The translations under genes were made by a program, and so were the position numbers. Below the pieces are notes generated by a model, which was not told the DNA's origin, made no database searches, and saw only the letters and a program-made list of their open reading frames with translations. A DNA stretch of 64,000 nucleotides from Eledone cirrhosa. Its lineage: Eukaryota. The stretch spans positions 294,376,001-294,440,000 of the forward strand of contig OZ024743.1 in NCBI GenBank assembly GCA_964016885.1, in the 5' to 3' direction. Positions 1 through 64,000 of the stretch are shown here, piece by piece (the stretch's first letter is position 1; every line of letters begins with the position of its first letter).

Positions 1-760
1 AGACATAGACTGTACAACCGACACAGTGAACTACTGACAACATCATGTCCAGTTGGCCAATCCTTGCTAGTCTGAATATATGCACACACAAATGCTCATG
101 TTCAAAACCTCGATGTAAAATCAGACATGATCTAGTTAAAATATATACCACATAGAACAGACCATGACATCTGAGTAGTTGCAAAATTCTGTGGTATGAC
201 TATCCAAGCTAACAAAGAGGCCAAGGCATATCGTCCAGATGTAATAATTATAACTGAAACAAAATACAGATGTGAAATGATCAAAATATTGCACAAAAGA
301 ACCAGAAAATCTGTCAAAATACAAAAATCTAAAAATTGAAAAGTACTGGATAAAGGGGTAAAGGATATAAAGGTAAAATCACTACCAATATTAAAAGGCA
401 CAATAGATATGGTTATATATCATCATCATCATCATCATCACCATTTCACGCTAGCATGGGTTAGAAAAGTTGCCCCGTTATGAGATAAGCCAGGTCAGGT
501 CACCGTGTCTTGCTCATGCAGACCTGGTTTTGGCTTGGTTTCTACGATTGGATGTTCTTCGCAACATCAACTACATTTACAGTGTCGGCTGGGCGCTTTT
601 GTAGTGGTACCTAAACGACAACTTTACAGTGTTGGCAGGATACCTTTTGTCGTGACACCTACACGACCACTTTACAGTGTTGGGTGGGGCGTTTTGGGAG
701 GTAGATCTAGGGGCGTGTGTGAGAGGCAGAGTGTGAGTGCGTGGATGGAGTGTTAAGCTA

Positions 761-838
<78 letters not shown>

Positions 839-1014
839 CAATATCGGAGAAAGCTTTTTAGCGATACTCCGACCAAATTCCAACTCACTCAACAAACATT
901 AGTAAATAAGTAATTATATTCCCAATTATACGTTCGGGGTGCTAACTAAAAGTATTGCGGGGAAAATTGGCTGTATTATTTCATATGAGACATATCTAAT
1001 ATATCTCTCTATAT

Positions 1015-1055
<41 letters not shown>

Positions 1056-1056
1056 G

Positions 1057-1188
<132 letters not shown>

Positions 1189-1207
1189 TATTAAAATAAC
1201 AGATTAA

Positions 1208-1258
1208 AGTTTAAGCAAAGAATCGCTGCTTTCACCCTTAACGGGATCTTCTGAAACT
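1208..1258 (-). ncRNA. Type I hammerhead-like motif, CAGAAGA core variant (copies at 4041-4091 - and 4270-4320 +)
   Basis: agttt-CAGAAGA-tccc gttaa gggt-GAAA-gca..tgc-TT-aaact. Stem I extends as cagattga/ttaatctg after an internal loop. Confidence 0.6.
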
Positions 1259-2194
1259 AACAAAGTCAATCTGTAAACGCAGAACTGGATATTTCACAAT
1301 ACGTTGCAACCGGAGGAAGACAGGAAGACGATACTTTGGTTCGTGGTAACGTTCCCTGGAAAAGAACGGGAAAAAACGAATAATACGTCATTAATAGGAG
1401 CGGTGAAAAACAATTATGCGCAAAGACAAAACCACGTTTATGGTATAAAAGAGGTCGTAGACTAATGTTCTCTTAGGTGGTTCATAGAGACGTTCTCTGG
1501 CAATGAACGAAAACAACGAAGATAATAAGTCATATGTGGAGCGTGGAGAACGATAGCACGCAAAGACAAAACCACGTAAATGGTATAGCAGAAGTCGTAG
1601 ACTAAAATTCTAACTAGGAGACCAAATGAATCTCCGCTACAGAGTTAAGAACAAAGTAAATAAATACAATACAGAAGTAATAGAAACAAATAAATACATA
1701 CACGCAAACAGATACGTACATACACAAGCATACGCAAAACCTTACCATGGGTATACAAAACCACGCACATATAAATATGTGTGTGTGTGTATGCTTGTGT
1801 ACAAATAAATAAATAATTATATAAACGTATATAAGTAAATAAATACGTATATAACAAGCGCACACGCATACCTACATATAAATACACGAATGTTCGGAGA
1901 CGTAACTCAACTAAAACAAGAAGTACACATATACACACACCCACCATACGTACGAACCTGCACACTCACGCGGACGCAAAACTCCCGTATACACATAGCC
2001 AAACCCTAAATACCAGGATATGTAAAAATTATACGCTATAACAGTCAAATATACGTACGAGAAGGTATACATACCTTCACAAAACATACGGGTAATATAT
2101 ACTTACCTATGCAAATAAGTAAAGGAATAAACAAAATATATACTTAGCTCCCACATCAAGACGTAAAATATCCACGTATAGATCGTGCTATCCG

Positions 2195-3884
2195 TTAGGG
2201 TATAACGTGGGGCTGTAATACAGGAAAGTTTTGTGCAATTTGTTTACAAGCCGAAATTGCCTCAGATTTTTTGTTTAAGATGTGGTTTGTGGCGTAGAGT
2301 ATTTCCAGGGCCTCAGCGGCGCAGAGGTCACATGGTCTTTTATTTCCGTTATACGATCTAGCCCTAGCTAGGATCTCCCAGTATAACTTATATTGGGTGT
2401 GGTTGTCTTTTAGACTCCAGATATAAACTGAAAGTGACGTCATATTCCTTCTTAGAGGGTAACGAAAAGAATGGGTATGCATGTAAAGACGCTGTTTGAA
2501 ACTATTGGCGGTTAACCCTATGTAGGCCCTACGGGACGTGGGTGTTACAACTTTACATTTGTAGACAATGTTACTAGAGAGGCATTTCCCGGATAGGGGG
2601 CAATCAGCCCGATTCCTACAATTACAGTTGGTACTAACTACAGGGTTGCACGTGTTCCTACGGCTACGTAGTTTAGCTAAATTTGAAGCTGTGATGTTAT
2701 GTGCAAGGTTAGGAGTCGTAGGGTAAGAAATTTTAATAGTATTTCTATTAAAAATGTTACTATATTTATGTGTAGGGGGAAAATGCTTCGTAATAAGGGA
2801 AAGAAAGATCTTAGCTAATGGTGTGGCCACCTCCATATAATATGGTGGGTTAAACCAACAAATGCGACGGGATCTATTTCTTCTAGGTCTATTTTCGTAC
2901 TCTGTATATGCTACCTTATCGACAAATCCACTTCGAGCAAGAGCTTCATTGTAATAAGTGGAATGGTCGTTGAAAATGCGCTCGTTGGTAGAAAGACGGG
3001 AAAGCCTCAACGAAACGTTTCTTACCAGGTTCTTGGTTATGCTGGCAGGATGGTTGGAATGCTTATTTATGTAATTAAGCGTATCATTCGGCTTTCTATA
3101 CGGGTAATACAACCCATTCAATAAATTGAGGGTAACGTCGAGGTAATTAACGACCGAGAGATTGGCCTCAACCTGTATAGAGATGTTGAAGCCTTTAAAG
3201 AAGGCTGTGAGTTCTTTTCTGAACCTGTCGCAAGCACAAGGTCCGCACTTAGTCATGGTCAAAAGACCATCGTCACGGTACAAACCACCGCCCGCGTTGG
3301 GGAATTCGTCCTTGATAGAGAAAAGAAGGAAAAGACCAATAAGATCAGTAACCTCCGCAGAGTCACTGGCGCCCATACTCACGTCGAATGGGGTACTACT
3401 GGATTTTTTAATCCAAATAGAGTCGTCGAAATTAATCACCGACTTTCGGGCATTAAGGATGACATCAACTTCAAAATCCTTAACGACTGTGAGTGTTTTA
3501 GCGAAATTGATAGCTCTAAGGAGAAGTGGGAAAGTGATGGAGGAGCAGTAATTGTTGATGTCGAATTGGATAAAACGGCAATGTTCCTTGTTACATATGC
3601 CGTTGAACCAATCAATCACCGCGAAAGAATTGTTCCACAGTGCGAGAGGGGCCAAACTTCTAATTTCAGGGATAATTCTATCAAGAATCGTTTTACTAAG
3701 TCTACCTAAATCGGACTTCGTAGGGTTAATAAGCCGAATAGAGGGGTTGTTCGGAAAATTGGATTTGTGATCCTTCAGGGTAAAGTGGGGACATATAGGG
3801 TCCAGAGGTTCGGTCCGGTCCAGGATGTTGAGATCAGATGTGATTTTAAACCCAGCATCGTTGATTTCATTGATGACGCACGGA
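2195..3884 (-). pseudogene. PLE reverse transcriptase + GIY-YIG endonuclease, N-terminally truncated
   Basis: Motifs FDINNYCSSI, SMGASDSAEVTDLIG, LYRDDGL, YLDVTL, CNCRNRADCPL, IVYKC..AYIGLT..FKQRLYMH, CDLCAAE. The frame stays open upstream of 3655 (LKDHKSNF..IRLINPTKSDLGRLSK) to about 3884, then meets a TAT/TA tract. Collinear with the 739-aa ORF. Confidence 0.9.
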
Positions 3885-4340
3885 TTATTATTACTATTAT
3901 TATTACTATATATATATATATATATATATAGTAATAATAATAAATTCGAAGACTAAAATCCCAAGAGGGCTCGATAAGGATAAATATATATCAAATATAT
4001 AAGAACCGTAGAGCAAAAATTTATTAAAATAACAGATTAAAGTTTAAGCAAAGAATCGCTGCTTTCACTCTTAACGGGATCTTCTGAAACTAACAAAGTC
4101 AATCTGTAAACGCAGAAGTGAATATTTCAAAAAACGTTGCAACCGGAGGAAGACAGGAAGACGATTTGCCAGGGAACGTTTCCACGAACCAAAGTATCGT
4201 CTTCCTGTCTTCCTCCGGTTGCAACGTTTTTTTAAATATTCACTTCTGCGTTTACAGATTGACTTTGTTAGTTTCAGAAGATCCGGTTAAGAGTGAAAGC
4301 AGTGATTCTTTGCTTAAACTTTAATCTGTTATTTTAATAA

Positions 4341-4418
<78 letters not shown>

Positions 4419-5019
4419 ATAAGCAAAATGAATAAATGGAGGGGTTGCAGATCGTTTAGAATAACATTTTACTTCTTACATAATGTTTCACCTACACCAC
4501 AGCCAGTAACTTTGTTTACGTACATGTAAGTCGTTACAGCAGGGGTATAGGATCTTTAGAGAAGATATAGTTGTTAACACAGATGCCAATCGAAGTTCAT
4601 CGAACCAACCAAAATGGGTGAAAGTACATTCAAGGCAGAGGTTAATAAAGATAGGGGTTCAATTACAGTGGATGCAGTATATCGAAATATATGTATGTTT
4701 ACCTACTTAAGAGGCAATGGCGGCTGTAAAGAGGCATAATAACTAAGGGAGCTAACTATTCAGTGATCATGTTGAGAAGTCCCTATGGAAGTTAATTACA
4801 TAGGCTAGTTAGAAATATGATTTTGGTAGTATGGATTTAATGTGGTAAGCAGTGGGCGGTAACTAGTCTCCAGTAATGTTGTTAGTTATAAGCAGCATTA
4901 ATTTAGATATTCTGGCTAATCTATTAGACGTAGCTAGTAAAGGTTGTATAGTATGCAGTATACTGTATCACACATTTCGATCTCTCTCTCTCTCTCCTCG
5001 CTTACGATAATGTATCCTC

Positions 5020-5200
5020 TCGGCAGTATCGGTAGAGGGTCGGACGCCATGCTTTCCAGCAAAGAGTTACGGCCCTTTATGGTTTGAGTTCAACTCCCAT
5101 CGAAGTTAAGTCTGCCTTTCATCCTTACGGGATCGATACAATAAAGTACGAGTGATACACATGGATAATTGCTGGTCTTGTGCCAAAAGTAGAAACAATT
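5020..5200 (+). mobile_element. tRNA-derived SINE
   Basis: A-box-like ggcagtatcgg, B-box-like gagttcaactcc, and central gcctttcatccttacgggatcgata, shared with more than 10 copies in the window. Confidence 0.8.
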
Positions 5201-5267
5201 ATATATATATATATATTTGTTTGACCCGATATATATAGATATATATACATATATACATTTATTTTTT

Positions 5268-5304
<37 letters not shown>

Positions 5305-5313
<9 letters not shown>

Positions 5314-6235
5314 TGTAGTAAGAAACACAGTAAACCGTGTGTCTAATATTACGAGGATTGAAAAACCACATTTGTTTGAAATATTTAACCATGAAGCAGA
5401 CAGAATGATAAAATAAAATAAAATTATATTATACAAACCGCCTCAATAACAATTACATCTCTCGAACAGATTAGGGATAATCTGTTTCGCCCTGAGTGTG
5501 TTTATAACAGATAATCCTGGGCATCATCAGCGAGAGTATCTGATTAAATGCGACAAACACCTAGTACCAACGTTTACACAGAAAGCTGAATTTATCACCT
5601 CGTGCGCCGTAAGTCAAAAAGATATGAGTGTATTGGTTAGAAACAACAGTCATTCTGTCTGCTTCATGGTTAAATATTTCAAACAAATGTGGTTTTTCAA
5701 CCCTCGTAATATTAGACACACGATTTACTGTGTTTCTTACTACATATATATTATTATTATAATGCTCAGTATTTATACTTGAAGCTTATTGATTACAGGG
5801 TTTCAGTAGGAGTTATTAACTCTAACTTTCATTTATATTTCGGCTCCCTCATAAGGTGAGCTTATTAAGTTGCGTGTGTTGGACTGTTGTTTCTAACCAA
5901 TACATTCATACCACTTTTGACTTACACCGCACGAGGTGATAAATTCATCTTTCTGTGTGAACGTTGGTACTAGGTGTTTGTCGCATTTAATAAGATTCTC
6001 TCGCTGATGATGCCCAGGATTATCTGTTACAAACACACTGAGGGCGAAATAGATTATCCCTAATCTGTCCGAGAGATGTAATTCTTATTGAGGCGGTTTG
6101 TATAATATAATTTTATTTTATTTTATCATTCTGTCTGCTTCATGGTTAAATATTTCAAACAAATGTGGTTTTTCAACCCTCGTAATATTAGACACACGAT
6201 TTACTGTGTTTCTTACTACATATATATTATTATTA
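5305..6235. mobile_element. Non-autonomous PLE-pLTR/retrozyme-like unit with inverted duplication
   Basis: About 5305-5650 is the reverse complement of about 5883-6230. 5650-5845 is repeated at 6126-6235 and 6440-6525. Each arm carries an HHR. Confidence 0.7.
5997..6076 (+). ncRNA. Type I hammerhead ribozyme (inverted copy at 5458-5536)
   Basis: tctctcg-CTGATGA-tgccc..gggc-GAAA-tagatta tccc taatctg-TC-cgagaga. All three stems pair and the site is GUC. Confidence 0.9.
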
Positions 6236-6239
6236 TAAT

Positions 6240-6437
6240 TGTTTCTATTTTTGGCACAAGTGTATTACTGGTACTTTATTTTATCCAGTGTATTACTGGT
6301 ACTTTATTTTATCGACCCCGTAAGGATGAAAGGCAAAGTTAACCTCAGCGGGATTTGAACTCAGACCGTAAAGGGACGTAACTATGCTGGAAAGCATGGC
6401 GTCCGACCCCCTACCGATACTGCCAATCCACCGCCAT
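6240..6437 (-). mobile_element. tRNA-derived SINE
   Basis: Reverse-complement copy of the 51652-51835 SINE. Confidence 0.85.
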
Positions 6438-6537
6438 CTTATTATTATAATGCTCAGTATTTATACTTGGAGCTTATGGATTACATGGTTTCAGTAGGAG
6501 TTATTAACTCTAACTTTCATTTATATATATATATATA

Positions 6538-7506
6538 TTACAATTTAGAAATTAAAAATTAAAAAATATATGATCAACACTAATGTGTTTTTTTTTGCAA
6601 AATGACAATAATTTTTTAGCCAGATAGAAATACCTTAATTCAAGTACATATAGTCCGTCCGTATCGATCTAGAGAATTTTAAATATTAAATCTATACTTC
6701 AGACGTAAAATGGCAACTGCCTGGTGCCTAGACAAGTTTAAGTTTCAAAATTCAAACCTTTTCAGCAGATCGGGCAGAACTTCAAAACATAAACCTGTTT
6801 CACAAGGAATGTTATACTAATGAAATAATTAATTAATTACGGAACAACTATTTATAAAATAATTATTAGTGGAGTAATCAATTTTCTGTGATCTACGGTA
6901 GGCACCCAGAAATTAAAATCACTTCTCCTAAGATAGTATCTTAAGACTGATCTGTTGCAAGCCTAATACATGTGCTTTTGCACACGACCTTCTCAGCATT
7001 CTGGCGCATATCCATGGCGCTAGAAATAACAGCCGTGAATATGTGATTATGAATTCAGCTCGACCGTAGGAGCAGATAATTTCAGTTTAGTAGTCATTTA
7101 CAAATATTAAGCTCTAAGAAAAATACTTCTGAGCATTACATTACAATTTAGAAATTAAAAATTAAAAAAATATATGATCAACACTACTGTGTTTTGTTTT
7201 TGCAAAATGACAATCATTTTTTAGCCAGATAGAAATACCTTAATTCAAGTACATATAGTCCGTCTCTATCGATCTAGAGAATTTTAAATATTAAATCTAT
7301 ACTTACAGACGTAAAATGGCAACTGCCTGGTGCCTAGACAAGTTTAAGTTTCAAAATTCAAACCTTTTCAGCAGATCGGGCAGAACTTCAAAACATAAAC
7401 CTGTTTCACAAGGGATGTGATACTAATGAAATAATTAATTAATTACGGAACAACTATTTATAAAATAATTATTAGTGGAGTAATCAATTTTCTGTGATCT
7501 ACGGTA
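6538..7506. repeat. ~365-bp direct repeats (6538-6900, 7141-7506) with a ~240-bp spacer
   Basis: Near-identical blocks about 603 bp apart with TA at both ends; pLTR-like arrangement. Confidence 0.8.
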
Positions 7507-7629
7507 TATATATGAGAGTATATATATGAGAGTATTGAAGTTTGCTTGAAGCATTGTGGAACAATAAGTAAATATATTTATGTCGTTTAGAAGCCTCGAC
7601 AATGCAAATGAGTAAATCTCCGGGTAACA

Positions 7630-9622
7630 AGGTCCGGTGCGTGTGTTTCTTATCGGCAACATGTCCCTCCGAAAGCATAACAATATATATATTGTTATGC
7701 TTTCGGAGGGTCATGTTGCCGATAAGAAACACACGAACCTGTTGTTTTCACTCCAATTTATTATAAATTAAATTTATAAATTTAAGAATTTATAAATTTC
7801 TGGTTGGTTGGTTGGTTCTTTCCACAACCAGACGATTGTTCATATATTGTCAAAGTTCTTTCATCACACATTCTGTGAGCTCTTCAGTGACTGGGGATTA
7901 TTTTCTTTGTTTTTGTGCCTCTCCTTTATTTTGTCCTACGCAATCTTGTTTTTGTGTGTGTTGTGTGCTTAGTTTGCGCATGTGTTACATATGGGTGTCT
8001 GTGTGTGTTTATATTTGTTTATTTATTTGTTTATTTACATGATACTGGTTGGTTGTTTGTTCTATGGGTGTGTGTGTTTACATTTTGTCCTTAATTGTAA
8101 GTTGTGATGTTGCTATTCCATTCATGTTTTCTATTTAATTTTGGTTGGAGTTCATTTATGTTTATTGCCTCTGTGATTTGTCTAAACATTGCGTCTTTTC
8201 TGTGTGTAGATTCTATTTATATTTCTATGTTCTCTAATTTATCCTTATGTTCTATTTTAGCATGTTGCTGGAGTACAGATGATTCTTTACTATCTTGTTC
8301 ATTTATCCGTTCGCCTATACTAGGGCTGTCTCACCTATGTACATTATATTCTTATCTCTACATTGTCCTTCAGTACATCTTATGCTATATACTACATTTC
8401 TAGTTTTACAGTTAATATGGGGCTTAGTTTACAGATTATACATTTCTTATCTATACAGGGAGGTCTTTGAAAAGGGTATGTATTGCTAATAAGTGTTTTC
8501 GTGATACAAATGTGTATCATACTGATATAAATGGGACCTGCCCCTTGTATATGAGCCTATTTTGGAATATAATAGAAAGAACTAGGAATAAGGTTAATAG
8601 AATACACTCATGATATGATAGCAATATATACCAGAGTGTAATGTTCATCAATACAATCCCTAGAAGTGAATTAGCTTACAAATTTAGAAGGTCCCTACAT
8701 AAACATAAACTCAATATTAAGATAGTAGAAAGACCAAGTACCTCCATAAAAACACTTATTAGCAATACATACCCTTTTCAAAGACCTCCCTGTGTAGATA
8801 AGTAATGTATAATCTGTAAACTAAGCCACCATATTAACTGTAAAACTAAAATGTAGTGTATAGCATAAGATGTACTGAAGGACAATGTATAGATAAGAAT
8901 ATAACGTACATAGGTGAGACAGCTCGTAGTATAGGAGAACGGATAAATGAACACTGGCGAGAGCTTCAAGATAGTAAAGAACCATCTGTACTCTACCAAC
9001 ATGCTACAATAGAACATAAGGGTAAATTAGAGAACATAGAAATAAAAATCGAATCTACACACAGAAAAGACGCAATGTTTAGACAAATCACATAGGCAAT
9101 AAACATAAATGAACTCCAACCAAAATTAAATAGAAAACATGAATGGAATAGCAACATCACAACTTACAATTAAGTACAAAATGAAAACACACACACCCAT
9201 AGAACAAACAACCAACCAGTAAGATGTAAATAAACAAATAAATAAACAAATATAAGCACACACAGACACCCGGATGTAACACATGCGCAAACTAAGCCAA
9301 CAACACACACAAAAACAAGATGGCGTAGGAGAGAACAAAGGAGAGGCTCAAAGACAAAGATAATAATCCCAAGTCACTGAAGAGGTCACATAATGTGTGA
9401 CGAAAGAACTTTGACAATATATGAACAATCGTCTGGTTGTGGAACGAACCAACCAACCAGAAATTTATAAATTCTTAAATTTATGAATTTAATTTATAAT
9501 AAATTGGAGTGAAACAACTGGTGCGTGCGTTTCTTATTGGCAATATGACCCTCCCAAAGCATAACAATATCGGTTTCAACACACATTTTCAGATAAAGAA
9601 TCTTGCTAAACGAATTCAGAAA

Positions 9623-9625
<3 letters not shown>
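7630..9625 (+). mobile_element. PLE 3' fragment (GIY-YIG + pLTR) with an ~800-bp inverted duplication
   Basis: ORF 8856-9095 contains VYSIRC..TYIGETARSIGERINEH (GIY-YIG). About 7690-8499 is the reverse complement of about 8749-9572. Further pLTR pieces of this family are at 20680-20865, 53655-53920 and 61000-61160. Confidence 0.85.
9373..9415 (+). ncRNA. Minimal type I hammerhead (inverted copy 7849-7891; core-dead copy ~53725-53767)
   Basis: gtca-CTGAAGA-g gtcaca taatg tgtgac-GAAA-gaac-TT-tgac. Confidence 0.75.
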
Positions 9626-9689
<64 letters not shown>

Positions 9690-9774
9690 AGAAAGTATGA
9701 CCCACTCTACTACCCTAAGTATTGAGTACTCTGGTGCGTTATGGTCCATCTGGTTCCTTACTACAACTCCTCCG

Positions 9775-9830
<56 letters not shown>

Positions 9831-10274
9831 TTAATTATTTGTGTGTGCTTGGGGTGTGAGTTTACGAATACAGGTCATAATGAGTCTCACAACGTTACAT
9901 AGTCAAAATATTAGCTACATAAAGTACAGATGACATTATACATAAGACACTCTGTATAACACACACTCTCTGTTCACAACACATATTGTATAAAAAATCC
10001 ATCTAAACTCATATAACACATTCTCTACAGGATTATCACCTCAAGAAATAATATTATACACATCCCAACATAAACTAAATAACCGACACTTTAACACCAT
10101 CAACAGACATAATTCATAATTTACAGTGTCAACTTATTAATGCTACACAAGTCACAATTTACAAATCAGATTTATATATCATGAAGCCGACAGTGAAACA
10201 TATGGCAAGAATTACACAGCACATGAAGAACACATTCAACATCCAGCAAAATAACATTACGCATATTCTACAGC

Positions 10275-10430
10275 TCTGGCTGAGTGGTTAAGAATTTCGT
10301 TTCGCAAATGCGAATTTCTGGTTTCGGTTCACTACGAGACACCTTGACCAAATGTTCTTAACAATAACATCGGTTCGAGGGATATAGGGTAGACAGAAAT
10401 TGTGGAAGCCCGTTGGATGGGTTTCACCTG
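10275..10430 (+). mobile_element. Second, degenerate tRNA-like SINE family (related piece ~15540-15670)
   Basis: A-box-like head tggctgagtggttaag. The tail gacagaaattgtggaagcccg resembles cacggaaactgcagaagcc at about 15652. Confidence 0.45.
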
Positions 10431-11799
10431 CAATTCAAAGGCATTCCTCTTCTCTTATTTTTCACATTGACTTTGGCTTGGAAATTATGTTAAGTGTACA
10501 TGTGTCTGTGGAATAATCAACTACGTACACGTTAATACATGAGCTGCAAAAGTTTTAAATAAGAATGTAAGGAATCGTAACAAATACTGCAATTCATTTT
10601 CTCAGAATCTAAAACAATTTTGCCAATCCGCAATCTTTTAAACAACAATAAAATAATTATCAATACCAGCTAAAACATTAATATAATTGTATCATCTAGA
10701 GAGTGTAAAGTATTATGATGATACCATCTAAGTCTTAATCATTCGCTTCCTACTTTCTTCCTAACAATATCGTCGTCTTTGTCTTCATTGTCATCGTCAT
10801 TGTTGTTATCACCATCCTTTCATCATCAACGATAGTGCCTGTGATATACCAGCAACAGTAGCTTCAGCAACGGAATCAACAACTTTGTAATTATCACCAG
10901 AACATAACAACAACAACAACAACAATAACAAAAACAACAACAACAATAACAACAAAAACAAAAACAAAGCAACAACAACGAAAAGAAATCAAAACGATAA
11001 TTGAGTAAAACTCTTGTTCAGCAAAAACAACAACAACAAAAGATATCAGTAAAAACAAAATAGAATATAGGAGATTGAGGAAAGTTCGTTAACAGTTCAA
11101 GATTGTGTATTAAAAATGTCAAGTACTTTGTTTATAGACATTGTCTTTCAGAAATATCCAACATGCATCTGATTGTTCTTTAGTTGACTAGAGTGACAGA
11201 GAATAGAAAATACAGGACAGCTGCAGTAGAGAGGATCGATTTGTTTAAGGTTTATCAACCAGAAGACACATCCACCAGCTCCCCTCCCCCAACCATACAT
11301 TTTACCATCAATTCATATGTGCATTCATCCATCAATCTATCCATCCATCCTAGATCAGTAATCCCATCAGTACCCCCACCCTGCTCTGCTCAACTAAACA
11401 CTACACTACACTCAAAACATCAAGCCCAATGAAAAAATAGGTATAGACACAAAAAAAGAGAAAAATGCTAAAAATACACTACAAAAACAAACAAAAATGA
11501 TTTGAATGAACGAGAGAAGCTACAATTGTTACAAAGAAATTGTAACCAGACACCCAAAGTCTTAGAAAAAGGAATCATGCATTGGATAAGGTAGCCCTAG
11601 ATACAGAATGTCTGATTAAATGACAGAGTATGGTTATAGAGGGAATGCCTTTGGCTGTAGGTCTGCTAAATCAATGCCATTTGGGGGACTAACATTTATA
11701 ACAGCATTAATATCAATAACTATAAACCACTCAATTCTGTATTCTATGCAAAATATATATTAAAAAAATGTCTTTGCGTCATAATTGTCGTGCAGCTAA

Positions 11800-12023
11800 C
11801 GGAGTTAGCAATGAGAATTCTCAGTTGTTAGGAATGGTATTCCATTGGAGTTAGCAACGAAACTCCTTGGATTAACAACGAAACTCCACTGAAATTAGCA
11901 ACGATACTTCACCGGGGTTAGCAACGAAACTCAACTAGGATTAGTAGCGAGACTCCACTGAGTTTAGCAAGGACACTCCACAGGGCTTAGCAACGACACT
12001 CCAATGTGTTTAGCAATGAAACC
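11800..12023. repeat. ~23-bp minisatellite, ~10 degenerate units
   Basis: Recurring ttagcaacgaaactccactgga-like unit. Confidence 0.8.
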
Positions 12024-12577
12024 GTTAACACTACACTCGCTGTAAAATATGAACCATTGCTTCTGCTGTAACAAAACATCGGTCGTCAATGGTAAACGAG
12101 TATGACATCGTATCCTTTTGTCCCCAATGCAAGCAACAGAGTGGACTCAAAGATTACGTGCTGGTGTTAAATCAAATGACGTGTTAAATAATCGGAGATC
12201 ATACAAAAATGTCTTCTGAGATGTGTGGCATTCAGAGTTCAACAATCAAAGAAAACATACCATTCAATATCTAAACAGAGAAGCTGTGGATATCTGTGCA
12301 TGTTTGAGACATTTTGTAGCCACACCATTCTAGCATTTCTAATGAACAAGTGATTATACGTTCTCTGCACACACAGACACACACCCGCTCACAAATAAAC
12401 ACACATACACACACACACACGCACACACCGCGGACACACAGAGGCATATATGAAAAGTTGGTCCTCCAGAGCAACGAAACATAAGTTTCTGGTATGGCTT
12501 CGTTGTAGCACTGGCCTTAATATATCAAAACTGGCCCTAAGAACTTGAGTTGTCCTACACCATCGATATTTGTACCA

Positions 12578-12698
<121 letters not shown>

Positions 12699-12774
12699 GG
12701 AGAATAGTAGTTGCTAGTTAAGTTAGTCTTAAAACTGGAATGAGAATAAGAAGAAAGTAAGAACGTGTGGTGGG

Positions 12775-12859
12775 AGTTTTCGTCATCAGTTGTCTACGGG
12801 GGGCTCGGATATTTCAACGCTTTAAAGACAATATATCTACCCCAGCGCGTTCAATAACT
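12775..12859 (-). ncRNA. Rearranged (non-circularly permuted) hammerhead-like motif, divergent family member
   Basis: agttattg-aacgc-gctggggta-gata-TA-ttgtct-ttaaa-gcgtt-GAAA-tatc-cgagccccccgt-agacaa-CTGATGA-cgaaaact. Confidence 0.65.
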
Positions 12860-13263
12860 GGGTAAGTTAGTGTGGAAACGGAGGAGGGAGGGGAATGAAA
12901 TAGAAGGAGAAGGGAAAAAGAGAAGAAAAGAGAAAACAGCGAAAAAAAACAACAAACCGAGGAATGTGAGAGCAACTTAGAGTAAGAAAATCCAAGACCA
13001 CAGCGGTAACAGAACCTTAGTTCGAGAGCGTGTGGGCGAACGAAAAGACACGACTGATGCCAGCGAGTGTATTTATATAGAAAGGAACTCAACAGGACTA
13101 GAACTGTCCCTGATGACTAGGAATGTCTCTGTTGATTTCATACAAATGTGGCAATTTTAGTCCTGTAGAATTCATTTCTGTATAAAATATAAAATGCCTA
13201 TACTTTGTATTGAGTACCTTTCTTAACACAGTTTAACCACTGATACGGTAATCTACACACACG

Positions 13264-13396
<133 letters not shown>

Positions 13397-14457
13397 AAAC
13401 AGACCACATACACACACATGCAGACAGACACGCACACAAACACTTACACACACTCATATATATTTTACTAAATGAATGTATGTAGAAATATTTTAAGTAC
13501 TTGGATGAAACAGAATATATTTAGTTGATAGTGGCGTCGTAAGTTTTTATCATGCAAAATGTTAGACATTAAGCGTTACAATGTTGTCAGTGTTGCTGCT
13601 GTTTACCGCAAATCCAGCCTGATCAAGCAGAACTATCATCTAAAGCATTCTATCCATGAGTGGCCTGTCATTGGCTTTGTTTTTAAATACAAAATATAAT
13701 TAAGAATATATTATCCAAGATATCTCTCCTTTTGAAGAAGTTTGGTTGTGATTTGTGGAAGATTAGGCTGCTATTCCTAGCAATCCCAGCCACCACCGAG
13801 AAGCTTATTCTCTGGATTATTACAGTTGCACATGTGGATGTATTAAGAGTCGCGGAGCATTTCACAGCATATTGCGTTATCTTTGTCCATAATTGGTTTA
13901 TTGATTCCTGCTTTGATCTCTCTTTATGTTAGCTCAGCGTTCAGTTCAAACCAACGTATCTTTTTCATGACACAAAAAAGATCAATAAGAATAATTGATG
14001 TACACTTTTCACAGCATGTACCCTATTTTCTGATAAAATTCTGTATATAAATATAAAACAATGAAAACATAAAATTCAAAGAGACAGTATTGGTAATATC
14101 ACAAATAATGTTAGTTCAAACTAGCTCTGTTAACCCAAACATACTTTAGCTCTGTTTAACTACTAAATCTCTAAGACCCGCAAAGGAATACTGCTCCCAC
14201 GCCTGTATCAGTACAGCTGCTAAACACACCAATGTCATAGAACTTAACCAAAAGAAATGAAGGTCCGCTGAATAAAACGACTCACCCACTATTTAGCTCG
14301 GAGACGCGTTGTCTTCTTTATTATATTGTTACCAGAATAGTCTTAGTTACATCATAGCAAGCTATTCTGAGAAAAGCTTCAACTCACAGGAATCTACTCC
14401 ATGCTATGGTATCGTCAGGGGATGTCGACTGACAAGCGTACGCCTTCAGAGCCAATT

Positions 14458-15240
14458 GTACGAGTTTCCGGACTAGTTCTGTAGTGCACCAACTGATGGC
14501 AACACACAGTTGCGCGTGCAATAAGAGCTAGTAGTGATCTTCATGCGCCAGTGTGCCGAGTGACATTGCTCTGTTCCCTTCGCAAGTTGTGAAAATGTGC
14601 TTTTGTGATCACTTGTATGTGATTTTGTCATGGACAGGAAGTTGGAACAAAGAGCCAACGTGAAATGTTGCATTGAACTTGATATGTCTGCCACAGAGAC
14701 ATTCAGCATGCTTTGGCAAGCTTACAGCGTTGAAGTAATGGGTCGTACGCAATGTTTTGAGTGGTACGGGCGCTACACAAGCGGAAGAACGTCCATGGAA
14801 GATGACGAGCTATCTGGAAATGTGTAGAAAATTAATCAGGTTGTGTATGAAGATCGTCTGAGGACAACCAACGATATTACTGATGTTGTTGGTTCCTCAT
14901 ATGGATCTGGACAGGCAATCCTTAGAATTGAATACTTCACGACGTCAATTCAACCTGTCACTGAGTTCTCCTCACTCGTGAGTTTCTCACCAAAATCAAC
15001 ATTGTATCTCTTCCGTACCCACCCTATATGCCAGATTTAGCACCTGCAGACTTCCATCTCTTCTCCAACCTGAAAATGCAGCTCATAGGTTGCTGTTTTA
15101 ACACCGATGCCGGCATCCAGATCCAATCGCAGAAGGTCCTCGACAAGCAAATGGAAAACAATTTCCAGGATGGATTCCAAAGGTTAAGTGGCAAGAATGG
15201 TGAGACCGCTGTATTGCTGCGCAAGGTGACAAGGTAAAAC
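14458..15240 (+). mobile_element. Decayed mariner transposon with internal deletion
   Basis: EQRANVKCC..SATETF..AY..MGRTQCFEWY..GRTSMEDDELSG (N-terminal HTH region) and PDLAPADFHLFSNLK (YSPDLAPxD motif), broken by stops and frameshifts. Confidence 0.9.
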
Positions 15241-15324
15241 TGAGTGGTTATAAAGACATCAAAATGTATTGAAATGTCTCAATGTATTTTCTTTCTCTCC
15301 ATATCTCTTTTTTTCTCTGCCTAC

Positions 15325-15393
<69 letters not shown>

Positions 15394-16096
15394 ATGTGTG
15401 TATTTTTCTAGCTCTATATTTATTAATTTATATTAAACAGTGAGTCTTGTTACTCTAGAGTTTCGCCTGTTTATCACAGAGCCATCAGTATTGAGTACTC
15501 TTTTCTCTCAGCCGTCATCCGCATACGGATATATATCCGTATGCGGTTTGTAACCACATGGTCTCGGGTTACATCCCACAGTGTAGCCTATTAGGCAAGT
15601 TTCTACTGAACAAATTACAAATAGATCAATGATTGTGAGTGAAATTTTGTACACGGAAACTGCAGAAGCCATTTACATTTACCGTATCTCTTCTCACTTA
15701 CTCTATCTCTATTTCTATCCATATAGAAACAAGCACATGGACAATCCCCGCTCATCGGCTGTCCTCTGGGTATCAGACGGAGGATCCTATGGGCTGTTAT
15801 ACCGCACTAAATTCGTATCAGCAAGCTTATAGTTATAAGGTTAGTACTTTAAAACTCTACTTCAGAGATTTGATTCTGACTTAGTTTTTTTCTATTTAAT
15901 TGCTAACCTGTAGGTATTGTTCTTCATACAGTAACGGTTACACTCACATGTAATAATTTTTTACACACATCTCACTGTGTAACACACTTCTCTCTGTGTA
16001 ATATATTTGTATTTGAGCTCAGATGAAAATACTCTGTTCTTCTTCGAGCTAATATTATTATTTCTGTGAACTGCGGAATACTTTAATTACGATCTT

Positions 16097-16151
<55 letters not shown>

Positions 16152-16595
16152 TTATATATAATTATATATATATATATACACACATATATATATATACATA
16201 TACAGTAAATATTAGCGAAGGCCATATGAAGTTTTGCATACATGTATTTAGCTATTATACATATTTCTGTAGGGTCAATGATTAGGTCATGTAATCACCA
16301 CGTAACAATCGGCCTGAGTTCATCAAATACAATTTAGAGATAGAGACAAGTAGCTTCTGTAGTTTATAGATACGAAGGCAACTTCTATAATTGATTGTCT
16401 TTATCCTCAAATGCTATCTGGTGAGCTCGTTATGATTCCATAGCAATTATATCACCTAATCATCGACTCCCACAGAAATATGTATAATAGCTGAATACAT
16501 TCCTGCGCAACTTCATATGACATTTGCTATACTTTATGTATACTTGCACAACTCTAGTCATGTAACACCTTGTATAAATTATATATATATATATA

Positions 16596-19441
16596 CTAGC
16601 AGTTTAGCCCGGCGTTTCTCGGGTTTGTTCATTTGCTATGAAAAGTTACATACAGGTAAACGTGGCTTGAAAGGGAATAAGCTCATCAATTAAGTGCATA
16701 AAGCAGTTGAACCGGTTATTAAAAGTTACGAACCAATTAGCATTTTGGACAATCAATGATGGGTTAATAATCTTCCAATAGCGAATTTAGCAGACCAAAG
16801 TTACAAGATGGTGGCCCTGATGCCACTGGGTGTCAGATCTGTCTGCCATGGGTGACCCTACCGGAAATAGTTTTCCAGGCGGCATAGCTCCAACACCTCC
16901 AACACCTGCACCAACATCTATAGCACCTCTTTGTAGACGATATTGCGTGTCATCCCTTGAGGAGTGTAAGCAAAAAGTCCATTCCTGCTCCCTACGCGAG
17001 AACAGGCAACATAAAGTTGGCTATGGGAGAAGCATGGCTCCCCCAAATGGATGCCCGCCACCGACAATGTTTTCCCTTGTGACTTGTTAATGGATATGGC
17101 AAAACATGGTCTCACCGGGAATTGGGATCGCCGGAAATCGAACGGTATATCTGACGCCGAGAGGAAAAGGTTCAACCTTGGAATGAAAATATTCTCCCCT
17201 CTCCCGCCCCCCGTTACAATGGTGGCCTCAATCAAGTGGGGCGCCAGTGACTTGACGACCATGCGAGTACCGTTGCACTGCTTTGGTGGACGCAAGTTCC
17301 TTATTAGCATAATGGGACAGCCAACCATAAGCTTAAGAATGTAAGGTGGGAGCCCTGGGGGCTCAAGGGAATCTAATAACTCAACCAGATAATTAACGAT
17401 ATCGTCGGGGTCCGACTCCCGGTCAATAGATTTGAAAATGTGCTCTTTACCGGGAATCTTCTTAATCAGCTGCTCGTTAATAAAATTAAACATGGTATTT
17501 TTCGGAGCAAGGATTTTTCTTTCGCTGAGCCTGTCGAGGTTTTTAAAGTTAGATGAGACATTAGGAAAAACTGCTTCCCAAAGGGCAGCAGGGCTGCTCA
17601 TAATGTTGCACAGACAGTTGATTGCTATGCCGCCCTTGTCATCCGCAGGGACCTTACCCTCACCAAGTGCTAAAATGTTCTGAGCAAATGCTACAGACAT
17701 GATGTCACCAAGCAAATGAGCACGCATATTTGTGCTCAGGTACAAACTCTTCATCTGGGGCAACAACGTGGACGATTTAAGGCAGGCACATACTTCATCA
17801 GCTCTTGTCCTTTTGGGGATGACAGGCAGCATTTGCGAAAATCCCCTGATAGCAGAAGGGTTACGCCACCCATAGGAGCCGTAGAATCCCTAATGTCTTC
17901 TAGGGTCCTGTCCATTGCCTCAAGGGCACTCTTGTGTGCCATTGTGCACTCATCCCAGCCAATGAGGCAACATGTTTTTAGAACCAGAGCTTCGTGTCAG
18001 CTATTGCTGATATTGCATGCTGGCGTCTCAGTTTTTAATAAATCCAAGGGGAGCTTAAAGGTTGAAAGTGTTGTCTTGCCTCCCCGCAGCAAAGTAGCAG
18101 CGATCCCGGACGATGCAACGGCCAACGCAAATTTTTTCTCCTGACGAATCTTAGCGAGAATCAATTTCGTTACAACAGTTTTTCCAGTAACCCCAGGAGC
18201 ATCAGGAAAGTAAATACCCCCAGTCTGATTTTGAACCGCGTCAATGATAGTTAAATAGGCCAACCTTTGGTCCGACAGAAGTTTGGAATTGTTTTCCTCT
18301 AAGTATTGGGAAAGAGATTCGATATCTTATGCTGTTTCCCGCAACAAATCCGGGGCCAACGTGTTAGTTTCCTCTCTGACTGTTGACGGCAGGCCATACG
18401 TCGCAAACTCACTCCCACCCATGTCGAGGAGGGCGTCCTCGATATCAATGTGTGCCCTGTTGTAGATAATGTCGAGTAACCAACTTCCACTGAAGGATAC
18501 TGGAGATGAGCCAGGCGCAGGAAGTCTTCAGGTATGAAGTCTCCGTACTTGACCCATACAGATTTGGGATCACCCAATTCACACTTTTGAAGCAAAATGG
18601 CAAAGAGTTCTCGTAGACTTTTAGCTGATTTAAACAAATAACCCTCTACTAAAGTGGAATCCCATTGCGTGCATATATATATATTTAAAGTCACAAAACA
18701 CTGGAGATATTAGACTTTATATGAAAAGAAAAAAAACATTAACACACACTCACCTAATCAGTGTATTCGGCAGAATTCCCAGAACTACAACACTATGGGT
18801 GTTGTCATATTAATATTTAAACAATTAAAGTCGTAAAAAATAAATAATTTAAACATTCCGATTCATATGTCTATAGCATTAATCTGTTATATGAAGTGAT
18901 ATTTTGCGGGTTGTTATTTGCAATAAGCCGATTTAAAATGCCCCAGAAAAGCCGTATGTCAATACGGAACTCCAATGACTCCCCCAGCAGTTAAATTATA
19001 GAGAGGGGGAATAACCTATCATAGAGAGAGAGAGAGAGAAGAGCGATGGAGAGAGTAAAGCTAAGAAACTATAGGGAGGTGTGTAAAACAGTGTTGTCAT
19101 ATAGTGAGTGAAGAGCGACAGAGAGAGTAAAGCTAAGAAACTACAGGGAGGTGGGTTAAACCTGAAAGCATGAAGAGAGTAAAGCAGTTAAAATATAGAA
19201 AGGGGGGATTGATCTATTATAGAGAGAGGGAAGATCGACGGAGAGAGTAAAGCTAAGAAACTATAGGGAGGTGTTAAACCTCAAAGCATGATCGATTTTT
19301 GCCCTTATTGTTAATTGATTTGAAATTATTTTGCTTCATAACCTTCTCCTGACCAAAAGCAATAATTGTCCCGACTTTGAATAGAATCCCTTGGAAATTG
19401 TGGACGTGCATACGTTGCAAACCTTAACACACACATCCTCA

Positions 19442-19450
<9 letters not shown>
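16596..19450 (-). mobile_element. Decayed Helitron
   Basis: The minus-strand 3' end reads cccgagaaacgccggg (hairpin) then ..ctgCTAG|t at 16596. PIF1-like helicase fragments lie inside. The putative 5' end (tatataaaagtgaggatgtgtg) merges into a TA tract. Confidence 0.88.
16918..18670 (-). pseudogene. Helitron RepHel PIF1-family helicase fragments (frameshifted)
   Basis: DAPGVTGKT (Walker A), AVASSGIAATLL.GG.T..STFKLP, LLSGDFR, LSTNMR, ILAPKN, MLIRNL..QCNGTR, FPVRPCFAISINKSQG, FSHSQLYVACSRV, spread over several frames. Confidence 0.92.
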
Positions 19451-19499
<49 letters not shown>

Positions 19500-19502
<3 letters not shown>

Positions 19503-20289
19503 AATGGCGAGCTGCGTTGTTGCACATAGGTTACATATGAATAAAATTAGTCCTTCATCAGTGATCTTCAAACCTTCATTGGTATTTCATATACCTCTGG
19601 TTGGTGCGAGCAATAACTAAAGAAAGTTATTGGGACACGTAAAATAGGGTGAAGCGAGCGAGTCATGTAAACAAACATAGATGGTAATGCAACGGAAAGA
19701 GAGGAAGAGAAGAGACAAGTCCCTGATATCTATGAACTTAAGCTCGGCGAAATCATAGACGAAAGGTAAAGACCATCCGACCTGGGCGAGATGTGAGCGA
19801 GAAAAGGATTTCACACAAGTCAAACAGGAGGAAGTGAGAGAGGAGAAGAAGCAGAGAGTGAGTGAGTGAAAGGGCGAGGAAGAGGCCAGCTGAGAGAGAG
19901 TGACTGGCAACACGTCTGGTTGGTACGAGTAATAACGGAAAAAAACTTATTAGGACACGTAAATTAGGGTGAAGCGAGCGAGACATGTAAACAAACGGAG
20001 ATGGTAATGCAACGGAAAGATAGGAAGAGAAGAGACAAGTCCGTGATATCTATGAAACTTAAGCTCGGTGAAATCATAGACCAGATGTAAAGAGCATCCG
20101 ACCTGAGTGAGATGTGAGCGAGAAAAGGATTTCACACAGGTCAAACGGGAGGAAGTGAGAGAGGGAGAGAAAGCAGAGATTGAGTGAGTGAAAGTATGAA
20201 GAAGAGGCCAGCTGAGAGAGAGTGACTGGCAGAGGGGGTAAAAGAAGGTGAGAGATACAGAGAAAGGGGAAGCAGTAAGAAAGAAACAG

Positions 20290-20328
<39 letters not shown>

Positions 20329-20660
20329 TATATAAATATATGAAAAATGGCGGGCTGCGTGGATGCACATGGGTTACATATGAATAAAATTAGTCCTTCA
20401 TCAGTGATCTTCCAGCCTCCATTGGTATTTCTTCGCTTTAAAGATCATATACCTCTGGTTGGTGCGACAATAACTAAAGAAAGTTATTGGGACAGGTAAA
20501 ATAGGATGAAGCGAGCGAGACATGTAAACAAACATAGATGGTAATGCAACGGAAAGAGAGGAAGAGAAGAGACAAGTCCCTGATATCTATGAAACTTAAG
20601 CTCGGTAAAATCATAGACGAGAGGTAAAGACCATCCGACCTGGACGAGATGTGAGCGACA
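19500..20660 (-). repeat. Tandem/partial ~320-bp units of a pLTR-like element carrying the rearranged hammerhead
   Basis: The block gggacacgtaaaatagggtgaagcgagcgag..gatgtgagcga recurs at about 19630, 19950 and 20490. Diverged relatives lie at 45180-45435 and 53965-54135. Confidence 0.8.
20390..20477 (-). ncRNA. Rearranged hammerhead-like motif (internally deleted copy at 19547-19620)
   Basis: ttagttattg-tcgca-ccaacc-aga-ggta-TA-tgatctt-taaa-gcgaa-GAAA-tacc-aatgga-ggctgg-aagatca-CTGATGA-aggactaa. Confidence 0.65.
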
Positions 20661-20861
20661 GATATAAATATATATATATATATTGTTATACTTTGGGAGG
20701 GTCATGTTGCCAATAAGAAAGACACGCACCGGTTGCTTTCACTCCAATTTATTATAAATTAAATTTATAAATTTAAGAAACATGACCCTCCCAAAGTATA
20801 ACAATATCGGTTTCAACACACGTTTTCAGATAAAGAATCTTGCTAAACAAATTCAGAAACG

Positions 20862-20932
<71 letters not shown>

Positions 20933-21446
20933 CACGCACACATTCCCTTATACACTCACACGTACACATACATATGTATATAATTGTTATTAAGGTCGTT
21001 ATTAAGGATTGTTTCTTTGTTTTTGTATTGTGCCAGACGAAATTTGGTTACAATCTATTAACTCAACCATGATCAAACTATTAGCCTCTATTATGGTATT
21101 ACCTAATTATTCTGGAGACCATTAATAATTAACTTTTATATGCAAAATATATCAACACACACATATACACACATACACCCAATATCTTTAAAACCCCGAC
21201 CGTTACCACACACGCTTGTATATTCACCCCTAGATTCGTATGGATTTCTTATGGTTAGAAACATATACTCTTACAACTAATACAGACAAACAACATACGT
21301 ACATTCCACTTTTCTCTTCACAGCCTATATGCACACATACCCTTATATTAACATAGTTTTACGCATAGCTTCGTACTTACAAGCACACACACACTCTTTT
21401 ACTTACATATACACACATATATCTCCTTACCTTCGCACGGACATAT

Positions 21447-21520
<74 letters not shown>

Positions 21521-21624
21521 GTACACAAGTATAGGTCTTTATACAAAACGTTTCATTTTTTTTTCATTTCATTAGACGCGCTCCATCATCCACTTTTCTA
21601 AAAAAAATATTTCATACACAACAC

Positions 21625-22366
21625 GAAATTTGCTGAAATTTTATGAATAGGCATCATATCTTGTCATTTACCTATGGTTTAAATTTGATATAAATCGAAG
21701 GGAAAACATTTTCGGCGGGGTTTGTGAAACCGGGGAATCCTAATAGGGGGTTTAACCGCCATTAGGGTGTCTTAATATTATTGAAATTTGCCTAAATGTT
21801 ATGAATAGGCATCATATATTGTCATTTACCCATGGTTTAAATCTCATATAAATCGAAGGGGAAACATTTTCGGCGGGGGTTTGTGCCTCCGGGGAACCCT
21901 AATAGGGGGTTTAACCCCAATGAGGGTGTCTTAATATTATTGAAATTTGCCTAAATGTTATGAATAGGCATCATATGTTGTCATTTACCTATGGTTGAAA
22001 TTTCATATAAATCGAAGGGAAAACATTTTCGGCGGGGGTTTGTGCCACCGGGGACCCCTAATAGCGGGTTTAACCCCCATTAGGGTGTTTTAATATTATT
22101 GAAATTTGCTGAAATGTTATGAATAGGCATCATGTCTTGTCATTTACCTATGGTTTAAATTTAATATAAATCGAAGGGAAAAAACTTCAGCGGGGGTTTT
22201 CAGCGGGGTTCTTGTGCCCCCGGGAAACACTTTGATTAAAATGAAATATACTTATCCAAGTACCCTGGGCAATGTGGTTTCAGAATATATATGGTTATGG
22301 GGGCCTATCTTCAAAACCATAAGAGTAGTTCTTGAACAAACAAACAAACAAACAGAAAAGAATACA

Positions 22367-22372
<6 letters not shown>
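21625..22372 (-). mobile_element. Non-autonomous Helitron/HINE-like element with ~3.8 tandem 159-bp units
   Basis: Unit starts gaaatttgc at 21625, 21783, 21942 and 22101. The minus-strand end tatataaagttgtattc..(gttt)n resembles non-autonomous Helitron 5' ends. The tandem is clear; the classification is inferred. Confidence 0.6.
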
Positions 22373-22429
<57 letters not shown>

Positions 22430-22432
<3 letters not shown>

Positions 22433-23122
22433 ACAATCAGAATTTAGCTTCGAACATATCTGTATACAAATATGAATTTTGAATTTTGTAATTCTAAAGA
22501 AATACGGTATGTTTATAAATAAACATTTAGAAAGCCATAGCTATGAAAACCACTGGCAGCCAACACCATCCAGCGGTGTCCTGCAGAAGCAAGGGGGACA
22601 ATCGTTGATGAATTTCTAACGCAACTGGTACTCGTCAGAACGGTCTCTCTCGCTCTTGCAACCACAAGACGAAACTATATAGTTTTTTCAAACCGCAAGA
22701 CGAAATTATATCGTATTTTCAAACAGACGAAACTATATAGTTTTTTCTTCTGTGTAGTATATCTTTAGAAATACGAAATTTAAATACATATTTGTATACA
22801 GCTATGTTCAAAGCTAAATTCTGATTCTATTCAATAATAAGTTGAGCCAACTTATACAGCTTCATATGCAAATGGTATTAATCACCTCATTTGCACAGAC
22901 GAAAAATACTATATATTTCTGCCTGTTTTCAAAGTCCAGCGGTTGCAAGAGTGGGAGAGATTATCCTGATGTGAACCAGTTAAGTTAGAAATGCATCGAT
23001 GATTGTCCCCCTTGCTTCTACCGGACACCGCCTGGTGGCGTTGGCTGCCAGTGTTTTTCACAGCTATGGATTTCTAAATGTTTATTTATAAACATACCGT
23101 ATTTCTTTAGAAACACGAAATT

Positions 23123-23127
<5 letters not shown>
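22430..23127. repeat. Nested inverted repeats with degenerate hammerheads (22601-22644 -, 22960-23003 +)
   Basis: About 22478-22663 pairs with about 22941-23127, and about 22435-22500 with about 22762-22826. Motifs: attatc-CTGATGT..GAAA-tgca-TC-gatgat and cgtt-CTGACGA..GAAA-ttca-TC-aacg. Confidence 0.7.
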
Positions 23128-23160
<33 letters not shown>

Positions 23161-23164
<4 letters not shown>

Positions 23165-23353
23165 AACGAGTAGGACCCCGACGGCTGAGCTCAAGCCGTT
23201 TCGACGGCTAATTCAGTCCAGAATTAGCCGTCGAAACGGCTTGAGCTCAGCCGTCGGGGTCCTACTCGTTCCTATTACCCACTCTACTACCCTAAGTATT
23301 GAGTACTTTGGTGCGTTATGGTCCATCTGGTTCCTTACCACATTTCCTTCGTT
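23161..23353 (+). mobile_element. Short (TA)n-embedded fold-back element containing the 3' half of a hammerhead
   Basis: Perfect 54-bp arms at 23161-23214 and 23221-23274, containing GAAA-cggc..gccg-TC. Other copies: 24981-25149, 44935-45140, 52801-53013, 53143-53324; partial copies 9687-9776 and 57858-57949. Confidence 0.8.
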
Positions 23354-23814
23354 ATATATATATATATATATATAAATAATAAATAAATAGATAAATAATA
23401 ATAAATAAAGAAATAAATAATAAATAAATATTGAACACAATTTTGATAATTGTATAATTTATTTATTTTCCTGCCCTGTAAACAACTGATGTTCTAACAT
23501 TGAACTATTTCTCTTACTGGTAATAAGCTAATTAAGAAATTACTGACCTTCCTGTTTATAGTTGTTTATACTATATACATAACTATAAATAGTATTATTA
23601 TTATATATATATATATATACATATGTGTTGGTGTCTTTGTATGTTCATGTCTGCATTTACTTTCACGGTTTTGTTCATGTAGCATATAATGTAGCATACA
23701 TGGCAATAAACAAATAAAGATCGCTAAATAAGTATCATACTTGAAAAAATAACACTGGTGTAAATATTATCCACTAAATCCGTTCTAATATCTGAAACCA
23801 ATAAAGAATTATTT

Positions 23815-24022
23815 CTACTATAGGCACAAGACCAGCAATTTATTTTGTGGGGAGAGGAAAGACGATTAAATTGACCCCAGTGCATTACTCATGCTTTGTT
23901 TTAATCAAACTCGTAAGGGGGAAAGGCAAATCTAACATCGGTGGGATTTGAACTCTGATCGTAAGGGGGCTTAACTCTATAATGCAAAGCATGGTGCCCG
24001 ACGCTCTACCGATACTGCAAAT
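23815..24022 (-). mobile_element. tRNA-derived SINE (diverged)
   Basis: ggatttgaactc..aagcatggtgcccgacgctctaccgatactgc matches the family. Confidence 0.75.
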
Positions 24023-24397
24023 CAGTAAAGGATAAAAATATAAAAGAATGAAACTCGCCAAATCCATGAAGCTGCAGTTTCCTGTAGAAGAGCTCAATTC
24101 TGAGGTTTCGGCTATGATCATTCTTCGAATGTCTGTCACGGTATTCTTCAAATTGAAAATATTATTTGAATAACTGAACTTCGTTTGGTAGAATCACTCT
24201 CCATCCACCCAGCTTTCCACAAGTAGAATCACACACACATACACGTAACCAAACGCAAATTTGTATATTCGAATATATTTGTGAATTCCTAAGTGTGCAT
24301 ACTCTTTTACTCTTTTACCTGTTCCAGCCATCCGGCTGAGGCCATGCTGGGGCAACGCCCTTGGATGTTAATTACTATTTAGCTAGTTGTAAACCAA

Positions 24398-24442
<45 letters not shown>

Positions 24443-24927
24443 GTAGTCGCACGCGTACAAACACACACACACACATACACACACACATATATATATATAA
24501 ATATGTAGATATATATATATATATGCATTAATCATCGCGCATACACAATCAGCCTGTTGATGACAGTATTAAAAGCATTCTATTTGTACAGCTATACTGT
24601 CGTTGGCATCCTACAGAGATTTAAATAAGGAAATATTTACATGAAGGAAGAAACTAACACGCTATATAGTATGACGGTGTAAGGATACATGGTATATGAA
24701 ATGAAAATGAGAGGTAGATGGTGTGAGAAAAAATTGAATATCATATGTAAATATGGTTATGTTAGATATATAGGAAAGCAGATGAATAGAATGACACACA
24801 CATATGAACAAACATCTTTCTCTCTCTCTCTCTATATATATATATATGTATATATATATAGAAGATCCCGTTAAGGGTGAAAGCAGCGATTCTTTGCTTA
24901 AACTTTAATCTGTTATTTTAATAAATT

Positions 24928-24965
<38 letters not shown>

Positions 24966-25148
24966 CACACATATATATATCGAAGGAAGTGTGGTGAGTA
25001 ACCAGATGGACCATAACGCACCAGAGTACTCAATACCTAGGGTAGTAGAGTTGCTAATAGGAAAATGGTCAAGACCCCGATGGTAGAGCTCCAGCCGTCT
25101 CGACGTCGAAACGGCTTGAGCTCTGCCGTCGGTGTCTTGACCATTTTC

Positions 25149-25263
<115 letters not shown>

Positions 25264-25270
25264 GGAAATG

Positions 25271-25320
25271 GCTTCTACAGGACTAGAACTGTTTCATTCG
25301 GGAGAAATCATCAGGAAAGC
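25271..25320 (-). ncRNA. Type I hammerhead ribozyme
   Basis: gctttc-CTGATGA-tttc tccc gaat-GAAA-cag ttctagtc ctg-TA-gaagc. A scrambled relative lies near 13090-13175. Confidence 0.7.
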
Positions 25321-25499
25321 TGACTGCCAATATAATATGGTGGTATTTATACATTTTCTGGTGGTAGGAGAGTGTGGTGATCGGGATAGGTGGAGGTCAT
25401 TGGCTGTTGGATTTAATGAAAAGGGATTCTTTACATCCATCATCCAATAAGTTCTCTGCCTCCTCTTTTTCATGGTACATACAAACTGTCACTTTTTTT

Positions 25500-25720
25500 A
25501 TGAAGTACCCCACATCTAGCCAATATCGTTTTTGTCTCTCGGTCTAAGCTATTTAGATACGCTACTGCCTAAATGATTATTCATTCTACGTAGCTAAAGA
25601 GTGAGATCGCCCATGTGTTGATAGCTTCAATCGTATTCTGTCCATTCAATTTTGACTTGAGGATAAGGTACAGTTTGCGCAAGTATTCAAACTTAAATGT
25701 TTTTTTCTTTTCATTTCCTC
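25500..25720 (-). pseudogene. Non-LTR retrotransposon (R4/Dong-like) RT C-terminal fragment
   Basis: YLRKLYLILKSKLNGQNTIEAINTWAISLFSY resembles the post-RT thumb segment of such LINEs. Confidence 0.5.
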
Positions 25721-25858
25721 CTTCATTATTTTGACATTTGTCACACACAAAGACAACCATAATCTGACATGGTTTTCCCCAAATGGAAGACACTGCAGCC
25801 TGATTGAACACCTGATCATAACAGTTACCTGGAGAATATCATTACTTGATGTCGATAA

Positions 25859-27130
25859 CACCGTGTAACACGATTTTTGTCCATGAGTAGCAGCTATTAT
25901 TTTTATTTGCTTTTGCCTAAAATGTATGGAAAATGTCTAATATTTTCTCAAATCTTTACTTTAATGGCTATGATAATGATATTCCTAGATGTACCTAATC
26001 CAATGGGAAAACTGCCAAATGTGAACATTCTCGTTCAAACAAAGTTGGAATAAAATGAGATATGATTCAAAAAGTAGCATTTATCTAGGATTATACAAAA
26101 AAACTTATAAGTGAGTGGGTTTTGGGGATTTACGCTTAAGCTGCAAACGGTTTTTACGAATCAGCCCCCATATATAGTCTCCCTTCATGTTTTCATTATA
26201 TGATACTTGGCTGCGGCGTTCAAAGCCAAGTATATCCTGGTGGAAGCGCTAGTCTTGTTCTTCAGAGTATTCTCCCATGTTCCCCTGAATTTATCAGAAT
26301 GAGCTTCAAATATATGTACTTTCAGAGACATCCTGCAACCCATTTTGCCGAAGTTCTTCACCAGTGTATCAACAAACTCCACATAATTTTCGGCCTTGTG
26401 ATTCCCAAGGAGGCTCCGGACCATTGCAACAAACTGTTCCGCCCTACCTCCTCTGTCTAAGTGAGCATCTTGGGGAATTCCTTGCACTCCATGAACTTCC
26501 TTATTTGTTGTCCGACGAAGACACCGGCTTTCCGTTTTGCCTCAAACAGCTTAGGAAAGAAGTCTCGAAGGTACATGAAGGCTTTCGACTCCTTATCGAT
26601 GCCCAATTTTAAGTGAACTGGTGGGAACAATACCTTTCAGGGATCAACCTGTGGCTGTCCAAGTCACAAAAGTAAAGTTAAAGGGAAATAATAGTCTTTT
26701 CCTGTGTTTTCTAGGCAGAAGAAAGCAGGAAATTGTAAGCACTTATTGACCAAAGACAAAAAAGTAAAACTTTTGTTACATAGTATGATTTGTGCTCCTC
26801 CTTCTCTCCGGTTGTTTTGGTTTCGTTTTATTCACTCCATCCCATCAGCCTCTCGCACATTAATAGCAATGAAGAGACCTTTGAAACAGTGGAATTTAAC
26901 TGATAAACAACACGCGGATTTCTGCTAGATTGGTCATGGCTTCACAGAAACCTAGGCTGAACAATCTCGCTGTCTACGGAGCCATCGAAAGAAAAGGGAA
27001 TTATTTTGTTATTAATGACAAGCTTAAATACATAGGTACGTACTTAAATACGTACCTATCTACCTTTTACGAAGAAATAAAAATTGATATATCATGCAAT
27101 CTTTAAAAAATTACTGGATGAATACTGATA
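25859..27130 (-). mobile_element. Decayed Chapaev3-like DNA transposon
   Basis: Fragments LFPPVHLKLG, GVFVGQQIRK, LLGNHKAENY..GCRMSLKVH..H, EEQD.RFHQDI. A CAC-starting terminus-like caccgtgtaaca is at 25859. Boundaries are approximate. Confidence 0.65.
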
Positions 27131-27169
27131 TATAATAAAAATAAATCTGGATAAAATATCCTTAACTTG

Positions 27170-27260
<91 letters not shown>

Positions 27261-28196
27261 TGGGTGTGTGTGTATGTATATCTATATCTATACACAAATA
27301 TATATATATTTAGACATATATCGTCAACTATTTAGAGATCATGTGCGGTACTGTGGTTAGGAATATCATTTTTCCCCTTCCAATTCACCATTTAATGATA
27401 GTATCTCTGTGATGGCATTGAATATGTTATCTGTATGATGGTATTGAATATGTTGGTATTCAATGCATTGGTATTGAATTCAGTGTTATTGAATTTGTTG
27501 TTGGTATTGAATATGTTGATTCATGTAATTCCTCAATGCGAGAAATAATGATTATGTCTATGTATAAAGTATAATGTCTACTAGAATTAGATTTAACTTA
27601 AGACTTGCCATTTGAAAATATATCAAGCTAACGGCCTATGTTATTGATATCCTCACAAATGTCGACAAAATGTCGACAATTGTGTTTGAATGTCTTCTAA
27701 CCTTATTCATCCAACTGGTTTAGAATTAGTTATAATATATGACTGACATATAGAATATCTTTTCAGTTAGCAACACTTCACACTCAGTTACGCAAATACA
27801 TACAAATATACACACATAGGCTCACAAAGTGTTATCAGGCGAAAACATCAGCATGTGTTAATAATACACAGGCATCCCAAATTATATGTATATTTTTATT
27901 TTGATACTGAACTCTTAAAATATGTATGTATATATATTTTATATAAAATATAAAATATATATGTATATATATTTTATATAAAATATGAAATATATATGTA
28001 TATATATTATATATATATAATTATCTATAAACAACGATATGGTTATAAGTAAGAAAGAAAGCTCCATCGTCTGAATTTCAGATAACTGCAGCAGTAAAGG
28101 TTTTCACAGGGAATTCTAGAAACCGACTGCATATTCTCATTACCTCACTTGGTGAATTTATCTGTAACCCCCCCCCCACACACACACACACACACG

Positions 28197-28252
<56 letters not shown>

Positions 28253-28389
28253 CCAAAGATTAGTATGGTTATTGATTACTCAACGAACACAATATTACAA
28301 TAGATTAGAAGCACCCAACAGTTTTCCTGGAACTCTTAATATTATTCAAAATGTTAAGAAATGAAAAATATTGTCATAATCAAAATATA

Positions 28390-28452
28390 TATTTTATTAT
28401 ACATATTTCAAAGGTACTATGGTGTTTAAGTACGTTTTCATCAGACAAAATA
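28390..28452 (-). ncRNA. Type I hammerhead, related to the intact-PLE pLTR HHR (another at 53385-53451 -)
   Basis: tattttgt-CTGATGA-aaac gtact..agtac cttt-GAAA-tatgta-TA-ataaaata. A partial inverted copy is at 28561-28655. Confidence 0.8.
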
Positions 28453-28659
28453 GATGATTATTCAATTCCAGTATTGGCAGACTGAAATACTGGCAGTCTG
28501 CCTGGATTGAATAATCAAAACCGTAGCGGCATGTCACTAATCAAATCATATATTGTGTTTCATGAAAACGTACTTAAACACTATAATACCTTTGAAATAT
28601 GTATAATAAAATATATATTTTTATTATGAGAATATGTTCCATTTTTTAACATTTTTAAT

Positions 28660-28683
28660 AATATATATATATATATATATAGT

Positions 28684-28744
<61 letters not shown>

Positions 28745-29399
28745 GTATATATATATATATATATATAGTATATATATATGTATATGTATATATATATATA
28801 GTATATATATATATATAGTATATATATATATATAGTATATATGTATATATAGTATATATATATATAGTATATATATATATATAGTATATATATATATATA
28901 GTATATATATATATATATAGTATATATATATATATAGTATATATATATATAGTATATATATAGTATATATATATATAGTATATATATATATATATATATA
29001 TATAGTATATATGTATATATATATATATAGTATATATATATAGTATATATATATATACATGTATATATATATATATCGTATATATATAAATATATTATAT
29101 ATATATATGTATATATATCGTATATATATAAATATAGTATATATATATATATATGTATATATATTATATATATATATATATCGTATATATATAAATATAG
29201 TATATATATATATATATAGTATATATATATAGTATATATATGAATATAGTATATATATATATATATATAGTATATATATATAGTATATATATGAATATAG
29301 TATATATATATATATGTACATATATAGTATATATATATATATATATGTACATATATAGTATATATATATATATGTATATATATAGTATATATATATATA

Positions 29400-29447
<48 letters not shown>

Positions 29448-29450
29448 TAT

Positions 29451-29493
<43 letters not shown>

Positions 29494-29496
29494 TAT
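28660..29496. repeat. Long (TA)n / (TA)nG microsatellite; similar tracts at 34260-34890, 35170-35690, 37930-38500, 39220-39500, 59380-59610, 60475-60700
   Basis: Directly visible; source of the YIYI ORFs. Confidence 0.97.
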
Positions 29497-30094
29497 ACAA
29501 TATTAAATAAATGGAAAACTATATTTATAAAACCATATTTATTTCATTATATATATTTCGGGGATATCATATTAACAATATGCTATGCCTTCATCAGACA
29601 AAATACAATATAAACAGTTTTATAGATAAATAGATTCGACATACCGTAATAACACCGACTTCATTTTATTTTTTTTTCTCTCTATATATCTCCCTTACAT
29701 TAATACCTGAGCTAAATAAATAAATAAATAAATAAATGTATCATTGATACATTTACTCAAAATGACCTCCCACTACCTAATTTTCTATATATATATGTAT
29801 CTATCTCTATTTCCTCTCTCTCTATATATATATGTCTCTTTCTGTTTCTTTACATGAAGTTCTTCGCTTTATCTATCTCTCCATCTCTCTATTTTGTTCC
29901 ATGCATTTCTTCTTTTTCTTTTTCTTCTTTTTTTTCTTCTTTTTCTTCCTTTTCTTCGTTTTGTCTTTCTTTCTTTTTTCTCTCTTTCTTTCTCTCTGTA
30001 TAAAATTTTTTCACTGCCAGCGTAAACCTCTTCAAATGAAGTCGGTGTTATTACGGTATGTCGAATCTATTTATCTATAAAACTGTTTATATTG

Positions 30095-30160
30095 TATTTT
30101 GTCTGATGAAGGCATAGCATATTGTTAATATGATATCCCCGAAATATATATAATGAAATA
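30095..30160 (+). ncRNA. pLTR type I hammerhead (copies at 34047-34112 + and 29540-29605 -)
   Basis: tattttgt-CTGATGA-aggcatagcatatt gtt aatatgatatcccc-GAAA-tatata-TA-atgaaata, with a short palindromic stem III. Confidence 0.85.
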
Positions 30161-30340
30161 AATATGGTTTTATAAATATAGTTTTCCATTTATTTAATAT
30201 TGTAAATATACTCCAAATATTTGTCGAGTGCTTTTATATCAGTTATAAATATTTACTAGTTGTAACCCAACAATTTTAAATATAACTTTACATGTATCTT
30301 GCTCCAATACTGTTGAGCGCTTTATATTATAACTGGAAAA

Positions 30341-32560
30341 ATGGAATTCTTTAAGATTACTTCCTCTCTAAAAGACATACCTCTACCTAGAAACAAAGAC
30401 TTTGTAAAACAATTAATAGATAAATCTGACTCTTTTATAAGGAGAATCAGGTGGCGTGCATTCCACTTTGATAAATCTAATGCAGACGAAAATGTCTCGG
30501 ACTTAAACAAAGTTTTCAAATCTAAAAGAAATCCACCCCCTAACAAACTTTTATCTGACTTTGAAAACGATATAATTTCTATCATACAAGGGGTCAAATT
30601 CAAGAGAAACTTTAAAGGCCAGGAATATCTGAAAGGCATTAAGGATAACATTGAGAGCTTAGAGAAAACTGAGAAGATCTTGGTGAAATCTGACAAGACC
30701 AACAACCTCTATGGAGTGCGGAAAGACATGTATAATGGCCTCATACTGAAAGAGCTGAGGAAAAAGTACAAGGTAGCAGATAAGGCCGAACTTGAGAAAA
30801 TGAATGTCGAAGCATCTTGTATAATGCACGAGTTGGAAATTGAGAACAGAACACAACCTTTCGTGCCCAGGAAACCGAAGATCAATATGAAGGACCACAA
30901 GAGGAATTTTGAAAATGACCTGCCAGTTAGATTGATCGCACCTTCAAAATCGGACCTGGGCAAATTAAGCAAAAACATTCTTGACAGGGTGATACAGCAA
31001 ATTAAGAACGTGGATTGTGTATCTAACCTGAGCTTGTGGAAGGGAACTGGAGAGGTTGTTGAGTGGTTTAGGCAAATTAAATATAACAATAATAATAGGT
31101 TTATTCAACTTGATATAGCTAACTATTATTCTTCTATTACCCCTAGTCTACTAAATAAGGCACTAAATTACGCATTCAAACATACTGACCTAACTAGCAA
31201 AGAAATGCATATTATATTATCGGCTAGGAAAACTTTGATAGAATTTAATGACAAATTATGGACCAGAGCAGATAGAGATAGCAATTTTGACATAACTATG
31301 GGATCTTCCGACTCAGCTCAGGTAACTGACCTTGTGGGCTTATTTTTAATCAATTCGCTACATAGGAAAATACCTGGTACTACCGGAGGTTTATATAGGG
31401 ATGACATGCTTTTACTTATTAATAATAATAACCCTGAACTAAATAGAAAATGTAAACAAATTACAAATTTTTTTAATTACTTTAACCTTAAAATAGAAAT
31501 TGAGAACAACCATAGAATAGTCAATTTCCTAGATATAACATTAAATCTCAACACATGTCTCCACTATCCTTTTCACAAGTTGAATGAAAACTTAAACTAT
31601 GTCAACTTTAACTCTAACCACCCCAGATCTGTCAAAAACACTATAGTAAACTCAGTCCAAAAACCTATCTCTAGGATCTCGTCGAATAGAAAGATTTTCG
31701 ACGAAAAGGCCCAATACTATAATGAAGCACTAGCTAGGGCAGGATATGCTGATAAGATTGTGTACATAGATAATGATAGACAAACTAAACAAAGTAACAA
31801 CTTTTTTAATTACGGCAACAACATTAACAACTATAATAGAAAGCATTACAATAATTCCAAAGGACAAAAAAGAAATAGAACTAGGAACATAATTTGGTTT
31901 GCCCCCCCTTTCTCACTAAACATTAAAACCCACATCGCTAAATTATTTTTCAAAGCTCTTGATAATCGCTTCCCTAGAACACATAGGTATCACTCAATTT
32001 TCAATAGGCATACAATTAAATTAACCTACTCATCCACCAAAAATTTAGCACAAAATATTAATAGAATAAATAATAGGAACTTAAAACCTACTGATAATAG
32101 CATAAATAATATACAAGTTAACAAATGTAACTGTAGAGATAGATCTAAATGTCCGTTAAATAACAACTGCTTAGTTAAAAATATAGTATACAATTGTAAT
32201 GTTAATACTGACTCTAATTCTTTTAACTACGTCGGTTCCACATCGACGGAATTTAAACTTCGCTATAATAACCACAAGAATTCGTTCACAGATCCAAGTA
32301 AAAAATCTTCAACGGCACTATCAGGCGTACTCTGGCAACTTAAGCTAGATAACGTTAGATATTCGACGGCTTGGAATATAGTCTCAAGAGGGATTCCTTT
32401 TAATTCATCCTCTGAGACATGTGACCTCTGCGCAGAGGAGATATTCTTTATACTAAAATCTAAAAATTCCCTTAACCTACGGACAAATTTATTCAGTTGT
32501 TGCAAACATAGATTAAACTCAACGTTTAAATATAAATTTAAATTTAAATTTAAAATGTAG
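30341..32560 (+). CDS. PLE polyprotein: reverse transcriptase + C-terminal GIY-YIG endonuclease, 739 aa
   Basis: KSDKTNN, LDIANYYSSI, TMGSSDSAQVTDLVG, LYRDDML, FLDITL, SNHP, IIWFAPPFS, CNCRDRSKCPLNNNC, IVYNC..YVGST..FKLRYNNH, CDLCAEE, CCKH. No internal stops. Confidence 0.95.
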   Translation: MEFFKITSSLKDIPLPRNKDFVKQLIDKSDSFIRRIRWRAFHFDKSNADENVSDLNKVFKSKRNPPPNKLLSDFENDIISIIQGVKFKRNFKGQEYLKGIKDNIESLEKTEKILVKSDKTNNLYGVRKDMYNGLILKELRKKYKVADKAELEKMNVEASCIMHELEIENRTQPFVPRKPKINMKDHKRNFENDLPVRLIAPSKSDLGKLSKNILDRVIQQIKNVDCVSNLSLWKGTGEVVEWFRQIKYNNNNRFIQLDIANYYSSITPSLLNKALNYAFKHTDLTSKEMHIILSARKTLIEFNDKLWTRADRDSNFDITMGSSDSAQVTDLVGLFLINSLHRKIPGTTGGLYRDDMLLLINNNNPELNRKCKQITNFFNYFNLKIEIENNHRIVNFLDITLNLNTCLHYPFHKLNENLNYVNFNSNHPRSVKNTIVNSVQKPISRISSNRKIFDEKAQYYNEALARAGYADKIVYIDNDRQTKQSNNFFNYGNNINNYNRKHYNNSKGQKRNRTRNIIWFAPPFSLNIKTHIAKLFFKALDNRFPRTHRYHSIFNRHTIKLTYSSTKNLAQNINRINNRNLKPTDNSINNIQVNKCNCRDRSKCPLNNNCLVKNIVYNCNVNTDSNSFNYVGSTSTEFKLRYNNHKNSFTDPSKKSSTALSGVLWQLKLDNVRYSTAWNIVSRGIPFNSSSETCDLCAEEIFFILKSKNSLNLRTNLFSCCKHRLNSTFKYKFKFKFKM

Positions 32561-34333
32561 TATATTTAGTTTGATTTATATTTATATGGGAAACTAGCCG
32601 ATAAATTTTTTGATTCCTAAATCTTTGATTCCCTCTTTTTACTCTTTTTTTATTGTTTATTTTTATTTTATTTTTATCTAAACATTCCTCATGAAAAATT
32701 AAGCTACCCTAAAAGCTGATGCTCCAAATTTTTTGAATTAACCGTACACTAGATAAACTTCTATATTAAATATAAGAACATATGTAGACCTAATTGGACA
32801 TCATAATCTTTTTGAAATGATCTTTGCTAGATGTGATTTGATAGATAATTTTTGGCTTTGTCTTGTAATGAACTTGGCAATATATTGTCAATTAACTTTG
32901 AAGGGTTGTTCTTTGTGGTTTATTTTTATTTTTATTTATTTTTATTTTTATTTTTATTTTTATTTTTATTTTTATTTTTATTTTTATTTTTATTTTTATT
33001 TTTTATTATTGTAGTATTCTATAATATTTTTTATTTTTTATTTTTTATTTTTTATTTTATTTTTAATATCTTTAATATGTAAATTTTTAATACGTAATAT
33101 TTTTTAATACGTAGTATTTTTAATATGTAATATTTTTATTATGTAATATTCTTTCGTAATATTTTTTTAGTTTTCTATTCTATATTTTTACTTATTATTA
33201 TTATTGTTATCTTTTTATTTTTAGTTTTGTTTATAATATATATTTTTATTAGTATATTGAAATCTGCTCTCTATTTCTGCTTGATAGATAATCTTGTAGA
33301 GTAATGACAGGAATAATAATACGCTCATATTTTTATACCACATTGAGAATGTTTTCCGTGAACTTAGAGTTTGCAGAGTGAATCAGTTGGATTCGCATGG
33401 ATGTTTGTAGATGTCACATAAACATATGAATTTTTTAAAACTAAACATAAGATAATTAATTTTCACACATTATGGATACTTGTCTCATTCAGGAATACTG
33501 ATATTTACAATATAGTGTAAGTTTTATAAATACTAATACATTAAAACATAGGGTTTTTGCGCCTCGAATATGTCTGGCTATTTTTAAATTTTTTTCTCTC
33601 GCTATTTTTTCCTCTCTCTATATTTTTTTCTCTCTATATATCTCCCTTACATTAATACCAGAGCTAAATAAATAAATAAATAAATAAATGTATCATTGAT
33701 ACATTTACTCAAAATGACCTCCCACTACCTAATTTTCTATATATATATGTATCTATCTCTATTTCCTCTCTCTCTATATATATATGTCTCTTTCTGTTTC
33801 TTTACATGAAGTTCTTCGCTTTATCTATCTCTCCATCTCTCTATTTTGTTCCATGCATTTCTTCTTTTTCTTTTTCTTCTTTTTTTTCTTCTTTTTCTTC
33901 CTTTTCTTCGTTTTGTCTTTCTTTCTTTTTTCTCTCTTTCTTTCTCTCTGTATAAAATTTTTTCACTGCCAGCGTAAACCTCTTCAAATGAAGTCAGTGT
34001 TATTACGGTATGTCGAATCTGTTTATCTATAAAACTGTTTATATTGTATTTTGTCTGATGAAGGCATAGCATATTGTTAATATGATATCCCCGAAATATA
34101 TATAATGAAATAAATATGGTTTTATAAATATAGTTTTCCATTTATTTAATATTGTTATTTAATATTGTAAATATACTCCAAATATTTGTCGAGTGCTTTT
34201 ATATCAGTTATAAATATTTACTAGTTGTAACCCAACAATTTTAAATATAACTTTACATGTATATATAGTATATATATATATATATAATATATATATATAT
34301 ATAGTATATATATATATATATATATATATATAC

Positions 34334-34369
<36 letters not shown>

Positions 34370-34869
34370 CTATATATATATACATATATACATACATATA
34401 TATATACTATATATATATACATATATATATATATATACTATATATATATATATATATATACTATATATATATATATATAGTATATATATATATAGTATAT
34501 ATATATATAGTATATATAGTATATATATATATATATAATGTAAATATACTATATATATATATATATACTATACATATACTATATATATATATACTATATA
34601 TATACTATATATATATATATATATATACTATATATATACTATATATATACCTATATATATATATTTACTATATATATATATATATATATATACTATATAT
34701 ATATACACACATATATATATATATATATATACTATATATATACATATATATATACTATATATATATATATATATACTATATACATACATATATATATATA
34801 TATACTATATATATGCATATATATATATATACTATATATATACACACATATATATATATATATAGTATA

Positions 34870-34901
<32 letters not shown>

Positions 34902-34904
34902 TGT

Positions 34905-35072
34905 TTCTACGTTAGGCACAGGGCCAGCAATTACAGTGCATTACTGGTACTTCATTTTATCGACCCCGTAATGGTGAAAGTTAACCTCGGTGGGATTTGA
35001 ACTCAGATCGTAAAGGGACGTAACTATTCTGGAAAGCATGGCGTCCGACCCTCTACCGATACTGCCAATCCC
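34905..35072 (-). mobile_element. tRNA-derived SINE (older copies at ~36680-36830 -, ~37290-37400 +, ~40110-40295 -)
   Basis: Matches the family consensus seen elsewhere in the window. Confidence 0.8.
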
Positions 35073-35164
35073 CCCAATAATAATACTCTTTATAGTTATG
35101 TATATACTATAAACAACTATAAACAGGAAAGGTCAGTAATTTCTACTACCTTGTTACCAGTAAG

Positions 35165-35229
<65 letters not shown>

Positions 35230-35282
35230 GAGAGATAGTATATATATTTATATATATATAGTATATATATAGTATATATATG

Positions 35283-35320
<38 letters not shown>

Positions 35321-35385
35321 TAGTATATATATATGTATATAGTATATATATATGTATATATATATGTATATATATATAGTATATA

Positions 35386-35436
<51 letters not shown>

Positions 35437-35450
35437 GTATATATATATAG

Positions 35451-35745
<295 letters not shown>

Positions 35746-35910
35746 TGTATAAACCCAGCAGCAAAAAAAAACAAGAGATTTTAAAGGGTGGATATACGCG
35801 TTAATTTCATTGGTCATACACGACAACTATGGGTTAAATAGCCTCATTAAACTACAATTGGCCAAGAGTTGTTTATACGGCTACAACCCTGAAGATAGTG
35901 CTGGAGATCA

Positions 35911-35957
<47 letters not shown>

Positions 35958-36112
35958 TATTGAAATTTCCGTTGGAAACAGAAAAGGTCATAGAAATGAA
36001 GAGTGCTCTATGTAAGTATCAGAGCAAAATTGAATGTATAAAAATCAATCGTATTCGCCTTATTCGGGAAACCTCTGGTAATGCGGTATTTATATTGTAT
36101 TGATTTTTATAC

Positions 36113-36180
<68 letters not shown>

Positions 36181-37923
36181 TATACATAATTGTAGAACAC
36201 TATATCTGTAGTAGTAGAGCACTCAGTCCATGGGACGGGTTTGGTAGAAGTAGTTCCACAAGAGTTAGTTCACCATACAGGGAAATAAATGTTTCACCTT
36301 ATTTGGATTCTCAGCTCGGTAGATAAAGTTTTTGTTTGAATACATTGTTCTTTAGGTACATTGTTGTAGATGGATTGATATAGAGGTACTGTATTACATA
36401 CTGAGATTCCCAAAACATTGCGTTTACGTCTTTAACAATTCCAATAATCCATTGCGCCATTGATTGATACTTCACTGAATGACCACGAAAGTATGAATGT
36501 ATGTATGGTCCCGTAACTCCTGATAGAGTCGTAGCTGTACCGTATTGACACACGGCGTTTCATGGGCATTTTACGCTCGGCAGAGACCACCTCTTTCTAG
36601 GCCTGAGTACAGCAGATTTCTTCCAGAGAATGATAGAAAGGCAGGGAGAGAAAATAAGAATGAGATATAGAGTATGAATCGACCCCAGTACTGGTACATT
36701 TTTATCGACTTCGAAATGATGAAAGGCAAAGTTGATCTCGTTGGGATTTGTACTCAGAGAGCAGAGAGCTGAACGAGTAACATAAAGCGTCCTATACGAT
36801 GTTCTAACGACTCTGTCAATTTGCTGCCTATGAAGGGCAAATTTCATCTTGATTGTATTTGAACTCCGAATGCAGTGAGACAGAACAAATATCAAGTCAT
36901 AAATCTCTTCCAATTCACTGTGTTCATATACAGACTCATGTTTATTAAACAAAAAACAAATAACGTTGCACAGTTAATATTTTGCGCACTTGTATGGGAA
37001 CAAAACAACTAGTTTGTTATATGTTGGTATTTGTTGTTTTCGTTGTTTAGTTCCGTCAAAATTCTGCTCTCAGAGTTATAATCACTTCAAGGTAAACACT
37101 GAATTTCATCCAGCTAAACCACCCGTTCAGAGTTTATTTGTTTTTTTTTTGTTGGGAGGAGAGAAAAACTTTATGAAATATAATCAATTCTTAGATAGCA
37201 GGAAAGGCGCAGTTTAAATATTTAGCTGCATTGCAGGCCAATTACTAAACTGAATCATTAGAGCGTCGGAAATCATTTTTCGTTATTTGTTCCAGTTCTC
37301 TGCATTCCAAATTAAAGTCCCTTACATGCTAACTTTGCTTTTTATCTTTTCGGTCTCGATAAACAAATTACCAGTGAAGGGGCGACATATTGGACTGGGT
37401 AATTTGCAGTATCTGATCCCTCTCTGTGCGTTCTGTGTTCAAACCCCTTCTCATTCTGCTAGGGGCACGACAGGCAGATAATATCAGCAATGAAAAGATA
37501 AATGAAAACATAGTCTCTGCGTGGTTTGATGATTGGCTAATTTTCTATGCCTTTACGGGCAAAAACCTTTAGAATCTTACGCAGAGATCTTGCAAATGAC
37601 GTTTCTATAATCTTTCAACTGGCTTTAACTACTTCCTCTTTGATTGAGACTTTTTGTGTGTGGGTGCTTCAAAAGTTCTCAGACTTCAGATCAATAATTT
37701 GAAGTGAGGCACACCTGTATTTTAAAGACTTTCTTTGACTGCTTAAAGCTGAAGTAGTTTCTATAAAAATATTATGTTTTATTCTTGTGTCTGTTGTTAT
37801 ATATTTATATCCAACAACCCATCGGAGGAGTATAATATGTAATGATACATATACACCTCTTTATATATTTCTTCCATGCTTTCAATCTTTCTCTCCCCTC
37901 CTCACCCCGTCTTCCCCTATCTC

Positions 37924-37997
<74 letters not shown>

Positions 37998-38018
37998 GAC
38001 GCACATATACATATATAC

Positions 38019-38050
<32 letters not shown>

Positions 38051-38383
38051 GTTTTTGTATATACATATATATATATATATATTTGTATACATATATATAT
38101 GTATATATATTTGTATATATATTGTTATACTTGGGGAGGGTCATATTGTTGTAATAATATTGCCAGAATTAATAACAGAACACACTCACTGTTTGGTTGG
38201 TTTTCGCTTCTGTATCATTTATGTCAGTTAATTTATTCGGCCCTCAATGTTTACCATTGACTGACCAACGGTCAAAATTACAGATATAATATAGACACAA
38301 ACACATATATATAGTCTAACAAAGTTCTTTCGTTGCACATCTGTATATATATATATATATGTATATTTATACATATATATAGA

Positions 38384-38504
<121 letters not shown>

Positions 38505-38763
38505 AAGGTATATAATGAGTTAGAAATTCAAAGTAGTCTCTTACAATAAAATAGATCTAGGAAAGATATTTTTCCGAGCCGTATATTATAATTGAATATA
38601 AAAGAAACCCGAACACAGATATATACATATATGTGTTCAAATCGTAAGGGACCAGATTCGCTAAGGTGAAAAGAATACTAACTATAGAGAATAGGGTTTG
38701 CCTGACTCAAATTAAGAATAAATCAAGAAAATAAATATAAACCGGAATTGTGGTAACTACCAA

Positions 38764-38845
38764 TCCACCAGACAGCTTTTGGTACTGCTGTTTCGCAAAA
38801 TTTATTGTGAATAGGAATGCCAATTCTTGCTCATCAGTGGGTGAA
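38764..38845 (-). ncRNA. Type I hammerhead within a pLTR-like unit (38500-39215, with direct and inverted duplications)
   Basis: ttcaccca-CTGATGA-gcaaga..ttttgc-GAAA-cagc agtaccaaaa gctg-TC-tggtgga. Confidence 0.85.
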
Positions 38846-39218
38846 GAATTAGGATCCTAGACACTTCTAAGTATATTAAAAAACTGAACAGTGTGCGTAT
38901 GTATAATAACGCACATGGTATCTGAACTTAGCGTGTCTCACAAACTCACACCACTAAAAATAGCAGCCAGGTTTATTCGACATTTGAATTAGCTCAATAA
39001 ATTAAAGGAGCCGAATATATCAAAGATATATATTGAGTTAGAAACTGAAAATAGTCTCTTACAATAAAATAGCTCTAGGAAAGATATTTTTCCGAGCCGT
39101 ATATTATAATTGAATATAATTGATTATATATATTCACCTTAGCGAGTCTGGTCCCTAACGATTTGAACACATATATGTATATATCTGTGTTCGTTTTTCT
39201 TTTATATTCAATTATAAT

Positions 39219-39341
<123 letters not shown>

Positions 39342-39434
39342 ATATATATATATACCTTTATATATGTTCATATTTATATACATACATATATATGTATATA
39401 TATATATGTTTGTATATATATATATACATACATA

Positions 39435-39506
<72 letters not shown>

Positions 39507-40399
39507 CATAAATTTGTATATAGGTATATAGATATATATATATATGTTTGTGAGTGTGTGTGTGCGTGTGTAGATATAGAGGTATCTCTATATATACGCA
39601 CACACGACGATGGTTCTAAACGAAACCTTACGTAACAACCATATCAGATTGTTTACTTCTATACCTGTGTCTTCGTAATCCTAGTCAGCCAGTGTTGTGC
39701 CTTGGCAAAGCGAATAAAAACGACCAATGGGAGTTTACATCTGAAGAAATTGTATAGCTTCTTATTGATTACTTGAAGCCTATAGCATCGACCGCCCACA
39801 TTTCTCTTTTATTTTTCGAAGGTCTCACCTGGTTACACATCAGACTTATCTTTAATCCCATTCTAGAGACAAGATTATCCATAATCCTGTGTGGCGTAGC
39901 ATTTATATATATATAAGAAAGAAAATTTCAAAAACACTATAAAACAAAGGAATTTCGAATCGGTAGAAGAGGTACGTATCTATTTTGCCTATTTCATTAC
40001 AGAAACATGGCTTTAGAGTGCACCTACGTGCTAAAAAGACAATTTTCATTGACAGAATTGTTACTGCATTGGTGCAATAATAATATTAATATTAAAAGTA
40101 ATTATAATGGTTTCTGATATAGGCACAATGCCAAGAATTTGGGGAAGAGGAAAGTCGATTAAATCGACCCCAGTGCATTACTGGTGCGTTATTTTATCGA
40201 CTCCGTAATGATGAAAGGCAAAGCTAACCTCAGCGGAATTTGAACTCATAACGTAAACAGCTATGTAACAAAGCATGCTGTATGGCGCGCTACCAATAAT
40301 AATAATAATAATGATGATGATGATGATAATTTCTTTGTTGTCCACTAGAGCCAACATAGAGGACAATGCAGAAAACAGGGACAATAGGGAGTTTTAGAA

Positions 40400-41700
40400 A
40401 AACGTATACAAAGAAGTTAACAGATAACCGAATAGAGTCCACTGTGTATTGCAGCGATCCAGCCTCTGGACCTAAGGTTGTTATTATTGGCTTTTCGGAG
40501 AACTCTGCATCAGTGGACGAGTGTCGCTTAGGTAAGAACTGAATCTCACTCGCCTCCAAGCCCCCGCTCCCCGACCAGACTTGCAAAGTGCTGGTGAGAA
40601 GCCGCACACTTCAGCTTTGAAACAACTCAGTCCATCAAAGACCAAATTGTGGTATTGTTTCCATCTTGCGCCTTTGCATACGGGCCCGCCGAACATCTTT
40701 CGTTCCTTCGTTTCTTAGAGCACGCACCTAGCTCTGACAATGCAGCCTTCATTTTTCGCAATGCAGAAATGGGATAGTGCCATTCTTGCAACTAGCACGG
40801 CAATGGCAATGCCACTGCTAATCGCCTCTTCTAATTTAGCTACTAAAGCCTCTCTATTTTTTCTATCACTACTTCTATTCCCAAAGTTTCCTATTTTACT
40901 CAAATCTCTCTCTTGAGCGAAGCCCACCACTTGTTGAGAACTGCCCCTTCTAACTAACCTTCTAATGCAGTCGCTGTAGATATTCAGCACCGGCATTGCC
41001 GTATTAAGCTTCTAGTAACCGGATCCCTGTCTATATGTTCTATCTGGGTCGACTATACCGATCATGAGTTGGTGGACTGAATAGGTGACCGATTGGAATT
41101 GTTGGCAACCTATGATATCTCTATCTGCTAACCCAACGAATATATATTTATATACGATCTAGATGACCACATTTATACATTTGGAACATATAGTCCGTAC
41201 CTATCAGACAGTTGAAACTGCTGGATGTGATTATTGAGGCTTTTGCTCATCCCGCTTCTATCGGCTACCACAACTCCCTCCCAGAGTGTGTCCAAGATGC
41301 CATTGTATTCACCCACTTACATTAAAGGGCGAGACGTTCTTAGGAAAGTTCCACAAACCAGAAATCCGGCCGCCTAGCCCAGGTCGTAACATAGACAGTC
41401 ACCTGTCTAAATGCATCGCCTTCGCTATTGCTCACGTTTAAACCACCAACTTACCGTCCGGGTCCAGGATGTTCATCCGTACCTCGAGATCAAGGCCTCT
41501 CTTAAACCCCTCAGCGACCCTACTTACCATTTCAGGCCCACAGTTGTCAAAACATGGGGACTAGTGCACAAGATTCGGAAATCCTGGTCTCACTGACGGT
41601 TTGCCGCTGTTTTTGTTGTTCGCTGTTGCTGCTGTTTGGAATCCCTGATATTGTTAGTAAGATGGCCTTCAGGTTTAATGTTTTGTCCAGGGTCATCTGC
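40400..41700 (-). pseudogene. Highly decayed L1/Tx1-like LINE (AP endonuclease region and downstream pieces)
   Basis: Minus-strand fragments ILDPDGKLVV..FRQVTVYV and ..VGEYNGILD resemble APE motifs (D..GR, VYAP, GDFN). GC-richer than the flanks. Confidence 0.5.
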
Positions 41701-41945
41701 TGTCAACTAAAACATGAAAGTTCCCCTTCAATTATAATTGAATCTTACAGTGAAATTGTTCCAGAAAGCTTGTTTACTTGGAACGGGTAGGATAATACGA
41801 AAGTTATTGAATATAAAGTGAAAAGAAGGAAACCACGCCGTGATACTTAAGACCACTGAATGTGGTCCCCTACCAGGAATTAAGACCAATCCCGAGGGAG
41901 GACAAAATAATAATGTATCTTTTATTTGACACATTATAGAAATTG

Positions 41946-41988
<43 letters not shown>

Positions 41989-54149: not shown

Positions 54150-56568
54150 ATGTATATATATATCGAACCACATTTTACAACAACAAAGAATATAACAAAC
54201 ACAGGAGACCACTTAACATCAGCAGACAACCTCTCTACCCCATCCATTTTTTAGACACAGCACACAGATACAGGCAAACAAAATAACACAAGAAAGGGAG
54301 GAGAAACCGAGAGTAATAAAAATTATCAATCTAACTAGTGCAGAACCAACACCCAACATTATCAACTTACTCTCCAAAGGTCTTAAATTCACACCGACCC
54401 CACTACGTCCTAACTACTATGAAATGAAGGAAGACATCACAAACTTCTGTAGAAAGTTACGACTCAGTGAAGAACTATTCCACCAGTACAATGAGGATGA
54501 ATCATTAGCCAGAAATAGAAGCAATTACACCCCATCAAAAGGTATAAATAAAATCCTGGACGAATTCTGTGAACACATCACAAACTTCCCTTACCAACAC
54601 TTGCACAGACAAAAACACAAGCCAAACCTCAACAAGAAAGAATGGGAAGAATTAAATAGATTAAAAACCGACAGAACCATTACAATTAAAGAGGCTGATA
54701 AAGGGAGTAGAGTAGTCCTAATGGAGACAGAATTCTATATCAACTTAGAGCTCTCCACTTTGGAAAACGAAACATACTACGAAAAGGCTGAAAACTAAAA
54801 TCAACAGAAAATAATGAGACACCTAAAAACTCTGATCAACCAATACAAAGAAGGACTCACTAACAAGGAATTCCGCTTCATCACAGACTTCACAAGTAAA
54901 TGCAGCCTTTTCTACGGTATCCCTAAAGTACATAAAATAGAATTAATAAGTAAGGCATGCAAGGAAGCCACAGACATAGTCATCAATGTCCCCTCACCCA
55001 ATGACCTCAAATTAAGTCCTATAATAGCAGGCCCCGCTTGCGAAACCCACCGCCTTAGCAACTTCATTGATACCCTTCTCAAGCCTTTTCTCAAACACAT
55101 CAAAAGCTATATAAGGGACGACCTAGATATGCTCAATCACCTCCATAATATGCCCCTTTCTGAACAAACCCTACTAGTGACTTCGATGCAGTCAACCTAT
55201 ACTCCAGCATCCCCCACAACCTAGGAATAGAAGATATCCAATTCTGGCTGGATAATTAACACAATGAACTCCCACAACTCATCAAAAAAGAATTCGTGAT
55301 AGAGGGACCAAATTTATCTTGGAGAACAATTACTTCGTTTTCAATAACAAACCCTACAGGCAGAAATTTGGGACCGCTATGGGAACGAAAACAGCCCGCA
55401 CTTATGCCAACCTAGTCATGGGATACCTGGAAATCACCCTCTAAACTAAAGTCCTAAACAAATTTGGAAACACTCTCCACTTACACATAGAAAGGAACTG
55501 GAGGCGATATCTAGATGACTGCCTCAACCTTTGGCACGAAAACATCGAGAAACCTAAAGAATTTCACACCCTTAGAAATGGGCTAAACACGAATATTAAC
55601 TTCACGATGGAATACAGCCATCAACAACTCCCATTCCTCGACATCCTCATTAAGATCCATAACAAAAAAATAGAAACAGACATATACTACAAGCCCACAG
55701 ACTCCAAGCAATATCTTCATTTCAACTCTTGCCACCCTAGACACGTTAAAATTAATATTCCTTACAACTTAGCCAAGAGAATCTGTACTATAGTCCCAAT
55801 AAAAACACCTGCTACTTACGGCTACAAGAACTAAAGGATACACTCATAGGTAGGGACTACCCTGCATCACTAATTGACAATGAAATCCAACGTGCCCTAA
55901 AACTCAGTACCCAGGACCTTAGACACCCTAAAGTAAATCAACCGAAACTAAAAGCTCTGCCATACATCTCCACACACAACCCCCTCAACAATGAGGCCTT
56001 TTACACCATCCTCCAGAACATCCCTGTGTTGAAAAAGGAGCATAGAATGAACCAAATCCTACGAACACACGATATCATAAAGAGCAAAAGACAGTCTAAG
56101 TCAATGAAAAACATCCTAACACATGCCAAAGTACTGCCAACCACTACAACGAAACCCACAGTAAAAAAATGCGATAGACCCAACTGTGGCATATGCATCA
56201 ACCTAATAGAGGGTTCGGAATTCTATTTCAAAGAAGGACAACGTTTTATAGTAAAGCACAATTTCACATGTGCATCAGAAAATCTAATATATGTATTAAT
56301 TTGCTCAGGTTGTCGAGAACAATACATAGGCCAGACCCAAAACAGCCTCCGCCAACGCATGACTGTCCATAGATCCCAAATTAAAATACGGGAATACAGG
56401 AAAATACCACTGAGTGAACAAATTGATACCCGTGCCGCCCAAAATCATCCCAACTTCAGAATATTTCCCCTCTACAAATTTAAAGATAATGCCACCCACA
56501 CCCAGCGCATCAGCAAGGAATCTCACTTTATTAATAAATACGGACCCTGTCTAAACACTTCTCCCTAA
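54150..56568 (+). pseudogene. Decayed Neptune-like PLE: RT + Zn-finger + GIY-YIG
   Basis: LLSKGLKFTPTP, IKEADKG, FYGIPKVHK, GTAMGT, RYLDD, LPFLDILI, YLHFNSCHP, CDRPNCGIC, NLIYVLICSGCREQYIGQT..LRQRMTVH, with several stops and frameshifts. Confidence 0.92.
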
Positions 56569-57000
56569 GACGAACCCACAAAATACACACGTCAACATAC
56601 ATACCTACATCAGCATACATCTCTATCCACATATAAACACAATGACATACGTAAACACATGTTCTATGGTGCAACACAAATATACACAAATTTGCATACA
56701 TTTTGATGTCTATAGATATAAACGTGCCGACACACACACATACATAAACGCACACATGCATTGCACACTGATGGGCACATATATATTTGTACACAATATT
56801 CCAATACGGCAAGGCCTAATGGATTCCCCTTGCTGTACCTACAATCTGGACACTCACACACACCTTGGTATTATGCCAATACTATATATCATTTCACACC
56901 TTTTATTATTAAGGTTTTTGATGTTCTATTGAGAGAATAGTTTTTACTGAAAATATCGAATAATGTACACCATTTTTACCAGTATCACAAAAATACTGGT

Positions 57001-57036
<36 letters not shown>

Positions 57037-58107
57037 TCTCACACACACACATATATACACACACACACATATATATACACACACACATACACACGCGTAC
57101 ATTAACATACAAAGAGACATATACACACACACAAATACTTCTCCGTATAAGATAGGAGATGAAAAATATCTTTTAACATGTTAAAATATCCCCCACACAC
57201 GTACAGACACATTCCTACTGACCATCCCTCTACCACGAATTACTCTGCTACACACACACACACACTTGTCTTAATCGGCATTTGAACCGTCAATAGGCTG
57301 CGGTTCGCACACACATCCCTGCTGACCATTATCACAACAACGAACCTCTTTACTACTACTACACACACACACACATATTTGTTTTGAAAGACTTATTTTT
57401 CAGTGACTTCTCAATCAGCCGACACAAACCTACATTTGGCGCAAAATCAATTTTTAACATTCACATGACCTCTACCGACCAATCAAAATTGTTTTGACCA
57501 CAAGAATTTTTGCAACACGAATTGGCGCGAAACTTATTTTAATACATCTGGAACCACTTTTTTCACATAAAACAGTCAGAATTTCCAAAACTAATCAGAT
57601 TAGAGCAAACATCATGGGCGCTCTATCTCAAAATTATTTTTGAAAAGCATTAGAAATACGAAAACTGTAAAACTTAAGACCAAAACTGAATACTAACCAA
57701 TATTATTACTAATTTTTACTTATTCCTAATTAAACTATTTTTCACTGGGAATCATTTGTCAGCATTTACTTTTCCGTTTACCAATATATATATATCGAGC
57801 CCTCTTTGGATTTTAGTCTTCAATTTTATTATATTTACTATATATATATATATATATAACGAAGGAAATGTGGTAAGGAACCAGGTGGACCATAACGCAC
57901 CAAAGTACTCAATACTTAGGGTAGTAGAGTGGGTAATAGGATCGAGTAGAATATATATATATATATATTTAGGGAAGCAGAAAATTGCTTTTTGTGATCC
58001 AGTTCGTGGTAAGAAAGCCAGTTTCATGGATGGTTTCAACGTACGATTGGGGGTAACTCCACAAGTTTGTAAGAATTCCGTTCAATCTTGGAGTATAAGG
58101 TATACAA

Positions 58108-59371
58108 GAGAAAACACAGGTAAGCATTAAGAGAAGGATTTTATCCAGGTATTTACGACCGTTTCATTGGTAAGTGCAACATTATATTGCTATACTGCAA
58201 ATAGCAGCCCCTCAATTATAATTGTTTTTCACAGTCCAAATTTTCAAAATAGTGAGTAAGTTACTCTTGAAAATATCTTAATATATAGAGAAAAATATTT
58301 ATTTGGAATTGTATTTACTAGTATAGAGAGAGAGGAATCAGAAGGTGAGGGGACACACGGAATAGTATAGAGAGAGAGATGAAGGGGGAGGAGTTAGGAA
58401 GTAGAGTGACAAACTGAGATGGAGGGAGGGGTAGAGGTGGAAGGATTCCTTGATCAGTATTAATATGTAGACTTCATGTCGTGGAATGTAGTGAGTTAAA
58501 GAGAATTAAATTGATCATAGTGGGAGGGATGGATGAGAGAGAGAGAGAGGGGAGGAGATATAAAGAGATAAATATATATATATAAAAAAATAAAGATAAA
58601 GATAATAATGACAAAAGTAAAAGCAAAGACGGGCGAAAAAGAAGAAAAGAAAAGATAGCCAAAAAGGGGAGGGAGGAAGGAAGAAAACGAAGAAATAGAA
58701 GAGGAATGAAGGAGAAGGGGGATATACGTATTGGTTTTGTGGGTAATTAAAAGGGTTTAGATACAACAAGAGGGTATAAAGTCTAAGTATATGCAGTTTG
58801 TCAGTTGGTAGTAAGAGGTTAAGGGTTCGATTTGCACTTGTAGTGCGAAAACTTCTCTTTGAGTCTATGGTTACAATAAATTGATCTTTCGAATTATTGT
58901 TGAGTAACTTATTCTTCTAACTCAAAATGTGGAACAGCTCAATAATCGACAACTTCTCATACCACTCCGATATGGGGGCGCGTTCGATAATTTTTTCCAC
59001 TTCAGGGTGTATTGATGGTTACTTTCCCTCAGTTGCCAGGTCTTGTTTGCATAACGATGCTGGGAATGTTTCATTGCGTAATGGTGTGTATACCAACGGG
59101 CTTTAAATGTATTCCCAGTCGCTCCGATGTAATACCATTTCTGGTTGTCTGATTACCACTGTGCATTGGTAAACCAGGTTAGACTGCATACATTCATTAT
59201 GTAATGGACAGGTTTCAGGTAGGTGGCAGTTACAATTCTTGTCTGTGAACAACAATTATAATTGAGTGGCTGCTATTTGCATTATAGCAATATAAGGTTA
59301 AGGTTGCACTTACCAATGAAACGGTCGTGAATACCTGGATAAAATCCTTCTCTTAATGCTTACCTGTGTTT

Positions 59372-59375
<4 letters not shown>
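58108..59375 (-). mobile_element. PLE GIY-YIG fragment (~58830-59240) between inverted repeats 58108-58234 / 59243-59375
   Basis: Minus strand reads NCHLPETCPLHNECMQSNLVYQC..WYYIGATG, similar to the C-terminus of the 739-aa ORF. Confidence 0.7.
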
Positions 59376-59416
<41 letters not shown>

Positions 59417-59447
59417 AATATATATAAATATATATATATATATGTAA

Positions 59448-59536
<89 letters not shown>

Positions 59537-59611
59537 AATATATATATATATATATATGTAAATATATATATATATATATATATGTAAATATATATATATA
59601 TATGTATATAT

Positions 59612-60475
59612 TTTTACATTCATTTAATATATTGATTTGTTGATATTTTATTTGAGTGACCCGAATCTTCCTGGTCGTTCTTTTTCGGCTGTACGGGTGA
59701 TTTTAGGCATAATCTCTATGTGTTGGTAATTTAACGATGGTTATAGCTCTGATTTATCCAAATTATTGAGCCCTCTGCCACACATATCGGATATTGTTTA
59801 TCGATAATTCGTGAGCTGTTTTTCCGATTCTCGATTATTCTACTATATTTAGCTCTAGACCTTAGCTATTGACCAGTTAATTTTATTGATTATTTTTTTG
59901 TCAATCTTATTGACTGATAAATAGCTCCTGTTTATTTTAACACGTCTGTTGAGCACTCTGATTCGATATGTGATATTTTGTATTCTTACATAATTTGCAC
60001 ATTACCGAAATATTTCGCTGATATAGAGGTTATCTCCCTTGCTGGGTACCATGTGCGTTTCTGGCTAAGGGTCCTTTCTTCTTTATTAGCGGACGGAACC
60101 CGTTGAGAAAGCTCTTCCGCGTCCACTTCTTCTCTAGAAGTCTTATATATTTTTTATGTGGGCCGATAGTGAATGGATTAAGGAATTGCAGAAACCCAAG
60201 AAGCTAGATTTAACACCCTTCTAGCGGGTCCGGGTAAGTTTTTTACATTCATTTAATATATTGATTTATTGATATTTTATTTGAGTGACCCGAATCCTCC
60301 TGGCCGTTCTTTTTCGGCTGTACGGTGGATTTTAGGCATAATCTCTATGTGTTGGTAATTTAACGATGGTTATAGCTCTGATTTATCCAAATTATTGAGC
60401 CCTCTGCCACATATATCGGATATTGTTTATCGTTAATTCGTGAGCTGTTTTTCCGATTCTCGATTATTCTACTAT
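59612..60475. repeat. ~235-bp direct repeats (59612-59845, 60241-60475) between TA tracts
   Basis: Near-identical blocks about 629 bp apart; possibly PLE-derived. Confidence 0.8.
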
Positions 60476-60478
60476 ATA

Positions 60479-60599
<121 letters not shown>

Positions 60600-60621
60600 G
60601 TATATATATATAACATATGTA

Positions 60622-60735
<114 letters not shown>

Positions 60736-61332
60736 TGTGTGTATAAAGGTTAAACAAATAACACAATCGGTACAGTATAGGAAAAGAATATATTAGTTTA
60801 TCAACATATTAAATTATCAGGAGGAGTGTTTAACGTTTCGGATGCTAGTCCTTCATCAGAAAAAAAGTGAGAGATCAGAAAGATTGAAAGGGCGAGCATG
60901 GCTGAATCGGAAAAAAATGTTTTTAAAGAAAGAGATAAATATATATAACAGATCCATTCATGTTGCCATCTCTGTGTATATATATATATATATAATATCG
61001 AAACAACCAACAAACCAACCGGAAATGTAAAATAAATTGAAGTGAAAATCGAGGGGTGCGTGTATTTTTATTGGCAACATGACCCTCCTAAAGTATAACA
61101 ATATCTGTTTCCACACACGCTTTCAGATACGAAATTTCACAAAACAAATTAAAAACGAATTACATAATATATATACTAGCCGAATTACGCGCGCCTTGAT
61201 ACGTTTCACACAATTTTTTTCTTAGAAAATGATGATTGATTTTAAATCAGTGATATAATTTATGGAGAAAACTCTGCATTTCAATATTACTCAATGAAAA
61301 ATTCAATGCATGAAAAATTGGAAAACATTATT

Positions 61333-61508
61333 TGGCAGTATCGTTAGAGGATCGACGCCATGCTTTCCAGCATAGTTACGTCCCTTTATGATCTGAGTTC
61401 AAATCCCGCCGAGGTTGACTTTGCCTTTCATCCTGACGGGGTCGATAAAATAAAGTACCAGTAATGCACTGGATAATTGCTGGCCTTGTGCCTAAAGTAG
61501 AAACAATT
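61333..61508 (+). mobile_element. tRNA-derived SINE
   Basis: Close match to 51652-51835. Confidence 0.85.
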
Positions 61509-61604
61509 ATTTTTTGTAATATATCGAATCAAAATGACGTTATTAAATCATATTCTTATTTTGTTTCTTGTAAATAACTTTTTTCAACATATCAATTCAA
61601 AACT

Positions 61605-62545
61605 TTATTATAATGTTCGGTGTGTTTGTAAACCAACATCCCGAATTAAGCCGTACAGTGTCTAGCAAACATCGTTGCTCATTTGTTCAACTATGACAAA
61701 GGAACGCTGTACTAGTTTCAAGCTTTTTAGCTATCGTCAGCAACGCATACCTTCCTGCTAGATGGTTGAACGTCTGAAAGTATATACTTTCCTTATGCAT
61801 ATTAACGGCTGAGCAGCCTAATTTGCATATCGAGTAAGTTAATCGGCCGGGGTACCGAAAACGATAAACGGTAAAAATGAAACGAAATTTCATTTCTCAC
61901 TCTTAGTACGGCTTAATTCGGGATGTTTGTTTACAACCACACCGAGCATTATAATAAATGTTCGGTGAATCCATACGTACATATATATATATATGTGCAT
62001 GTATGTATATACACATGCTACTGTACGTCTGTATACATATATGTATGTACGTATACATACTTATATTTACGTAACAGCCGTACTAAGAGTGAGAAATGAA
62101 ATTTCGTTTCATTTTTCCGTTTATCGTTTTCGGTACCCCGGCCGATTAACTCACTCGATATGCAAATTAGGCTGCTCAGCCATTAATATGCATAAGGAAA
62201 GTATATACTTTCAGACGTTCAACCATCTGGCAGGAAGGTATACGTTGCTGACGATAGCTAATAAGCTTGAAACTAGTACAGCGTTCCTTTGTCAGTGTTG
62301 AACAAATGAGCAACGATGATTGCTAGACACTGTACAGCTTAATTCGGGATGTTGGTTTACAAACACAGTGAGCATTATAATAAATGTTCGGTGAATCCAT
62401 ACGTACATATATATATATGTACTGTATATATATATATACATACTACTGTACGTCTGTATACATATATGTATGTACGTATACATACTTATATTTAAGTAAC
62501 AGCCGCACTAAGAATGAGAAATGAAATTTCGTTTCATTTTTTCCC
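61605..62545 (+). mobile_element. Retrozyme/pLTR-like unit: ~426-bp period x1.5 plus an inverted 5' piece
   Basis: 61911-62118 is repeated at 62337-62543. About 61605-61915 is the reverse complement of about 62075-62385. Confidence 0.8.
62242..62284 (+). ncRNA. Minimal type I hammerhead (inverted copy at 61704-61746)
   Basis: acgttg-CTGACGA-t agct aata agct t-GAAA-ctag-TA-cagcgt, with a palindromic stem III. Confidence 0.88.
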
Positions 62546-62682
62546 TATATATATATATATATTAAAATAACACATTAAAGTTTAAACAAAGAATGGCTGC
62601 TTTCACCCTTAACGGGGTCTTTTGAAACTAAACTAAAAAATCTGTGCACGCAGAAGTAAATATTTCGAAAAACGTTATACAC

Positions 62683-62719
<37 letters not shown>

Positions 62720-62720
<1 letters not shown>

Positions 62721-62976
62721 GCGTCATAATGACGTAATGCAGACAGCCAGAAATACAGAAGGATATTATAAGAGCGCAACGTATATCTATGTATCTATCT
62801 AAAAAGTGAAAGACTAAGAGAGAGAGGGAAAGAGATCGCTAAATCGACTAATGTGGTTCCTAGGGCATTGAAAATTTGAAATTTAGTATGCTCAGAACAC
62901 TCAATAGGACCATAAGAATTACATGTGTCAAGTTTGAAAACAATCGATTGCGTGGTTCTTGTGTTTTAGTGATTGT

Positions 62977-63015
<39 letters not shown>

Positions 63016-63035
63016 TTCTCTGTTTTAGTAATATA
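62720..63035 (-). mobile_element. Probable non-autonomous Helitron/HINE 5' portion
   Basis: Minus strand tatattactaaaacagagaatgtctgtttg(tctg)n..cgattgttttcaaacttg is in the style of such 5' ends. Confidence 0.45.
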
Positions 63036-64000
63036 TATATATATAGCTCAAACTTGAAAATACCCCGCACTCTCTGGTCTTGTCCGTGGTTAGAAAGGTT
63101 CCTCCAGACAGAGGCGGGTCTGGTATTTGCAACCTCTGTCTTAGTGAGACACTCGAGATTCTTCATGGCGGAACCAAACTATTAAACAGAAGGGCCGACT
63201 TATTCGGTGCCTGCAGACACCTAAGGACGGGAACTTTCCTCAAACTATATGGATAAACCCCGATTACGCCCCCCCCCTTCATGTAGGTCCCCTACAACAA
63301 CAACCACCCATAGTTTGTGGTCCCTATGGTGGATGGTCCACCGGATCCTCTACTGGTTAGGAGTCATCAAAACCACGTTTTATTGAACATGATTTTATAT
63401 ATATATGTATATCTGTATCATGTGTATATATATATATATTTTATATGTGTATATATGTGTATTTTATATATATGTATGTATATATATGTATATATTTTAT
63501 ATATATATGTATATGTATGTGTATTTTATATATATATATATATATGTATGTTTTATGTGTGTATATATTTCATTTATGTGTGTATTTTATGTATATATAT
63601 ATATTTTATATATATGTATGTTCTGTGTATATATATATATGCTTGTGCGTACATACATACATGAATATATATATATATATATGCACACCTGTATGGATTT
63701 GTGTGAAGGGGTAGGTGTGAGTGTATGTACAAGTCAACCAGAATAAACCTTTTATTTCTAAATTTTCTAAACTATCTAAGTATTTGACTCTAACCAATAT
63801 TTTAAGTATTACCACCCCATATTTTGTATGTGTGGATGTGTGTGTGTCTGTGGCGGTGGGTGTGATTGTACGTGCAAGCCAACCTACATAAGTCTTTTTA
63901 TTTGTAAATTTTCTACTCTAACCATAAATTTCAGTAGCACCACTCCACATAAATTCCTCAATTTAAGAATGACCTGTAGTATCTATTTCATACTATTAAC

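What the first reader, a model, noticed from the sequence alone, without database searches (positions are those of the whole stretch)
12775..12859. Highly divergent member of the rearranged motif: helix sequences replaced, core and linkers kept
This copy shares little helix sequence with the 20/45/54-kb copies. It keeps agttattg, the ttaaa-gcg linker, GAAA, UA and CUGAUGA at equivalent spacing, and the helices still pair. Its flanks look like a different repeat family. Inference: the fold is under structural selection and used by more than one element lineage, rather than being a one-off scrambling.
Basis: partly seen in the sequence, partly recalled or inferred. Interest (0 to 1): 0.75.

Follow-up and report, generated by a model that had tools for sequence, protein, structure and literature searches.

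The report
Split-stem rearranged hammerhead ribozyme
This stretch is a slightly worn copy of an RNA motif that holds every catalytic letter of the hammerhead self-cutting RNA in a knotted order, with one core helix supplied by a separate strand; it recurs in thousands of short repeats in this animal genome, is predicted to cut itself, and likely explains why the Naiad jumping genes were reported to lack such a ribozyme.

Summary
The motif is real. On the minus strand, 12879-12776 holds the whole hammerhead core in type-SGC order (site, GAAA, CUGAUGA), with the predicted cut at 12832/12831. Four window copies fit the descriptor against 0.01 per shuffle. Four helices covary: 95.5% of cells paired, 16 of 21 pairs changed on both sides. 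Unlike published SGC ribozymes, stem II is split: the strand before GAAA pairs upstream, and the strand after CUGAUGA pairs with the 5' flank, giving a predicted four-way junction. The carrier is a 568-nt non-coding Penelope-type repeat; a core pattern occurs 11,187 times in the genome. By eye, the same fold lies in 9 published Naiad consensi, and 5 other Naiad passages are type CSG. Corrections: 'agttattg' and 'gcg' are helix strands, the flanks are distant homologs of the 20-kb family, no RT ORF is linked, and this copy is partly decayed. Cleavage is untested. My searches found no paper on it; this scan had already noted the fold elsewhere in this genome and in others.

The parts
12681..13071 (-). 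5'-truncated copy of the 568-nt non-coding family A repeat, running into a (TA)n tract at its 3' end
   Evidence: 89.9% identity over 406 columns to the family majority; unit length; relatives
12873..12879 (-). Helix IIa, 5' strand (GUUUCCA here, GUUUUCC in the family majority); predicted to pair with 12782-12776
   Evidence: 5 of 7 pairs left in this copy
12852..12872 (-).
   Evidence: two pairs change on both sides in B subfamilies (by eye); absent in family D
12847..12851 (-). Helix IIb, 5' strand (AACGC): takes the place of the stem II strand that normally follows CUGAUGA
   Evidence: 98.2% of cells paired, 2 of 4 pairs changed on both sides
12840..12845 (-). Helix J, 5' strand (CUGGGG): equivalent of the stem I-II interaction helix of type-SGC ribozymes
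   Evidence: 91.5% paired, 5 of 6 pairs changed on both sides
12832..12839 (-). Predicted kink-turn strand (UA), stem III 5' strand (GAUA), U16.1 (12833) and H17 = A (12832); predicted cut between 12832 and 12831
   Evidence: kink-turn by inspection only
12826..12831 (-). Stem I, 5' strand (UUGUCU)
   Evidence: 97.6% paired, 5 of 6 pairs changed on both sides
12821..12825 (-). Linker UUAAA from stem I to stem IIb
   Evidence: SGC-3 has UUA here
12808..12820 (-). Block G: IIb 3' strand (GCGUU), GAAA (12815-12812), stem III 3' strand (UAUC)
12796..12807 (-). Predicted kink-turn bulge (one A deleted in this copy), J 3' strand and one unpaired nucleotide
12783..12795 (-). Stem I 3' strand (AGACAA) and core CUGAUGA (12789-12783)
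12776..12782 (-). Helix IIa, 3' strand (CGAAAAC here, GGAAAAC in the family majority)
20385..20493 (-). Sister-family (B) copy of the same fold, H17 at 20448
45296..45404 (+). Sister-family (B) copy, core CUGACGA, H17 = C at 45341
53990..54098 (+). Sister-family (B) copy, H17 at 54035; the neighbouring Neptune-like ORF is a separate insertion
19545..19640 (-). Family B copy with a 15-nt deletion that removes most of the stem I 5' strand, the linker and the IIb 3' strand

Best explanation
The stretch is a partly decayed genomic copy of a hammerhead core in non-circular (type-SGC) order with stem II split between two strands, carried by a 568-nt non-coding Penelope-type repeat; intact copies are predicted to self-cleave after the UA/UC, likely releasing unit-length RNA from multimeric transcripts that a Penelope-class (probably Naiad) enzyme would then copy back into (TA)n sites. 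Shown: strand order; covariation of stems I, III, IIb and J; seamless head-to-tail copies; PLE-type tails, inversions and (TA)n targets. Inferred: helices IIa and H close a four-way junction at the base of stem II (three-way in family D); a kink-turn or bulge joins stem III to J; the core stacks on IIb as it stacks on stem II in other hammerheads; cleavage; an RNA circle or multimer as template; a Naiad as the mobiliser. In topological terms it is the SGC/CSG/GCS ring with all three linkers closed and opened instead just 3' of CUGANGA.
For: Descriptor 4 hits against 0.01 per shuffle. Pattern 11,187 against 168, and the non-T variant 1,143 against 216. 0 of 80 listed phage loci with a similar pattern pass the stem I/III test, against 23 of 30 family A and 27 of 30 family B loci. 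14 real copies of families A, B and D: 95.5% of 292 cells paired, 16 of 21 pairs with two-sided change, slid controls 31-44%. Six family majorities: 120 of 120 native pairs, 44-56% when strands are swapped between families. The tested ribozyme SGC-3 has the same UUA linker, the same single nucleotide between J' and I', and J right after stem II (read from oligos); all four of its stems were needed for cleavage. Published Naiad consensi show the split form in 9 passages and type CSG in 5 (by eye), although the paper reports no canonical hammerhead in Naiads and notes 'half cores'. Unit of 568 nt, two fixed 3' ends about 36 nt apart, 19 of 45 copies longer than one unit; seamless family B multimers of up to 9 motifs.
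Against: No cleavage or RNA data. IIa and H were not run through the pair counter; the automatic IIa search chose other partners for B2, B3, B6, C and D, so IIa outside family A rests on reading majority rows by eye. In one search a greedy IIb-plus-J filter passed only 15 of 30 A, 4 of 30 B, 4 of 25 C and 0 of 25 D loci (it takes the longest run anywhere, and C and D are old). In one search the J and IIb partners were chosen for best pairing within narrow windows, and one search uses hand-picked, related copies. Single-strand folding gives no signal (z 0.18). No Naiad ORF was found in this genome. The 5'-end footprint is inconclusive. In a Poseidon PLE, ribozyme cleavage was not needed for insertion in vitro and needed protein. 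This copy has lost the junction-proximal IIa pair and a kink-turn A and may be slow or dead.
Confidence: 0.78

Rival explanations
1. The fold is a hammerhead-derived but non-cleaving (or protein-dependent) recognition structure that the PLE protein binds to start reverse transcription.
For: In Poseidon PAc, hammerhead mutants still insert, uncut RNA is the main substrate and cleavage needs protein. Most genomic copies read through the cut site (68 of 83 family A copies extend more than 16 nt past it). Fixed 3' ends lie 109 and 145 nt downstream of the site.
Against: All catalytic nucleotides and the UH site are kept in every family majority, which binding alone would not require. Seamless multimers fit cleavage followed by circle formation.
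Confidence: 0.13
2. The active form is an intermolecular or tandem-dimer hammerhead of ordinary wiring, as described for minimal PLE hammerheads, and the monomer pseudoknot is only a bookkeeping view.
For: Copies are often tandem. Dimer-dependent PLE hammerheads are known (title cited, passage).
Against: The strand after CUGANGA is not complementary to the strand before GAAA in A, B, C or D, so no ordinary stem II forms in cis or in trans. All partners lie within about 105 nt. SGC ribozymes cleave in cis during transcription.
Confidence: 0.06
3. The repeat is mobilised by the abundant Neptune-like (or a Hydra-like) element of this genome rather than by a Naiad.
For: The Neptune-like family is young and abundant (16,435 candidates, about 95% aa identity); family B is also young; no Naiad ORF was found here.
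Against: 0 of 30 Neptune ORF ends carry the motif within 1.5 kb. The Neptune 3' UTR is a different sequence. The two cases with a motif 1.2-1.4 kb downstream are insertions into (TA)n. Hydra-like ends carry ordinary type I hammerheads. This rival concerns the mobiliser only, not the fold.
Confidence: 0.2
4. Chance arrangement of hammerhead-like words amplified by a repeat.
For: Copies are related by descent and single copies decay neutrally.
Against: Two-sided changes in 16 of 21 pairs; four families; the same wiring in Naiads of other phyla; 0 of 80 control loci.
Confidence: 0.01

Closest known systems
Type-SGC hammerhead ribozymes (HRIMA-1 and SGC variants; Eckert et al. 2023, PMC10085705)
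   Same: Order site-GAAA-CUGANGA; full core; short linker from stem I to stem II; interaction helix J ending one nucleotide before stem I'; stem III joined to J.
   Different: In SGC the stem II strand and the J strand follow CUGANGA at the 3' end. Here they lie 5' of the site block, and CUGANGA is followed by another helix (IIa) that closes a junction with hairpin H. The paper assumed that block C cannot be interrupted. HRIMA-1 came from metatranscriptomes; this motif is in an animal retroelement.
Type-CSG hammerhead ribozymes (same paper)
   Same: Same non-circular ring; stem II strand, J, stem III', site and stem I run on in the same order.
   Different: CSG keeps I'-CUGANGA joined to stem II at the 5' end; here I'-CUGANGA is moved to the 3' end. 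The paper had two CSG sequences; 5 Naiad passages fit CSG by eye.
Naiad Penelope-like elements (Craig et al. 2021, PMC8557442)
   Same: (TA)n target, inverted truncated copies, 30-40 nt tail; the same fold lies in published Naiad consensi, at the very 3' end in the 5 that can be named; family D shares two words of the stem III/kink-turn region with the octopus Naiad ends.
   Different: Families A-D have no ORF; no Naiad RT was found in this genome; the paper reports no canonical hammerhead in Naiads.
Metazoan non-LTR retrozymes (PMC7229834; bioRxiv 10.64898/2026.07.22.740005)
   Same: Non-coding head-to-tail repeats with one hammerhead per unit; proposed to be non-autonomous PLE derivatives that form RNA circles.
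   Different: Those carry type I hammerheads and are about 170-400 nt; these units are 568 nt (A) and about 520-800 nt (B) and carry the split non-circular fold. No RNA was examined here.

Membership tests
Hammerhead ribozyme | Core CUGANGA, GAAA and UH with A15.1-U16.1 | tested here: met
Hammerhead ribozyme | Stems I and III flank the core and covary | tested here: met
   97.6% and 95.7% paired
Hammerhead ribozyme | Stem II formed between the strand after CUGANGA and the strand before GAAA | tested here: not met
   At most one pair (10.1-11.1): A-U or G-C in B2, B3, C and D, G-U in A, A/A in B6; the strand before GAAA pairs upstream
Hammerhead ribozyme | Site-specific self-cleavage after H17 | not testable with these tools
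   needs an in vitro assay; genomic 5'-end footprint inconclusive
Type-SGC hammerhead (Eckert 2023) | Block order S, G, C | tested here: met
Type-SGC hammerhead (Eckert 2023) | Interaction helix joining the far sides of stems I and II | tested here: met
   helix J, 5 of 6 pairs changed on both sides
Type-SGC hammerhead (Eckert 2023) | Block C uninterrupted (CUGANGA directly followed by its stem II strand) | tested here: not met
Canonical type I/II/III hammerhead (Rfam models) | Nested three-way junction without core pseudoknots | tested here: not met
   stems cross; no hammerhead row among the 150 of 235 Rfam matches shown
Non-autonomous Penelope-like element | Tandem and inverted truncated copies, optional 30-40 nt tail, microsatellite target | tested here: met
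Naiad clade | ORF with N-terminal GIY-YIG, CxC and DKA motifs and C-terminal RT | tested here: not met
   no coding sequence belongs to families A-D; the tie to Naiads is through the RNA fold only
Non-LTR retrozyme | Head-to-tail non-coding units with one ribozyme each | tested here: met
Non-LTR retrozyme | Expressed as linear and circular unit RNA | not testable with these tools
   no RNA holder listed
Kink-turn | 3-nt bulge followed by tandem G-A/A-G pairs between two helices | tested here: inconclusive
   sequence fits in B3 and D, is a variant in A, B2 and B6, and is replaced by a 7-nt bulge in C; consensus recalled, no structure tested

The most novel reading that the evidence does not exclude
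A hammerhead can be opened inside its CUGANGA-stem II block: a strand-exchange (Holliday-like) four-way junction replaces the base of stem II and the ribozyme still cleaves. Naiad retroelements as a clade use non-circular hammerheads (this split form and type CSG, two openings of one ring), and in this genome they spawned more than ten thousand 570-800 nt retrozyme-like repeats that replicate through RNA circles.
Probability: 0.55. Interest if true: 0.85.

Novelty: new variant of a known kind. Interest (0 to 1): 0.7.

Why it matters
The block model of hammerhead permutations assumes that CUGANGA cannot be separated from stem II. Here natural sequences separate them and covary, so descriptor and covariance-model searches have probably missed a large class of genomic hammerheads. 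It would move non-circular hammerheads from soil and sludge RNA into animal genomes at high copy number, supply many more CSG examples than the two published, and revise the statement that Naiads proliferate without a ribozyme. A 100-nt transcription assay tests it. A junction at the base of stem II that can shift by one pair is also a natural place for switching and for ribozyme engineering.

Tried and rejected
Neptune-like ORF at 54.2-56.6 kb as carrier: rejected. Hydra-like ORFs as carrier: matches near motif loci are scattered, in mixed orientation, and Hydra-type ends have type I hammerheads. Naiad RT in this genome: an octopus-Naiad motif gave 1 hit, a family D copy; two degenerate RT-motif patterns gave 2 chance hits and 0 hits; all long proteins among the best 150 GIY-YIG relatives had the domain at the C-terminus; a D-variant pattern gave 10 hits, all D-like. 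Absence is not shown. 5'-end footprint as a sign of cleavage: in 83 pattern-chosen family A copies, 15 end within -6 to +16 nt of the site against 8.4 expected (p 0.018), and 7 of 9 that reach the next upstream ribozyme end within about 50 nt of its site; but the windows were chosen after seeing the data, a similar peak lies 150-175 nt upstream, several ends keep the nucleotide 5' of the cut, (TA)n microhomology confounds, and family B shows 5 of 59 ends at +1 to +4 but 12 read-through tandems. Left as inconclusive. Minimum-energy folding: uninformative. Rfam: no hammerhead row among those shown. RNA evidence: no RNA holder listed; the one contig run only confirmed family-majority letters and may be the source sample. 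Pistol ribozyme was considered from memory because of the UUAAA and GCG words and dropped, since GCG is a helix strand here. Alignment A2 was dropped because three A rows were out of register; A3 replaced them. One search printed nothing (pattern length error) and was rerun. PMC5785218 is not held; PMC10162972 had none of six terms.

Full report
OBSERVATION. Read on the minus strand, the region holds stem III', UA, stem I, UUAAA, GCGUU, GAAA, stem III, a spacer, stem I' and CUGAUGA. A descriptor for this order finds 4 places in the window (12.8, 20.4, 45.3, 54.0 kb) and puts H17 at 12832; 200 dinucleotide shuffles gave a mean of 0.01 hits and a maximum of 1. The genome is 3.0 Gb. A loose core pattern has 11,187 matches against 168 for the reversed control, and a version that excludes the main families has 1,143 against 216. 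Of 120 phage stretches returned for a similar pattern, the 80 listed were tested and none passed the stem I/III test.

ANATOMY. From 5' to 3': IIa strand, hairpin H, IIb strand, J strand, short linker, stem III', UH, stem I, UUAA(A), IIb', GAAA, stem III, bulge, J', one nucleotide, stem I', CUGANGA, IIa'. The strand before GAAA pairs with IIb upstream of the site block (AACGC/GCGUU in A, UCGC/GCGA in B, GCACGA/UCGUGC in C, GUGCA/UGCAC in D). The strand after CUGANGA pairs, by eye, with the 5' flank (GGAAAAC/GUUUUCC in A, GGAC/GUCC in B). Core, IIa, H and IIb would meet in a four-way junction; D lacks H, giving a three-way junction. At most one ordinary stem II pair (10.1-11.1) remains. Between stem III and J the sequence fits a kink-turn in B3 and D, a variant in A, B2 and B6, and a 7-nt bulge in C (consensus recalled, wording prompted).

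COVARIATION. On 14 hand-picked real copies of A, B and D, stems I, III, IIb and J give 95.5% of 292 cells paired, 16 of 21 pairs with change on both sides, 0 of 500 shuffles as high on four of five measures (further pair types 284 of 500), and 31-44% paired when partners are slid. Family C was left out because its spacing differs. Six family majorities pair at 120 of 120 positions and at 44-56% when strands are swapped between families (J and IIb partners were picked for best pairing in narrow windows). IIa and H were not counted by tool, and the automatic IIa search chose other partners outside family A. A greedy IIb-plus-J filter passed few loci (15 of 30, 4 of 30, 4 of 25, 0 of 25). Single-strand folding gave z 0.18.

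THIS COPY. It is 89.9% identical to the family majority over 406 columns, with 8 changes in the motif: 12875, 12873 and 12782 (IIa), 12870 (H), 12846, a lost G at 12843, a lost A at 12803 and 12798 (J and kink-turn). Core and stems I, III and IIb are intact. Within family A, non-CpG divergence is 4.5% in the core, 2.8% in helices and 3.7% in loops, so selection on single copies was not detected. Against the 20-kb family, 22 of 40 helix nucleotides are identical and 8 pairs changed on both sides. The 5' flanks of A and B align along their length (score 130 against 73.9 +/- 8.9); A-C is marginal (2 of 200 shuffles as high) and A-D is not above chance (92 of 200). A and B are therefore sister families; C and D are more independent.

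CARRIER. Family A is a 568-nt unit with the cut site 145 nt from its 3' end; 19 of 45 mapped pieces exceed one unit and read through the junction; 3' ends fall at two points about 36 nt apart, next to (TA)n; inverted truncated copies are common. These match the PLE hallmarks in PMC8557442 (passages). Family B forms seamless multimers of about 520-800 nt units, up to 9 motifs in a row. No family continues upstream into coding sequence. The Neptune-like ORF beside the 54-kb copy is a 5'-truncated separate insertion: 0 of 30 ORF ends carry the motif within 1.5 kb, the full ORF continues upstream with other sequence, and its 3' UTR is different. Five attempts to find a Naiad ORF here failed.

NAIAD LINK. 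Earlier notes of this scan pointed to Naiads, so I read the published consensi (supplement of PMC8557442: part 1 of 59 and search passages). In (30 of 62 places shown; 27 places shown) I read by eye the split form in 9 passages: the 3' ends of Naiad_Amil, _Aacu, _Anas, _Obim and _Ovul (named from the next header and the order of the metadata table), and four unassigned ones in parts 9, 12, 12 and 19; one more (part 25) is degenerate. Five passages fit type CSG, two of them ends of Nippostrongylus families. The other places shown were coding or unrelated. The table lists 54 Naiads; I did not see all their ends. The paper says Naiads lack canonical hammerheads and flags 8 'half cores' with the other half 35-50 nt away.

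MECHANISM. Shown: order, covariation, unit structure, target. Inferred: stem II is rebuilt by strand exchange, so that the core stacks on IIb while UUAAA and J hold stems I and II together as in SGC ribozymes, whose four stems were each needed for cleavage (PMC10085705 section 14; rates 0.007-0.19 per minute). Cleavage of read-through transcripts would release unit RNA; ligation to circles and copying by a PLE enzyme from an internal start would give the over-length and multimeric inserts. Internal initiation and the tail were shown for a Poseidon element, where cleavage was not needed for insertion (PMC11167929 passages); that is the main caution. My test for 5' ends at the cut site was inconclusive.

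COMPARISON. It works like a type-SGC hammerhead but fails one defining feature, the unbroken block C, so I do not file it as SGC. It is the SGC/CSG/GCS ring opened at a fourth place. SGC-3, read from the oligo table (supplement part 3 of 42), has the same linkers, and its stem II strands equal the IIb strands of the octopus Naiads. As an element it resembles non-LTR retrozymes (PMC7229834 abstract; bioRxiv 10.64898/2026.07.22.740005 abstract and passages).

NOVELTY. Eight searches of the held library found no description of this wiring or of non-circular hammerheads in Naiads; 'type-SGC' occurs in one paper only. PMC13725137 (passages) mentions variants with extra helices or other permutations without detail in the passages seen; PMC10162972 had none of my terms; PMC5785218 was not held. 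Of PMC10085705 I read the abstract and sections 4, 13-16 and part 1 of 2 of section 18. Subscription journals and unseen supplements are not covered. This scan noted the fold before, in this genome and others; nothing overlaps this window or this family's sequence. Verdict: real, a new variant of a known kind, cleavage untested, this copy partly decayed. Interest 0.7.

Noticed in passing
supplement of PMC8557442, File S5 (parts 13-15): Five Naiad passages, two of them Nippostrongylus ends, read by eye as complete type-CSG hammerheads with the interaction helix; only two CSG sequences were published.
   Followed up: partly
window 30317-32560 (+): Open 747-codon PLE frame with a CxCx5Cx5C linker and C-terminal GIY-YIG-like region (Hydra-like; motif label recalled); no Pfam hit.
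   Followed up: partly
window 2195-3952 (-): Second Hydra-like PLE frame, 41% identical to the one at 30.3 kb.
   Followed up: partly
window 30103-30160 (+), 34055-34112 (+), 29540-29597 (-), 28390-28444 (-), 53385-53443 (-), 62248-62286 (+), 61702-61740 (-): Seven ordinary type I hammerhead candidates with short palindromic stem III; no shuffle control run.
   Followed up: partly
window 54217-56568 (+); L200-L211: Young, abundant Neptune-like family with many open 784-codon frames and an upstream frame; its 3' UTR shows no conserved CUGANGA on the sense strand within 1.5 kb.
   Followed up: partly
window 16918-18326 (-): PIF1 helicase fragments, probably a decayed Helitron.
   Followed up: no
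window 46057-47538 and 48019-48452: Three identical 591-nt tandem repeats with an inverted partial copy, a PLE-like layout of another family.
   Followed up: no
window 7652-7723 and 23165-23270: Near-perfect hairpins, probably inversion junctions of repeats; they score against miRNA models below threshold.
   Followed up: no
L212 (G000:C1:43917000-43926500): Nine near-identical family B motifs in a seamless array at 721-806 nt spacing; a good source for circle RT-PCR.
   Followed up: partly
L206:3-2648 (-), L201:2-1609 (+): Open endonuclease-RT frames of an RTE-like LINE next to Neptune copies.
   Followed up: no
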